DNA of 64,000 nucleotides. It comes from Myxococcota bacterium. Lineage in GTDB: Bacteria; Myxococcota_A; Polyangia; HGW-17. The notes under the pieces are model-generated. The model saw only the letters and a program-made list of their open reading frames with translations. It did not search any database and had not been told where the DNA came from. Shown in pieces: positions 1 through 64,000 of this stretch. Location: positions 2,575 to 66,574 of the forward strand of contig JAHJMN010000048.1 of the NCBI GenBank assembly GCA_018821305.1, given 5' to 3'. A program made the position numbers and the translations under genes. Each line of letters opens with the position of its first letter. Position 1 is the first letter of the stretch.

Positions 1-897
1 TCGCTCTTGCAAGTGTAGCTCTGACAGCCGCTTACCTACGATGGATTTATTGGTTACAAGATATCTTCGGTCCACAAGAATTGATGTGCGTTCCTTCCAT
101 GGAATCTTCTTGCTCCATTGTTCCCCAAGAACCGTTTCAAGGTGGGCCAGAGCTGCTGGCTGGCCGATTGCTTCGAGAATATCATTCTGCAATAATACTG
201 TATTATGCTCGGGTACTACGGTTTTCCCGTTTCGGAAAATTCTCGCGATAGTAACACCTACCAGTCCCGGCAGATTCAACTCAGAAAGTTCTTTCCCTGC
301 TACTCCGGGATTTACCGCTTTAAAACATCTTGTCTCTGGGGCTGGATTTTGAGAATGCTGATAGTCCTCATAATCTTTGACCTCTTTATCGATATTTATC
401 CGCATAATTTTGGGTAAAAAAGCGATGAAAATCATCGCACCTGCAAAGGCAAAAGGATAGACGGCACCGAAGTTTCGCGATATTTCAGATGAACCGCTGG
501 AACCGAAGTGATTCAGCAGTGGTGCTAGAGACAAAGCATTATTATATATACCCGAAAAAAGCCCCCCTGATTCTCTGGGACTGAACCCTGAAAAGTGACC
601 GATTATAAATGTAACAATCCCGACAAAAAAGGTCATTATCAAAGCAATAAAGGATAGTTTTATCCCATCTTTTTTAAAATTCTCAATAAATCCCGGCCCA
701 ATTTGTAAAGCGATTCCATAAATGAACAAAGCGAGCCCGAATTCCATTATTATCGGATTTATAACATGACCATAGTGTCCAAAAATCATGCCAACTATCA
801 ATATTCCAAGACTTTCGAGGTAAAAGCCCTTTATTGGAATACTTCCAAGAAGACTACCTGTCGATAGAACTAACAATAATATAAGTATCTGTGACAC
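1..897 (-). CDS. YidE/YbjL (AspT-family) transporter with TrkA-C domain, truncated at left edge
   Basis: Missing from the ORF track. Manual translation from GTG at 897 (AAGGA upstream) is open to position 1: MSQILILLLVLSTGSLLGSIPIKG...FGLALFIYGIALQIGPGFIENFKKDG, then TrkA-C-like VTIARIFRNGK...LLQNDILEAIG...VGKRLSELHL. Confidence 0.85.
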   Translation of the reverse strand, partial: MSQILILLLVLSTGSLLGSIPIKGFYLESLGILIVGMIFGHYGHVINPIIMEFGLALFIYGIALQIGPGFIENFKKDGIKLSFIALIMTFFVGIVTFIIGHFSGFSPRESGGLFSGIYNNALSLAPLLNHFGSSGSSEISRNFGAVYPFAFAGAMIFIAFLPKIMRINIDKEVKDYEDYQHSQNPAPETRCFKAVNPGVAGKELSELNLPGLVGVTIARIFRNGKTVVPEHNTVLLQNDILEAIGQPAALAHLETVLGEQWSKKIPWKERTSILVDRRYLVTNKSIVGKRLSELHLQER

Positions 898-1080
898 GAA
901 ATTCCTTTTTTTACATTAAAAGTAGAAAACAAAATCTCTTTAAAAGGAAAGTTTATTCCCTTTACTAACTTTCTACGGGGGATAAAGTGACCAATTGTTT
1001 TGATTTGTCAAGTCAATTTCGATTTTCCCAATTTGAATCGTATATTTTTTAGACTATGAAAATATTTTTTTCTTATAAAT

Positions 1081-2808
1081 TCATAGACTAAGGAGCTTCT
1101 TTAGAGGCATATCAGCGGGTGATAGCAAAAGTTTTCCGTTTTTGACAGGAAGGTATCTGCAGAAAATGGACCCAGAAGGAATAACAATAATCTTAGTAAT
1201 AATATTCATATTTTTAAGAACTGATTTATCTGCTTTTACCGGACGACGTAGGCCATTATTAAATTCTACCCACAATTCGCCAGTACTTAGAACGCTGTTT
1301 TCCTGACGAAAAAAGTCTGAGAGCAGAGACCATGGACCACTGAGTTCAGAAGGCATTGATAAATATTTTCCCAGATAAAATACTGCGAGTGAAAGCCATG
1401 CTTCGCGAATTGAGGGGGTCTTTCCTTTAATAGAGAGCCGGAATAGTTTTTTTATTTCATCAACTGTAACATTTTTAGATGGTGTCTTGAACGCTGAAAG
1501 CATTCCTGCTTTGGCTATTGTAAGAAGGCGTATGGAATCGCCTGAAAAGTTTACCAGCCCAGCAAGCTCAGAAAGCCTGCCTTTAAGCCAGGGCGAATTA
1601 TTTATTTTTAGATTCTCAAAAATCCCAAGCTCTCTGCCATGAATATTTTTTAGATATTTAACGAGGGACTTTTCCATTAAGATACGTGAAAATCGTTGAT
1701 TGAAAGATTCCAGAAAGCTGTCATTGCTATAATTATTTCCATCGGTAATGGCTAAGCCTGGTTTCGCAGTTCCAGATTTCAGCCTCAGAATCATATCTTT
1801 AACAATTGTTTCAAGATTTTTTGAAGAGCAGAAATCCGAAGCGCAACCAATACTTAAAACATGTCCAGTGTTGTTCAGAAGAACGAGACCTATTCTGTAA
1901 TTTTCAGACTGCCCTATGATACCTTCGCCTCCGGAGATTTTTATTTTTGAAGAATTTGTTAATTTTGAAGAAAGTATCATATAAATGCTTTCAGCCTGTT
2001 TTTGCATTACGGACCACACACGCCAATTGAGTGCTGCTCCATTATCAAAAACAAGTTCCCATGAGCTTGATTCCGGAGTGGATGCTTTTTCTCGAATCAT
2101 AGGAAATGATTGAGTTTTCAATAAGCGTTTGATATATACAGGGTTAATTAAATTACCTGCATCTATATATAAAGACGATGTATTCAGAATCTCATGAGTG
2201 GCTTTGTAATAAATTACTGATGAGTCCCCTGAAACATTTTCCCATGAAACCATATCAAGAGCTCTGATACGGTTATCCGCCATTCCAGACTTCCTCAATA
2301 ATATAGTATTCTCATACTGTGAGAATCCCTGAGTCCAAGTTGAGTTAATTGTAGTATTACCCCAGGTATCACTACTGGAATGATAAAATCCCGGCATAGC
2401 CGCGACGATCTGGACTCTTGTCAATTTAAGTGATGGAGACCATGGAGGGAAGGAAGTCAGGGCTGGAACTTCAAATTTTCCCGCAGAATCAGTTCGTACT
2501 GTTGATTTAATAATGCGGAAGTGATTGTTATCTTTCGTAAAGAAATAATTTACCTGAACTTTAACTCCAGACAGAGGCTTTTTAGTATCCGCATCCAGAA
2601 TTGTTCCAGTAAAAGGCCCATTAATAGACCCGGGACGGACACTATCTGGTGATTTTCTAAAAATCTGTTTACCATACGGACCTGAATACTCCCATGGTTT
2701 CTGAACATCCGCAGCACATCCCATTGATAAAACAAGCGGTAAACTGATTAATAATGAAAAGTTTTTAATAATATATCTGAAAATATTTGACCACATAGCC
2801 TGAAACAT
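1081..2808 (-). CDS. hypothetical lipoprotein with N-terminal carboxypeptidase-regulatory-like beta-sandwich
   Basis: 575-aa ORF; lipobox LSMGC; GTILDADTKKPLSGVKV...TDSAGKF pattern. Confidence 0.6.
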   Translation of the reverse strand: MFQAMWSNIFRYIIKNFSLLISLPLVLSMGCAADVQKPWEYSGPYGKQIFRKSPDSVRPGSINGPFTGTILDADTKKPLSGVKVQVNYFFTKDNNHFRIIKSTVRTDSAGKFEVPALTSFPPWSPSLKLTRVQIVAAMPGFYHSSSDTWGNTTINSTWTQGFSQYENTILLRKSGMADNRIRALDMVSWENVSGDSSVIYYKATHEILNTSSLYIDAGNLINPVYIKRLLKTQSFPMIREKASTPESSSWELVFDNGAALNWRVWSVMQKQAESIYMILSSKLTNSSKIKISGGEGIIGQSENYRIGLVLLNNTGHVLSIGCASDFCSSKNLETIVKDMILRLKSGTAKPGLAITDGNNYSNDSFLESFNQRFSRILMEKSLVKYLKNIHGRELGIFENLKINNSPWLKGRLSELAGLVNFSGDSIRLLTIAKAGMLSAFKTPSKNVTVDEIKKLFRLSIKGKTPSIREAWLSLAVFYLGKYLSMPSELSGPWSLLSDFFRQENSVLSTGELWVEFNNGLRRPVKADKSVLKNMNIITKIIVIPSGSIFCRYLPVKNGKLLLSPADMPLKKLLSL

Positions 2809-2879
2809 CTATCTTATATCTCCGGTAATGTAAATATATTTGTTACCAGCAACTGCTGTCACAATGCGCAGGTTATACC

Positions 2880-4019
2880 ATGAAATGTCCCAATTGCGGT
2901 ACCGAGATTGTTCACGACTCCATTTTTTGTATGGAATGTGGTTATAAAATATTTGAAGCCCTTCACGGTGGAACAGTTCCAGTTCAAACGCCACCTGCTG
3001 CGAGTCCGCCTCCGGTGGAAGGTCATACAGTTTACTGTCCTATGTGCGGACTTGACAACAAGTCGACTGAATCGCACTGCCGCATGTGTGGGAGTAGTCT
3101 GCACCTGGAAGAAACCATTCAGTGCGAACGCTGTGGCAGTATGGTTAATTCAAAAAACAGTTTTTGCCCAGGATGTGGCGGTCGGCTCTCCAGTGGGAGA
3201 ATTCCAACACCCCCAGGCGGTCTTCCAGCGGTAACTGCCCAACCTGCCTCACCGCCCGTTGCACAAAAATCTGTGTCCCCAAATGTAACCGCACCACCCC
3301 CGCCGGAGCGTCGTGTTCAAGTTGCCGGGGTTCCAGTTGATGCACCCAAGCCGGTGAGCGAGGAAACAATTTACCCCCATCAGGCAAGGCAAGGACAGTC
3401 ACCCTTGAGGCAGATCAAAGTAATCTCAGGGGGAAGAGTTGGCGAAAAATATGATTTTTCGGATAATTTTACAATTGGAAGAACTTCCGGTGATCTTAAA
3501 ATTCCCGGTGACGAATCTCTTGATATCAGACATGTAATTATTAATGCCACATCCCGTGGAATCAAAATCAGGGATCCAGGAACTGTTAACGGTATTTATA
3601 TTAAGCTTGCCGGCATGACGGAAATATTTGATATGAAATATTTCTATGTCGGACCTCTACTTTTTATTTATGAGAACATCAATCCTAGAGAGTGGTCTCT
3701 GAACAGCATATGGGAGCGCGGTACCAGACTCGTTGGAACAACAAGATCCATGTCACCATGGGGGCGCCTTAGAATGATTTCTCCCGTGGGAATCACTGCG
3801 GGTATTTACCTGCTCTGGAATGATTCCGAAATGATTGGAAATTGTTTTGTTCCTCCCCCAGATGGGAACGATCATATCTGCCGCATTTCTCATCGCCGGA
3901 ATCAGGTTTTTCTTGAATCTATTGAAGGGGATATCTATGTTAAAATAGATGATGAAATAGATTTGACTTTACCAGTACAATTTAGAGCTGGAGGACAGGT
4001 TTTTGAAATATCAGGATAA
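2880..4019 (+). CDS. zinc-ribbon and FHA-like domain protein
   Basis: Three CxxC-x10-CxxCG ribbons (CPNC/CMEC, CPMC/CRMC, CERC/CPGC), Pro-rich linker, FHA-like TIGR...RH...DPGTVNG. Confidence 0.8.
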   Translation: MKCPNCGTEIVHDSIFCMECGYKIFEALHGGTVPVQTPPAASPPPVEGHTVYCPMCGLDNKSTESHCRMCGSSLHLEETIQCERCGSMVNSKNSFCPGCGGRLSSGRIPTPPGGLPAVTAQPASPPVAQKSVSPNVTAPPPPERRVQVAGVPVDAPKPVSEETIYPHQARQGQSPLRQIKVISGGRVGEKYDFSDNFTIGRTSGDLKIPGDESLDIRHVIINATSRGIKIRDPGTVNGIYIKLAGMTEIFDMKYFYVGPLLFIYENINPREWSLNSIWERGTRLVGTTRSMSPWGRLRMISPVGITAGIYLLWNDSEMIGNCFVPPPDGNDHICRISHRRNQVFLESIEGDIYVKIDDEIDLTLPVQFRAGGQVFEISG

Positions 4020-4518
4020 TCCGAGTAATGGAAAAACAAATTCCTCAGAAAGAAAGCTTCAATTACTGAAAGCTGACCATAATCTCGAAATTTTTCTCGA
4101 AATATGGTCAAGAACTCAACAATTGGCAATGGTTGTTTCTTTTATTGGGCTTTTTCTGGCAGCAGCTATTGGCGCTGCAGGTTATCTGCTTAGTTCAGGA
4201 CTTGCAAGGATGCTCCACCTGAGCGGAGCCATGGGCTGTCTTATGGGAAGTGCAATTGGAATAAACGTTCTTGATCGACTTAGCAAAAAAGCCCGGATTC
4301 CCTGGTTTGGAATCCTCATTTTTCTTGGCACCGTTATTGCTGGCCTGCTTGCAACTCACATGAAAGCTAAGGAATTTGGTGTAAATATTCTCTGGCCGCC
4401 TCTTGTAGGAGCTGCCTTCAGTTCTGTCATGACAGGAATCGTATGGAGACTCCGCGCTTCTCTTTTGGAATATGAAAGATATCGAGCACTTCTTGAACAG
4501 GCCAAAAATCAACTGTGA
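4003..4518 (+). CDS. hypothetical membrane protein (about 4 TM)
   Basis: 171-aa ORF overlapping the upstream stop; four hydrophobic stretches. Confidence 0.65.
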   Translation: MKYQDNPSNGKTNSSERKLQLLKADHNLEIFLEIWSRTQQLAMVVSFIGLFLAAAIGAAGYLLSSGLARMLHLSGAMGCLMGSAIGINVLDRLSKKARIPWFGILIFLGTVIAGLLATHMKAKEFGVNILWPPLVGAAFSSVMTGIVWRLRASLLEYERYRALLEQAKNQL

Positions 4519-4527
4519 ACGAAAAAA

Positions 4528-5232
4528 CTAATCCAACAAATTACCAATAATTTCTTCAGTATCCTGCTTCCAGAATTTATTAGCTCTTGGATTTGCAGGT
4601 GATGGATGTGGAATTTTCAATATCCTGCAATCACTGTCAGTGATGAGCCGACTAGCACATTCTGCCGCAAAATTGCCTATACCTATTACAACCTCAGGAT
4701 TGAGCATCCTGATAGTGTTTTTGAAAAGGTCATCACAAACTTCATATAGTTCCCGCTGCTCAGATTTCTTTAACTTGTCCGGTGTAATATTGCTACCTCT
4801 TTCAGTAAGAAATGCCAGAGGACAGTAATTTGCAACAAAGACCTTTCCTGCCATGTTTTCAGAACAATCAAATTTCTCTTGAAAAAAGCCCCACAACCGC
4901 CTGCCGCTGACTTCGGAACGTCGACAATTAAAACCTTCGATTTTTCGAACAGGGTGCTGTGCTGCTGGTTCATCTGTCATGTCGGAAATTTTCAAAAAAT
5001 CCTTAACAGCAGTAACTTCGCCAAATGGAATTCCTGTCTGAACCATTCCGAATGGACCAGGATTCATGCCCAGGAAAACAAGCCTGGTTTCACCACTTCC
5101 AAATTTGTCCAGATATTGTTCATAATTTTTCATAGCATAAACAAGCGGATTGTACACATGGAACACAGGCTGAGAAAATTCAATATTATCGAGTCTTTTA
5201 ACAACATCGGAGTGAATTTCATTCCAGTTCAT
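4528..5232 (-). CDS. SMUG1-type (family 3) uracil-DNA glycosylase
   Basis: Motifs GMNPGPFGMVQTGIPFG, EVSGRRLW, NYCPL and HPSPANP are characteristic of SMUG1. Confidence 0.93.
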   Translation of the reverse strand: MNWNEIHSDVVKRLDNIEFSQPVFHVYNPLVYAMKNYEQYLDKFGSGETRLVFLGMNPGPFGMVQTGIPFGEVTAVKDFLKISDMTDEPAAQHPVRKIEGFNCRRSEVSGRRLWGFFQEKFDCSENMAGKVFVANYCPLAFLTERGSNITPDKLKKSEQRELYEVCDDLFKNTIRMLNPEVVIGIGNFAAECASRLITDSDCRILKIPHPSPANPRANKFWKQDTEEIIGNLLD

Positions 5233-5299
5233 CTTTTTACCTCATTTATTGTTTGCATTCTTGCAATCAACTTTTTATATTGTAATCCGGAGAGGAACA

Positions 5300-5920
5300 A
5301 TGCAATTCAACGATAAACGCTCAATGGAACATATCAGACAACAACTGGTTTTTCTATCAGTTTCCCTTTCTATCCGAGAGCACACAATGACACTCGCTGC
5401 TGAAACATTAATAATAATAGAAGAACTTGATGCCATCGAATCAAAAAGATTTACTTTTCAGGAAGAAGCGACGGGAGCTCTTGCTCTTCTTCATGCTTCG
5501 GTAACAGATCTTCAACTTGTGGTTGCTTCCCTGGCAAGTCACGCATCAATGCTCGACAGATTAAACCCAACTCTTGGCCTCAGGACAAAGTTATTTCCTG
5601 ACGGGTCCAGCTATATCATTAGAAAATCTGGAACAGGCATTGCTAGTGTGCTGGATGATCTGAACCGTATTGTTAATATCTTAGACGTTCATAGAAATTT
5701 AGTGGGAACTCAAGACTTAAAAGGCCGTCTTGAGAATAGTATTGATACTGTAAAAGCACGACTTGATGAATATATAATGCTTAATGAGAGAGTTGACATA
5801 GTCTTGAAAGACATTGATATGTTTCGCAAACGAACCGGTGACTATTTTTATGAAATGGAAAAATCGCTGAAGAAAATCTATGGAGAAAATAAAAAAATTA
5901 TTAACTCACATTTTTTGTAA
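5300..5920 (+). CDS. hypothetical alpha-helical protein
   Basis: ORF 5249..5920; ATG at 5300 has a GGAGAGG RBS; no motif recognised. Confidence 0.6.
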   Translation: MQFNDKRSMEHIRQQLVFLSVSLSIREHTMTLAAETLIIIEELDAIESKRFTFQEEATGALALLHASVTDLQLVVASLASHASMLDRLNPTLGLRTKLFPDGSSYIIRKSGTGIASVLDDLNRIVNILDVHRNLVGTQDLKGRLENSIDTVKARLDEYIMLNERVDIVLKDIDMFRKRTGDYFYEMEKSLKKIYGENKKIINSHFL

Positions 5921-6071
5921 ATCTAACCAGTGACTGGTTGTTCTCAAATGCCTGCTTCTGCCCTGAGACTACCTGAAAGCCTGAAAAAAATCAGTCAACA
6001 TTAGAATGATCAGTGGCGATAAAGACAGGAAACACAAAATCAGAAAACTGGATACTCTATTCTCATCAAAA

Positions 6072-6878
6072 CTATTTCTTTTTGAGTCTGGAATTGGAGC
6101 GACGTCTCAATCCCACAACCTTCCATACCTTCTTAATAGATGGTTTGGCATATCTGGAATTACTCTTCACCCATTTTCGGCCAAAATACTGCGGTTCTAA
6201 AAGTGCAGTTCGATTCGGATACTCTTTTTTATCTGCTGGAGTGAATACACTCAAATGAAAATGATCAAGATGTTCCCTGTCAGAGTCAGGTGTTAAAATG
6301 CTGGAGAAGTAATGTGTTCCCGCCAGATCACAGGCAAGTTGTCTCAGTAACCTGGCACCGCGATTTTTTGCATGACCTTCGCAAGTAGGACCTTTGCCAA
6401 GTTTGCGCTGATAGTCATAACTTACATTATACGTTTTGCCATCCTTGGTTTTTATTCCATAAATATCAACAGCCAGACCAGTTGAATGATGACTCAGAAC
6501 CGATGAGTTTTTGACGTACCGATAAGAATAGAACTTTCCGACAATTACGGTATCAATTTCACCATTTACGGAAAAAATAGGAGCTACCCGGTGCAAAGCA
6601 ACAGCAGTTCTACAATCCATGATTGGTCGAGCTTTCTTTTTGCCGTTCATATATTGGATATTTCGTATTTTTCCATCAAGTATAGTTACCGGAGTTTTTA
6701 TTGTTGAATACCAAGGGCCTGATTTAAAGTTAACACCAAGGCGACGAAGTTCTGCGAGGCACTTTTTATCGGGTTTGCGCTGTTTTTTTGATAATATTTT
6801 ATTCTGAGCTGCTACCGTGGAAGGAAAAGTAAAAAGAAATAAAAGTAAGGACGTGGTAGAAAATATAATCGTTTTCAT
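6072..6878 (-). CDS. extensin-like C-terminal domain protein, secreted
   Basis: Signal peptide; SHHSTGLAVDI and LTPDSDREHLDHFHL motifs. Confidence 0.8.
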   Translation of the reverse strand: MKTIIFSTTSLLLFLFTFPSTVAAQNKILSKKQRKPDKKCLAELRRLGVNFKSGPWYSTIKTPVTILDGKIRNIQYMNGKKKARPIMDCRTAVALHRVAPIFSVNGEIDTVIVGKFYSYRYVKNSSVLSHHSTGLAVDIYGIKTKDGKTYNVSYDYQRKLGKGPTCEGHAKNRGARLLRQLACDLAGTHYFSSILTPDSDREHLDHFHLSVFTPADKKEYPNRTALLEPQYFGRKWVKSNSRYAKPSIKKVWKVVGLRRRSNSRLKKK

Positions 6879-7047
6879 GGCAATCTTATACGCAATTATG
6901 GGTTATTGATTCAAGTATTTTTCACATGACCTTAAGTTTTAAAAAAAAAAGGTGTTCAACTATCGGATTATAGTAAACTTTTTTTCCACAGAAAAATTCC
7001 CTTGTTTATACTATTACTTTTTGAAATAAAAAAAACGGAGAAATATC

Positions 7048-9279
7048 ATGCGTTTTTTATTTTCATTTTCACTTATTGTACTATTCACGGTCTCTTCCTG
7101 TAAAAATAAAACAAACGAACAAAATGGAAATCCGTCAACAACTCGGTCCGAAAAATCCCTCAAATCATCTAAAAAGACCTCGAAGAAATCTCCCAATACT
7201 GCGGTCATAATGGATTGGACAAAAGTCCCATCCGGAGAAGGTCAATGGCCCTGGGCGGATCTTTCCGGAATGGATTCTGAAGAACTGAAGAGACGTGGTT
7301 TTAAAATTAATCTCAAAGAGTTCTGGTTCAATGGAAAAGGAATTGCAAAATCTGTCGTAGGACTTCCGGGTTGCAGTGGTTCTTTTATCTCTGCAGATGG
7401 TTTAATTTTAACAAACCACCATTGCGCTTATGGCATCATCCAGAAGAACAGTACTGCTGCTTCAAACCTGCTTGAGAATGGATTTACCGCTCAGTCAAAA
7501 AAAGATGAACTTGACGGTAAAGGAATGAATATTTGGGTTTTTGGCAAGCAAGTGGATATTACAAAAAAAATTGTAAGTGGATTAGAAAAATTGACAGATG
7601 ATTATGCAGTGGGGAAAGAAATTGAAAAAAGAGTAAGCGCTGAAATTAGCGAATGCGAAAAGGATGGCACGTCCCGATGCCAGATAAGCAGAGAGAATAA
7701 AGGACTTCGGTACATTCTTCTTCGCAATTTCCTCATTCGGGACGTCAGACTTGTTGCCGCACCTCCCAAAAGTATAGGTGAATTTGGTGGCGAGGTTGAC
7801 AATTGGAGGTGGCCCAGGCATACTCTGGATTTCACAATTCTGAGAGCGTACGTTGCTCCAGATGGAAAAACTGCTTCTTACAGTAAATCCAATGTTCCTT
7901 TTAAACCTGAATCATGGCTAAAAATTGATAACAATGGACTTAATGAAGGAGATCCTATAATGGTAGTCGGTACACCTTACAGGACGAACAGATATGCCCT
8001 TTCTTATGAGGTTGAACATGCTCTGAGCGTTTATTACCCCGTGAGGGAGCGTATTTTTGATAGCTGGATAAAAACTATTGAAATTGCAGCAGTGAAGCCC
8101 GGTAGCCGTATTGCCTACTCAACCTGGGTTAAGAGACTTAATAATGGACTGACCAATGCCAGAGGTATGATAGCTGGTTTAAAGAGAAACAAAGTACTGG
8201 AAAATAAAAAAGAAATTGAAAATAAATGGAAAAAATGGGTGAAAAACTCAAAGAATGAACAGTGGATTGATTCATTTGAAAACCTCAAGAAAGGCCATAA
8301 AAAATACAGCGAAGATGAAAAATCACTTCTTATCAATTATACAGTGACTGGAGTTACTCCTTTCAATTTAGCTGTAATATCGCTGATATGGCAAAGAATG
8401 TCTCTACTCCCTGACACGGAGCGACTTCCAGGATTTCAAGAGCGTGACAAAAATTTAATTCTTTCAAGATTAAAGAATTCAATTGCTTCGTACGATCCGG
8501 AAGTTGAAACGGCCGTCTTTCTCAATTTTTGTTCAATTAATCCGCAGACCCACCCTCTGTTTGAAAAATCACTAAAAATTGACAGGAAAATTTTACAAGG
8601 ACAGTTTCAACGGACTTCAACACTTAAAGTTAAGGATATCAGTGAAGTATTAACAACAGATTTTATCAAAAAAAATGAATCAGATCCGTTATTTAAGTAT
8701 GCAAAAGAGCTTGAAGTACATTATTTCAAATATTTACAGAATCTGACATCTCTAAAAGGATTCAATCAGAAGTTCCGTGTTCCATATCTCCAGAGTCTAG
8801 TAAAATTTCTTGGTAAAAAATATTATCCCGATGCAAATGCATCACCCAGAGTAAGTTTTGCTCACGTTGCCGGCTATATTCCTCAGGAAGGAGTTTTACA
8901 TACACCATGGACAACGATTTCCGGCTTGATTGCAAAAGAAACAGGGCGATGGCCATTTGCAATACCTGGCTCCCTGCGTGCGGTTCATTCAGATACAGTA
9001 AAAATGACACCATTCCGGGACAAAAATCTACTTGATATTCCTGCTTGCTTCCTTTCAAACGCTGATACAACGGGGGGCAATAGCGGTTCTCCTGTACTTA
9101 ATGCCTCCGGGGCATTAGTTGGGATTAACTTTGATCGTGTATATGAGAATATCGCTGGAGACTTCGGGTATAATCCTGCATATTCCAGAAACATTTCAAC
9201 TGATATCAGGGCTATTTTATGGTACTTAAAAGAAGTTCAAAAGTGGCCCAATGTAAATGAATTGATATCTGGAAAATAG
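7048..9279 (+). CDS. S46 family dipeptidyl peptidase lipoprotein (DPP11-like)
   Basis: Lipobox VSSC; GCSGSFIS..GLILTNHHC; DNWRWPRHTLDF; catalytic DTTGGNSGSPV; FDR at the S1 determinant. Confidence 0.92.
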   Translation: MRFLFSFSLIVLFTVSSCKNKTNEQNGNPSTTRSEKSLKSSKKTSKKSPNTAVIMDWTKVPSGEGQWPWADLSGMDSEELKRRGFKINLKEFWFNGKGIAKSVVGLPGCSGSFISADGLILTNHHCAYGIIQKNSTAASNLLENGFTAQSKKDELDGKGMNIWVFGKQVDITKKIVSGLEKLTDDYAVGKEIEKRVSAEISECEKDGTSRCQISRENKGLRYILLRNFLIRDVRLVAAPPKSIGEFGGEVDNWRWPRHTLDFTILRAYVAPDGKTASYSKSNVPFKPESWLKIDNNGLNEGDPIMVVGTPYRTNRYALSYEVEHALSVYYPVRERIFDSWIKTIEIAAVKPGSRIAYSTWVKRLNNGLTNARGMIAGLKRNKVLENKKEIENKWKKWVKNSKNEQWIDSFENLKKGHKKYSEDEKSLLINYTVTGVTPFNLAVISLIWQRMSLLPDTERLPGFQERDKNLILSRLKNSIASYDPEVETAVFLNFCSINPQTHPLFEKSLKIDRKILQGQFQRTSTLKVKDISEVLTTDFIKKNESDPLFKYAKELEVHYFKYLQNLTSLKGFNQKFRVPYLQSLVKFLGKKYYPDANASPRVSFAHVAGYIPQEGVLHTPWTTISGLIAKETGRWPFAIPGSLRAVHSDTVKMTPFRDKNLLDIPACFLSNADTTGGNSGSPVLNASGALVGINFDRVYENIAGDFGYNPAYSRNISTDIRAILWYLKEVQKWPNVNELISGK

Positions 9280-9286
9280 GGTTGCG

Positions 9287-10948
9287 TCAGGTAGCGGACG
9301 ATGCGAGGCTGGATTCTGATTCTGTGCAGTCTGTAGTGCAATTCGCTGGGTCGCTAATAGCAATAATATTTTCTTTATTGAAATCGATGCAAACACAGGT
9401 CGGTTGTGGATTGCTCCAACCAAATTTTTCAAAGATAGTACCTTTAACTGCCAGAGCAAAAATAACTGATGACAACAGGGCATTTTTAAGCGGCTTTTCG
9501 GTCATCAATCTTTTAAATCGTCCTTTAACATCCCTTACAAGGCTTTTAGTGGCTTCATTTTTACTGAAGAAATTCGCTGCAAAAAGGAAAGGACGCATTT
9601 GGGAGACAAATTCACCCGACTTTTCTGCCCGACGTCGAATCCAACTGTTTTCATGTCTTATACCATACTCATATCCTTTGAGAGCCGTCTGAATATATCT
9701 TAGAAATGAAGCACCATTAACTTGATAATCTCTTTCGAAAGCATTTTTCAGATACTGCTCTGATTCATCTCGTGTGAAATTGGGATGCCTGAACCATATT
9801 TTACTCTGACCATGTCTGTCTTCCATGGGAACATCTTCCAGCAACATTCCCTGTGATTTGTAGCTGTTATATAGTGGAGTTCCAGGAAGAGGTCCAAGCT
9901 CCATGAATTGAAGATATTCAGGTCGTAAATTAATAGCAAAATCAACATCTTCCCATATTGTATTTTTATCGTGATGCTCAAGGAACATTATTGCGCTTGC
10001 CAGTACACTGATGCCGCGCTTTTGCAGCTCCATAAAAAGCGTTTTAAAATCTGCTTTCTCATTCTTTTCATATATTTCATACTTTGACTCAACGCCTATC
10101 CATATAACGCCCACTCCGAGTCGGGTAAGGATATCAAAGTCTTCAAGATCCCAAAGCGTTTCAGCTGAAGAAAAAATACTGAAAGTATAATGCTTTTCAT
10201 GCTTTTCTATAAGTGCCAAAAGTTCGAGCATCCGATCTTTCTGTTTAAGAAAATTTTCATCTAGAACACCGAAATCAGTTACACCCATTTCTTTTTCATA
10301 TCTAAGGCACACTTCAAATATATCTCTACCAGTTTCAAGAAATGGTATATAATTTCCGAAATAATGAGATGTAGCACAGAATCGACATTTATTGGGGCAC
10401 CCGACCCCCGGTATCAGCACTCCTGCTTCCTTTGGAAGCGGTACCCCCATCAGAGAACGATTGTGTGCGCTGTATACAAGTGGATGTATTATTTTGCGAT
10501 CTTCCGGCTCATTGAATAACTTCCGGAGAAAGGAAAGTCCTTCTCCCATGCATACATGATCGTACTCCATTACTTCATGTAATTTTTCATAAGCAGTCCC
10601 ATGACCACCAAGTATTATTTTTGTATCCGGAGCATGCAGCCGAACTAAACGAGTCATCTCCGCGGCTTTCTTCATGTTCGGTACAATAAAACTGATTCCT
10701 ACATGCGTGTATCCTTTTTTAATTTCGGTAATAAATCTCTTAAGTGTTGGAAAATCCAACACAGTTGTAGGGGTGGAAAGATTTTCCGCCATAAAATACA
10801 ACCCAAAAGATGAGTGATTAAAACGATAGGAAAAAATACCCTGCTCTCTTGTAATCTGATTATGAAAAAGCTCCATTTTGTTTTCTTTGCGACCAAATTC
10901 ATCATCAACAGCATATGGTCCGAAAACTGATGTCAATAAAAGTTTCAT
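9287..10948 (-). CDS. B12-binding-type radical SAM protein
   Basis: CPNKCRFC (CxxxCxxC); N-terminal IILGGHG cobalamin-binding-like domain; DENF, GVES and PLPGTPLY motifs. Confidence 0.88.
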   Translation of the reverse strand: MKLLLTSVFGPYAVDDEFGRKENKMELFHNQITREQGIFSYRFNHSSFGLYFMAENLSTPTTVLDFPTLKRFITEIKKGYTHVGISFIVPNMKKAAEMTRLVRLHAPDTKIILGGHGTAYEKLHEVMEYDHVCMGEGLSFLRKLFNEPEDRKIIHPLVYSAHNRSLMGVPLPKEAGVLIPGVGCPNKCRFCATSHYFGNYIPFLETGRDIFEVCLRYEKEMGVTDFGVLDENFLKQKDRMLELLALIEKHEKHYTFSIFSSAETLWDLEDFDILTRLGVGVIWIGVESKYEIYEKNEKADFKTLFMELQKRGISVLASAIMFLEHHDKNTIWEDVDFAINLRPEYLQFMELGPLPGTPLYNSYKSQGMLLEDVPMEDRHGQSKIWFRHPNFTRDESEQYLKNAFERDYQVNGASFLRYIQTALKGYEYGIRHENSWIRRRAEKSGEFVSQMRPFLFAANFFSKNEATKSLVRDVKGRFKRLMTEKPLKNALLSSVIFALAVKGTIFEKFGWSNPQPTCVCIDFNKENIIAISDPANCTTDCTESESSLASSAT

Positions 10949-11322
10949 TTTATCCTCCAGAAAGTTACGTTAAAGAAAAAACTATTTCTGACAAAAATGA
11001 AACTACCAGAGAAATATACGATTCACAGAAGTATTTGTTATGACAAAAAAATACGAAATGATTGAACCCAAATTTATCGGTTTTTTAATATCTATAACAA
11101 GACTCGATTGCACGTTGGTGACAATCTTCACATTTTTACAATTTTGAAAATAAAACAAATTTATAGAACTATCATTAAAGTGTCAGGATATGTCACGATT
11201 AGATAAAACATATGACAAATTTCAATAGAGAAGGCCTAAGTTGATCCTGAAATTTCCCATTTTTTAAATTTCAAATAAAAAACCAATAGGTCAACGAAGG
11301 ATTTTCACAAATCAGGAGAGGA

Positions 11323-11730
11323 TCATGGCGCTTCAATAAACTTATATTTTTTAAGGGCGGTTTCAGGGTCTTTCAGAAAAATGCGTTTACAGCCATTACA
11401 ACCGAAAACATAAAACTTTCCTTTATATTCTGAGTGTGGGCGTGATTTTGTATATTTAAAAGTCTCCCCTTTTATTGGACAACTCACCAGGGTTCCCTCC
11501 GGGGGAAGTGATTTAAAAACCGATGGATGCCACACATCGCCTGCTTTCATAGCCTCTGTGTGTTTTCCACAATGCTTAACATCTTCAACTTTTTCGGGAG
11601 TTTTCCCGTCGGTTTTTTTAGAAACATTTTCTTTTTTAGTATCAGTCTGTTTTTTATCAGTTTTTTCCGATTTATTACAGGATACTGCAAATAAAAACAT
11701 TACTAAGACAAATAAACTCTTTTTCTTCAT
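11323..11730 (-). CDS. YHS-domain lipoprotein
   Basis: Lipobox AVSC, Lys-rich linker, CPIKG...SEYKGKFYVFGCNGCKRIFLKDP. Confidence 0.8.
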   Translation of the reverse strand: MKKKSLFVLVMFLFAVSCNKSEKTDKKQTDTKKENVSKKTDGKTPEKVEDVKHCGKHTEAMKAGDVWHPSVFKSLPPEGTLVSCPIKGETFKYTKSRPHSEYKGKFYVFGCNGCKRIFLKDPETALKKYKFIEAP

Positions 11731-11740
11731 TTTGTTCCTT

Positions 11741-13756
11741 TCATTGTGGTGAAGCAGTCATGGCAGGGACTGTTCGCTGTGTGTTGCTGTTATCGCCCAG
11801 TTGACCAAATATATTATAACCCCAGCACCAGGCAAAACCGTCTGTATTTACAATGCAGGTATGAGTAGTACCACCTGTTATGGAAACCGTGGAAGTCATA
11901 CCAACACTTGCTACGGGCTCGTCAGAGTCTGAAGTACCACTGTTTCCAAGACGACCATTTGCTCCATTGCCCCAACACCAGGTCATTCCACCTGTTTCTA
12001 CGGCACAGGAATGGTTCGCGCCGGCGGTGATTGAAGCCAACCCAGTAAGGTTTTTTACTTGATGTGGCGTATCTCTTGTCAATGTATACCCATCGCCGAT
12101 TTGCCCACTGCTGCCTTCACCCCAGCACCACGCTGTAGCATCAGAAGCAATTGCGCAAACATGGTTTGAGCCAGATGCAATGTCTGAAAGTCCGGTTATT
12201 TGAGTAACTAAAGTAGGATAAAATGCTCCAACTGTTGAATCATTACCATATTGTCCACTGGCGTTGGTCCCCCAACACCACAGTGCCCCCCCAACAGTAA
12301 TCGCACAAGTATGATTTTGACCACACGCAACTTTGTTGATTCCAACAAGGTTAACGGCCTGAGCAGGAGTTGAACGATCGGTGTTGGAATTATCTCCAAG
12401 TTTGCCATTGGCATTGTCACCCCAGCAGAATACTGTATTGTCATTTTTAACAGCACAAGAATGTGTTTCTCCAGCACTGATATATCTAACATTACTGATA
12501 ACGGCGGGAAGGGGTACGAGAGAGTTGTTGTTATTACCGGTTCCGAGTCTGCCGTCAGCACCGTTGCCCCAGCACCATACTGTTCCATCGGTCCTGAGAG
12601 CACAAGTATGTTCATTTCCCGCGGCGACCATGGATGCGCTGTCGACACCAGAAACATGAACAGGAACATTACTGTCAGTTGTTGAGTTATTTCCAAGTTG
12701 ACCGGCATTGTTCCGACCCCAGCAGAAAACCTTTCCGCTTTGATCTACGGCACATGTGTGATACTGACCTGCACTTATTTGCTGAAGCTCGGAGCATCCG
12801 AGAGCATGACATTCTGTATCGCATCCACTGGGTGTACCGCCAAAATATCCGAAATCTCGACAGGTTCCTGTTCCCTGTGCAGTGCCATCGCAGTCCTCAT
12901 AAGCGGTCTGAACAAGATTGTCACCACATCTACCGCAACTTGCTTCGTTGAAAGTACAATTTTCCATACAGGTTGGAAGTCCGGGATAATATCCCATACT
13001 CTCACAGGTTGAAACACCGATATCTGTGCCATCGCAGTCTTCATAAGCAGATTGTTTCGTCCCATCTCCACATATACCGAAGCTCTCACAGTTTGTTGTA
13101 TTGAAAGAACAGTCACTGGCACAACTTAAAATACCATCATAATATCCGAGAGATGTACAGGATGCGTCACCAAGCAGCGCGCTATCACAATCCTCCCAGA
13201 TATCCTGAATTATATTATCTCCGCATCGACCGTTGGAGATACAAGAACTGATATCAAATCTGCAACTGTCTGTGCACCCGAGTCCATCGCCATGAAACCC
13301 CACGGTTTCACACGTGGCTCCGTTGAGATCGAGGCCTTCGCAATCTTCGTACTCCCACTGAATTGAACCGTCTCCACAATTTTCAGAGCCTTCGCACCCT
13401 GAAACATCAAACCGGCAATTCTCATCGCAACTGATGTTCCCGGAAGGATACCCCAGAGAAAGACATGTTGTACTGTTCAGGTCGGAACCTTCACATTCTT
13501 CATAATCCCCCTGAATTAATCCATCTCCACAATATCCGAATATTTCACAGGCACTTTCATCAAATTTACAGGATTCTGTACAGCCAAGATTTCCGCCATA
13601 AAACCCTCGTGACATACAACTGGACCCATTTAAATTGGTATCTTCACAGTCTTCACCGTTATCAAGCACACCATTCCCGCAATTATCCGGAGTGGATTTG
13701 TCAGGTGTACATGCAAGTGGAAGCAGAATAGAAAAAACTAAAACTGATAATTTCAT
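11741..13756 (-). CDS. Cys-rich repeat plus RCC1 beta-propeller lipoprotein
   Basis: Lipobox PLAC; six CG(N/D)...E(D/E)C(D/E) repeats; about seven RCC1 repeats (AGxxHTCA...WCWGxNxxGxLG). ATG at 13756 has a GAGG RBS; ORF track starts at 13768. Confidence 0.88.
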
Positions 13757-13862
13757 GATGTTCCTCAATCAGACCGATTTCGAGTTAGACCATAAGTTGT
13801 AAAGCATTCTGGAAAAACTCAGTAAACGTCTTGTCCGTAGTAATCAAAATACTTTATTAAGT

Positions 13863-14070
13863 TAGTTCGTGTCCTGAAATTCCCTTCACGAAGGAATTTA
13901 TTAAAATTTCAAACGAGCCACTACAAAAAATTCAGCACCTTGCGGTTACTGACTAAAACGTATTTCCGCAGGAAATCGTCAAAGACTCTCACTGTTTTCG
14001 CAGAAACCATGGAGAGTCCTGTGCAAAAAATCGACTAAAAATTTGAAAAAACGTATTTCAGGACAGTAAC
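13863..14070. repeat. composite palindromic element (B module, linker, extended A module)
   Basis: TAGTTCGTGTCCTGAAAT...GAGCCACTA (13863-13923), linker CAAAAAATTCAGCACCTTGCG, GTTACTG...ATTTCAGGACAGTAAC (13945-14070); same layout at 41515-41668 and 42602-42744. Confidence 0.85.
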
Positions 14071-14090
14071 AAATTAAAACAAATAAAAAA

Positions 14091-16121
14091 TTAACTGCGA
14101 TTATACAAAACTGATTTAACTTTATGTATAAGTTGGTTCATAGTAAATGGTTTCTGAATAAAGTTTGCTCCTTCAAGAAGAATACCCTTCTCTGAAACAA
14201 TAATATTATTATGTCCCGACATATAAATAACCTGAAGTTGTGGATTAATTGCAAGTAGTTCATCACTTAGAATCTTTCCATCTATTCTAGGCATTATGAC
14301 ATCAGTTAACAGTAAATCAATTTCATTTCCAATATCGTGGAATACGTTAAGTGCGTCTTCAGGATCCTGAAACGGAAATACAGTGAACCCTTTCCTGCGT
14401 AATATCCTTGTTACAGCACCAAGAACCATACTTTCATCTTCAACTACAAATATTTTAAATGCTTTGGAATTTATAAGCATTAGCTCTTTTGTGCTTGGAA
14501 GAGGAGTTGAAACCTGAACTGCGGTCTGAAAATAAACTCTTACAGTTGTTCCAATTCCTTGTGTAGAGTCAATGCGAATGAATCCGTTATTCTGCCGAGC
14601 TATTCCGAATACTGTACTTAACCCTAAACCGCTGGAATTAGTTTTTGTAGTAAAAAAGGGCTCAAAGACAGAATTCAGGATGTCAGGTTCAATGCCTGTA
14701 CCCGTATCTGTAATCTGTAATAGCGCAAATTCATTGCGGTCATGGGGAAGATGAATTGGTATTTCGTGTTCCTCGACAAGAGCCATACCGGTACTTACGG
14801 CTATTGTGCCTGAATCTGTGATTGCCTCTCTGGCATTGATTACTAAATTAGTAATAATCTGTTCAAGTTGCAATTCATCAATAAATATGTCTTTTATCTT
14901 TTCATCAAGTTCGATTTTAAGGTTTATATTCTCTCCACACAGAGATCTCAGTAAATCACTGCTTTTATGAATTAATTCATTAAGATTTACTGAACGGGGA
15001 CTAATTATCTGCTTAGTGGAAAATGCCATCAGTTTGCTGATGAGTGAACTTCCACGGTGTGCACTTTGTTTGATATCTTCGAGTTCCTCGAAAAGTCGGC
15101 GGTTTGAAGAAATTTTCTCCTGAATAAGTTCGATCCCGCTGATTATAATCGTCAGAATATTGAAGAAATCGTGGGCGACTCCTTTCGCAACTCGGGCAAC
15201 AGCATCCATTTTTTGAACATCGAAAAGTTGGGCTTCCACTTTTAATTCATTATTTTTTGCCTCAAACCTGGAGGACATATCAAGGAGAATTCCGCGGATG
15301 CCTTTAATTTGTCCGTTTTCAACAATAAGACTGCTGTAAACAGTTACCGGGAAACGTACGCCTGACTTTTTAATGGCAATATAGTCGTGCTCTGATGCTT
15401 CCATTCCCATTTCAATTCTTTTAATATTCGATGCTGCTTTTTCCTGTTCTTCGGGAGCGATAACATCCAGAACATGTACGCCTTTCCTTAAATCATCCAA
15501 AGCATATTCAAAAGTACGCTCGGCTGCCTCATTGCAGAATGTAAAATATCCATTCTGATCCGTTTCAAAAACTGTTTGAGGAATCAGATCTGCAAAATGG
15601 CGAAAACTCATGTTTGTGGATTCAATTTTGCGTTTGTACATTTCGAGATCAGAAACATCCACGAGAATTATCCGAAAACCGGAAAAAGTTCCATTTTTGA
15701 AGTGAGCTTTTGAGGATATTACAACGTTAGCCCAGGAACCATCACCTCTTTTTATTCTGTACTCCTGAGGTGTAAACTGCCTTCCGTTTTTAATATCTTC
15801 AATTTGTTGGCCAATTATTGGTTTATCCTCATTGGAAAATAAATCCATCCCATAAAGACCTTTTTCCAGATGAGTCTGTGAATACCCGAAAAGTTCAAGC
15901 CCCCCCTCACTTACTTCTAGAATTCTTGTGGTAGGAGCTAACTCACAAATTACAATTGGTAGCATTCTCATTGCCTGAGATAGATTTTCCCTGCAATTTC
16001 GTGACTTATCCAGTTGAATTTTCATTTCTTCGAGTTCTTTTTCGAGGGAATCTATTTTATTAAGCAATTCGGAAGTTTCATTCATGTCCAATTTTCCCGC
16101 AAGGCCGGAGTGTCCCGGCAA
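14091..16121 (-). CDS. PAS-PAS hybrid sensor histidine kinase with receiver domain
   Basis: Two PAS/PAC domains; H-box VAHDFFNIL; NLVINAREA, DTGTGI, FEPFFTTK, GLGLS; receiver LLTDVIMP...KPF. True start probably ATG 16085. Confidence 0.93.
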   Translation of the reverse strand: MPGHSGLAGKLDMNETSELLNKIDSLEKELEEMKIQLDKSRNCRENLSQAMRMLPIVICELAPTTRILEVSEGGLELFGYSQTHLEKGLYGMDLFSNEDKPIIGQQIEDIKNGRQFTPQEYRIKRGDGSWANVVISSKAHFKNGTFSGFRIILVDVSDLEMYKRKIESTNMSFRHFADLIPQTVFETDQNGYFTFCNEAAERTFEYALDDLRKGVHVLDVIAPEEQEKAASNIKRIEMGMEASEHDYIAIKKSGVRFPVTVYSSLIVENGQIKGIRGILLDMSSRFEAKNNELKVEAQLFDVQKMDAVARVAKGVAHDFFNILTIIISGIELIQEKISSNRRLFEELEDIKQSAHRGSSLISKLMAFSTKQIISPRSVNLNELIHKSSDLLRSLCGENINLKIELDEKIKDIFIDELQLEQIITNLVINAREAITDSGTIAVSTGMALVEEHEIPIHLPHDRNEFALLQITDTGTGIEPDILNSVFEPFFTTKTNSSGLGLSTVFGIARQNNGFIRIDSTQGIGTTVRVYFQTAVQVSTPLPSTKELMLINSKAFKIFVVEDESMVLGAVTRILRRKGFTVFPFQDPEDALNVFHDIGNEIDLLLTDVIMPRIDGKILSDELLAINPQLQVIYMSGHNNIIVSEKGILLEGANFIQKPFTMNQLIHKVKSVLYNRS

Positions 16122-16156
16122 TCATATATAATATACAAATTGTCTAAAATTGAAAT

Positions 16157-16213
16157 ACTTCGTGTCCGGAAATTAACTGACCTCGGAATTTTATTGAAAT
16201 CCGGACCGGTTAC
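16157..16213. repeat. palindromic repeat-family member (CCGG variant)
   Basis: TTCGTGTCCGGAAAT...ATCCGGAC resembles the TTCGTGTCCTGAAAT...CAGGAC family. Confidence 0.6.
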
Positions 16214-16382
16214 AGAGTAAAAAATGAGATAAGTACTCGTTTTAAAGAAAGACTGAAGGAATGAGCACATCTGTGGCATTCCGCTAGCCTTCTTGATTAT
16301 TCCCTGCGTTCCTGATTATTTTTTACAGGCTAGCAGGGCGTAAACATTCAATTTCAATACTGAAATTGCGTGCTTGTTCCTG

Positions 16383-18122
16383 TTATTGATTCCCTGTGTT
16401 TATGATTTTTTTGACTTCATTCATCTTTTTCTTATCTACAGCGGATTGATGCTGCATTAGCTTAAGCTCTCTTTCGGCAACCCCTCCCCACTTACCTCCT
16501 GCCAGCATAGCTTCTTCCAGAGTAAGAATATTATTGATAGTATCCCCCATCAGTTGATATTTGCGGCTTAGCTCCACAAGAAAGTAACTTCCGGGATTTT
16601 TAACTTTTTCCATAAATTCCACAGATTTCTCAATTCGATCAGATTTGTCCAGGAGTTTCACAGCCCGAAGAATCGTTTTTTCAAGTTTTTTCCCAACATT
16701 TATGAGGTCCAGAATAGTTTTAAGAAGTGTCTCCATCGCATCTGGATTTGATGTTTTTTCGATTATTTCTACGTAACGATGGGATAGGTCGTCAACACGG
16801 GATTTCCACCAAATCCGACTGAGTGCTGTTGATAAAGCTGTTGCCGCCGCAGTGACACGATTTTTACCCAAAAGAATTTTAGCGAATATTTCCCATACTT
16901 CCCATTCTCTAGGTGCATCATTTCCTTTATTTTCAAGATAAAAGCGAGCAGTTGCTTCAGACTTGAAAAGATTTCCTGCAGCGAAAAAGGCCTTTGTGAG
17001 CATATAATAGAGTTTTTCCGCATGAACATCATTTTTACGCCAGTTTCCATGAGTTCTGATTTCTTCCTGCAGCAAACTGACTGCTTTACTGAACTGTTCC
17101 ATCTCGTAAAATGAGTGTGAGCATTTTAAAATCATTTCTCTACGTTGAGGATGAAGTTTAAGTAATCCCTCGTTATGACTACAAAAAAGACTGAGAGGGG
17201 CATACTTGCGTGCAGCGTGATTCAACCTTACTGTTCGTGTTGCCAGATTCTGTCGATAAAGAGTCGCTACGGGATCCGTTACTGGAATCAAAAGGCGCAA
17301 CGCATCTTTCGCCTTCTCATTCATCTGCATAGTAATTGCAAATTCAATGCGAGCCATATCCTGGACATTTTGGGGTTTCAGGGCACTTAACTGTGCTTCA
17401 ATAGTCCCGGTTTCCGGCTTAAAGTTTTCGAGCAGCATGGTTATTGCGTACAGTCTGGCTTTACTCAAAGCAGAAAAATAAAAATTGCCAAAGCGTTTTA
17501 TTACTCCACTATATGATCGTTTAGCCGTTGCTATGCGACCGAGTATCAGATTAACATCACCTAGAAGTAAGTCTCTTAAACCATTTCCATGACCTATTGA
17601 TAGAGCCTGAAGCGTACTCAAAGCCTCTTCATAACTACCAATTTCTATCAACTGCCGTATTTCTGGATATGGTTTCATTTTTAGTTCCGGAATCTCAACC
17701 ATGGGACGCTTGAGGGAATCACGGATATAATTTTTCAGTCTTTGTTCTTTACGGATTACTCCAAACTCAAGGGAAAGTTCCGGCCCGTTAAGTCGCTCTG
17801 TGACTTCAGTATCGGGCCTGGTGAAAATAAAATTTACTCGTGTGAGAGGACCCATTTCGGGTATTATTTCCATATACCCCATAGATTCAGGGAACTCATC
17901 AAGAAAGATAGATTCCTCAGGTTTACCGGTAATCAGAAGTGTAAACATTCTGCCACTGGTATCTTTTCTTGAAATGTATCTTCTGCCGGCAACTACAATT
18001 CCCATGCGTGAAATTTGCTCGTATTTGTCAAAACGACCATTTTTTGCCCCCTGCCCTGAACCAGCGGGCAGATTCTGTAATTGAAAATAAGACGAAATAA
18101 AAAGCAGAATATGAAAAAACAT
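16383..18122 (-). CDS. secreted TPR-like repeat protein
   Basis: N-terminal hydrophobic segment; helical repeats with TPR-like A/G/Y spacing (e.g. LLLGDVNLILGRIATAKRSY). Confidence 0.65.
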   Translation of the reverse strand: MFFHILLFISSYFQLQNLPAGSGQGAKNGRFDKYEQISRMGIVVAGRRYISRKDTSGRMFTLLITGKPEESIFLDEFPESMGYMEIIPEMGPLTRVNFIFTRPDTEVTERLNGPELSLEFGVIRKEQRLKNYIRDSLKRPMVEIPELKMKPYPEIRQLIEIGSYEEALSTLQALSIGHGNGLRDLLLGDVNLILGRIATAKRSYSGVIKRFGNFYFSALSKARLYAITMLLENFKPETGTIEAQLSALKPQNVQDMARIEFAITMQMNEKAKDALRLLIPVTDPVATLYRQNLATRTVRLNHAARKYAPLSLFCSHNEGLLKLHPQRREMILKCSHSFYEMEQFSKAVSLLQEEIRTHGNWRKNDVHAEKLYYMLTKAFFAAGNLFKSEATARFYLENKGNDAPREWEVWEIFAKILLGKNRVTAAATALSTALSRIWWKSRVDDLSHRYVEIIEKTSNPDAMETLLKTILDLINVGKKLEKTILRAVKLLDKSDRIEKSVEFMEKVKNPGSYFLVELSRKYQLMGDTINNILTLEEAMLAGGKWGGVAERELKLMQHQSAVDKKKMNEVKKIINTGNQ

Positions 18123-18150
18123 ATATAAACCTCTGTACTCTATGAAAGAT

Positions 18151-18177
18151 TATTCGGTAAATTCACTGGAATTTTTA
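18151..18177 (-). promoter_or_regulatory. candidate sigma28 (FliA/WhiG-type) promoter of the TPR gene
   Basis: Minus strand TAAA-N15-ACCGAATA versus consensus TAAA-N15-GCCGATAA, 28 nt upstream of the ATG at 18122. Confidence 0.45.
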
Positions 18178-18292
18178 ACTTAAGATCAATTTCCTTTTTT
18201 TTTGGTCCATTAACATCTGTAATATCCATTACTTGAATATCAGTATTGACTTTATGGCAGCAATACTTTATTTGGCGGCTGGGAGGTTCCCA

Positions 18293-21262
18293 ATGCCAGT
18301 CAGAATAGAAACCGGATTAAAAAATCATATAATTGATCCCGCAGGTCACAAATGGATGAGCAGGCTTGAGAAACAATTTCCTCGCCCCGTCGAAGATATC
18401 AGAGTCCTTAGAACTTACATTATTGACGACGATATTCCTATTGAAATACTTGATTTATTTTGCAAAAGTGCACTTTGTGATCCAATTACCAGTGAATACT
18501 GTATCAATGGGCATATCTCATCTGATTTCGACTTTTTGGTTGAAGTTGATTTTAAGCCAGGAGTCACTGACAATGAAGGGCGAACTGCAACGGAAGCCCT
18601 GGCCATACTAATGAATATTGGAATCAATGAATGTCCCCATGTCTATTCCGGGTATCAGTATAGAATTAAAGGAAATCTTGATATCTCTGACATTCACTCC
18701 CTTGCGGTGGAATTTTTTGCAAACACATTGATTCAAAGAATAAGAATAGCCTCAAGGGATGAATTTAAAAACAGTAAATCCCTTACAGCTAATCCTCCCG
18801 TGGTAAATTTGAACCACACTCCGGTACTGGCGCCCATTGATCTTGATGTATCTGATGAACAACTCGCCTGGCTTTCCAGAAAAAACGTATGGGCGTTGAG
18901 TGTAAATGAGTTGACACTGATAAGGGAGCATTTTCAACGACCTGATATCATCGAAGTTCGTCAATCTCTTGGACTTCCAGAACATCCCCTTGATATTGAA
19001 ATAGAATGCCTTGCCCAGACATGGTCAGAACACTGCAAACATAAGATATTTAATGCAATTATTGAATATACTGAAGATGGTAAAAAGGACACAATTAATA
19101 GCGTCTTTAAAACTTTCATACGTGGTGCAACGGAAGCTGCCAGGAAAAATCTTGGAGAAAATGATTTCTGTTTGAGTGTCTTTAAAGATAATGCCGGCGT
19201 AATCAAATTTAACGAAGATTATGGCCTCGTTTTCAAAGTTGAGACTCACAACAGTCCATCTGCACTTGATCCTTACGGCGGAGCACTTACGGGGATTGTC
19301 GGAGTCAACCGTGATCCCTTTGGAACAGGCATGGGTGGAGAGCTGCTTTTCAACACAAATGTGTTCTGCCTCGCAAATCCATTCATGACTGAAGAAGTGC
19401 CAGCGGGACTTTTGCACCCCATGCGAATTCTCGAAGGCGTTAGAGAAGGTGTCGAACATGGTGGAAATCAGTCTGGAATCCCAACGGTGAATGGTTCCGT
19501 TGTTTTTGATGACCGATATATGGGAAAACCACTCGTATACTGTGGAACTGGCGGAATTGTTCCCATAAAACTCCATGGTCGCGATGGATTTGAAAAATAT
19601 CCGGAAAAAGGTCACTTGATAGTCATGTGCGGGGGGCGAGTGGGAATGGATGGAATCCACGGTGCAACCTTTTCATCGGAGGAATTACACGAAGAAAGCC
19701 CTTCCAGTGCCGTTCAGATAGGGGATCCCATCACCCAAAAAAGAATGTTTGATTTTCTTATTCGCGCTAGAGATTCTGGACTTTATTCAGGAATAACTGA
19801 TAACGGCGCTGGTGGTCTATCCTCCAGTGTAGGAGAAATGGCTCAGTTTACAGGAGGTGCCACCATTGACTTGGCACTGGTACCTTTGAAATATGAAGGA
19901 CTGGATCCCTGGGAGATTCTTGTAAGTGAAAGTCAGGAGCGCATGACAGTTGCCGTTCCTCAGGAAAAAATTGATGCATTTCTTAAATTATCTGAATCCA
20001 TGTCCGTTGAATCTACAGTCATCGGCGAATTTACATCAAATGGCTTTCTTGAGTTTTATTACGATGAAAAAGTCGCTGGTCTTTTAGAAATGGATTTTCT
20101 TCACGATGGGCTGCCTCCGATGCGTCTAACGGCAGAGTGGACCACGCCCACGAGGGAAGTCGGTGATTTCTCAAGCATTCCTCCTCATGGTGAAGTCCTT
20201 CATCGACTGCTTAGAAGACTCAACATAGCATCAAAAGAATACTGGGTACGGCAATATGACCATGAGGTAAAAGGCACAAGTGTAATAAAGCCCCTCATGG
20301 GAATTAAAAATGACGGGCCTTCCGATGCCGCTGTAATCAGACCCTTTTTAAGCAGTATGGAAGCTGTATGCATATCAAATGGAATAATTCCTCGATACAG
20401 CGATATTGATGCATGGGATATGACATTGAATTCCTTTGATGAAGCAGTGCGCAATGCTGTCAGCGTTGGAGGCAATCCTGACACTTTTGCTGCACTGGAT
20501 AACTTCTGCTGGCCGGATCCACTTCCTGGAGCGGATAATCATAAAGCCAAACTTGGGTCCCTTGTTCGCAGTGGCAAAGCTCTTCTGGAAATCTGCTCAT
20601 CGTGGGCAATCCCGCTTATAAGCGGAAAAGACAGCATGAAAAATGATGCGAGAGTGGATAACAGAGTAATTTCCGTTCCCCCTACTCTATTGATTTCTAT
20701 TGTCGGAAAACTCAGAGCTGATCAGGCTATCTCCATGGATTTTAAATCTCCTGATGACCAGATTTATATTATTGGTGTGACTAAACCCGAGCATGGACAA
20801 TCGGAATTTTCTCTGGAGTTCAATACAAAGGATACGAGAATCCCGCGTGTTAATACTAAAGAATTCATTAAATATTACCGTCAACTCCACCGTGCGATAG
20901 TTGCAGGAACAGTGAAAAGCTGTCATGACATTTCTGATGGTGGCCTTGCGGTAGCAATTGCAGAAAAAGCTATTGCAGGTCGATGTGGATGCGAAATAGA
21001 TATAGTTTCTGTACCCCGAATTGACCAACTTTCCCCAATTGATGCACTATACAGCGAAACACCGGGGCGATTTATAGTTACTGTTTGTACTGAAAAATCA
21101 AAAGAATTTGAGCAATTTTTTGAGGATAAAACAATTCTGTCCTGTGTCGGTAAAGTTACGGATTCAAGTAAATTAATTATTAATTCCGGGAAATCCTGTC
21201 TTGTGCAGGAAGGAATCGACGACCTTTATAACAGTTGGCATAAGCCTCTTGATATAAAATAA
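18293..21262 (+). CDS. purL: phosphoribosylformylglycinamidine synthase, synthetase subunit (long form with PurS-like N-terminus)
   Basis: QTWSEHCKHKIF, FKVETHNSPS, GIHGATFSS, DNGAGG, SESQERM, QYDHEV, SGKDSM, HDISDGG. ATG 18293 follows GGGAGG. Confidence 0.96.
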   Translation: MPVRIETGLKNHIIDPAGHKWMSRLEKQFPRPVEDIRVLRTYIIDDDIPIEILDLFCKSALCDPITSEYCINGHISSDFDFLVEVDFKPGVTDNEGRTATEALAILMNIGINECPHVYSGYQYRIKGNLDISDIHSLAVEFFANTLIQRIRIASRDEFKNSKSLTANPPVVNLNHTPVLAPIDLDVSDEQLAWLSRKNVWALSVNELTLIREHFQRPDIIEVRQSLGLPEHPLDIEIECLAQTWSEHCKHKIFNAIIEYTEDGKKDTINSVFKTFIRGATEAARKNLGENDFCLSVFKDNAGVIKFNEDYGLVFKVETHNSPSALDPYGGALTGIVGVNRDPFGTGMGGELLFNTNVFCLANPFMTEEVPAGLLHPMRILEGVREGVEHGGNQSGIPTVNGSVVFDDRYMGKPLVYCGTGGIVPIKLHGRDGFEKYPEKGHLIVMCGGRVGMDGIHGATFSSEELHEESPSSAVQIGDPITQKRMFDFLIRARDSGLYSGITDNGAGGLSSSVGEMAQFTGGATIDLALVPLKYEGLDPWEILVSESQERMTVAVPQEKIDAFLKLSESMSVESTVIGEFTSNGFLEFYYDEKVAGLLEMDFLHDGLPPMRLTAEWTTPTREVGDFSSIPPHGEVLHRLLRRLNIASKEYWVRQYDHEVKGTSVIKPLMGIKNDGPSDAAVIRPFLSSMEAVCISNGIIPRYSDIDAWDMTLNSFDEAVRNAVSVGGNPDTFAALDNFCWPDPLPGADNHKAKLGSLVRSGKALLEICSSWAIPLISGKDSMKNDARVDNRVISVPPTLLISIVGKLRADQAISMDFKSPDDQIYIIGVTKPEHGQSEFSLEFNTKDTRIPRVNTKEFIKYYRQLHRAIVAGTVKSCHDISDGGLAVAIAEKAIAGRCGCEIDIVSVPRIDQLSPIDALYSETPGRFIVTVCTEKSKEFEQFFEDKTILSCVGKVTDSSKLIINSGKSCLVQEGIDDLYNSWHKPLDIK

Positions 21263-21277
21263 TGGTCAAAATATTAA

Positions 21278-21338
21278 TAGTGGCCTGATAGGATTTTTAA
21301 TAAAATCCTTCGCGAAGCGAATTAAAGGACACGAACTG
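21278..21338. repeat. B-module palindromic repeat between purL and purQ
   Basis: TAGTGGCCTG...AGGATTTT-TAAT-AAAATCCT-TCGCGAAGCGA...AGGACACGAACT. Confidence 0.85.
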
Positions 21339-21417
21339 GTTAACGTACAATATTTTCGCTTATGCTTCCATTTCGCCTGGCGAGATTGGACGAAGTATTT
21401 TCGGAAATGGAGATATC

Positions 21418-22227
21418 ATGAAAGTTCGCTCTATTATAATTTCCGGCAATGGAACAAACTGTGAAAAAGAATCTGCTGCAGCACTGAATATGGCAGGCGC
21501 TGATTCGACTGATATTATTACAATATGGGAGCTTCTCGAGGGAAAAGCCTCTATCAGCGACTATAATTTTCTTTGCCTCCCGGGTGGTTTTGCTGATGGG
21601 GACAACCTTGGGAGCGCTAAAGCCATGGCTCACCGACTTACCCATGGAAAACCTGGAGCGGGTAAACCTCCATTCCGTGAGCAATTGGATACTTTCATTA
21701 ATAACGGTGGAATAATAGTCGGAATCTGTAATGGTTTTCAGTTACTTGTTAAAATGGGGCTACTTCCATTTCCTCAATCTGGTCAGACAGTTACACTTAC
21801 TCATAATCTCAGTGGTCGCTTTGAGGCCCGGTGGGTTAAGTGCCGGGTTGAAGAAAAATCTCCATGTATTTTTACACGCGGCATTGACATAATTGATCTT
21901 CCAATTCGTCATGGTGAAGGCAGACTATTGTTTGGCGATGAAGAAATAAAGTCCCGTATAGAATCGGAATATCTGATTCCACTTAGATATATTCATCCGG
22001 AAACTCTCATTTCAACGGAAGAATATCCATATAACCCCAACGGAAGCTTTTTCGGAGCCGCAGGTCTTTGTGACGCATCAGGAAGAATTTTCGGACTTAT
22101 GCCCCACCCCGAAGCCTTCAATCATCGCACTAATCATCCTCAATGGACCCGAATTAATCTGCCAGAAGAAGGTCTAGGCATCCGCTTCTTCCGAAACGGC
22201 GTCGAATATCTCAAAAAGAATTTTTAG
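21418..22227 (+). CDS. purQ: phosphoribosylformylglycinamidine synthase, glutaminase subunit
   Basis: GTNCE, PGGFADGD, GICNGFQ, HGEGR, NPNGS, GLMPHPE. Confidence 0.96.
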   Translation: MKVRSIIISGNGTNCEKESAAALNMAGADSTDIITIWELLEGKASISDYNFLCLPGGFADGDNLGSAKAMAHRLTHGKPGAGKPPFREQLDTFINNGGIIVGICNGFQLLVKMGLLPFPQSGQTVTLTHNLSGRFEARWVKCRVEEKSPCIFTRGIDIIDLPIRHGEGRLLFGDEEIKSRIESEYLIPLRYIHPETLISTEEYPYNPNGSFFGAAGLCDASGRIFGLMPHPEAFNHRTNHPQWTRINLPEEGLGIRFFRNGVEYLKKNF

Positions 22228-22768
22228 CTGGACTGCTTCCTGAGTAATAAAACAGTGACTCGGTTTAAAGAAATGCTTCAGGAATGAGCCCCCTGTTTTC
22301 CTGTTACTGCTACTGATTCCCTGTTTCCCTGAAATTTTAAACAGGGACACAGGTAGTCAGGGAAACAGGTAACAGGATCAGGACATAAACATTCAACATC
22401 AAAGCATAATTACAAATGGCAGGATGAAAACAAGTACTTTTCCCGTTTCGATCCATTTATTCCACAAGCGGCTAGTTCGTATCCTGAGTAATACGATATT
22501 GTTGTATTTGGGAAATATTATTCAATAGGGCACTCATCATAATTTGTTTTCTATCTTTTTAACCCGAAAGCGGTCTCAACGGAAAAGTGTTTGAAAAAAG
22601 CCTTGAATTTTTAACCCTTTTCCATTAAACACTCTTCGACTTTCGGTTTTTATGTATTTTCGTGAATATTTCATGTTCTGTACATTTCACAATAACTCCG
22701 AACAGCCCTCGCCTGCATGTCAGGTTATAATTTTATGGTAGTTAAATTCCTAATGGATTGGAAATATT

Positions 22769-23176
22769 ATGGCAGATAAAAAAAAGAAAAGACATCCTCT
22801 GAGAAGCGTTAAACCATCTCCACTGAAAACTAAACCTGTAAAAACTGTAAAGCCTCGAGAGGAAAAGAAAGCTGCTCCTGAGCGAATTGCACTTAAAGCT
22901 CCAACTTTGACTCCTGCAGAGAGACAGAAACTCAAAGCTCAAGCCCACAGCCTTAGTCCAATTGTCATCGTCGGTACTGATGGAATTACTGATGGCGTTA
23001 TCAGTGCAGTAAATGAGGCACTGTTTTCGCACGAACTTATAAAAGTTCGCATGCATGAACCGGAAGAAAAACATGAAATGGCACAGATACTTGCGGATGA
23101 ATCTCTTTCGCAATTAATCGCACTCCGTGGCCACACTGTTATTCTTTGGCGCCCTAACCGGGAAATTTCCTACTGA
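22769..23176 (+). CDS. yhbY: YhbY/CRM-domain RNA-binding protein with basic N-terminal extension
   Basis: LTPAERQKLKAQAHSLSPIVIVG..G, HELIKVR, GHTVILWR. Confidence 0.9.
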   Translation: MADKKKKRHPLRSVKPSPLKTKPVKTVKPREEKKAAPERIALKAPTLTPAERQKLKAQAHSLSPIVIVGTDGITDGVISAVNEALFSHELIKVRMHEPEEKHEMAQILADESLSQLIALRGHTVILWRPNREISY

Positions 23177-23244
23177 ATTGAGCGTGACAAAGTAATTCGC
23201 TTCGCTAAGAAGAAGTTTTTAATCCGAAAAGGAAACGAAGAAAA

Positions 23245-24117
23245 TCAGAGTGGTTTGAGGGGAGTAAGTCTCAAAAGGACGGGAATAACACTCATACTTG
23301 TAACGATAGCAGAATGTGAAATTTCTGTTTTGATAAAAAGAACTTTAAAAGCTCCGCCTCTTATATTCTTCGGAAAGCCGTAAAATGATTTAGGCATTTT
23401 CTTGAGTATTCTTGCCCGTGGGAATTTTTTTGCAAATGATTTACCCTTATCAGCAGTATCCTTCCCAAGAATAATCAATTTGTGAGAAGAAGTTTTCTTT
23501 CCGGAAGTTATAAAGTCTTCCCAGGCTTTCTGCCCTCCATACATTGCGTCAAGTAGAATAATTCGACTTAAAAACCTGTTGTCGACCCAACTGGCAATCG
23601 TGCGGAAAGCACCACTGTGTCCGATGGCTATAGTCGGCCCGGACGGAAGCCTTATATTGGCTTTTTGAATTGATTTCTTTAAAGAAGAGAGACTATCCCA
23701 TACCACAGCTTCATTCATATTCTGGGGAGCTTCCGGGACAACAAACATGGCATTTTGCTTACTATTTTTAAATTGGAGCCCCAATTTGTGATTTTCCCAA
23801 GTTTTATCAGCAGTAGTGTGGTATCCATGGACGTAGATAACCATGCCGGCCCCGCGCTTTCGATTGTAGCCTTTGGGTATCCATACGTGAACAGGGCCCT
23901 TTCCCGGAACTTCTAGACGCCAGTGCCGGCCTCCATAAACATTGCGTTTTTCTACTTTTTTTATCTTCTGAACAGAAACTGGAGCCTTCTTCGTTGGTTT
24001 CTTTTTTTCGTTAGTCGTTGTGACCTTTTTTGAGGAATTTTTTAAGGAATTTTTTGAATTATCCTGAGCTTTAACATTTGTTGAGAGAATAAAAGAAATC
24101 AGCAATAAAATTTTCAT
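23245..24117 (-). CDS. secreted alpha/beta-hydrolase-fold protein
   Basis: Signal peptide; IYVHGY; GHSGA nucleophile elbow; IILLDAMYG. Confidence 0.7.
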   Translation of the reverse strand: MKILLLISFILSTNVKAQDNSKNSLKNSSKKVTTTNEKKKPTKKAPVSVQKIKKVEKRNVYGGRHWRLEVPGKGPVHVWIPKGYNRKRGAGMVIYVHGYHTTADKTWENHKLGLQFKNSKQNAMFVVPEAPQNMNEAVVWDSLSSLKKSIQKANIRLPSGPTIAIGHSGAFRTIASWVDNRFLSRIILLDAMYGGQKAWEDFITSGKKTSSHKLIILGKDTADKGKSFAKKFPRARILKKMPKSFYGFPKNIRGGAFKVLFIKTEISHSAIVTSMSVIPVLLRLTPLKPL

Positions 24118-24256
24118 GGTTGCACTTACGCCTTAATAAACAAAACATTCAAACAAAGGAACTATAAAGTTTATTTCTTTTTTTATCAAAAAACTGCAGT
24201 TTCTAAATTTTCGTCCATGCTCATTGGAAGGATGAGGGGATTTGATGGAAGAATAT

Positions 24257-26158
24257 TTATTGAACGGTAATTACTTTGAGATCAAGACCACCGGGATACA
24301 TATAAGATGTATAATTCGCAAATCCATATACTTCAATTCCAAAATAGGTAGTTCCATCAGATGAGAAAATCTTGTGCGCTCCACCGCTGAGAGGCAGTTC
24401 GATACGCGCGACGCCATAACCGGAGCCAATTTCTTCGAACATATCTTCAGTTATTGGATTACCATCAAGCATAATCAAATCGTTCTGTGGCCCGGGAATA
24501 CGACTGATTACATTCACATAATTTACAGTCATACTGAGCGGTGCCACAAAAGAATATTCATTTCTGAATTGTTCAGTGGGTACTACCAGACCAAATGATG
24601 GATCTCCACTGCTTGATTGCACATCAGTCCAGAATTTCTGACCAACGGTGAATTTGCCAACGGATACAGGGCCAGTAGAATTGAGTTCAAAATGATACCC
24701 CGCCGCTGGTTGAATATCAAAGAATTCTCCGGGCTGAAGCACTCTTGGTTCAGCTCCGGGAAGGTCCCAGGTTACCGTGACCGGGGCATCACCACCCGCC
24801 AGAATCCTTACTACATTGGTCTCGCTCGTGAGAGGTTCTACGGGATGTGTTTGGGCTATGAAAAATCGTTTACCCCAAGTACTTTCGGGCATTAACATTT
24901 CTTCTAGATGATCACACGCCCTGTAATCAAATGGTACAAAACCACAGTTATGCCCAGCGAAAACTCCAACTGGTTTATCAGAAGTAATAATACTTCCAGT
25001 AAAATCATATTGTGGACCAGGATTGCAGTATTCAAAGAGTTCTTCATCAGGGCCAGACAGTTCCGCTGTTTCCAACTGAGCACACTCATCGAAAGTCAAG
25101 TTACTTTTTCCTACAAGTTGAAGAACATCCCCTTTATTGAGAGTAACAGTAACGTTGCCGCCGGGGCCTGTTTCTGGAATTAAACCGGCTCCATCTGCGG
25201 CAATCCAGGCTGTGGTTGAGAAAATCACTGATGTATTATCGTAAGCCGCGACTACAGCAGTAAATCCTGGCTCTGCACTGTAGTTAGTAGTCTGTCTCTT
25301 AATTGCAGTGTTTCCTCTTGTGAGAACACTGTATTTAGTACCAAAAACTGATGCAGGTAATAATAAAGAAGCATCATTGGAGTTTGAAGATATCCCTGAG
25401 TATTCGAAATCATATGGATTAAATTGATAAACGGTGACAGGGTAATCCGTATCAATCCTGTAAGATTGCTCTGGATAGACACCAGAATTAAATGGCCACA
25501 TAGCTCCATCAAACATCCCCATTCTTATATTATTAATATAAGGCAGGAGGAGTATTTCCACGGACATGGGTCTAATTGCAATTTCATGTATAACGGTATC
25601 TGTCGTCACTTTGAGTAAAGTTGTTGCGTCGTTTGAATTGCTAACAGCGATCCCAAAATTATTATTAAAAACCTGCTCAATTCTAGTGTTTAATAATGTC
25701 ACGGCATAGAACTCACAACCCCGATAACTTCTGTCTGAAATTGCTTTTCCACATGCGTTATCGCAGACTGCCAGACCTTTATCCATTATACACCCTTCTC
25801 CTTCCGGGCATTCTTTTCTTACAGAAGTCGTATTTCCAGAGGAATCACAATCATAAATATTACCATCTTCCCCGCAGCCTCCCGATACTGTAGTGCAATT
25901 GAGGCATTGACCAGAATCTTCAACGCAAATAGGAGGCTCATCCCCTGTACCGCAAATCCTGTCATCAACCCAGACCCCTTCAGTGCATGCCTGAAGAAGA
26001 TTTCCCAGACACCGAAACTCACCATTACTGCATTCGGTTATGTTATTGGTATTATTTGAATTATTGCTATTATTGTTATTTGTAGCATTATTAGAGGAAC
26101 TACTCGTGTCATCACAAGCGTTCAAAAAAAAAACTAAAGCTATTAAAGTGATTTTCAT
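24257..26158 (-). CDS. IgGFc-binding-domain lipoprotein with Asn-rich linker
   Basis: NACDD lipobox; poly-Asn linker; GCEFYAV, PVTVYQFNP, SNDASLLLP, DKPVGVFAGH, CDHLEE, SYMYPGG. Confidence 0.88.
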   Translation of the reverse strand: MKITLIALVFFLNACDDTSSSSNNATNNNNSNNSNNTNNITECSNGEFRCLGNLLQACTEGVWVDDRICGTGDEPPICVEDSGQCLNCTTVSGGCGEDGNIYDCDSSGNTTSVRKECPEGEGCIMDKGLAVCDNACGKAISDRSYRGCEFYAVTLLNTRIEQVFNNNFGIAVSNSNDATTLLKVTTDTVIHEIAIRPMSVEILLLPYINNIRMGMFDGAMWPFNSGVYPEQSYRIDTDYPVTVYQFNPYDFEYSGISSNSNDASLLLPASVFGTKYSVLTRGNTAIKRQTTNYSAEPGFTAVVAAYDNTSVIFSTTAWIAADGAGLIPETGPGGNVTVTLNKGDVLQLVGKSNLTFDECAQLETAELSGPDEELFEYCNPGPQYDFTGSIITSDKPVGVFAGHNCGFVPFDYRACDHLEEMLMPESTWGKRFFIAQTHPVEPLTSETNVVRILAGGDAPVTVTWDLPGAEPRVLQPGEFFDIQPAAGYHFELNSTGPVSVGKFTVGQKFWTDVQSSSGDPSFGLVVPTEQFRNEYSFVAPLSMTVNYVNVISRIPGPQNDLIMLDGNPITEDMFEEIGSGYGVARIELPLSGGAHKIFSSDGTTYFGIEVYGFANYTSYMYPGGLDLKVITVQ

Positions 26159-26159
26159 T

Positions 26160-28496
26160 TTATTTTCTCCGGCAGTTTTGGCTCACATCAATAAAATATC
26201 TGTTATATTTCATGGTTTTCCTCAAGTTCAATAGTTTGTCAATACCCAATGGACATCTTTTCGACAATATGGAACGGAGAATATCAATCACATGAACAGG
26301 CGCATTCATTTCAGCAATTTTAATAAAGACTGCATCATCAGATTTGTTACCAAACCTGTCAAGAGCTCTGAGCATTAACGAAAAAGCATAAGACCCGTCA
26401 TCGAATCCTTTTTTCTTATATTGAGCATACATCTTTTCAACTTTATTCAGGATAATGTCTCTGGCCAGGGGATTATTCTGACGAGCAAGACTGTCACCCA
26501 AAAGCGCGAATAAACCAGGATCTTTTTCTTTTTTCATAGCTTTCAGCATTGAGTCTGAAGTATTTTTAAGATTGCAGGTATTTGTAAATGACGTGACAAA
26601 AGTGTAATAATCTCTTTCACCTTTGTCCATAATTGATATGAGCATTTTTTCCAAGTCTGTACTGCATCGGGACCCTGCATGGACAAGTATTGCCTTGCGA
26701 AGTATACTCCAGGAAGAATTGAAAACGCTCATAATCTCCGGCGGTAATTGATTTTCGGGCCAGAAACTTATAGCTGTGAACATAGTTGCAGGATTAAAAT
26801 TCTGGAGTTTTTGTCGAACAAATCCAAGATCATTTAATATAATCAAAGTACGAATGGCTTCTGAACGAAGGGCAGAGTTGTCAAACTCTTTATACAGAGC
26901 TCTGACAGTGGGAATTAAAGCAGGTGACTTGGAATTTCTTGCCGCAAACAACCATCTCAAGATAACTGAAAGCTTTTTAGATTTCATTGTTTTTAAACAC
27001 TCAACACTGGCATCTTTCAACTGTGAATCATTTTTAACCCACTTCCCAATAAGCCAGTAAAGAGCCCCGGATGGCTCAGAACACATTCCCTTGATAAATA
27101 CAGCGCGGTTTTCTCTTCTGATTACTTTTGCGAGGACTTTCCTCGCTTCAAAATCGAGTTTGTCACCATTGCCCAGGAACATTTTTGAAACTTTTTTATC
27201 TGAATCGGGTTTCTGAAGGTAAACCGAAAGAGACCTGAGTCTGTAGTCCAAATCAGATTTCTGATTATTAATAATCTCAAGAAGACCCTTTGAACTGTTA
27301 TTTTTAATTAAAAAGGTTTCAACTGACTGAAGAAATTGACCCTTAGCCCAGCCTAATGCTTTAAGTGCTTCGGCAACGAATATATCGTTTTGCTTTCGGA
27401 AAGCGATTTCAAGAAGAATCTTTCTTAATTTAAAATCAGGATATTCAGAAATAAGGTTTGAGAGTAAAACATCATCTAAACTGAGAAGAAGAGTCTTCAG
27501 ATTTTTTACATGAAGAGTGCCATCATTGTAGGCGCGGATCGCTTCAGCGGGCCATTTGGGGTTGTAATCGAGGGATGTGTATAATGTTACTTCCGAAAGG
27601 GCACCGGCTTTTCCTGCCGTCATATTTTCTACTATAATTGAAACACACGATGCCTTCACATTTTCAGGAAATTTAACTATCCAGGGTTGTTTAAGACTTG
27701 CGGAAGTAATATTCTTCCAGGGAACAGTCACATGAAAAACTTTTTTATCTGCGATAATGTAAAATGACTTTATCCTGGCATCCTTTTTCAGGGCTTCAAG
27801 TGAGCTGTAATTACCAGGAAATATTCGAAGCATACGTAATGGAAATGGGGTTTTCATGGAAGAGAATGTAAAAAAAGAATTTTTCCTTAGATTGCCTCGC
27901 CATACGGAAACAGCATTATTATCTGTCAGGCGAAGGGGAGAGGCTGTTTCTTCACCTTCTTTAATATCACCACTGGCAATATCTGCTTTCCATTTAATTA
28001 AGGGGCTTGCTTTTATATTAAGAGCCGGCCCTTCCTGTGCTTTAATTCTTGCAGCGGATGCCGGGAGCGTAAAAGAAACCTCGCGGGAAGGTAAAAAAGT
28101 ACCGGTTTTTCCATCCCATTTTAGAAGACGGTTTTTAGTACTCAGTCCACCACACAACATACTGCCATCATCATTTCGAAATATTGAAAGACTGCTGGAA
28201 TCGTAAGAAAGTCCCTCTTCTTCAGCCATTTCCCCACTTTCATGAATAGCTTTGGAAAGTTTCAGGGGCCCTGGACTGTAGTAGAAAAACCAAGCGATAC
28301 CGTTTCCGGATATATAAAGTAGCTTCTGTGCGGGATTGTAATTACATTTCTGAATACTTGATAAACGAGCCGGAGCTTTCCCTTTTTTCAGTACCGTTTT
28401 GCCTATCATTAATCTTACCTCGCCCGCCTCAACGTTTGCAAGCCATTTTCCATTGCAAGGTGTAGCAGTCAAAAGTATTGCAAAAAGAATGTTCAT
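26160..28496 (-). CDS. secreted protein with discoidin/NADase-type glycan-binding-like domain and HEAT-like repeats
   Basis: LTDNNAVSVW...LRIFPG...RIK segment followed by a long helical repeat region (e.g. LRSEAIRTL). Confidence 0.55.
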   Translation of the reverse strand: MNILFAILLTATPCNGKWLANVEAGEVRLMIGKTVLKKGKAPARLSSIQKCNYNPAQKLLYISGNGIAWFFYYSPGPLKLSKAIHESGEMAEEEGLSYDSSSLSIFRNDDGSMLCGGLSTKNRLLKWDGKTGTFLPSREVSFTLPASAARIKAQEGPALNIKASPLIKWKADIASGDIKEGEETASPLRLTDNNAVSVWRGNLRKNSFFTFSSMKTPFPLRMLRIFPGNYSSLEALKKDARIKSFYIIADKKVFHVTVPWKNITSASLKQPWIVKFPENVKASCVSIIVENMTAGKAGALSEVTLYTSLDYNPKWPAEAIRAYNDGTLHVKNLKTLLLSLDDVLLSNLISEYPDFKLRKILLEIAFRKQNDIFVAEALKALGWAKGQFLQSVETFLIKNNSSKGLLEIINNQKSDLDYRLRSLSVYLQKPDSDKKVSKMFLGNGDKLDFEARKVLAKVIRRENRAVFIKGMCSEPSGALYWLIGKWVKNDSQLKDASVECLKTMKSKKLSVILRWLFAARNSKSPALIPTVRALYKEFDNSALRSEAIRTLIILNDLGFVRQKLQNFNPATMFTAISFWPENQLPPEIMSVFNSSWSILRKAILVHAGSRCSTDLEKMLISIMDKGERDYYTFVTSFTNTCNLKNTSDSMLKAMKKEKDPGLFALLGDSLARQNNPLARDIILNKVEKMYAQYKKKGFDDGSYAFSLMLRALDRFGNKSDDAVFIKIAEMNAPVHVIDILRSILSKRCPLGIDKLLNLRKTMKYNRYFIDVSQNCRRK

Positions 28497-29767
28497 CCGG
28501 ATTTCTCCTTGTGGTATTTTTCAAAGTACAATTTTAACATGGTGGCAGCCACAAAAATACTTTTCGTTCGCCATTTCGCTGGGTTAATAAGTGCCACAGC
28601 AAATACAACTTCAGGCTTATCCGCTGGGGCATATCCTGTAAACCAAGAATATTCGAGATATTCAGGCTCTGTCCGAGCCAGGGTTCCTGTCTTCCCTGCG
28701 CAAGTAAAGTTATATCTCGCTTCATCTACTTTATAAAATGCGTCCCTTGCAGTACCTGAAGTAACTGTAAGTTCCAGCATTTTCCTGAGACTTGCTGCCT
28801 GTGTAGATGAAATTACCCTTCCCTGCGGCGTTCCTTCAGGTTTATGAGAAAATAGAATTTTATTTTCTGATGATTTTACAGACTCAACGAGCCAGGGAGA
28901 AACAGGAATACCATCATTTCCCGCGATGCTCATCATCCAGGCTCCGTGAAATGGACTGAGAGTAACCTCCCCGAATCCAGCAGCGGTGAAGGCAACTGCG
29001 TTTTCATCACGGGCAAGGATCTTTATCCTGCTCTTTTCAACAGGAAGAATAAAATTGAAATCCATGTGAAATCCCCACGATGAAGCGTGATAAAGTAACG
29101 ATTTTCTTGTAAGATATCGTTTACCCAATCTGGCAAATACAACGTTGGCACTTTGTGCTAAGGCCATGGGAAGATTTACACATTTATTATCTTTAGCTGG
29201 ATTCTCAACCAGAAGTTTGGAAGTCAGGCGATGGGAACCGCCATGATAACACCAGGTGTCAGTAACATTCACAGCTCCTGTTGAAAGAAGGGCACTTGCA
29301 CTAACAACTTTAAAAACACTTGCACCGGGTGCCCAGGCCTTTGTTATCAATTCCAAATCAGTCAGTCTTTTATCTTTTTCAGATCGCCCCTTAAAAACCA
29401 GAATTCGGCCATCCTTGATTGAGTACATAAAAACTGCTGCCCAAGGTATTTTAAAGTGAGATAAAATAGAATCTGCTTTTTGCTGCAACCAGGGATCAAT
29501 TGAATATCGAATTATTGTTCCATTATCCAGAACCTGCTCAAACACGCCATTTCGTTCACGGGCCGCCGTTGTATTTATATACTTTTTCCAAACAAAGGGT
29601 TTAAGCTCTGGTGTGTCCATAGTCTTGAGATTGATGCTCTGAAGAGTTGTTTCGTCTGAAGCTCCCTTTTTTCGATTCAGAACAAAGAGCCAGATAATTA
29701 ACAGAGAGAAAATGATGATGAACAGAATCATGGGTGCGACTATATAAAATGATTTTCTGCCCGTCAT
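28493..29767 (-). CDS. penicillin-binding protein, transpeptidase domain only
   Basis: N-terminal TM; SVFK (SxxK), SAN (SxN), KTG. ATG 29767 lies next to the upstream stop; ORF track starts at 29803. Confidence 0.9.
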   Translation of the reverse strand: MTGRKSFYIVAPMILFIIIFSLLIIWLFVLNRKKGASDETTLQSINLKTMDTPELKPFVWKKYINTTAARERNGVFEQVLDNGTIIRYSIDPWLQQKADSILSHFKIPWAAVFMYSIKDGRILVFKGRSEKDKRLTDLELITKAWAPGASVFKVVSASALLSTGAVNVTDTWCYHGGSHRLTSKLLVENPAKDNKCVNLPMALAQSANVVFARLGKRYLTRKSLLYHASSWGFHMDFNFILPVEKSRIKILARDENAVAFTAAGFGEVTLSPFHGAWMMSIAGNDGIPVSPWLVESVKSSENKILFSHKPEGTPQGRVISSTQAASLRKMLELTVTSGTARDAFYKVDEARYNFTCAGKTGTLARTEPEYLEYSWFTGYAPADKPEVVFAVALINPAKWRTKSIFVAATMLKLYFEKYHKEKSG

Positions 29768-29768
29768 C

Positions 29769-31193
29769 CTAGCCCTGCCATTTTGCATTCTGTAGATACT
29801 CAAGATTATGCTTTTTCATGCGATAGTACAGTGTTGTGCGATTGATTCCAAGCTTTCTGGCAGTTTGAGCCATGTTTCCACGACATTCTTCAACAGCTCT
29901 AATTATCCTGGATTTTTCCGTTTCGTTGATTTCTGAATCCAGGGCGAGGGTCGTTCGGGAAGTAGATATTGCAGGCATTTCAAACCCTGGACCGAACCGA
30001 AGATCTTTCATGGAGAGAATTCCGTCAGTTGAAAGAATCATTGCTCGTTCAATCAGGTTTTCAAGTTCACGCACATTCCCCGGCCAATCATATGAGTCCA
30101 ACGCTCGGAAGAATTCCTGTTCAACCTTGCGCACTAGTTTGCCTGTTACTGTTGAATATTTTTCTACAAAATGATTCACCAATTCTCTGATGTCGTCTCT
30201 TCGCTCTCGTAAAGGGGGCAACTCGAGGGGAAATACGTTCAATCTATAGTAGAGGTCCTGCCGGAAAAGACCTTTTGAAACTAAATCTTCCAAATTTTTA
30301 TGAGTTGCGCTAATGAGTCTTACATCAACCTTAATAGTTTCTTCCCCGCCTACCCTCTCAAATTCTCTTTCCTGTAGCACCCGGAGGAGTTTAACCTGAA
30401 TATCCATCGGCAAATCGCCTACTTCATCTAGAAACAACGTACCGCGGTCCGCCATTTCAAAACGACCCATTCGTCGGGAAACAGCACCGGTAAATGCACC
30501 GCGCTCGTGACCAAAAAGCTCGGATTCGAGGATCCCACTGGCAAGTGCAGCACAGTTAACCCGCACAAAAGGATCCGCAGCCCGATTTGAGTTCAAGTGT
30601 ATCGCATGGGCTATCAATTCCTTGCCCGTACCTGTTTCGCCGCGAAGTAAAACCGTTGAACTCGTAGGAGCTACTTTTTCTATGTTATCAAGGACTTTAA
30701 GTAGTGATTTTGATGACCCTATGATGTTGCCGAAATCATACTGGGCATGAACCTGATTATCAAGATAGTGCGTATATTCAGAAAGTTTTCTTTCAAGTTC
30801 CTGATTTTTCCTTTTCAGATGCCACACTTCAATCGCTTGTGTTATGGCCGCTTTAAGTTCTTCAGAATTGAAAGGCTTTGTCAAAAAACGATAAACACTG
30901 CCGAGTCGGATAGCATCTATCAGAACATCGGGATCGCGATATGCAGTAAGAATAATTCCCAGAGTTTCGGCCTTTATCTCTTTAACTCGCGCAAGAAAAT
31001 CCAAGCCGGTCATTTTGGGCATTCGTTGATCTGTGATTACCACAGCAAAATCTTTTTTTTCAACAAGGGAAAGGGCTTCTTCTCCACTGGAAGCAGTGTG
31101 AATATTGAAGATACGTCGATAGTTAAACCGGAAAACGTCCAGATTGTCTTCTTCATCGTCCACATAGAGAACAGGGAACTCTTTTAAATCCAA
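29769..31193 (-). CDS. sigma54-dependent response regulator (NtrC family)
   Basis: Receiver (VDDE, TDQRMP); GETGTGKE; ESELFGHERGAFTGA; FRQDLYYRLNV; Fis-type HTH. Confidence 0.96.
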   Translation of the reverse strand: MDLKEFPVLYVDDEEDNLDVFRFNYRRIFNIHTASSGEEALSLVEKKDFAVVITDQRMPKMTGLDFLARVKEIKAETLGIILTAYRDPDVLIDAIRLGSVYRFLTKPFNSEELKAAITQAIEVWHLKRKNQELERKLSEYTHYLDNQVHAQYDFGNIIGSSKSLLKVLDNIEKVAPTSSTVLLRGETGTGKELIAHAIHLNSNRAADPFVRVNCAALASGILESELFGHERGAFTGAVSRRMGRFEMADRGTLFLDEVGDLPMDIQVKLLRVLQEREFERVGGEETIKVDVRLISATHKNLEDLVSKGLFRQDLYYRLNVFPLELPPLRERRDDIRELVNHFVEKYSTVTGKLVRKVEQEFFRALDSYDWPGNVRELENLIERAMILSTDGILSMKDLRFGPGFEMPAISTSRTTLALDSEINETEKSRIIRAVEECRGNMAQTARKLGINRTTLYYRMKKHNLEYLQNAKWQG

Positions 31194-31203
31194 TTACAAA
31201 CTC

Positions 31204-32640
31204 CTACTGGCAGTATACAGGACCTGTTGTACAAGACGATGGGCCCGATGGGCATAGTTCAAGGCATTGTGCCGTTTGGGTGCAGTCAAGCGTTGTTTCA
31301 TTGGGAACACAAAGGCTGTACTCCATGCTGTCAACGCTCAGTTGTGTGCACTGGGAATAAAAACCACATTCCGCATTATTATCACAAAAATCCAGACAGT
31401 AACTGAATTCGGAACCGTTCAAAGGAAGACATTTTCCACGTAAACAGTCTGCATCATCGGCGCATATTTCGCATTGAGTCCTGTCTCCACTGGAGTCAAC
31501 ACAGGAACCGGTTCTGGGCACACAGGAATTCTGTTCTGTTGCTGTTTCTTCACAGATGTAACCGTCTGGACAATCTGTATAATATGAACAAGTTGAGGCA
31601 CATATAGAGTTTCCCGATTCAGGTATAAATACACAATTGCTACCGACTTCACACTGCGCATCATATTTACACGGTGAACAAAGCGTGCCATCCCCCGTGC
31701 AACTACGCCATGAATTAAGGCATTGATAGACAGGAGCATCCGTCTCAGCACACTCTCCCGTGCAAGCTGAATCGCAATCAGTTACCCATCTGTCATTTTC
31801 AGTGCAAAGAAAAACTTCAGAACACTCGGAATCAATGGGACATGTGCCACTGACCTGAGGATCACAGTCTGAGCCGCAGAAAGAAGACCCTGACTCATTC
31901 AAAACGCATAAATCCGTTGAAAAACCGCACTGAAAATCAAGATCACAGTCCTCACACCAACCCCTTGGAATGCACCAGGCAGCCTCGGAATCAGCATAGT
32001 TACGACATGTCATATCCGGAGGACATTCTCTGGAAGTTGTACATTCATTGGAGCAAAATGCCCCAGTTTCTGATGCAGGAAAATCATTAAGGCAGGTAAA
32101 TCCAGAAGCACATGTGCCATCCGGACAAGGCTCGCCGGCGGTTCCTTCCCCCTGCTGGAAGTAGATTCCGATGCACCAGTAATCTCCCTCACTCAGTGCA
32201 CAAACGGTTCCGTCAGGGCACTCGGATTGATCTCTGCAGTTAAAAGCACAGATGTTTTCCATGCATTTAATTTCTTTTTGATCCGGGCAGGATTCAGAAT
32301 CCTCACATTCGACGCAATCACTGTCATCATCACACTGGCCACCGGCATCCTGTAAAGGAGCGCAGAAGAAGTTAATGCAACTATACCCCTGTCGGCAGTC
32401 CGAGTTAGCTTCGCAAGATGGAAGACAGTATGCTTCGGTATCATTAAAATCAACGCATACGCCCTGATTACATGGTGCTTGATCATTGCAGACTTCTGTG
32501 CACATTCCATCAGGCAGCCCAATATTACAAACGCCTTCACAGACAGTACTTTCGCTGCATGGTTTACCAAAAGTTTCTTTACCGTCATCATCACAGGAAA
32601 AAACAAAAAATAAGGCAATAATGACTAACAATTTTCTCAT
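31204..32640 (-). CDS. Cys-rich acidic lipoprotein (69 Cys), paralogue of 42932..44398
   Basis: FSCDDD lipobox; 69 Cys counted by hand; ends GPVYCQ. Confidence 0.85.
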   Translation of the reverse strand: MRKLLVIIALFFVFSCDDDGKETFGKPCSESTVCEGVCNIGLPDGMCTEVCNDQAPCNQGVCVDFNDTEAYCLPSCEANSDCRQGYSCINFFCAPLQDAGGQCDDDSDCVECEDSESCPDQKEIKCMENICAFNCRDQSECPDGTVCALSEGDYWCIGIYFQQGEGTAGEPCPDGTCASGFTCLNDFPASETGAFCSNECTTSRECPPDMTCRNYADSEAAWCIPRGWCEDCDLDFQCGFSTDLCVLNESGSSFCGSDCDPQVSGTCPIDSECSEVFLCTENDRWVTDCDSACTGECAETDAPVYQCLNSWRSCTGDGTLCSPCKYDAQCEVGSNCVFIPESGNSICASTCSYYTDCPDGYICEETATEQNSCVPRTGSCVDSSGDRTQCEICADDADCLRGKCLPLNGSEFSYCLDFCDNNAECGFYSQCTQLSVDSMEYSLCVPNETTLDCTQTAQCLELCPSGPSSCTTGPVYCQ

Positions 32641-32786
32641 AAAAATCCTCCGGAAAAGTAAATTTTCGAAGTTGTCAATATTCTAAAACACGATAAACAT
32701 TTGCCCTCTATTGCATTCCGCTTCGCGAAATTGCGTAACTGAGAATCAAATTTTATCAAAAGTGACCATGTTTTAGAAAATTATAC

Positions 32787-34037
32787 TCAGTTTTTTCTGA
32801 ACTGCATAATTCCCGTGATGAGTTTATCAGTTTTGAATATCTTTACAATCACCGCGATAAGAATTCCAGAAAGAATCAGATTATATACGATTCCGGCAAC
32901 TACTGCTCCCCAGGCATCAAAAGTGAGAGAACGCATAGCTGTCATGGGATGTGTAAAAGGAATGGCGTACATAAAATATTTCATTACGAGTGAAACAGTA
33001 TTCAAATCCTTATACATTGTGAAAAACATCGGAATTATTGCAAGGCCCATAATTGGGTATGTGAGGATCTGTGCACTTTTGTAATCTCTTGCCATGATAC
33101 CGAGAAGCATTGCCATAGCGAGGCCGAAAACAAGAGATACAAACAGACTCAGCCCCACAAGTAAGTAGTCAAAAATACTGAGACTGAGACCCAGAGCAGC
33201 CAGGTTTACTGTTCCCGCCTCCAATGATGAAAGATAAAATTTAAAACCAACCAGATAAAGGGCGGCCATAATAAGTCCGACAATTGCACTTCCAAGCAGT
33301 TTACCCATTACAATTGTAGTGCGATTTACGGGCATAGTAAGAAGTGTTTCAAGGGTTTTGTTCTCTTTTTCGAGGCCCATTGATGTAATAACCATTGAAC
33401 CGCCTAGCATCAATATAATAAAAATAGCCATGGGGATTGTCATGGACTGACTTATTAGAACCTGAGCAATTTTGTTAGGGCTAAGTACAGGAATAAGTTT
33501 GTCCCTGTATAGTGTTGATTCAAGCTTCTTTGTAGGAATAAGAATGTTCTTTATTTTATCTTCTTTAATATTGAACTGCTTGTGTAAAATATGGAAAGCA
33601 ATGTTCCTGTTCATCTCCTCCATACTCTTTTCAAGTATGGCACTTCCAATGGTGTCCATGATCCCCGCTCCCCTCATAACCCACTGAATTAAAATATAAC
33701 CCTGATTGCCTTTTTCTAAATCCTTTGAAAAGCCCCGGGGAACCATTACCATTGCAACAGCTTTTTTATGCTTTCTAACTTTCGCGATAGCTAATCCCGA
33801 ATCATCTCCTTCGTAAATAAAATCAGTTTTCTTTCTCAATCCATCAATCAATGCTTTGGACTCACTTGTCTTATCCTGATCAACCAGAGCTATCTTGGGT
33901 TTTTTCTTCGCTTCATCTTTTGATACTCCAATTATTTTTCCCATCGATGCAAAAAGGATAGTTATCCCGATAATTACTGCCAGTGAACTGGGAGTGAGGA
34001 GTTCTTTTATTTCTTTTTTTATAAGATTACCCAGCAT
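32787..34037 (-). CDS. ABC-2 type exporter permease (NatB-like)
   Basis: IKKEIKEL; EKENKTLETLLTMPV...GKLLG; multiple TM. ATG 34037 follows GGGAGG; ORF track starts at 34052. Confidence 0.88.
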   Translation of the reverse strand: MLGNLIKKEIKELLTPSSLAVIIGITILFASMGKIIGVSKDEAKKKPKIALVDQDKTSESKALIDGLRKKTDFIYEGDDSGLAIAKVRKHKKAVAMVMVPRGFSKDLEKGNQGYILIQWVMRGAGIMDTIGSAILEKSMEEMNRNIAFHILHKQFNIKEDKIKNILIPTKKLESTLYRDKLIPVLSPNKIAQVLISQSMTIPMAIFIILMLGGSMVITSMGLEKENKTLETLLTMPVNRTTIVMGKLLGSAIVGLIMAALYLVGFKFYLSSLEAGTVNLAALGLSLSIFDYLLVGLSLFVSLVFGLAMAMLLGIMARDYKSAQILTYPIMGLAIIPMFFTMYKDLNTVSLVMKYFMYAIPFTHPMTAMRSLTFDAWGAVVAGIVYNLILSGILIAVIVKIFKTDKLITGIMQFRKN

Positions 34038-34761
34038 GTTTAACCTCCCCAACTATTTTCATAAAAACCTCTTCAATATTCGGAAGCCCGTATCTTTCTT
34101 TTAGCTCCGAAGGTGTACCTGTTTCTACAATAACTCCCTGATTTATCAGAGCAATCCGATCACACATGTACTCAACTTCAAGCATATTGTGTGAGGACAA
34201 AAGCACACTTCTCTCTTCCGATAATGAGGATTTTATCAACTTCCTGATATCCGTTCCATTTACAACATCAAGGCCACTGGTAGGTTCATCCAGAATTGCA
34301 AGGACTGGCTGCACCATGAGAGCCCTTGCAATAACCAGCCTCCTGGTCATGCCCTTGGAAAAATTTTGGACCTTGTCATTGATGCGATCCCCGAGATTCG
34401 CTATTTCAACACCTCTTTTGACAATGGCATTTACATCCCCACGATCTTTGAAGAAGTTGGCGATGAACTGAAGATATTCATACCCACGAAGATTTTTATA
34501 GATTCCAGCATCTTCGGGAAGATAACTTATGAGCTTCCTGATTTCATCGGGTTTATCCTGCACTTCATTGCCATTAATAACAACTCTACCGGATGTAGAA
34601 GATAAAAGAGTAGAGAGGATTCGAAGTGTTGTGGTTTTACCCGCTCCGTTTGGACCAATGAGTCCAAAAATTTCACCCCTGCCTATTTCAAAACTGATTC
34701 CTTTAACAGCTTCGAAATTTTTATAGGCCTTTTTCAAGTTTTCTACTTTCACTAATTCCAT
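34027..34761 (-). CDS. ABC exporter ATP-binding protein (NatA-like)
   Basis: GPNGAGKTT, FSKGM signature, ILDEPTSGLD, SSH. Confidence 0.93.
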   Translation of the reverse strand: MELVKVENLKKAYKNFEAVKGISFEIGRGEIFGLIGPNGAGKTTTLRILSTLLSSTSGRVVINGNEVQDKPDEIRKLISYLPEDAGIYKNLRGYEYLQFIANFFKDRGDVNAIVKRGVEIANLGDRINDKVQNFSKGMTRRLVIARALMVQPVLAILDEPTSGLDVVNGTDIRKLIKSSLSEERSVLLSSHNMLEVEYMCDRIALINQGVIVETGTPSELKERYGLPNIEEVFMKIVGEVKHAG

Positions 34762-35057
34762 AAGAAAGCTCCATATTCACAGCGGTAAGTGTATGCCACT
34801 TGATGATAGTGCTTATGTCAGATATACAGTTGAGATCCCCGAAAAAAGTCCCCGGCATTTGGTCTGAAATCTAACTGCGAGCACTAAAAACAAGCATAAA
34901 CAATAAAAACAATGAGTTCCGACTAAAATGACATGAAGTACCAATCAAGTCGGATGGGGACTAAGAAAATTTCAGCAAATGGACTATATTAATACCAGTG
35001 TAAAATTACCAGTATTTTTACTTGTTTCATGATTCAAACTGACCTATTTTCTTGTAC

Positions 35058-36158
35058 ATGACTGAAGAAACTCATACCAACACCGTTTGTTTTTATGATG
35101 ATGTTTTCCTTGATCACATTGCGCCCATTGATCATCCGGAATGTCCCGAAAGGCTCCGTAGTGTCATTCAGCAATTGGAAGATTCAGGAACCTGGGATAA
35201 ATTGGACATTAAAAAGCCTCCAAGGGCTGATACAGCCGAAATCGGTGTTGTCCACAAGCCTCAATACATATCCGCTGTTGAGCAGAAACTGATGCGTGGT
35301 ATAAGCGGTTATCTGGATCTTGGGGACACATATTACAGTCCAGGGACATACAACGCTGCTTTTATGGCCGTAGGGGCAGGAATCGAACTTTGCGCTGGCA
35401 TTATGGAATCAAAATGGCTTCGCGGACTTGCTCTTGTGCGACCACCGGGCCATCACGCAGAGAAAGATCAGGCAATGGGATTCTGTCTGTTTAACAATAT
35501 TGCTGTTGCTGCAGCATCAGTTATAAGTCGTTATCCGGATAAAAAAGTCGCAATTATTGATTTTGATGTACATCACGGAAATGGTACACAAAACATCTTC
35601 TATAAAGAAAGTCGGGTCCTGTACTGTTCTATCCATCAATCACCTTTATATCCTGGAACCGGACACATTGATGAAAACGGCTTTGGTGAGGCTTTTGGCA
35701 CAAATATAAATATTCCACTTCCCCCACTCAGCGGTGATGTCGACTGGGTTTACGCTATGATACATGGAATTATTCCAGTAATGGAAAAATTCCAGCCAGA
35801 CATCATTCTGGTCAGTGCCGGGTATGATGCTCATAAGTTGGACCACATTTCTTCTCACACAGTCACAGATAATGGATTTGCTTTACTTCATTCAATCCTC
35901 GTTAAAGCATCTGAAAAATTATGTGAAGGACGTATAGGTGTTTTCATGGAAGGTGGATACCATCTCGGGGCTCTGGCCACAGGCATGAACAACTTTGCTC
36001 AAACTCTATGTAATCACAACGTAATCACTAATTTTAATTTTGAAAATCAACCAGCCCATACGACTGTTGATACTGTTTCTAAAGTGATTGGATACGTCAA
36101 TTCCCGCTGGGATATCAAACTCAAGCCCGATATGGAAGTATCCTACGAACTCTACTGA
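35058..36158 (+). CDS. histone deacetylase family (class II-like) amidohydrolase
   Basis: HPECPERL, RPPGHHA, GFCLFNN, DFDVHHGNGTQ, SAGYDAH, EGGY. Confidence 0.93.
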   Translation: MTEETHTNTVCFYDDVFLDHIAPIDHPECPERLRSVIQQLEDSGTWDKLDIKKPPRADTAEIGVVHKPQYISAVEQKLMRGISGYLDLGDTYYSPGTYNAAFMAVGAGIELCAGIMESKWLRGLALVRPPGHHAEKDQAMGFCLFNNIAVAAASVISRYPDKKVAIIDFDVHHGNGTQNIFYKESRVLYCSIHQSPLYPGTGHIDENGFGEAFGTNINIPLPPLSGDVDWVYAMIHGIIPVMEKFQPDIILVSAGYDAHKLDHISSHTVTDNGFALLHSILVKASEKLCEGRIGVFMEGGYHLGALATGMNNFAQTLCNHNVITNFNFENQPAHTTVDTVSKVIGYVNSRWDIKLKPDMEVSYELY

Positions 36159-36284
36159 AATCTGAGTAATACGATAGTATCCTATTTTCAAGAGAAGTTT
36201 CAGGTCGTAACCATTTAAAGAAGTATAATTCAATTACAATCCTGTTCCGGAAATTTTCCGGCTCTACTATCTTGTGCTTTGCTG

Positions 36285-36408
36285 AAAAAAAAGAATCGGC
36301 GGTGAATTAGAAATGGTTCGTTACTTTAAAGGAGAGATTGAATCCACCGCCGCATGGTGACGGATGCAGAAGGATTTTTTGAGGGAGGAGAGAACCAACT
36401 GCATCCAA
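36285..36408 (-). ncRNA. candidate two-hairpin sRNA with anti-SD loops
   Basis: Minus strand: stem GGATGCAG/CTGCATCC (loop contains TCTCTCCTCCCTC); stem CGGCGGTGGATT/AATTCACCGCCG (loop contains TCTCTCCT); then ATTC and T8. Confidence 0.6.
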
Positions 36409-36414
36409 TTTAAA

Positions 36415-36441
36415 ACATCGGCTGCTTTTTTGAGAAGTTGA
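36415..36441 (-). promoter_or_regulatory. candidate sigma28-type promoter for the sRNA
   Basis: Minus strand TCAA-N15-GCCGATGT, ending 8 nt before the first stem. Confidence 0.55.
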
Positions 36442-36494
36442 AAAAAAATAATTCTTTTTTTACAGATTTGTGTAGATTTACTGACTGGTGCATC

Positions 36495-37652
36495 ATGAAC
36501 ACAATACGACTTCTGATAATAACTATATTTTCAATCACATCATTACTTTCAATTTCCTGCAGAAATGACCCTGCGAAAACAAGAACTGAACCTGAAAAGG
36601 TTAAAAAAAAGCCCCCTCAGGAAGTTAGACCATCACCGGAACCGAAACCTTTTCCAGTTAGTAAAATTCAGAAAACCTTGAGTACGCAATCAAGTGAACT
36701 TATAAAACAATTTCAGTATACTGGAAAAATGGTTAAGTCTGACAAGTTTTGCCACCAGAACGGAGACTTCTTTTTGTGCTTGTCTGGTCATACAACACCT
36801 GAATCTTCATGGCACAAAATCCGAAACATGGTTATCACAACCTGGGATGCAAAAAAGAGCGATATCCACAAGGATCTTTTACTCACTCATGGTTTTCACT
36901 TTTCCGCTCGAAAAGGCGTCTTATCAAAATGTAAAGCAAGATCCACAGTCTATGGTGGATTAACACCTGTGTTGAAACCGTCCACTCATAAGGAAGTAGA
37001 AACTGTTTGGGTAGAATACCCCATTGATTCAAGTACAATTGAGCTCGTCTTTGAGTGTGAAAAAAAAGAGTATGATTTTAAATTAGAAATAACTCAGGCA
37101 CTTAAAGCTCAACTGATTGTTATACAAGAGGAAATAAAAAAACTTATTGGGGCTGCTTCGGAAAAAACGAAAAAAATGGAGGATCTACTTGATCGTACTT
37201 TTCCGATAACACCCCTTGCCACAGATGGTACGGTATCGAAAAATGTAAAGAAGATCATAGCACTACGAAATGCAACTATGGTTGCGTCATTTGTTCTTAC
37301 AATGCTCGACTGGCAGCTCAATTCTCTTGAAAAAAAGAAAATAGCTCCAACCATTTTTAAAATAAAATTAAAGCGATTCGCTGAAAAAGAATATAAATAC
37401 AGCAGAACCAAATTGGTTTTGATTCGTCGTTATATCGAATTAGCAATAAAAACTAATAAGAAGAACTGTATAAAACTCCGCAATCGCCTTAAAACAATGA
37501 AAAACACTGAATATGAATATGGCCGATTAAGCAGGAAGTACGGGCATCATTGCGTCATATATGATGCTGCAGAAAAAGATCTTTTTGAAATATCTCCCCT
37601 GTTTGAATTTATTGAAAAAAGGCGTAAAGGCTGGATTAAGTTTGAATTTTAA
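36495..37652 (+). CDS. hypothetical basic lipoprotein
   Basis: ATG 36495; lipobox LSISC; Pro/Lys linker; helical C-terminus. ORF track starts at 36438. Confidence 0.7.
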   Translation: MNTIRLLIITIFSITSLLSISCRNDPAKTRTEPEKVKKKPPQEVRPSPEPKPFPVSKIQKTLSTQSSELIKQFQYTGKMVKSDKFCHQNGDFFLCLSGHTTPESSWHKIRNMVITTWDAKKSDIHKDLLLTHGFHFSARKGVLSKCKARSTVYGGLTPVLKPSTHKEVETVWVEYPIDSSTIELVFECEKKEYDFKLEITQALKAQLIVIQEEIKKLIGAASEKTKKMEDLLDRTFPITPLATDGTVSKNVKKIIALRNATMVASFVLTMLDWQLNSLEKKKIAPTIFKIKLKRFAEKEYKYSRTKLVLIRRYIELAIKTNKKNCIKLRNRLKTMKNTEYEYGRLSRKYGHHCVIYDAAEKDLFEISPLFEFIEKRRKGWIKFEF

Positions 37653-37664
37653 GCAGTCATTGGT

Positions 37665-37705
37665 CTAAAATCCTTCGCGAGGCGCGTATTACATTACACG
37701 AACTA
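37665..37705. repeat. degenerate B module ending at the stop codon of 37703..39097
   Basis: AAAATCCTTCGCGAGGCG...ACACGAACTA; the terminal CTA is the TAG stop. Confidence 0.65.
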
Positions 37706-39097
37706 ATTACAGGTATCTACAGGGATTCCACCAGACAGGAACACTTCCACTTCCCCAGATGTTAGATTTGTACACCAGACTTCATTGAAAATTCCCGCGA
37801 GAAATTCATCCCCTGCTATCAGAGTTTCCGAGGTACCTTCCCATACAGTCGTATAAAGTATGTCTGTTAGAACTTTTTCCATAAAACTGATATCCATTCC
37901 ACTTCGCTGCATTTCCCGTATATGCGTCAGCATACTTACAAAATCGGGTCTTTCTGCGAAAATTGTAATTGAAGGGGCATCGGGAATTAATTTTGTATAG
38001 AGGTAAGAGAGCATAAATGTATAAACAGATACAGGAAAAACACCATGACTCAGTGGTGTTGTTTCAAGGTCAAGGGGTACGTTATATTTGTAGAAAATTG
38101 GATCAATATAGGGGGCTAATTCAGAAACAAGAGCGACAGACTGGTCAAATGGCACCAGAGTGTCGTGCATTTCGTGATATGTGAGAAAAGGGGTTTCAAT
38201 TCTGCTTTTAAGGTCAGAGTGGGTAAAACCACAAAAATTCCGTGATGCCTCATCTTCGCCTACTGCTGCAAAAATCCGCTGCAGGTAGGGTGCGTAAAAA
38301 TGATCGTATTCTTCAACTTTATCAGGATTTTCAACTCTTTGGGCAATAGTTGTCACATGCTCAACCATCATTTCAAAATCTGATACAGGAAATAAAGCTA
38401 CCCCTGCTGCGGGAACAGCACCTTGTGGTGCATAGGCAGCAGCATAAAGTGATTCAAATCCGCCCCAGGAGCCACCATGAATTCCAATAGCTTCAGGATC
38501 AAATTGTGGAGAATCTGCAATAAACCTGAGAACTGTTGTCATGTCATTGACATCATTTGCAATACTGCCTTCAGTATAAAATCGCCCAAAAGCAGCAATA
38601 AATGCAAATCCATTATAATGATGTATAAATGCCGAGTCTAAAAGGCTCTGCAGAGTAATCGCTCCTCCTCCGGCCGCCGCCTGTTCATCTACAGATTCTC
38701 CTGTCCAATCAATAATATCGTAAGGCATCGTGTAAACAATTACAGGGGCTGCAACGCCTGATAAGGGCGAGTTAACCATAAATGCGTAAGTAGTTTCCAT
38801 ATTTCCCCATTTGAGGCCTAGCATGGAATAGTTCATTTCTCTCCCGTTATGGGTTTCAGTACCTTCTTCTATAATATCAACAACTAAACTATCAACGACA
38901 TATTCAGAGTTTGAAAAACAGGTCGTGTTATTATTATTAACAGTTGTGTTGTTTGAATTATTCGTATTATTGCTATTATTACTCGTGTTGTTCGAATTAT
39001 TACTATTATTTGTGTTATTTAAATTGTTTGAGCTTTGTGAGTTATCGTCACAGCCAGTAAGGAAAACAAATAAAATAAAAGTGAAGTATTTAAGCAT
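37703..39097 (-). CDS. alpha/beta-hydrolase (S9-like) lipoprotein with Asn-rich linker
   Basis: TGCDD lipobox; NN(T/S) repeats; GIHGGSWGG nucleophile; HDTLVP and SHG as likely triad Asp/His. Confidence 0.8.
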   Translation of the reverse strand: MLKYFTFILFVFLTGCDDNSQSSNNLNNTNNSNNSNNTSNNSNNTNNSNNTTVNNNNTTCFSNSEYVVDSLVVDIIEEGTETHNGREMNYSMLGLKWGNMETTYAFMVNSPLSGVAAPVIVYTMPYDIIDWTGESVDEQAAAGGGAITLQSLLDSAFIHHYNGFAFIAAFGRFYTEGSIANDVNDMTTVLRFIADSPQFDPEAIGIHGGSWGGFESLYAAAYAPQGAVPAAGVALFPVSDFEMMVEHVTTIAQRVENPDKVEEYDHFYAPYLQRIFAAVGEDEASRNFCGFTHSDLKSRIETPFLTYHEMHDTLVPFDQSVALVSELAPYIDPIFYKYNVPLDLETTPLSHGVFPVSVYTFMLSYLYTKLIPDAPSITIFAERPDFVSMLTHIREMQRSGMDISFMEKVLTDILYTTVWEGTSETLIAGDEFLAGIFNEVWCTNLTSGEVEVFLSGGIPVDTCN

Positions 39098-39211
39098 TCA
39101 GTAAACCTCCATATTTGAACAGTGTAGTATCAATTTAAAACAAATCAAATCAGAAATCCCTGATTGTATCGTGTCCAAATCTCCCTAGTTTTGGAAATAC
39201 CTGACATTACA

Positions 39212-39278
39212 GCAGTACCCATCCGGACTTAAAAAATTGATGAAAACTTCATTTTTTCGAATTTCGAGACAGTAACTA
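39212..39278. repeat. repeat-family member ending at the DUF819 stop codon
   Basis: Reverse complement TAGTTACTGTCTCGAAATTCGAAAAAATGAAG...CCGGATGGG matches 60291-60350. Confidence 0.7.
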
Positions 39279-40409
39279 ATTGGCTAAAAGCCAGCATATA
39301 TGAGCTGTAAAAAATGCAGCATAATTTCCGACAGAAAAGCCAATAACAGCCAGAAAAACACCGTGAGGGATCTTCTTAGGATTATGGTGAGAGGCAACTA
39401 ATACCGCACTTGCTACACCACCAATGTTCGCTGCACTTCCTAATGCAGCGTCAGTTATACTACCTCTCCAGAGAAATGTCCCGGCTATGATGAACAATCC
39501 GTGGATGATGATCCACAAAAAAGCTGCCAGAAGAAATACTGGAAAAACGCCGGTAATCCCTGAAATATCCGAACGCGCACCCATTGTAGAGATGAAGAAA
39601 TAGAGCAATGCCATGGCCAGGGCATTCATTCCTCTCATTCTTGATACGGTCGTGAACGATAGTACAATAGAGACAGTAGTAATACAAATGTAATGCCATG
39701 TTGTTGTATTAAAAACGGGTTCATAAGTTGGTAAAAAACTGGCAATCAGAAGGGAACCAGAAGCAACGGTAGCTGCAACAGCAAGAGAAGATAGAATATC
39801 TCTGAAATTCAGATTTGTATCTTCAGTTACTGGTTCAGATGTTGTTCTATCAACTTGGTCATCATTAAAAAATTTCCGAAATTTAATCGAGTAAAGAAGT
39901 ACAGGTAGCCAGAAAATAAAAATGATGTTGTCCGCAATAACTGCCGGAGAAAGAGCTGTCTCACCGTTGAGCCCTTGAGCAACCACAGCCATATTTGCTG
40001 TGCCACCAATCCATGAACCAGAGAGAATGGCAACCGTTTTCCATGAATCGGCGGGAAGGAATCCCCTGAAAATGTAAAAAACTGTTATACCTCCAACAAT
40101 CACACCAATGGTTCCCGTAAGCATAATTGCAATGCTTCGAAAGAATGACTTATCGGGTTTCTTGAGAGAAAGGCCCAGCAACAGTAGAACTAGAACCATG
40201 GGCAGTCCATGACTGCCGGCGGCTTTGTAAACGGGAGACTTTGATGGAAGTATTTTCAATGATGTCAAAATCACGGGGATAAGATAAATCCAGATATAGG
40301 GTGGAAACCAATTGAATGCCCGCCATTTAAATCTTGTTTCAAGCCAGTAAACCGACGCGCAGATTCCCAAAAGTACCGCAAGAACGTGAGTCGGCTCGCT
40401 CATCGCCAA
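39276..40409 (-). CDS. DUF819 family membrane protein
   Basis: About 10-12 TM; GSWIGGTANM and SAANIGG motifs. Confidence 0.88.
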   Translation of the reverse strand: MAMSEPTHVLAVLLGICASVYWLETRFKWRAFNWFPPYIWIYLIPVILTSLKILPSKSPVYKAAGSHGLPMVLVLLLLGLSLKKPDKSFFRSIAIMLTGTIGVIVGGITVFYIFRGFLPADSWKTVAILSGSWIGGTANMAVVAQGLNGETALSPAVIADNIIFIFWLPVLLYSIKFRKFFNDDQVDRTTSEPVTEDTNLNFRDILSSLAVAATVASGSLLIASFLPTYEPVFNTTTWHYICITTVSIVLSFTTVSRMRGMNALAMALLYFFISTMGARSDISGITGVFPVFLLAAFLWIIIHGLFIIAGTFLWRGSITDAALGSAANIGGVASAVLVASHHNPKKIPHGVFLAVIGFSVGNYAAFFTAHICWLLAN

Positions 40410-41494
40410 TACTCTTTTATCATCTTAATATCGTCAATTGAAGAGATCCCCAGACCATGATCTCGTGAAATTTCCATTTGCCCAGCACGACATTGTGATC
40501 CGGAGCACACAGGATTATCACGGATCATAACCAGTGGATCCAGGTCGCAAAGAACAAAACTGTTTCTGGAAGCAACAAGGTGGGCCATAGCCCATACACC
40601 CACGGGGGATTCCATCATGCAGCCTGCCATTGATTTAAAGCCTGACAATTCAGACCAATCAGTGATTATTGAAGCAGCTCTAAGACCGCCATATTTTTGA
40701 AGTTTTACATTTATGCCCGATGATATTCTTTCCGTAATGATTTTCATCGCCATCGAAAGAGAATTGGCACTCTCATCGGCAAAAATGCTAATCGATGTTG
40801 CCGCTTTTAATGTTTCCATCCCACGATAATTTGAAAATTCAAGGGGTTGCTCAATCCCTGTTGGCACTATACCAGCATCACTAAGACGCTTAATAACCGA
40901 CAATGCATCATCCAGGTTCCACCCCTGATTTACATCAATAAATAGGGAAACTTTTTCTCCAACTGCTTTATGAACAGAATTGATTCGGGCGAAATCCAGA
41001 TCTGGATTGCCGCCAACCTTGAGTTTCAATAGAGAAAACCCTTCAGAACGGAGTTTTAAAGCATCTTCTGCCATTTCATCTGGAGACAAAAGACTTATCG
41101 TGGCACAAATCGGAAAAGGACGGACACTGCCTCCCAGAAATTCTGCAAGGGGCAATCCTGCTTTTCTGGAAAAAATGTCGTGGAGAGCAATATCCATGGC
41201 AGCGAGGGCAACGTTACTGACTTTTTCGCGATAAATCCCTGAAATAATCCCGTTGAAGTCTTTTTCTATGTCTCCCAACAAAATTTTCGATAGTTTTTCG
41301 AGATCTTTTACAATCGCTTCTTTTTCTGTCCCAGTAATTACTGGAATGACGCACGCATTTCCCCAACCTTCTAATTCGTCACTTCTGATTCGGACCAGAA
41401 TATCTTCGATGACTTCGGTCTGCCGGACAGAAGTTATAAATGGTTTTTTCAGGGGAATTTTCGTTGAAAAAACTGCAATGTTATCTAAAATCAT
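40400..41494 (-). CDS. L-Ala-D/L-Glu dipeptide epimerase (enolase superfamily)
   Basis: KLKVG, DVNQGW, IEQP, ADES, INVKLQKYGG, GCMMES, DLD. Confidence 0.9.
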   Translation of the reverse strand: MILDNIAVFSTKIPLKKPFITSVRQTEVIEDILVRIRSDELEGWGNACVIPVITGTEKEAIVKDLEKLSKILLGDIEKDFNGIISGIYREKVSNVALAAMDIALHDIFSRKAGLPLAEFLGGSVRPFPICATISLLSPDEMAEDALKLRSEGFSLLKLKVGGNPDLDFARINSVHKAVGEKVSLFIDVNQGWNLDDALSVIKRLSDAGIVPTGIEQPLEFSNYRGMETLKAATSISIFADESANSLSMAMKIITERISSGINVKLQKYGGLRAASIITDWSELSGFKSMAGCMMESPVGVWAMAHLVASRNSFVLCDLDPLVMIRDNPVCSGSQCRAGQMEISRDHGLGISSIDDIKMIKEYWR

Positions 41495-41514
41495 TTATTA
41501 CAATCGCTTATTTA

Positions 41515-41734
41515 GTTACTGTCCTGAAATACCGGAAATCAAAATTTTCGTCGATTTTTCGCTCAGGACAGTAACCGCAAGGTGTTGAATTTATTGTAGT
41601 GTTCTGAATAGCATGTTTTCGTAAACATGCTCAATTTTGATAAAAATTGAATTTCAGGACACGAACTATTTAGTACTGTCGTTTTAGGATTTTCAACAAA
41701 ATCCTTCGCGAAGCGAGCTACAGGACACGAACTA
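41515..41734. repeat. three-module mosaic palindromic array (A, linker, B', B)
   Basis: A 41515-41575 with perfect 12-bp IR GTTACTGTCCTG/CAGGACAGTAAC; B' 41597-41668; B 41671-41734. Confidence 0.9.
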
Positions 41735-41877
41735 TTCAATGTATAATGAAACAATAATTTATCTATTAATATATCATTAATCATACATAACATTTTTAAA
41801 CTAATTTGCAATAGAGACTTTATTTCTGATTGTTAAATGAGCTTATGATTATTACACTGAAACTACACGGGGGGAGA

Positions 41878-42579
41878 TTATTTTTCAACTTTGGAAAGAC
41901 CACTCTCGATCGCTGTACGATATGCGGCCAGAGAAGTCAATCCGCTTTCATAACTGAGGATCTCCATTGTGTTGAGATCGATAAAACAGTTGAAGGGGAA
42001 TGCCTTGACATTCATTATATTGTAGAAATTGAAGTTGAAATCGTTTGTTGTAAAAACGTTTGCCATATCAGCATTGTAGCGTGATTGATAATCCTCTGCG
42101 AAATCAATGTCAGCGGTATATCCGTCATCGTCCTGTTGTGCGACAAGAAGGAATACTACTTCGTCGGCATATTCTTCTGCAACATTGTCCAGATTAGGAA
42201 GCTGGTAGGCACAAACAGAGCACCATCCGGCAGAAACCGTAAGCATGAGAAGCTTTTTGCCTTCAGCTTTTAACTGATGAATATCATGCATCCATGCGGT
42301 TCCATCAGGACCAGCAATGTCTTCGGCAAAATAACCAACTGGAATGAACGGGAAGTCAGGAAGTACCTGAAAGCGGCGTGTTCCGTAGGGTGGACAAGGA
42401 TATGTGTCAGGGCCACACTCGGGAATTTCGTAGTTTTCCTCACCGGAATCACCGGGCCATGCAACATCAACGGTGTTAGTTTCGCCGGCTTTGTATCCGG
42501 ATTCGACCTCGTCACCTTCACTGCAGGAAATAAAAAGAAGAGAAAAAACCGCCAGGGAAACAATGGAAAAAACTTTCAT
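41878..42579 (-). CDS. TlpA/thioredoxin-fold lipoprotein
   Basis: Lipobox FISC; AGWCSVC active site; cis-Pro loop AFP; extra CGPDTYPC. Confidence 0.85.
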   Translation of the reverse strand: MKVFSIVSLAVFSLLFISCSEGDEVESGYKAGETNTVDVAWPGDSGEENYEIPECGPDTYPCPPYGTRRFQVLPDFPFIPVGYFAEDIAGPDGTAWMHDIHQLKAEGKKLLMLTVSAGWCSVCAYQLPNLDNVAEEYADEVVFLLVAQQDDDGYTADIDFAEDYQSRYNADMANVFTTNDFNFNFYNIMNVKAFPFNCFIDLNTMEILSYESGLTSLAAYRTAIESGLSKVEK

Positions 42580-42601
42580 TTTACGTGACTCCTTCTCTAG
42601 A

Positions 42602-42744
42602 TAGTCCGTGTCCTGTAATTCGCTTTGCGAATGATTCTATTGAAAAACCTAACAGGCCACTAGTAATATTTTCAACACTTTGTGGTCACTGTCCTAATCA
42701 AAAACCGGTAAAAACTTTAAAAATCTATATTTCAGGACAGTGAC
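42602..42744. repeat. composite palindromic element (B, linker, A)
   Basis: TAGTCCGTGTCCTG...CAGGCCACTA (42602-42662); GTCACTGTCCT...AGGACAGTGAC (42685-42744). Confidence 0.88.
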
Positions 42745-42813
42745 TGAGTATAACCGTCGTTCAAATGGCAAAGCGCTATATTAAAAATGTGTTCGGTCAT
42801 TAAAAAACAATTT

Positions 42814-42876
42814 GTGTTCTATCCGGATTAAAAAATTTAATAAAAACTACCGATTCACAAATTCCGGACAGAGACT
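42814..42876. repeat. repeat-family member (CCGG variant)
   Basis: TCTATCCGG...CCGGACAGA inverted ends about 60 bp apart. Confidence 0.55.
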
Positions 42877-42931
42877 TCTTGACTTATCACTTCTTTTCTT
42901 ATACATGCTTATTCAGTGGAGGCAAGTAAAA

Positions 42932-44398
42932 ATGAAACTAACAAGCATAAAAGTCATTCTGTTTATGGTTTTCACCTCGGCGTTCATTATAGCCGGTTGT
43001 GATGACGACACTGGTACCAAAACACTTCCGTTTGGTTCGGCCTGCGACGGAACCGTAGATTGCCAGGGAGTCTGCAATACCGCCCTTCCCTCTGGTATGT
43101 GTATCGAAGCATGCTCGACGGAAATGCCTTGTGCCGAGGGCATATGCACTCCTTTTGACGAAACTCTCAGTTTCTGTATGCCTTCATGTACTGAAAATAG
43201 CGAATGTCGCGATGGCTATAGTTGTATCGGCGGCATCTGTGCACCACTTTCTGAAATAGGCAACGACTGCGAAGAAGTTGAAGATTGCGCAGATTGCACT
43301 GCCCAGACCTGCCCGGAAGGCGCCACAGTGTCATGCCTCGAAGGAATATGCTCTGTTCCATGCACTACAAGTGAAGACTGTGGTGACGGAGCTTATTGCG
43401 GCCTTTCCGAAGGTAATTACATGTGTGTTCCCATCGATTTCGAAACAGGTGATGGTACTTTCGGATACTCCTGTGCTCAGGCAGATTGCTCTGAAGGTTT
43501 CAGTTGCCTTGGAGCCGGAGATGAAGACGCTACATCATACTGCACTGCAGAATGCTCAACGGATCGCGATTGCCCGCCGAATTTCAATTGCCGCGACCGT
43601 GGTGATGGCACTCAAATGTGCATCAAACGTGAAGTTTGTGAACCTTGCGATCTTGATTATCAGTGCGGTTTTGATACCGATAAATGCGTGATGTCCAATC
43701 CTACAACTGGCTCCGCAGAAAACTACTGCAGCGTTCTTTGTGACCCTGCCCGCACCACATGCCCCATGGATTTCTCTTGTCAGGAAGCTTTCTATTGTAC
43801 CGGAACAGGCACCTGGGTTGCTGATTGTGCATGGTGCACAAGTGGGACCTGCGAAACCACCGGTACTACTTATCAGTGTTTCCAGGATTACGGCGCATGC
43901 ACAGGTGGTGGTGAACTCTGCACACCCTGCCGCATTGATGACGACTGTACAGAGGGTCGCTGTCTTGCCTTCCGCGATTCACAGAATAAAGTCTGCTCAC
44001 GAGACTGCTCATCCGATGGTGAATGCCCTGATGGATACGCCTGTTTTGATTTCGGCACTGTTGGTGAACATTGCATGCCCAGAACCGGTAGTTGTACTGA
44101 ACCATCCGGCGGTAAAGACATGTGCCAGGGCTGTCAGGATTACACGGATTGTCTCCGCGGTGACTGTATTTCCATCACCGGTAGCACCGATGACCCCACA
44201 TACTGCCTCGATGGCTGCACAGACAACACAGACTGTAGTGAATTTGCAGAGTGTGTAAACATTAGTTATTATGGATATCAGTTCCGTGTTTGCCGTCCCA
44301 CTACAACGGTTTCAACCTGTTCGAACTTCCTTGACTGTGAAGAAGAATGCCCCAACGGTCCAGATGATTGTGCTTCTGGTCCTGCTTACTGTCAGTAA
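42932..44398 (+). CDS. Cys-rich acidic lipoprotein (69 Cys), paralogue of 31204..32640
   Basis: ATG 42932 after GGAGG; AGCDDD lipobox; 69 Cys; ends GPAYCQ. ORF track starts at 42812. Confidence 0.88.
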   Translation: MKLTSIKVILFMVFTSAFIIAGCDDDTGTKTLPFGSACDGTVDCQGVCNTALPSGMCIEACSTEMPCAEGICTPFDETLSFCMPSCTENSECRDGYSCIGGICAPLSEIGNDCEEVEDCADCTAQTCPEGATVSCLEGICSVPCTTSEDCGDGAYCGLSEGNYMCVPIDFETGDGTFGYSCAQADCSEGFSCLGAGDEDATSYCTAECSTDRDCPPNFNCRDRGDGTQMCIKREVCEPCDLDYQCGFDTDKCVMSNPTTGSAENYCSVLCDPARTTCPMDFSCQEAFYCTGTGTWVADCAWCTSGTCETTGTTYQCFQDYGACTGGGELCTPCRIDDDCTEGRCLAFRDSQNKVCSRDCSSDGECPDGYACFDFGTVGEHCMPRTGSCTEPSGGKDMCQGCQDYTDCLRGDCISITGSTDDPTYCLDGCTDNTDCSEFAECVNISYYGYQFRVCRPTTTVSTCSNFLDCEEECPNGPDDCASGPAYCQ

Positions 44399-44443
44399 TA
44401 TTGTTTTTCACTGACCACCTTTCACAGCCCCGGTAGTTTTCCT

Positions 44444-45136
44444 ATGTCTTCCAAACGTCACAAAAATCGTTCAAAAAACAATGACCAGAAAAAGGACAAA
44501 CCACCTGTAATCACTTCGCCATTCGCTTCTCTGGCAAACATTAAATATGAAAAACCAGCCTTGAAAGCACCTGAAAAAGAACTGCCTCCACCGCCGCCAC
44601 CAGAAAAGATTGAGAATTTTATGGCTTCAATGTTTCCTGATGCTGTAAAAATTGAGGATGAAAATTATGTCCCGGTTCTAAAGAAAGATACAACCTGCTT
44701 TACAGGGATGGATGAAGTTGACGACCTCCTTGAACTAAGGGAACTTGTGGATGGAGATAAGGATTTCAGCATTGAATTTCTGGATGAATTCGTATGTGGC
44801 CTTGCCCCCGGAGTAGACCCACGCATTTTAGCGAGGCTAAAAAATGGAGAATACAGTATTCAGGCGTATATCGATCTTCATCGCTTTGGGTGGACAGATT
44901 CAAGACAGATGATTCTGGATTTCGTAAATCGCAGCATTGCTTCAAACTACCGATGCGTTCTCATTATCCATGGCCGCGGACTCCACAGTCGAACCCAGAC
45001 ACCAGTCATTAAAGAAAACCTTGTGGCGCTCCTCACCCGTGGACCTCTGCGACGTAGGATCCTCGGCTTCTCAACCGCTCTCCCCATTGATGGCGGCCCG
45101 GGCTCCATGTATGTTCTCCTGCGCCGAAAACGATAA
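44444..45136 (+). CDS. Smr domain protein
   Basis: IDLH, IIHGRGLHS, DGGPGSMYVLL. Confidence 0.9.
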   Translation: MSSKRHKNRSKNNDQKKDKPPVITSPFASLANIKYEKPALKAPEKELPPPPPPEKIENFMASMFPDAVKIEDENYVPVLKKDTTCFTGMDEVDDLLELRELVDGDKDFSIEFLDEFVCGLAPGVDPRILARLKNGEYSIQAYIDLHRFGWTDSRQMILDFVNRSIASNYRCVLIIHGRGLHSRTQTPVIKENLVALLTRGPLRRRILGFSTALPIDGGPGSMYVLLRRKR

Positions 45137-45186
45137 TTTTGACTTCCCTCAAGTACTGTGTACTAATTTTCGTCGGGATTGTGCCA

Positions 45187-45591
45187 ATGAAAAATGATGT
45201 ACATACAATTGATGAAGGATTCTGTGCTCGCTGCGGGATATCGCTGAATGTCGAACTTAAATACCGCAATGTTCCAGTAATGTGCCCCGTGTGCATGTCC
45301 AGACGAGACGATGAAGCAATTGAAAAAGGTGTCTTCGGTGAGAAGAAAGACATAATCGGCTGCAGTTGGCGTAATGGAAAAATCTATGTTGTTACATACT
45401 CCGGTGATCTTGGACCGACCAATCGTCCTCAAGTGATTGAGCGCTGGCCGGAGAAAGTTTTTTCAGTCCTTGCTGATTCCAAATCCGTTTGCTTTCCCGC
45501 AACACGCTGGATTTTTGATATGGCATTCTTTCCTGCCGTGGAAAAAATCATTACTGCCACCGGAAAAAAACTTGTTCTTTACCAGCGCTGA
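45187..45591 (+). CDS. hypothetical protein with N-terminal CxxC...CxxC zinc finger
   Basis: CARC...CPVC; likely ATG 45187; ORF track starts at 45139. Confidence 0.55.
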   Translation: MKNDVHTIDEGFCARCGISLNVELKYRNVPVMCPVCMSRRDDEAIEKGVFGEKKDIIGCSWRNGKIYVVTYSGDLGPTNRPQVIERWPEKVFSVLADSKSVCFPATRWIFDMAFFPAVEKIITATGKKLVLYQR

Positions 45592-45733
45592 AACCCTATA
45601 AGTTACGACTGGTTTTTCAATTTTAAAATTTATCGCCTTTACCTTCACTACAAATACGGTTATGTTGAAGCAGAAGTTTTAAATACTTCTGTAAAATTAA
45701 TGATTTCAGGACAGATTTTTAACGCAGGTTTTC

Positions 45734-46921
45734 ATGACAGACATTCTTCACATCAGCCCCTGGGAGTTTCTCAGTCTGAGTTTTCAACTGGGGAAAAAGC
45801 TTTACAGAAACGGAATACGCCCAAAGCATGCAATCAGCGTGTGGCGTGGAGGAACCCCCGTCGGTTTGGGCGTGGATGCCTTTTACCGCATGCAGGGTAT
45901 CAGCATGAACCACACAACCATTGCCACGGAAAGCTACCATGGCATAGGACTTCAGGCTCAAGTTACAGTAAAAGGCCTGGAGCACGTAATAAATGTCGTT
46001 TGCCGTGAGGACGATCTCCTTATAATTGATGATGTCTATGAGTCAGGAAATACTATAAAAGAAATCATTGAGACAATTCAGCGTGGAGCAAGAGCAAATA
46101 CTCCCCGCAATATTTATATTGCCACTATTCACTCCAAGCCTGAAAACCACCGTTATACTGACTATCCAATTATTTCTGTTGCGGAACTACCAGGAAATAT
46201 CTGGATTGATTATCCACATGAACTTGCAGACCTTGTTACGGCGGACCCGTCTGATCCTCTTATCAAGGAGAAGGATCCCCATGTATGGAATCTACTCCAC
46301 GGATTCGATGACAACTATAAAGGTCGTCCTAACGCCGTTAAATCATACCTCCCACCGGATAAAATCTACTATGATTCGATCCGGCTTGCCCTTCGCATAG
46401 CTCTTACAGAAAAATACGTACCTGATTTTCTCATTGCCCTGTGGCCAGGAGGCATTAATGCGTGCCTGCCTTTCCACGAAGTTTTGAAATACCTCCATAA
46501 AAAAGAATTAATCAGCAAAGTCCCCGATCACATCAGTTTGAACACCACAAGGACGCATCTGACATATCGCTCTAACATCATTGGTCTCAAGTACTTAACG
46601 GATCGTATCGAAAAAAATCATCACGTCCTACTTATGGAAACTGCTTTCCGCTCAGGCCGACTTATGTCCGATGTCGTAGGCAAACTTAAAGAAACCCTGC
46701 GTCGCAATCTTTCTCTGGATAATGTAAAAATTGCCACGCTTTATTACAATCCTGATGACGATTCAACCTGGACCGTTAAACCATTCCGCGAAAAACCTGA
46801 TTTTTATCTTGAAAAAACGTCGGAAAATCTAATTTATCCGACAAATATTCACCGCCTTTCCTCCCCATTGGAGCAGATCAGACAGATAGATGCGGAACTA
46901 TATAAATCTATTTATACTTAA
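45734..46921 (+). CDS. tandem type I phosphoribosyltransferase-domain protein
   Basis: Domain 1: SVWRGG, LLIIDDVYESGNT, WIDYPHE. Domain 2: ALWPGG, VLLMETAFRSGRL, LIYP. Confidence 0.8.
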   Translation: MTDILHISPWEFLSLSFQLGKKLYRNGIRPKHAISVWRGGTPVGLGVDAFYRMQGISMNHTTIATESYHGIGLQAQVTVKGLEHVINVVCREDDLLIIDDVYESGNTIKEIIETIQRGARANTPRNIYIATIHSKPENHRYTDYPIISVAELPGNIWIDYPHELADLVTADPSDPLIKEKDPHVWNLLHGFDDNYKGRPNAVKSYLPPDKIYYDSIRLALRIALTEKYVPDFLIALWPGGINACLPFHEVLKYLHKKELISKVPDHISLNTTRTHLTYRSNIIGLKYLTDRIEKNHHVLLMETAFRSGRLMSDVVGKLKETLRRNLSLDNVKIATLYYNPDDDSTWTVKPFREKPDFYLEKTSENLIYPTNIHRLSSPLEQIRQIDAELYKSIYT

Positions 46922-47570
46922 ATCTTTTATATTAATTCCTTTTTTTCCTCTGTTTACATCATGCGGAAACGAGGACGCTGAGGTTTTAAGCCAGAGAAAA
47001 TGCCCTTTCTGGGGTTGCAGCGGCAAAAATATCTGCCTTAAAAATCTTGATGTGTGTGTGCGTCCCTGTGAAAAAGACGTAGATTGCCCTGGGGACTTTC
47101 TATGCAAAAAATACTTCAAAGATAATTTCACATTCTCCGGTCGGAAGGGTAAATTTTGTTTTAAAGCAACGGGTAAATTGAACGATTTCTGCACTCGATA
47201 TGATCAAGCTTGCGGCAGGGATCTCGCTTGCGTTGATGGAATATGCAGGAGAATCTGCATTTCGGATGACCAGTGTCCGGAGGACCATCTATGCAAAATG
47301 GAAGTCTTGTCCACAGACTCACTTCATCCAAATTCAAACTATCACGTGTGCGCCCTTGCAACTAAAAAAACGGGGGATAAATGCGCAAATTCGAAGGAAC
47401 CACTCTGCAGTCGTGATAATGTCTGCATTGACAGCATGTGTCGTAAACTTTGTTCCCTTGATAGCCACTGTCCTCCGGAAACCCGTTGTACCGGGCGGGG
47501 TACTTCTGGATGGAGAGGACGCATGCGATATTTAAGTGGAGATGAGCCGGATTTTCGATACTGTCAATAA
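46890..47570 (+). CDS. Cys-rich lipoprotein
   Basis: FTSC lipobox; repeated C-x3-C-x4-CP units; ends YCQ. Confidence 0.75.
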   Translation: MRNYINLFILKSFILIPFFPLFTSCGNEDAEVLSQRKCPFWGCSGKNICLKNLDVCVRPCEKDVDCPGDFLCKKYFKDNFTFSGRKGKFCFKATGKLNDFCTRYDQACGRDLACVDGICRRICISDDQCPEDHLCKMEVLSTDSLHPNSNYHVCALATKKTGDKCANSKEPLCSRDNVCIDSMCRKLCSLDSHCPPETRCTGRGTSGWRGRMRYLSGDEPDFRYCQ

Positions 47571-47653
47571 AATAAAGTCATCAAGTGGGATGTCGATTTA
47601 TTTTCGCTACAGGTAATTCCAACGTCCGGAAACAGGGATTCGGGTTTAAACTG

Positions 47654-49240
47654 ATGAAACTTAAAATTATTTTTATTATTTTCACATTTGCCACTTCCGG
47701 GTGCTTTTCCACTGGGCAGAAAACTACACTGCACAACCGCTGCCCTGGAGTATTTCAGTGGCCTAAGTGGCAAAAGCTCTTCGCTGATTTTGCAGCAAAA
47801 CCTCAAAGTATGCATAACTTCCTTCATAACGGCAATGATCTGTGGCCAAAAACAGCTAACCTTTGTGCTCTCGGGAGAAATGCATTTCTCGATTTAGCTT
47901 TGGGGCCCGGAACAAGCCTCGAATATGGCCTTTCTGGTAGCGCATGGATGAGTCTGATCCGCTCCGTTGCATTCACCAACTCCTTTTCCCGAGGTACTTA
48001 TGATAAAAATGGAACCCGATGGCTTTATATCTGGCCGGTGATTACAACCAGCCATACTCAGTGGATTCTGGAACTGGCTTATCGACAAATGAATCCTGCC
48101 CTTCCCCTCCGGGATGAACTAAAACTTCCTTCCGGGTTATCCTGGCAGGCACAGTACACCTGGTCTAAAACAGATTTACAAAACAAGCAGAAGACCTGGG
48201 AAACTCGTCTCCTTTACGCGCTGGTATTGCGCATTTCATTGATAATAAACAAATGGGGCAATAACCCTCCCACGTATGAACCTGCAGTCATTTTAAAGAA
48301 TATTCGCCGACTTGAGGGTCGAAAACAGTTTAAATTTATTTATAACTTCGTGCGTTATGCCTATTTCAAGGCGGCAAAAGAAGGAAATTTGCACCCATCA
48401 GAATATCTCCAGAGTGAACTTGTTAAGCTCACAGGAACCAGTGTAAAAGGCTATAAACGCCCCCTGTCTCCAATGGAACTTAGTGCCCTTTGTAAATCAA
48501 ACTCCAGGCTCGAAAAAAAATATGCTGAGCGTCTTAAGGAACTCGACTACATAACTTCCACCGAGGAGAAAACTGATATACCTGCGGGGATCGCCACAAA
48601 GCGCAAGGACTACCAACTGCTGAAAAAACTCGGTTTATACTGGAACAAAAAACTTCTGCAGATTTCATCATCTCCCGATATTCAAAAAGAAGTAATGAAA
48701 GCGCTGCTGAGTCGGAAAATAACAGTCACGGGAAATTTCTTCAATGCAACGACACACCTGGAAGAGAGTTCTTCAGGTTTTACTCACGCTGGACTTGTAG
48801 TCAATCTCCCTGGACATGCAAAACCATGGCTTTTGGAGCGCGTTTTAGGTTTTTACTACGTGAATCAGGTCCATACTCTTAAGAATTCCAGCGTTGTTGA
48901 AGTTCTTTCAGTACCCAGAACGGACATGAAAAATCATCATTACAGTATTGTCCCGTTCACAGTGAAAACTCCATTTCGTTTTAAAAAAGGGGTTTCCGAT
49001 ATCGTGACTTTTAAAAATATCTATTACTCTTTTAAAAAGCAACTGGATCCGCGTTACAGACTCGGTCCTGGATTCATCTTTGGTGCAATGCATATTATTC
49101 CTAACCTTTTGAGAAACCGTGAGATTTTCCGGTCGATTTATGGCATTGAATCCCATGGGAAATACACTTTCCTTGATATAAAAAAAGGACACCTTCTTAA
49201 AAATCGTGAAATTTTCCTCATTGCTCGATGCGTCAACTGA
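47654..49240 (+). CDS. hypothetical basic lipoprotein
   Basis: ATG 47654; TSGC lipobox; late FTHAGLVV...WLLE motif weakly reminiscent of permuted NlpC/P60 proteins. ORF track starts at 47585. Confidence 0.6.
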   Translation: MKLKIIFIIFTFATSGCFSTGQKTTLHNRCPGVFQWPKWQKLFADFAAKPQSMHNFLHNGNDLWPKTANLCALGRNAFLDLALGPGTSLEYGLSGSAWMSLIRSVAFTNSFSRGTYDKNGTRWLYIWPVITTSHTQWILELAYRQMNPALPLRDELKLPSGLSWQAQYTWSKTDLQNKQKTWETRLLYALVLRISLIINKWGNNPPTYEPAVILKNIRRLEGRKQFKFIYNFVRYAYFKAAKEGNLHPSEYLQSELVKLTGTSVKGYKRPLSPMELSALCKSNSRLEKKYAERLKELDYITSTEEKTDIPAGIATKRKDYQLLKKLGLYWNKKLLQISSSPDIQKEVMKALLSRKITVTGNFFNATTHLEESSSGFTHAGLVVNLPGHAKPWLLERVLGFYYVNQVHTLKNSSVVEVLSVPRTDMKNHHYSIVPFTVKTPFRFKKGVSDIVTFKNIYYSFKKQLDPRYRLGPGFIFGAMHIIPNLLRNREIFRSIYGIESHGKYTFLDIKKGHLLKNREIFLIARCVN

Positions 49241-49300
49241 CATAGGTCTCGACAAAACAAACCTCTGAATATATATTGCTTCTGCGTGGTATTATAATCT

Positions 49301-51085
49301 ATGTTCAAATATTCATTTCTTCTTTTATTGATATTGTCACTATCCGGATGCGAAAGCTGCGGTGAGCCCCCTCCAACACCTCACAAAGTTGCCATGGAGC
49401 AAATTGATCGTGAAAAGAAACGAGCTGTTACTACAGCGCTGCAGGTTAAAGCCCCCACAGAGAAAATTAATAGAGATCGGGAACTTATAGTTGCCGTACC
49501 CTATCTGCCGGAACACCTTAACCCTTACATTAAAATAAGTGAATGGGGATATCGAATCGCCATGCACAATATTTATGAGAGCCTCATAGACCGGGATCCG
49601 GCCACAGGAAAACTTGTGGGAGCATTAGCTGAAAGCTGGGAAGTAGAACCCGGCGGTACAATATTCCGTTTCAAACTGCGCCCCGGGCTCAGGTGGCAGG
49701 ACGGCAGGCCTCTAACAGTTGAGGATGTTATCTTTTCATTTCAATTACTTCACGTAAAGAAAATCGAACTTGGTCCTTTCTACCGTGATATCGACTTTTC
49801 GTTTAAACGCATTGATAAGACCGAAGATGGCAACGTTCGCATTATCCTGAGCAATCCAAACGCCTATTTTCTCGATCATCTTGTTGAATTTCCAATTATT
49901 CCTTCGCATGTCTTCTACCGTGGCGTTTCTAAAAAGACTAGAGGTAGCATTTCCCCGATTGGAAGCGGCCCCTATCGACTTTATCAATGGATTCCCCGTG
50001 AAAAAATCATTCTGGTTAAAAATGAATACTATTGGGGAAGCGTACCTGCAGTGGAACGCATTGTTTTTCAGGCCATCAGTGATGTATCCAATGCATTTGT
50101 TGGCATTCGCCGACGACAACTTGGAATGCTACCGAGGGTAAGTCCGGTTCATTATCCTGCCCAGATTACTGAGAACATAAAAAAAGACTATTCTCTTTAT
50201 TCCTTTGTGCCACCTTCATTCAATTATATTCTCTGGAACACTACAGATCCCAAGCTTGCGGATTTCCGTGTAAGGCGCGCCTTATCCATGCTGGTGGACA
50301 CTAAGAGCATCATCAAAAAAGTTTTTCGTGGACTCGCGACACCATGCGCCGGACCTTTCTGGACTACAAGTGGCCTTGGGCGGAAAGATGCAAAAGGTTG
50401 GGAATTCTCACCAGACAAAGCTAAAGAGCTACTTTATCAGGTAGGATGGCGCGATACGGATGGTGATAAAATTCTTGATAAAGGTGGCGTCCCGTTCAAG
50501 ATTGTTATGCTTGTACCCGTTGATTCGCACAAAGGCCGTGCTGTAGCTGATATAATCCGCGGAGATTACCAACGGGCTGGTATCGAAATGATGATTGTTC
50601 CCACCGACTGGAATCTTTTCCGAAAGCATTTGAAGAAGAAATCATTTACGGCAGCTATGCTGAGTTGGTCCGGGCGCCCATATGAAGACTTTTCCCCACT
50701 CTTTCACAGCACCGGTCGTTACAATTACGGCGTAGTCTATAACGTCCTGATTGATAAACATCTGGCACTTATGAGGCGAACGGAATCCTTCAAAGATATG
50801 GGACCCCTTAGTGTTAAACTTGAGGAAATGCTTGAGAGTTACCTCCCCATGACTTTTCTTTTCCGCCCGGTGGAACTCTCGCTGATTCACCGACGCTTTA
50901 AAAATGTCCTTCCTTCCCCCGAAGGATTCCGCTTTGCACGCTGGCAGTATGATGAAGAATTCATAAAAACACGACCGACAGAGCCTGTTTTCGACCCTTC
51001 AGACGCAGAAAAAGATAAAACTGCACCATCCAAAGCACCAGCAGGTAAACCCCGACGTCGCAAACCTGGCATGAAGGCGAAATGA
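49301..51085 (+). CDS. peptide/nickel ABC transporter substrate-binding lipoprotein (family 5)
   Basis: LSGC; LAESWEV...FKLRPGLRWQDG.PLTVEDV; PIGSGPY; D.RVRRAL. Confidence 0.93.
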   Translation: MFKYSFLLLLILSLSGCESCGEPPPTPHKVAMEQIDREKKRAVTTALQVKAPTEKINRDRELIVAVPYLPEHLNPYIKISEWGYRIAMHNIYESLIDRDPATGKLVGALAESWEVEPGGTIFRFKLRPGLRWQDGRPLTVEDVIFSFQLLHVKKIELGPFYRDIDFSFKRIDKTEDGNVRIILSNPNAYFLDHLVEFPIIPSHVFYRGVSKKTRGSISPIGSGPYRLYQWIPREKIILVKNEYYWGSVPAVERIVFQAISDVSNAFVGIRRRQLGMLPRVSPVHYPAQITENIKKDYSLYSFVPPSFNYILWNTTDPKLADFRVRRALSMLVDTKSIIKKVFRGLATPCAGPFWTTSGLGRKDAKGWEFSPDKAKELLYQVGWRDTDGDKILDKGGVPFKIVMLVPVDSHKGRAVADIIRGDYQRAGIEMMIVPTDWNLFRKHLKKKSFTAAMLSWSGRPYEDFSPLFHSTGRYNYGVVYNVLIDKHLALMRRTESFKDMGPLSVKLEEMLESYLPMTFLFRPVELSLIHRRFKNVLPSPEGFRFARWQYDEEFIKTRPTEPVFDPSDAEKDKTAPSKAPAGKPRRRKPGMKAK

Positions 51086-52017
51086 AAAAGAGGATACTCA
51101 CCCGTCTTGCAACAAGTTTCATTGCTGTGTGCGGCATTATGATCCTTGTATTCCTCATGATTCACGCCATTCCCGGGGATCCTGTAGATAATCTCCTCGG
51201 AGAACAAGCTACAGCGGTTGATCGCGAAAATATGCGTCGTAACATGAACCTTCACCTTCCCATGGGAAAGCAGTTTGTCCTTTTCCTTAAAAATACGTTC
51301 AATGGAACACTTGGAAAAAGCTTTGTTTATCCCGGACGCACGGTAGCATCAATGATTGGGGAAGTTTTTCCTCATACACTCATCCTTGCCTTTTTAAGTC
51401 TACTTCTGGCCATCACTTTTGCTATTCCACTGGGAGTTATCGCTGCGATAAATCGTGGAAAATGGCCTGATACTTTGGCCATGGGCATTGCAATGGCGGG
51501 TATTTCCATGCCAAGTGTCTGGCTTGGCCCCCTGCTTGTTTTAGCATTCTGTATCTACTTCCAACTTTTACCACCTCCGGGAGTAAGTCAGGGATTTGCG
51601 GGAATTATTCTGCCTTCTGTTACTCTTGCATCTGCCTTAATGGCTATGCTGGCCCGCATTACCCGCTCATCCATGCTCGAAGTTCTATCTCAACCGTATA
51701 TTACTGCAGCACTTTCCCGTGGTCTCCCACGACGCCATGTAATTCTCCGCCATGCACTTCCCAATGCCCTGATTCCCGTGTCCACTGTTATTTTCCTTCA
51801 GTTTGGAGCCCTTTTATCCGGGGCTGTTATCGTTGAGAAAATATTTGCCCGGCCGGGAATGGGCTCGTTGCTTCTTTCCGCCATAAGCCAGAGGGATTAC
51901 CCTGTTATTCAGGGCACGGTTCTCATCATGGCCATCTGCGTTGTTTTCGTTAACATCCTCAGTGATTTCGCATATACACTCATTGATCCAAGGCTGCGAA
52001 CCGGAGGGGATAGATGA
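51082..52017 (+). CDS. peptide/nickel ABC transporter permease (OppB/DppB-like)
   Basis: PGDPV; RSSMLEVLSQPYITAALSRG; VEKIFARPGMG; RDYPVIQG; DPR. Confidence 0.93.
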   Translation: MKKRILTRLATSFIAVCGIMILVFLMIHAIPGDPVDNLLGEQATAVDRENMRRNMNLHLPMGKQFVLFLKNTFNGTLGKSFVYPGRTVASMIGEVFPHTLILAFLSLLLAITFAIPLGVIAAINRGKWPDTLAMGIAMAGISMPSVWLGPLLVLAFCIYFQLLPPPGVSQGFAGIILPSVTLASALMAMLARITRSSMLEVLSQPYITAALSRGLPRRHVILRHALPNALIPVSTVIFLQFGALLSGAVIVEKIFARPGMGSLLLSAISQRDYPVIQGTVLIMAICVVFVNILSDFAYTLIDPRLRTGGDR

Positions 52018-52805
52018 AAAAAATTTCGCTCTCGGGGAAAATCGGCATCACCCTCATCTCACTGTATTTATTAATTGCCCTCTTCGGCCCCCTTCTCGCG
52101 CCATCGGATATTGGCCGTGTTAATTTGGATAATGCTCTTTCCACTCCCAATTCATCCAATTTTTTTGGCACTGATGAAAACGGCACGGACCTTTTATCTC
52201 TTATTCTTCACGGTGGTCGCACGGGGTTTATTGTGTCAGCCGTAACTGTCCTTTGCGGTATGTTTATCGGTGGAATTCTGGGTGCGTTCAGCGGTTACAA
52301 GCGTGGAATTTACGATCAGGTCATAATGCGCTCTGTAGATATTGTCTTTTCATTTCCGGGGCTTTTACTCAATCTTTACGTACTTTCTCTTGTAAAACAG
52401 CCTACGCACCTTCACATGATTTTTGCGCTGTGCATCACTTCATGGGCTTCTTTTGCACGTCTCAGCCGAGGAAATGCCCTGTCCATCGCACGTCGTGATT
52501 ACATAATTGCCCTTCAAACCATGGGAGCTTCGACTTACCGCATTGTTTTTCGTCATATTATCCCCAACCTCTTGCCCACCCTCCTGATTCAATTCAGTTT
52601 CAGTTTTGCAACCTATCTCCTTGTTGAAGCGGGGCTTGCTTTTCTCGGCCTTGCTCCCCCTACTCCATCCTGGGGAAATCTCATTGCTCAGGGCACGAGT
52701 TACCTCCTTGTCGCGCCTCATATGGTCCTGATTCCCGGCGCATTTCTTGGTCTTGCAGTTCTTGGGGCAAACCTTCTCGGAGACGGCCTCCGTGACATGC
52801 TCTGA
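52014..52805 (+). CDS. peptide/nickel ABC transporter permease (OppC/DppC-like)
   Basis: GTDENG.D; MGAS..RI..RHIIPN; EAGLAFLG; NLLGDGLRD. Confidence 0.93.
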   Translation: MKKISLSGKIGITLISLYLLIALFGPLLAPSDIGRVNLDNALSTPNSSNFFGTDENGTDLLSLILHGGRTGFIVSAVTVLCGMFIGGILGAFSGYKRGIYDQVIMRSVDIVFSFPGLLLNLYVLSLVKQPTHLHMIFALCITSWASFARLSRGNALSIARRDYIIALQTMGASTYRIVFRHIIPNLLPTLLIQFSFSFATYLLVEAGLAFLGLAPPTPSWGNLIAQGTSYLLVAPHMVLIPGAFLGLAVLGANLLGDGLRDML

Positions 52806-52832
52806 AAGATAGAACGCGCCCTCAGATTTGGT

Positions 52833-52860
52833 TTGACTTGAAAACAATTCCCGGTATTAT
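52833..52860 (+). promoter_or_regulatory. candidate sigma70 promoter for tRNA-Arg
   Basis: TTGACT-N16-TATTAT about 120 nt upstream of the tRNA. Confidence 0.45.
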
Positions 52861-52978
52861 GTGTCCTTGCTGACCGTTTTCGGTTTAAAAGGATCCAAAA
52901 CTCCTTTCCTGTTTGTGTTGAATTTCAAGCTATTTTCGACTTTTGAGACAAACATATTAAACCGTAAGCAGTCAATCA

Positions 52979-53052
52979 GGGCGAGTGGCTCAGTTGGATA
53001 GAGCGACGGCCTCCGGAGCCGTAGGTCGCAGGTTCGAATCCTGTCTCGCCCA
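52979..53052 (+). tRNA. tRNA-Arg(CCG), CCA not encoded
   Basis: Acceptor GGGCGAG/CTCGCCC+A; D arm GCTCAGTTGGATAGAGC; anticodon arm ACGGC-CTCCGGA-GCCGT; T arm GCAGGTTCGAATCCTGT. Confidence 0.96.
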
Positions 53053-53094
53053 CAAATCATTTCAATAACTTACAAAATCCTCAGGAGGCATGAT

Positions 53095-53514
53095 TTGAAT
53101 ACTATCGTGTTTTGTGGATCTCGGGCGACACTTAAAAAAGCCATTAGACTTCTTGAGCAACATGGAATAAAATTTCGCATATCGCACCCTATCCGCGATG
53201 AAGGCTACCTGCGTGTTTCCTTGAATATCGCCGACGAGGCCAGACGCGTGCTTTCCACCCTCTCCGGTGGCCGGGTAATCTCATCTGCTGAAGCGGAATG
53301 GTTCATTTGCCACGCATGTGGAGCAACTCTTTCAGGAGGTGAAATGTATTGCCCATCCTGCAGAACCTGCATAGGAGACTCACACCGCAAATCCGCAAAT
53401 CCAGCCATGAGCTCGCAGACCAACTCAATCGCTCCGCAATCTCAATCACTTGCAAAAATAAGTGAAGTTGAAAAAAATAATAATAAAATAATATTTCATT
53501 ATTTACCCCTTTAA
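53095..53514 (+). CDS. small hypothetical protein with zinc ribbon
   Basis: TTG after GGAGG; CHACG...CPSC. Confidence 0.6.
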   Translation: MNTIVFCGSRATLKKAIRLLEQHGIKFRISHPIRDEGYLRVSLNIADEARRVLSTLSGGRVISSAEAEWFICHACGATLSGGEMYCPSCRTCIGDSHRKSANPAMSSQTNSIAPQSQSLAKISEVEKNNNKIIFHYLPL

Positions 53515-54006
53515 AATTTCAATTTGCTTCTTTTTTATATAAAACCGCTGATAGAGAGTTTGTATTTCTATAATAATATCAATGTGAGAAAAAATTGGCC
53601 AGAGAGGTCCTGTTCTTGCATCGACTTTTTTTCTAAGCTCCGGTGGATTAATAACTTTTGTTTTAAGTGATTCAGGTTGCCATACTGTATTCCCATAGCG
53701 CACCCAAATATTTGTAATGTTGTATTTAGATAAGTTTATAATATTGTTTTTGAATATCATATCTATAGAAACTACCAGCGGCTGACCTAGGGGACACTCC
53801 CCGAAGCATGTGTTACGAAAAGAACTGACTTCAAGATAAATGATTTTGGCAACATTTTCAGGCAATTTATCACTGGCTTTTTGCCACAGAATTTTAAAAT
53901 TGTCAGTACTGACAAGAGTGCCATTTAGTGGGAATTTTTTATGGTTACAGGAAATTACAATGAAAAAGAAAAGAAAAGAAACAACATATTTGATTTTTGT
54001 TTTCAT
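53503..54006 (-). CDS. hypothetical basic lipoprotein
   Basis: ATG 54006 after GAGG; VISC lipobox. The ORF-track extension to 54144 reads through a repeat. Confidence 0.65.
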   Translation of the reverse strand: MKTKIKYVVSFLFFFIVISCNHKKFPLNGTLVSTDNFKILWQKASDKLPENVAKIIYLEVSSFRNTCFGECPLGQPLVVSIDMIFKNNIINLSKYNITNIWVRYGNTVWQPESLKTKVINPPELRKKVDARTGPLWPIFSHIDIIIEIQTLYQRFYIKKKQIEILKG

Positions 54007-54081
54007 TGTGTTCCTCATTGCCTTAAATAAAAGGCTTAATCTAAACTTAAAATCAAACGAAGTCAACATTATGTAAGTAAG

Positions 54082-54142
54082 TAGTTCGTGTCCTGGATTT
54101 CGCTTCACGAAGAAATTTATTAAAATTTCTAACAGGCCACTC
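54082..54142. repeat. B-module palindromic repeat
   Basis: TAGTTCGTGTCCTGG...AGAAATTT-ATTA-AAATTTCT-AACAGGCCACT. Confidence 0.85.
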
Positions 54143-54255
54143 ATAACTGACCGGGGTCAGGTTTTTATATCAATTTCTATTGTATTGCAACGCTTTAAAT
54201 AAATATATATAAATATAACAGTGCAATGTTTGACATTTTATTGGCCTTAATGCAA

Positions 54256-54990
54256 TTACAGACTGAAGTCCTTTATGTGGGCTCTTATGTATTTTATTCT
54301 TAATTGCCCCAGGTTGTCTTTGATTTTGAAGAAGGGAGAGTTCAGTGTTTTAAGCTTGCTTTGCTTGTAGTATTCACTGAATGGATGCTGCATTATTTCT
54401 TTGGCTTTTGAAGGATCTTCCTTTGCTATAAGATATAAATAATATTGTTCTCGGTACTTCTTCTTTAAGTCTTTTTCCTGATCATGAATCACAATCGCTT
54501 CTTTCAGGAATTTCAGTTGTTCAGTAGCGCCGATGGCCTGCAATCCGGCTTCAGCTTCTTTTGTGAAAAGGTGGGAAGAATTCCAGAAAAATTGATTCCA
54601 GCCTCCATTCTTTACTTCATTTTCGAGAATTCGTGTTGAGTAAATAACTCTGAAACTTTTAGATAGACGACTGACGACTTCAAACTCATCCGAGTAATCT
54701 TCATCGAACAGCGATTGAATGGCATCAATAATCGCATCTTCAATGTCGTCGTCTTTCATTTTTGTAAGAGCCTTCGGGTCAAGTTTTTTTGATTGAACAA
54801 CGGATTTTGCATTTTCAGGCTTTGTCACCGGTGGAACAGTAGGTGTATGTGGTTTAACGTTTGGGACTTCGATGTTTGTGGAAATGTCCGCTTCTTTTGG
54901 TTTTACATCCTCTGTTTTGCTTCTTTTCCCGGTGCAAGTAAAGCCCGTAAACAATAAAAATACTGGTAATAATATATTTAAATATTTCAT
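54256..54990 (-). CDS. DMP19/DUF4375-domain protein with putative lipoprotein signal
   Basis: ENEVKNGGWNQFFWNS...GLQAIGA...YIRAH; N-terminal FTGFTC and Pro/Lys linker; ATG 54990 after GGAGG. Confidence 0.8.
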   Translation of the reverse strand: MKYLNILLPVFLLFTGFTCTGKRSKTEDVKPKEADISTNIEVPNVKPHTPTVPPVTKPENAKSVVQSKKLDPKALTKMKDDDIEDAIIDAIQSLFDEDYSDEFEVVSRLSKSFRVIYSTRILENEVKNGGWNQFFWNSSHLFTKEAEAGLQAIGATEQLKFLKEAIVIHDQEKDLKKKYREQYYLYLIAKEDPSKAKEIMQHPFSEYYKQSKLKTLNSPFFKIKDNLGQLRIKYIRAHIKDFSL

Positions 54991-55091
54991 TATTAAAGCC
55001 TCCAAATAGTTTTTTAGTCCCTTTCCTGAAATACCCTGAATCTAACTTTTTCCCAGAAGCATTATCTGACCTCTGTGATTTTGACTTACTA

Positions 55092-55242
55092 TAATGTCCT
55101 GTAATACCAAATTTTCAAGTTTACACCAAATTTGTATACAGGACATTAAGAATGAAGACTTTGAAATTATTATAGTGTTCTGAATAGCATATTTTCGTAA
55201 ACATGCTCAATTTTAATAAAAATTGAATTTCAGGACACGTAC
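55092..55242. repeat. composite palindromic element (A-like, linker, B')
   Basis: TAATGTCCTGTA...TACAGGACATTA (55092-55148); B' 55173-55242 nearly identical to 41597-41666. Confidence 0.88.
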
Positions 55243-55413
55243 GACTTAGTTCAACATACCTGCGAGCTCTCTGTGGAATTATCATTCGAGCCCTTCATCC
55301 TGCACCCATTACTTTATAATTATGATTCCATTGCCGCAAGGGGTAAAGTGGCGATGCCGCTGTAAAAGTGAGTGAAGAACAAAACCTCAAATGGAGCAAC
55401 TTGGCTGCTGTAT

Positions 55414-55746
55414 TTACCAGTCTCTCGTTGCAATTAATTCTTCTAAATCGGCGTTCTCGAATCCGTATGTCTTAGCAACGACACCAAATGCAAGGGCAAT
55501 TTCATCCCTTGCAACGGTTTCGATTTCGCTATCATTATCTTCGAATTCTTCCTGAAGATCGTTTATCAGTTCGGTTGCATCACAGGTAATGGAATACAAC
55601 TCATCCAAATCTTTCGGGTTTTGTTTTTCTATTTTAGAGCATGCGCCTAAAATGATGTCCCTCAACTTATCCACCAGATGATTGGGAAAATAATCATCTC
55701 TATACATTCCCGGAAGCAATATTTCTTTATCAATTTTTAATGACAT
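55414..55746 (-). CDS. DUF5713 family protein
   Basis: MYRDDYFPNHLVDK...ETVARDEI...IATRDW. Confidence 0.8.
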   Translation of the reverse strand: MSLKIDKEILLPGMYRDDYFPNHLVDKLRDIILGACSKIEKQNPKDLDELYSITCDATELINDLQEEFEDNDSEIETVARDEIALAFGVVAKTYGFENADLEELIATRDW

Positions 55747-55831
55747 AATGATTCCTCTCCATACGGTATTTCAGGACATTAACTGAATAGTTCCACCATG
55801 CTCTGGTTTCCTGTGTTTAGTTGCTTTTGTT

Positions 55832-56791
55832 TTACTCGCCAGCGGGGCGGATGTTGCCTCTGTAGGCTTTGCGGTGCCACATAAATGCATCACTTGTTTT
55901 TCCATCGCTTGTGAGCATGTGCCTTGAAAGTTGACCGGTCATTTTGAAACTGGCGTCGGTAAAAATCTGTCCGATGCCTGAGTCTTCAACCAGTGAGAAT
56001 CCAAATATACTTGATACATCAAATGTTTCTACCAGTTCTTCAAGAAGCAGAATGAGCATCCAGCTTAAACATCTGCGCTCTTTTGCATTTTTTGGAGCTG
56101 AAAGTACATCAACTTTGGCATGACCGAAAGCTTCGTTAACTTCACCACCGACCCATAGATTTCTTTTGCCGATTTTAGCTTCTATAATGAGTTGAGGCGT
56201 CGTCACACCGATTCCGAAGGGATTGTAGCAGTAGTGAGCGTCTTTTGAATTTACAATTTCCTTGAGATGTTCAGGATCATCAATAATTTCAGTCTTGAGG
56301 CCATTGGGTTTCTTCAGCGGAGGAGCAGCCTTTTCAAATTCTGCGCCTTTGTCGTGCACCAGTTTGGCAAGACCACCGGTAACAGGCTTTCCATCCTGAT
56401 CATAAACGCGACTCATGATGTATGCATCGGCATTTCTGAAATAGCCTGGAATAACAGCTTCTTTTGAAAATCCTACAGTACGCCAGGAATTGGAATCCTG
56501 CTTTTCTACAAGGGTGAATACTTTTTTAAGGCTGCGGTTTGCAGCCATCTGGTCAAAAATTGAGCATTTCAGTTTGTACTGCCCGAGTCTATAATCAACG
56601 ATTCTCATGTGAGCGTGATTTTCCGTAATAAGCAGACTCAGATTGAGTTTTTTGTCCGTTTTTTTACAAATGAACTCTTCCGTGCATTTGGGAAATCCCG
56701 TGCGGTCAAACCTATTGGCCGGCCGGATATACTGCATAGCCTGCATCGCCGCCGCCTGATCAATTGGTTGATTGTCTCTTTCAGTATCCAT
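55832..56791 (-). CDS. AblB-like two-domain GNAT-fold protein
   Basis: RIVDY...KVF...GFSKEAVIPGYFRNADAYIMS resembles the beta-lysine N6-acetyltransferase N-domain; C-domain F..TGQL..H...DAFMW. Confidence 0.6.
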   Translation of the reverse strand: MDTERDNQPIDQAAAMQAMQYIRPANRFDRTGFPKCTEEFICKKTDKKLNLSLLITENHAHMRIVDYRLGQYKLKCSIFDQMAANRSLKKVFTLVEKQDSNSWRTVGFSKEAVIPGYFRNADAYIMSRVYDQDGKPVTGGLAKLVHDKGAEFEKAAPPLKKPNGLKTEIIDDPEHLKEIVNSKDAHYCYNPFGIGVTTPQLIIEAKIGKRNLWVGGEVNEAFGHAKVDVLSAPKNAKERRCLSWMLILLLEELVETFDVSSIFGFSLVEDSGIGQIFTDASFKMTGQLSRHMLTSDGKTSDAFMWHRKAYRGNIRPAGE

Positions 56792-56992
56792 ATTAACCTC
56801 GTGATGAAAAAAGATTTCGATGGGAAATCACAGCAACAACGCCGTAATTTTACCATGAACGGAGCATTGGCCCTTTGGAAGGATCTTTTTCAAACCCAAA
56901 GTCACGGGATTGAAAACCGAAAACCACCGTCCATAAAGTCAGGAATCATCTTTAACCTGATTACTCAGATTCTGTGATTCACCGAAGGATTT

Positions 56993-57020
56993 GTTATAGG
57001 CACATCCTCATGACTGTCAA
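56993..57020 (-). promoter_or_regulatory. candidate sigma70 promoter giving a ~195-nt leader
   Basis: Minus strand TTGACA-N16-TATAAC. Confidence 0.55.
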
Positions 57021-57098
57021 GAATGAAAATTATCAGATGACTGTAATTTTCCCATGCTATTCGAAAAGATGAACTATAAGAGTGCGGGAATTTATGTT

Positions 57099-58805
57099 TT
57101 AAAGTATCAAGCCGAGGCAATCGGGATCGTCTGTATCAACAAGGCCGTCATAATCATTATCTATATCGTCCAGGCAAAGTCCTGCTTCTGAAATGGGTAT
57201 CGTCGCACAATCCGCTGTAGTCAGGATTCCTGGAGCGGGCTTGGCTCTTCTGCTTACAACAATCCGAATGCCCCGGGATGGTCCGAAATTCTCTCCTTTT
57301 GCACACTCGGCGTCGTAAACTGCATGAAAACATGCCTGAACTGGTAGCGCAGGGTCTATAATTTCCGGATGCCCGCTGGCATAATCCGTTGAACATTTCT
57401 CTATGTTAATTGAAGTTCCATCAGGAGAAATATCTGTGACTTTACAATACGGATCGCAAACAGCGGAGAAATCATTGCCCAGAGAAGTAATTTTTGTTCC
57501 TTCCAAGGAAAAACCCGGATCCGGACATCCAGCTATGGGCGACACAGGGCAATACCCGTTGATTGTCGATTGGATTTTCCCAACAAACTCGTCTATTTTC
57601 GCCTCAAATGACGGATCGCAAATCGAAGTTACTGCGTTCTCAATATCCCTGTCATATTGGATAAGTTGATTTATAAATTCACGAATTCTTATTCCGTTTC
57701 GGGCCCCATTACTAATGTCTCCTCCGCAAATCGGAAAAAAATTTGGCCAACTATTTTCATCTTTAGTAACTTTAACAATCCCTTCATTGTAAGGACCGGC
57801 AATGGCACGAGCAATAAGTAGCTCCCTCGGTTTTATTCCAGCGAAGAACTCAGATATCTCGCTCACGGGCATAAGAAGATTGTTTTCATCATCTTCGGTC
57901 CTTGGGCGGCACCCGGTATACGTTACCTCTCCCTGATTTGGTTCAAAAGTTCGTTTCCACGGTTGATCACATATTAACCCGTGTTCTGTGCACCGGAATT
58001 TACTCGCGGGCCCAAGTTCACCATCGAGGGATATATCTTCAAAATCAAAAAACCTTCTGTCTGAAACAGTGCAGTCATCCTCATCGGCGGTTAGAAGGTA
58101 AGCAAGTACTGCACCCTCCCTTATAAATCCGGGATTTTTGCCGGGAACAAATGCCCGCCGTAAACTTTCAAAGTGCATTTCAAAGCTACAACCAGATGTG
58201 CCAACATCCACCATACATTTAAGAACATCATCAAGTTTTTCCACTCCATAGTTGCGACATCTTGGGCACCCCTTATCATCCATGACAAGCTCAAGATCAT
58301 CAGGTTCCAGAGCCCTGCCCTGACTTATAAAGGCGCTGCCAAGGCAATTTTCCGCCGAGCAGTCATGACTGCTGCAGGTATCAAACTCTGTTCTGTTGAC
58401 TTGACACCCAGCGGGGTTCACATCAACTACAAAAGCGCTTCCTTCAGGATTACTGCAACCGCCTTTCACCAACAGTCCATCATTTCCTTCCGAAACGCAG
58501 TCCGGGTATTGAGTAATCCCCGGGCCAACATCCGATGTAATTACTCCAATGTGCATGTTCGGCATGCCTCCCGGAGTATTTTGCAATAACCTTACAAATT
58601 TAAACATGCTTGACTTGAGTATTTCCTGATCACCTCTCATGCAGTTTGATGAGTCAACCTGAAACAAAACATCAACATCCTTTGTAGTTACATTTGATAC
58701 AGGAATTGTAATTCTGACTTCGGGCACACGAAACTTATCTTTTGGTGAGTCAGTGAAACCACAGGCGCCCATCAGACAAGTCACAATAATGATATTTTTT
58801 TTCAT
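57099..58805 (-). CDS. Cys-rich vWA-like lipoprotein (myxobacterial type)
   Basis: MGAC lipobox; DVLFQVDSSNCM, HIGVITSD, GCSFE, ADEDDC; C-terminal CLDDIDNDYDGLVDTDDPDC. Confidence 0.75.
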   Translation of the reverse strand: MKKNIIIVTCLMGACGFTDSPKDKFRVPEVRITIPVSNVTTKDVDVLFQVDSSNCMRGDQEILKSSMFKFVRLLQNTPGGMPNMHIGVITSDVGPGITQYPDCVSEGNDGLLVKGGCSNPEGSAFVVDVNPAGCQVNRTEFDTCSSHDCSAENCLGSAFISQGRALEPDDLELVMDDKGCPRCRNYGVEKLDDVLKCMVDVGTSGCSFEMHFESLRRAFVPGKNPGFIREGAVLAYLLTADEDDCTVSDRRFFDFEDISLDGELGPASKFRCTEHGLICDQPWKRTFEPNQGEVTYTGCRPRTEDDENNLLMPVSEISEFFAGIKPRELLIARAIAGPYNEGIVKVTKDENSWPNFFPICGGDISNGARNGIRIREFINQLIQYDRDIENAVTSICDPSFEAKIDEFVGKIQSTINGYCPVSPIAGCPDPGFSLEGTKITSLGNDFSAVCDPYCKVTDISPDGTSINIEKCSTDYASGHPEIIDPALPVQACFHAVYDAECAKGENFGPSRGIRIVVSRRAKPAPGILTTADCATIPISEAGLCLDDIDNDYDGLVDTDDPDCLGLIL

Positions 58806-58901
58806 TTTTCCCTCCAGACCCTTTATGTGTACAGGGCCCCATAAATCGGGTGGAGAAAAAAACGAGCCAGTGGTATTTCAGGTGGTGTAAATGATACTGA
58901 A

Positions 58902-60083
58902 TCAGTTATTTGCGGGGCACTGATTTGCGGTGCCGGGTGTTGGGATGTCACCTGTTTCGTCGATTGTGCAGGTTCCTCCGGTTGTATCGCCATCGGTTGA
59001 GAGACATTCACTTGTAGTTAAGCTGTTAATAACCGTTACCCCATCGGCATCGAGGAATTCAATGAGGTGATCATTACCTGCGTCAAATATTGCCGCATTA
59101 TTGTCCACAAGGAAATAACCTCCTGCGGGAACTGTGGCGTTTTCAAATCCTGCCACAGATGCAAACTGAACGGTTAACTCTACCGTTCCTGTGTCGGAGA
59201 TGCGAATCCAGCAACCTGCAAGAGAAGCGTCAGACGTGCCAGAATTATAAATCTCCAGCCAGTCACCAGTTGTAACCCCCGCAACACCACAGTCAGAATC
59301 TTTGTGACAAACCTCGTTCAAACGAAGTACTGAAGAATCGCAAACAGCAGATGTAGTACATTCGGTAGTGTTAATTGTGCAGTCGGAATTACAGGAAAGC
59401 TCGCCACCGGTAAAGGATGCATTAATATCACTGCATTCAACGGTCAGAGGAAGGTCCGGGTCGCACTCTTCATCATTATCTAAAACTCCGTCCCCACAAG
59501 AATCTGCAGCGTTCTCGGCACCAAACGTCTGATTGCAAAATCCAAATGTTTCAGATCCATTGGGAAGACGACACCAGGATTTTTCTGCCTCATCCAAGCC
59601 GAAAGTAATCTGATCCATAACAGCAAGATCATCAGCTAACAGTGTAAGAGTTTCCCCATCGGAACTGATTCCGAAAGGATGCTGCATCGCATCGGTTCCT
59701 TTTATTATTACCAGATATTCTCCCGGGGCCAGAGTTGTCCCTTCGGGGAATACAAGTTTTTCCTCATCAAGTGCAGGATCGTAAACTCCGACGGTGGAAG
59801 CGTCGTCTGTAATAATCCAGCCGGAAAGATCTGCCGGGTCGGTACCGGCGTTGTAAAGTTCAATATTGTCGTCTCCGGAGGAGGTGAATTCGTTAATAAG
59901 AACAAGGAAATTGGTATTGTTCGTGTTATTCGTATTATTAGTATTATTCGTATTATTCGTGTTGTTTGTGTTGGTGTTGTTTGTGTTATTAGTATTATTT
60001 GAGTTGTTGGAATCATCGTCGTCGTCGCAGGCGGCAAAGACCGAAAGAACAAAAATAATGGAAAAGATAAGCAGTTTTTTCAT
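58902..60083 (-). CDS. double lamin-tail-domain lipoprotein with NNT repeats
   Basis: AACDDDDD; (NNT)n; INEF...IELYN...DLSGWII and LNEV...DWLEIYN domains separated by a CGDG repeat; ATG 60083 after AGGAG. Confidence 0.85.
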   Translation of the reverse strand: MKKLLIFSIIFVLSVFAACDDDDDSNNSNNTNNTNNTNTNNTNNTNNTNNTNNTNNTNFLVLINEFTSSGDDNIELYNAGTDPADLSGWIITDDASTVGVYDPALDEEKLVFPEGTTLAPGEYLVIIKGTDAMQHPFGISSDGETLTLLADDLAVMDQITFGLDEAEKSWCRLPNGSETFGFCNQTFGAENAADSCGDGVLDNDEECDPDLPLTVECSDINASFTGGELSCNSDCTINTTECTTSAVCDSSVLRLNEVCHKDSDCGVAGVTTGDWLEIYNSGTSDASLAGCWIRISDTGTVELTVQFASVAGFENATVPAGGYFLVDNNAAIFDAGNDHLIEFLDADGVTVINSLTTSECLSTDGDTTGGTCTIDETGDIPTPGTANQCPANN

Positions 60084-60290
60084 GGTAATCTCCTTTTGAT
60101 AACCGATGGTGTAAATTCTCAGGATATTATGCATCCGGATATTTGATTTTCAAGTTCCCTGAAACGTTTACAGCAGGTCAAAAAAAAATAAATTAAAAAC
60201 GCTTCAGTTCCGGTTACATTATGGAAATATACCAAATTCCAATTTTCCGGATAGTGACTCTTTCAATTCTGTGGTAGAAATCCTATTCTG

Positions 60291-60350
60291 TGTCTATCCG
60301 AAAATTCGAAAAAATGAAGTATTCTTCAATTTTTCAAGACCGGATAGGCA
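60291..60350. repeat. repeat-family member (CCG/CGG variant)
   Basis: TGTCTATCCG...CGGATAGGCA; interior matches the reverse complement of 39212-39278. Confidence 0.7.
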
Positions 60351-60418
60351 TTGCAAGATGCTGAAAATATTAATTTACTATTCTGAAACGGGATTGTTCC
60401 CTTAAGTTTGGAGTACAG

Positions 60419-61498
60419 GTGATGGTTACAAAACAATTTGATTGTCCCAGTTGTGCAGCTCAGTTACACTATGACCCGTCTCAGGGGGCTCCTACCTGCC
60501 CTTACTGCGGATTTGTTGCAACAATGGAAACAACGGTTGAAGACAAGCAAAAAGCCGTTGAGGAGCTTGATTTATATGCTTATCTGGAAAAAGCAGATGC
60601 AGGGGAAGCTACTTCCGAAACACAAGAGTCTCTGGTCGTAAAGTGCGAAGCATGCTACGCTGAAAGTACCCTTATAGAAGGTCAGTTAACAGCAGAATGT
60701 CCGTTCTGTGGCACTCAGATTGTTACGCAAAGTCAATCCAAACGGATGCTCAGACCCCGTGCAGTTTTGCCATTCACCGTCACGGATAAAAAAGGTCACG
60801 ATCTCTGGCAGGACTGGATAAAAAGCCTCTGGTTTGCCCCCAATAAATTAAAAGAAACGGTAAAATATGCCGACAAGTTACAGGGAATTTATATACCTTA
60901 CTGGACTTTCGATGCAAAAACTGACACCAAATACTCCGGGGAACGTGGAGATATCTCATATGTGAAAATAAACGGTAAAAAAGTACCGAAAATCAAATGG
61001 TCAAATGCCAGTGGTGAAGTCTGGCTTGAATTTGATGATGTTATTGTTATCGCAAGTCACGGTGTTCCCCATAAATATGCTGAACGTCTGGTCCCCTGGA
61101 AACTCGAAGAACTTGTGCCATACGATGATCATTACCTGAGTGGTTTCAAAGCTGAAGCGTATCAGGTTGATTTGCGTGCTGGCTTTGCAAAAGGCCAGGA
61201 ATTTATGGAGGCGACCATTGATAAAATGGTACGTAAGGACATAGGTGGTGAGCAACAACGTATTCATAACAAACACACGGAATACAGCGATGTTACTTTC
61301 AAACATATTCTACTTCCTATATGGATCAGTGCATATCGGTTTAATGATAAGGTTTATCAGTTCCTTGTGAACGGACAAACCGGTAGAGTTCAGGGCGAAA
61401 GACCCTGGAGTTGGGTCAAAATCTCACTTCTTGTCCTTACAATAGCTGCAATTGCTGCCGCAGCTGTGCTCATTGGACGCTATAGTCGTTATCGTTAA
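60419..61498 (+). CDS. zinc-ribbon membrane-anchored protein (family often mis-annotated as primosomal protein N')
   Basis: CPSC..CPYCG and CEAC..CPFCG; YIPYWTFD; VNGQTG; C-terminal TM. Confidence 0.8.
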   Translation: MMVTKQFDCPSCAAQLHYDPSQGAPTCPYCGFVATMETTVEDKQKAVEELDLYAYLEKADAGEATSETQESLVVKCEACYAESTLIEGQLTAECPFCGTQIVTQSQSKRMLRPRAVLPFTVTDKKGHDLWQDWIKSLWFAPNKLKETVKYADKLQGIYIPYWTFDAKTDTKYSGERGDISYVKINGKKVPKIKWSNASGEVWLEFDDVIVIASHGVPHKYAERLVPWKLEELVPYDDHYLSGFKAEAYQVDLRAGFAKGQEFMEATIDKMVRKDIGGEQQRIHNKHTEYSDVTFKHILLPIWISAYRFNDKVYQFLVNGQTGRVQGERPWSWVKISLLVLTIAAIAAAAVLIGRYSRYR

Positions 61499-61630
61499 AA
61501 CATACCAATTAAATTTCCAGTGTGAACTGAGAAACTTTTTTCAGGCTCAGCTTGAGTAAAAATCTGGATTGATATATTTTCGGGTTGCATCGGGACAGGT
61601 CGGATTCCAAAAGCAGGATAAGAGCTCTTA

Positions 61631-63067
61631 ATGACTGAAGTTTCAAATAAAATCAAACCACATTCAAGACAAGCTGAGACCGCAGTTTTAGGTGCAATTT
61701 TTCTGGACAACACAGTTTTTGATATCATTGCGCCCATTGTAAGTGCTCCAGATTTTTACGTTCCTGCACATCGCACCATATATGAAGCAATGGCTTCCTG
61801 CAACGAGCGGCAGGTCCCCATCGATCTCACGACGATGGAACACCAACTTCAATCCCATGGAGATGTTCTCCGAACCATTGGCGGGCTTGAATATCTTGTT
61901 GAGCTTACAAGTCAGGTCCCTACAACAGCCAACGCTGAACATTACGCTCGCATTGTCCGCCTCAAAGCGAGAATGCGGGCGGTTATTGATGCATCCACGG
62001 AAATTACAAGTGCTGGTTATGAACTTCCAGAAGAACTTGAAGAAGATGATTATTTCGACTGGGCTGGAGCAAAAATCTATGCGGCCACTCAGGATGAGAA
62101 AATCACCTCCTTTTCTGAAATTGCAGAAGAACTTTCTAAATTTTTTAATAAATGGGATGAAATTCTTAAAAATCCGAACAGACGTTCCGGTGTTCCCAGT
62201 GGGTTCATTGATCTCGATAAAATTACAGGGGGATTTTCTCCCGGAGATCTGGTTATTTTAGGCGCTCGCCCATCCATGGGAAAAACTTCATTCGCCCTTA
62301 ACATAGCTGAGAATGCAGCGGGAGCCGGAGTTCCTACTCTTGTTTTCAGTCTTGAAATGAACTCTGAACAGTTAACAACCAGACTTCTTTCAAGCGCCGC
62401 CCGGGTAGACCTCAAGAGACTCAGAAATGTACTTTCCACAGGTTCATTGAAATCTTCAGACCACAGTATGATGATGGATCTCCAGCGCGGAGCGAGTGAA
62501 CTTTACAGATATCCACTGGTTATGGATGACACTCCGGGGATAAACCTTCAGACTCTCCGGGCAAGATGTCGTCAGTGGAAAACCAATCGTAAATACTTTC
62601 AGGAAGATGGTAACCGGAACGGTCTTGTGGTTATCGACTACCTTCAGTTAATGCATGGCAAGGCCGGGAAGAACACATCCCGTGAGCAGGAAGTCGGCGA
62701 TATATCGCGTGGTTTAAAGGCTCTCGCTCGTGAGATAGGTGTTCCAATTCTCGTTTTAGCTCAACTTAACCGAAAAGTCGAAGAATCCGAGGATAAAAAA
62801 CCACGACTGAGCCACCTTCGCGAATCCGGTTCCATTGAGCAGGATGCGGATATAATCATGTTCCTGCATCGTGAAGAATACTATAAAAGAGATGATCCCA
62901 ATCTGAAAGGTCAAACGGAACTCATAGTCGCAAAACATCGAAATGGCCCCACCGGGTCAATTGATCTGATCTTCCGTCATGAGTTTACCAGATTTGAGAA
63001 TATCGCGCAGAACGTATCTCCTGAGTGGGAAATGCACGATAACAATAATATGACTGATGATTTTTAA
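61631..63067 (+). CDS. dnaB: replicative DNA helicase
   Basis: GARPSMGKT, FSLEM, VIDYLQLM, LAQLNR, LRESGSIEQDAD, AKHRNGPTG. Confidence 0.97.
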   Translation: MTEVSNKIKPHSRQAETAVLGAIFLDNTVFDIIAPIVSAPDFYVPAHRTIYEAMASCNERQVPIDLTTMEHQLQSHGDVLRTIGGLEYLVELTSQVPTTANAEHYARIVRLKARMRAVIDASTEITSAGYELPEELEEDDYFDWAGAKIYAATQDEKITSFSEIAEELSKFFNKWDEILKNPNRRSGVPSGFIDLDKITGGFSPGDLVILGARPSMGKTSFALNIAENAAGAGVPTLVFSLEMNSEQLTTRLLSSAARVDLKRLRNVLSTGSLKSSDHSMMMDLQRGASELYRYPLVMDDTPGINLQTLRARCRQWKTNRKYFQEDGNRNGLVVIDYLQLMHGKAGKNTSREQEVGDISRGLKALAREIGVPILVLAQLNRKVEESEDKKPRLSHLRESGSIEQDADIIMFLHREEYYKRDDPNLKGQTELIVAKHRNGPTGSIDLIFRHEFTRFENIAQNVSPEWEMHDNNNMTDDF

Positions 63068-63167
63068 ACACTTAAGTTTTCAGTTTTCAACTGAATTACT
63101 GAAAACATTAAATCCGTAATAACAACAAGTTACTGGTTACTTCTGTAACCATCAAGGAGTATTTTTA

Positions 63168-64000
63168 ATGTCAAACCCAAAAGAATTTGTGAAAGAATTT
63201 CTTTCAAAACACGCTACTTCTCTGTCATCTTTCATGAAGGGCAGAACCGCAGCTTTAAAACCATATTGCAACAACGAAGTTCTAAAATCACTTGAAAAAA
63301 CAATGACGGAAACCCTTGGTGAACAGAATCCTGAGATCACAGGTGAAGAAACCCTCGAAGACCGTATTCTGGTCACTACCGCAAGTGGAGAAATCTATGT
63401 TTTAGCTGAATCCGCTATGTCTTACCGAATTGTGGATGTAAAACTCCCCTGTGAATGTACGACTATTGAGGGTATGACAGGTAAATGTATTGTCTGTGAT
63501 GGCGACGGCGAAATCGACGGTTCCCAGTGCCCAGCCTGTGATGGTTCTTCTGCCTGTGGCACCTGTCGTGGTTCCGGAGTTATTTCAATTTCCGAAATTA
63601 TGGCCGAAGACCCCATCGACGATGAACTCGAAGAACCGGTTATGAATGCTGATGAACTCATGCCTGAACTGGAAAATGAAGATGGCGAAAAACTCAACCG
63701 TAAGATGGCTGAGCTTCTTTATAAACTGGATGCCGCTTCATATACTCATTTCATGGAGCTTCGCGAACTTTACAACGATTACTTTGATAAAGAAGTAATG
63801 GGCTGGCCCATTGTTATTTTCCCCTGGTATGAGCGTTCATTCATGGACGAATTCACCCTGGAAGAAGACGACAACTATTACGGTGTTTATGAACTTGCTG
63901 GTGGTGAATTGCTTGTAACTTTAACTAAAGACGGAAGCGACTGGACAATCTCAAGAATGGAAGCGCCTTGTAACTTCATGGAAACAAATCCTCAGTTCCA
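63168..64000 (+). CDS. acidic hypothetical protein with DnaJ-type zinc finger, truncated at right edge
   Basis: Missing from the ORF track. ATG 63168 after AAGGAG; MSNPKEFVKEFL...CIVCDGDG...CPACDGS...CGTCRGSG...; open to the end of the window. Confidence 0.75.
   Translation, partial: MSNPKEFVKEFLSKHATSLSSFMKGRTAALKPYCNNEVLKSLEKTMTETLGEQNPEITGEETLEDRILVTTASGEIYVLAESAMSYRIVDVKLPCECTTIEGMTGKCIVCDGDGEIDGSQCPACDGSSACGTCRGSGVISISEIMAEDPIDDELEEPVMNADELMPELENEDGEKLNRKMAELLYKLDAASYTHFMELRELYNDYFDKEVMGWPIVIFPWYERSFMDEFTLEEDDNYYGVYELAGGELLVTLTKDGSDWTISRMEAPCNFMETNPQF

Follow-up and report, generated by a model that had tools for sequence, protein, structure and literature searches.

The minus strand of the window (the whole 64,000-nt stretch of DNA analysed here) carries, from position 36441 down to position 36285, a two-hairpin element that is conserved in three related genomes and independent of its neighbours. 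On balance, we favour reading this element as a stand-alone sRNA gene of about 120 nt that starts near 36408, is driven by a promoter of its own and finishes at 36285, in a U-run preceded by a hairpin of terminator-like form; the reading is drawn from the neighbour-independence of the unit, the concentration of constraint in its single-stranded loops, the stems that go on pairing despite sequence change, the G.U pairs that form only on the minus strand, and the U-run. What has been found is a real and conserved candidate for an uncatalogued sRNA, of familiar design in an unusual host, a member of the Myxococcota from a lineage for which we know of no cultured representative. An earlier reading of the letters of this DNA (the sequence-only reading) had proposed an unannotated structured RNA on this strand, with promoter-like boxes, two hairpins and a U8 run, and every one of these features lies where that reading had put it. 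The homologue search that it had advised found the RNA in a second genome of the same genus (G001, the genome containing the window being G000), and a third copy was found in the metagenome run X2. The features of the element and its flanking genes are as follows.

35052-36158, plus strand: histone-deacetylase (HDAC)-family gene (PF00850).
36495, plus strand: probable start codon (ATG) of a lipoprotein gene, with a signal peptide ending LSISC and no Pfam family.
36441-36438, minus strand: -35-like box TCAA, a partial match to the sigma-28 TAAA (TTAA in G001).
Minus strand, from the sequence: 15-nt spacer between TCAA and GCCGATGT.
36422-36415, minus strand: -10-like box GCCGATGT (ACCGATTG in G001), with a conserved CCGAT core.
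36406-36399 with 36369-36362, minus strand: 8-bp stem of hairpin 1, GGAUGCAG with CUGCAUCC, from the fold; the hairpin is 45 nt overall.
36394-36379, minus strand: UUCUCUCCUCCCUCAA, an anti-Shine-Dalgarno motif within the 29-nt loop of hairpin 1.
Minus strand, from the sequence: 9-nt linker between hairpins 1 and 2.
36352-36341 with 36308-36297, minus strand: G+C-rich 12-bp stem of hairpin 2, CGGCGGUGGAUU with AAUUCACCGCCG; the hairpin is 56 nt overall.
36337-36328, minus strand: CU-rich stretch UCUCUCCUUU within the 32-nt loop of hairpin 2, poorly conserved (CCCCUCCUCA in G001).
36325-36315, minus strand: conserved motif of loop 2, AGUAACGAACC (AGUAACAAACC in G001; consensus AGUAACRAACC).
Minus strand, from the sequence: AUUC between stem 2 and the U-run.
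36292-36285, minus strand: U8 run (U6 in G001), the tail of the terminator-like structure, where the RNA probably ends.

The element sits within a 336-nt gap that separates the two plus-strand genes. There is no minus-strand gene downstream of it in the window, and it is therefore not a leader; no gene lies upstream of it on its own strand. The HDAC stop codon and the U-run are separated by 130 nt of dispersed repeats, for which BLAST finds copies elsewhere in the genome (about six of 36193-36290 and about ten of 36161-36204). Hairpin 1 begins after 8 nt downstream of GCCGATGT, and the stem of hairpin 2 includes eight G-C pairs and one G.U pair (36344 with 36305), in agreement with the claim of the sequence-only reading that a G-U pair of stem 2 forms on the minus strand only. 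Both the window and G001 have, on the transcribed strand, a G+C-rich stem with a U-run after it, as in an intrinsic terminator. As a terminator hairpin 2 is atypical, its 32-nt loop being unusually large, and it was not called by a simple terminator scan, which permits loops of 3-8 only. Neither strand of the element holds a small ORF that is conserved between the window and G001.

The homologue in G001 was found by BLAST at 71% identity, over the RNA body only, and it scores 56.7 bits (E 8e-11) with a covariance model built on the single window sequence (R1). The 13 nt of loop 1 (UCUCCUCCCUCAA) are identical letter for letter in the two copies, which also have in common the UCCGUC that follows stem 1, AGUAAC-AACC in loop 2, and the U-run. 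In G001 hairpin 1 is 40 nt long and has a loop of 20 nt; for hairpin 2 the figures are 47 and 25 nt. In the same place as stem 1 of the window, G001 forms an 11-bp stem of its own (CGGGAAACAGG with CCUGUUUUCCG) that includes one G.U pair, and the sequence of this stem differs between the copies except for two shared basal G-C pairs. The core of stem 2 (GCGGCGGUGGA with CACCGCCGA) is shared; of its 12 pairs in the window, nine are identical in G001, two are changed, one of them on both sides (UA to AU) and the other on a single side (GU to GC), and a gap leaves the outermost without a partner. In a model-based alignment of the two copies all 35 of the 35 pair cells are standard, and two of the 20 pairs are changed on both sides. 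Upstream, an xCCGAT box lies 15 nt downstream of TTAA. The genes that flank the G001 copy encode a prolyl-oligopeptidase N-terminal domain and RCC1 repeats, and no similarity was found between these genes and those flanking the element in the window; conservation thus extends over the unit that begins with the promoter-like box and ends with the U-run, and not over the neighbourhood.

The third copy comes from a bioreactor metagenome of a different study and belongs to a relative that is about 90% identical. Over 36287-36582 (296 nt) its contig aligns with 31 differences, and it keeps the lipoprotein neighbour; the match stops inside the U-run, at 36287, and the downstream repeats are unmatched on that contig. 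Among the differences listed, two fall within 36323-36412; the stretch 36413-36510 has 18 (Fisher p 2.5e-4), and the HDAC coding end has 20 over 184 nt (p 0.016). The listing covers positions more than about 36 nt from the end of a piece, and the count therefore takes in the 5' two-thirds of the RNA. One of the two changes, A36404>G (minus strand), converts an A-U pair of stem 1 to G.U, where the plus strand would have a C.A mismatch. No change in the loop-1 motif UUCUCUCCUCCCUCAA is among the differences listed, and the -35 and -10 boxes are unchanged, with three spacer positions (36431-36433) altered between them.

Beyond these copies the element appears to be confined to a narrow group. BLAST of 41 relatives recovered it from two genomes, G000 and G001, the R1 model gave clear matches to the same two among 14 genomes of the family, and model R2 matched two of 23 genomes of the order. 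A marginal R1 match in a further genome, G005 (18.6 bits, E 0.72), consisted of a single unrelated-looking hairpin and was rejected. Exact-pattern scans of metagenome and genome collections yielded 39 + 39 loci, 76 of the 78 without an R1 match; one locus (L099) repeats the G001 match, with the same span and score, and is counted once, and another (L080) is a true alphaproteobacterial cuckoo locus, to which we return below. Two checks that the sequence-only reading had advised came out less favourably. Rfam scans of the window at gathering and at permissive settings returned nothing relevant and placed no family above threshold, and covariation in the two aligned sequences, whose stems do pair, is not formally significant (values as high as those observed arise in 113 of 500 shuffles) because only three copies are available, all of one genus-level lineage.

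The upstream boxes suggest that the RNA may be transcribed from a sigma-28 (FliA)-type promoter, which would tie it to late flagellar expression; we regard this as a close call and lean slightly towards doubt. G000 is flagellated (nine flagellin-domain matches with E <1e-17, plus FliA), and the sigma-28 gene that the sequence-only reading had said should be sought is encoded in both genomes, FliA (TIGR02479) having a curated cut-off of 189.6 bits and scoring 220.2 in G000, where it lies at C172:1700-2353, and 218.6 in G001. FliA over cut-off and the sRNA co-occur in the same two of the 14 family genomes, a weak association because these are one lineage. The CCGAT core of the -10 box is kept at the same place in all three copies. 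In the window the box GCCGATGT matches the sigma-28 consensus GCCGATAA at six of eight positions, with the CGA core present, and the same octamer recurs in other TAAA-N15-xCCGAT sites of G000. G000 shows a clear signal of sigma-28 type: between its genes, TAAA-N16-CCGAT was counted 36 times versus 5-18 at eight other spacings, and matches to an MCP, a dCache-HAMP protein, MotA and a single-domain receiver are among those of the 20 ORFs downstream of such sites, eight of the 20 being without a Pfam family. A second intergenic TAAA-CCGAT peak was seen at N12 (31). In each species two of eight flagellin genes have TAAAGTT[TA]-N11-xxCGATxA upstream. The promoter claim of the sequence-only reading therefore stands as to the presence of FliA and the conservation of CCGAT, but it is weakened by the -35 region, where TCAA(CTTC) (TCAACTTC) in the window and TTAA(TATT) (TTAATATT) in G001 each match TAAAGTTT at five of eight positions, and by the intergenic frequency of T[CT]AA-N16-CCGAT, which is not enriched (18 versus 12-33 at other spacings).

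These shortcomings are what would be expected if the sRNA were real but read by the housekeeping sigma factor or by another alternative one, with no flagellar link, and we consider this a reasonable possibility, if a doubtful one. The -35 deviates at position 2 in both species, unlike the flagellin promoters of both, which keep TAAAGTT[TA] exactly, and the form that the box does take shows no spacing-specific enrichment. A further sigma factor resembling FliA is encoded by each genome (185 and 191 bits), FliA of G000 having a paralogue at C125:22606-23259, and each has several other sigma-70-family matches. Moreover, by the usual consensus forms of extended -10 and ECF-type promoters, TGtTTTAAA (36417-36409) is readable as an extended -10 element and AAC-N16-CGAT loosely resembles an ECF-type promoter. 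However, both of these readings are absent from G001, a start after the TTTAAA hexamer would land within stem 1, and a sigma-70 promoter scan found no site at the element; CCGAT, on the other hand, is the sole conserved block containing G+C in the A+T-rich upstream region of the three copies, and lies at a fixed distance from hairpin 1.

The strand of the element is not decided by folding energy. For the minus strand the fold energy is -33.9 kcal/mol (z -4.5), a value equalled by none of 200 shuffles, and the plus strand folds about as well (-37.6 kcal/mol, z -3.4); since both strands fold well, it is the U-run and the G.U pairs that set the strand. In both the window and G001, it is only on the minus strand that stem 2 has a U-run after it, and G.U pairs exclusive to the minus strand occur in the window, in stem 1 of G001 and in X2. 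Neither is the element marked out by its promoter-like pattern, which is not significant when taken alone (0.19 expected per window; 19 of 100 shuffles hold one); it rises above chance because of its conservation in G001 and in X2. Comparable folding of the plus strand, together with the dispersed repeats that abut the element at 36161-36290, could be taken to mean that there is no RNA gene here at all, only a conserved DNA element or the remnant of a mobile repeat in which the hairpins are accidental. We attach little probability to this. G000 and G001 each have one copy of the element, which is for that reason not a mobile repeat; its boundaries coincide with the promoter-like box and the U-run, its sequence conservation is carried by the loops and not by the stems, and the minus-strand-only G.U pairs run against it as well.

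Returning to the sRNA gene that we favour, loop 1 reads as the reverse complement of an extended Shine-Dalgarno (SD) sequence, GAGGGAGGAGA. Of the 2734 ATG-ORFs, 934 (34%) have GGAG 4-20 nt before them, internal control sites giving 142 (5%); for GGAGG the shares are 12.5% versus 0.7%; with SD sequences so heavily used in this organism, occlusion of ribosome-binding sites by loop 1 is the most economical mechanism. GGAGAGG, which the sequence-only reading had named as a ribosome-binding sequence of the window before 5300 and 55746, is found at 5289-5295 (plus strand) and 55754-55760 (minus strand). The RNA probably dampens the translation of some messages through pairing of loop 1 with sequences of this ribosome-binding-site type. 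Our current working hypothesis is that loop 1 (UCUCCUCCCUCAA), open and CU-rich, would pair in trans with the GGAGG-type SD regions of some mRNAs, and that this pairing would block ribosome loading. It would do so independently of Hfq, like the C-rich-loop sRNAs of other Hfq-less bacteria; neither Hfq nor DUF1127 (CcaF1-type) has a match in G000, the genome being 97.7% complete. Hairpin 2 would mainly terminate transcription and stabilize the RNA, and would carry AGUAACRAACC as a second single-stranded motif.

The sequence-only reading had seen two anti-SD loops, of which only the first holds up. Loop 1 keeps its 13 nt without a change, but in loop 2 little of the CU stretch is conserved (AUCUCUCCUUU in the window versus AUCCCCUCCUCAC in G001), so that the idea of two seeds is weak, and the part of loop 2 that is conserved, AGUAACRAACC, is not SD-like. 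Nor did the target prediction that it had recommended succeed: duplex scans, which were noisy when run over all 5' regions, and searches for exact complements found no target shared by G000 and G001. At ribosome-binding sites, exact complements reach 10 nt at most, which is ordinary for a genome rich in SD sequences. The best pairing with a flagellin of G000 covers the SD to the AUG of a sigma-28-driven flagellin gene (C22:6595-7005) at -23.6 kcal/mol, a value reached by eight of 3934 5' regions; the pairing is not kept in G001, where the orthologue stands at the 12th percentile. Similarly, a site in flhA (FHIPEP, C172) pairs in G000 only and not in G001. Three other candidates were set aside. 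An exact 13-mer match at C67:24490 lies inside coding sequence, and a 16-mer at C141:37987 is not a target because, lying in a minus-strand gene, it has the same sense as the sRNA. Loop-loop kissing of UGGUUC (loop 1) with GAACCA (loop 2) was dropped as weak in G001 (-1.7 kcal/mol, 21% of shuffles, against -8.5 kcal/mol, 0.6% of shuffles, in the window).

That AGUAACRAACC equals the anti-SD motif in conservation, that no specific conserved mRNA target was found in the two genomes, and that loops of 29 and 32 nt are unusually large would also accord with an RNA that binds a protein or the ribosome, be it as a decoy or sponge for a binder of the CU-rich loop or of AGUAACRAACC, or as a mimic of the 16S rRNA 3' end. 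A sequence search of the assembly found no 16S rRNA 3' end. We think such a role improbable, given that no partner is indicated (the lack of DUF1127 and Hfq matches again counts here) and that, in the families described in the cuckoo survey, CU-rich loops of this kind use SD pairing (PMC4615179).

Action in cis, by interference or duplex formation, with the RNA serving as an antisense to read-through from the HDAC gene or to the 5' leader of the lipoprotein gene, would suit an element that is flanked on both sides by plus-strand genes and complementary along its whole length to any plus-strand RNA that crosses 36285-36408. No plus-strand terminator with a U-run was seen 3' of the HDAC stop codon, and the X2 relative retains the lipoprotein neighbour. 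This too seems very unlikely to us, because the neighbours are unrelated in G001, so that it is the RNA that has been conserved and not its would-be partners, and the conserved parts are single-stranded loop motifs, typical of the seeds of trans-acting RNAs. As for the terminator of the HDAC gene, which the sequence-only reading had itself raised against its proposal, the element is ruled out in that capacity, its U-run being on the wrong strand and the G001 copy having no HDAC gene beside it.

The design of the trans-acting sRNA that we prefer recalls the cuckoo family (CcsR/ar14/NfeR1), described as having from two up to four hairpins side by side, with CCUCCUCCC in every loop (PMC4615179). 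Members named in that account include CcsR1-4 / RSs0680a-d of Rhodobacter sphaeroides and NfeR1/ar14 of Sinorhizobium (RF02344, RF02791), and the 2015 survey places the family only in 78 alphaproteobacteria among 2,680 genomes (PMC4615179). The window RNA shares with these the adjacent hairpins, an anti-SD CU-rich loop, variable stems, and a final G+C-rich hairpin with a U-run, and in hairpin number both the window and G001 agree with the family. They depart from it in the loops: loop 1 has UCUCCUCCC, which is eight of the nine letters of CCUCCUCCC, in both copies, and loop 2 has no such motif (UCUCUCCUUU in the window, CCCCUCCUCA in G001). The family matcher, as described, limits hairpins to 24-50 nt and loops to 9-27 nt (PMC4615179); G001 passes, whereas the loops of the window copy (29 and 32 nt) and its hairpin 2 (56 nt) exceed these limits. 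The setting differs as well, in that CcsR RNAs follow a DUF1127 gene, occur in tandem and are bound by Hfq, whereas the element is single-copy with its own promoter and no upstream gene, and in that the cuckoo hosts are alphaproteobacterial and the window host is a member of the Myxococcota.

Model searches in the two directions gave a mixed picture of this relationship. The R1 model matched the triple cuckoo locus of Aliishimia ponticola (L080) at 23.9 bits (E 0.004), and the top Rfam matches of the G001 copy, on the right strand, were ar14 (22.7 bits) and CcsR1 (16.5 bits), for which the gathering thresholds are 58.8 and 65.3. The window copy had no match to the cuckoo Rfam models at E<=10. 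A true cuckoo control locus also fell under the gathering thresholds, at 38.9 and 31.5 bits, which means that the gathering test is insensitive. To judge from these comparisons, the RNA may well act in a cuckoo-like manner, but as a member of the family it fails, and convergence appears at least as likely as shared descent.

Other C-rich-loop RNAs provide looser parallels. RsaE/RoxS are C-rich-loop sRNAs of Firmicutes. The likeness to the Firmicutes RNAs lies in Hfq-independent pairing of C-rich loops with G-rich ribosome-binding sites, as predicted here; they differ in sequence, fold and lineage, and no homology is to be expected. RNAIII, with its UCCC loops, is a C-rich-loop RNA of the same group as summarized in the cuckoo survey (PMC4615179). 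The sRNA Pxr and the candidate MXnc1 of Myxococcus xanthus, which is without Hfq, are described as contacting mRNAs near the SD (10.1101/2025.09.11.675593). The window RNA has the same phylum label, a genome in which Hfq was likewise unmatched and, if our reading is right, SD-proximal pairing; it differs from Pxr in that Rfam gave no match to any family at the thresholds used, Pxr included if it is in Rfam.

Sigma-28-dependent sRNAs have been described in E. coli (UhpU, MotR, FliX and FlgO; PMC10578931) and in Campylobacter jejuni (CJnc170/FlmR; PMC11187230), and, if the CCGAT promoter is real, the window RNA would resemble them in being co-induced with the late flagellar genes. The E. coli RNAs are UTR-derived and Hfq-linked, with MotR and FliX pairing inside coding sequences, and the sigma-28-dependent RNAs have no sequence or structural likeness to the window RNA, for which FliA dependence is a prediction. 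No flagellar target common to G000 and G001 was found. It is nevertheless tempting to speculate that a cuckoo-type RNA exists outside the Alphaproteobacteria, without DUF1127 or Hfq, driven by FliA and feeding back on flagellin (C22:6595-7005) or flhA; we think this full combination unlikely. If true, translational control would be linked to the final step in assembling the flagellum, and this in a flagellated bacterium whose phylum is better known for gliding. If the RNA is expressed, it would in any case add one more uncatalogued sRNA family, and would be an instance of an anti-SD-mimicking hairpin loop arising or persisting beyond the Alphaproteobacteria without the usual helper proteins. 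Should the sigma-28 link also hold, it would offer a simple stand-alone case of late-flagellar riboregulation, which has been described recently and in a few model pathogens only. The prediction defines a precise transcript, with its start near 36408 and its end at 36285.

Two FliA-like sigma factors are encoded in each of G000, the source genome of the window, and G001, the same-genus genome with a homologue of the candidate small RNA, and these two, of the 14 genomes of the family, are the only ones with FliA matches above the curated cut-off. The first gene listed forms part of a flhB-flhA-flhF-flhG-fliA row.

G000 C172:1700-2353, FliA-like sigma factor, 220 bits
G000 C125:22606-23259, FliA-like sigma factor, 185 bits
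G001 C72:92393-93046, FliA-like sigma factor, 219 bits
G001 C84:34014-34667, FliA-like sigma factor, 191 bits

Good matches to TAAA-N15-xCCGAT, exemplified by TAAAGTTTGTTTTTCAAATACCGATGT, were found at five places in G000 with no same-strand gene downstream within 500 nt to 15 kb. Additional non-coding RNAs under sigma-28 control may start from these candidate promoters.

C122:28348-28372, minus strand, TAAA-N15-xCCGAT site
C109:28565-28589, minus strand, TAAA-N15-xCCGAT site
C33:19577, TAAA-N15-xCCGAT site
C158:28100, TAAA-N15-xCCGAT site
C204:846, TAAA-N15-xCCGAT site

Between genes, genome-wide in G000, TAAA-N12-CCGAT (n=31) is almost as common as the sigma-28 spacing N16 (n=36), an abundance that may reflect a repeat family.

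Two families of dispersed repeats fill the interval from the stop codon of the HDAC gene to the U-run of the small RNA (window 36161-36290). The match of a contig from X2, a metagenome run containing a ~90% identical relative, ends exactly at their start, which suggests that the repeats were inserted in a lineage-specific manner.

36193-36290, repeat family 1, ~6 further copies in the genome, 80-88% identical
36161-36204, repeat family 2, ~10 further copies in the genome

Complementarity to loop 1, the anti-Shine-Dalgarno loop of hairpin 1, extends over 9 nt at the GGGAGGAGAUGCAC start regions of a repeated family of small ORFs (~90-105 codons) in G000, and these starts are preceded by a G+C-rich hairpin.

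C84:10832 and C84:12110, small ORFs with GGGAGGAGAUGCAC starts
C131:327, C131:3612, C131:6717 and C131:7440, small ORFs with GGGAGGAGAUGCAC starts

A 16-nt match (chance expectation ~0.002) at G000 C141:37987-38002, inside a 432-codon minus-strand ORF, was rejected as a pairing target, the stretch being identical in sense to the loop-1 motif.

Two tandem units of ~205 nt each with very strong folds (-88 and -83 kcal/mol) were also observed at G000 C8:13460-13870, possibly representing another locus for C-rich small RNA, in addition to the one in the window. Each unit has an unpaired CUCCUCCCCCC stretch followed by a long terminator-like hairpin, and on the opposite strand a sub-threshold match to the Rfam family Acido-Lenti-1 (RF01687; 30.9 and 29.6 bits, threshold 37).

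In Aliishimia ponticola, positions 7240-7540 of locus L080 are a textbook cuckoo/CcsR locus, in which three tandem two-hairpin units with CCUCCUCCCU in their loops lie downstream of a short ORF and share one terminator at the end. This locus scores under the gathering threshold for both Rfam cuckoo/CcsR families (38.9 versus 58.8 and 31.5 versus 65.3).
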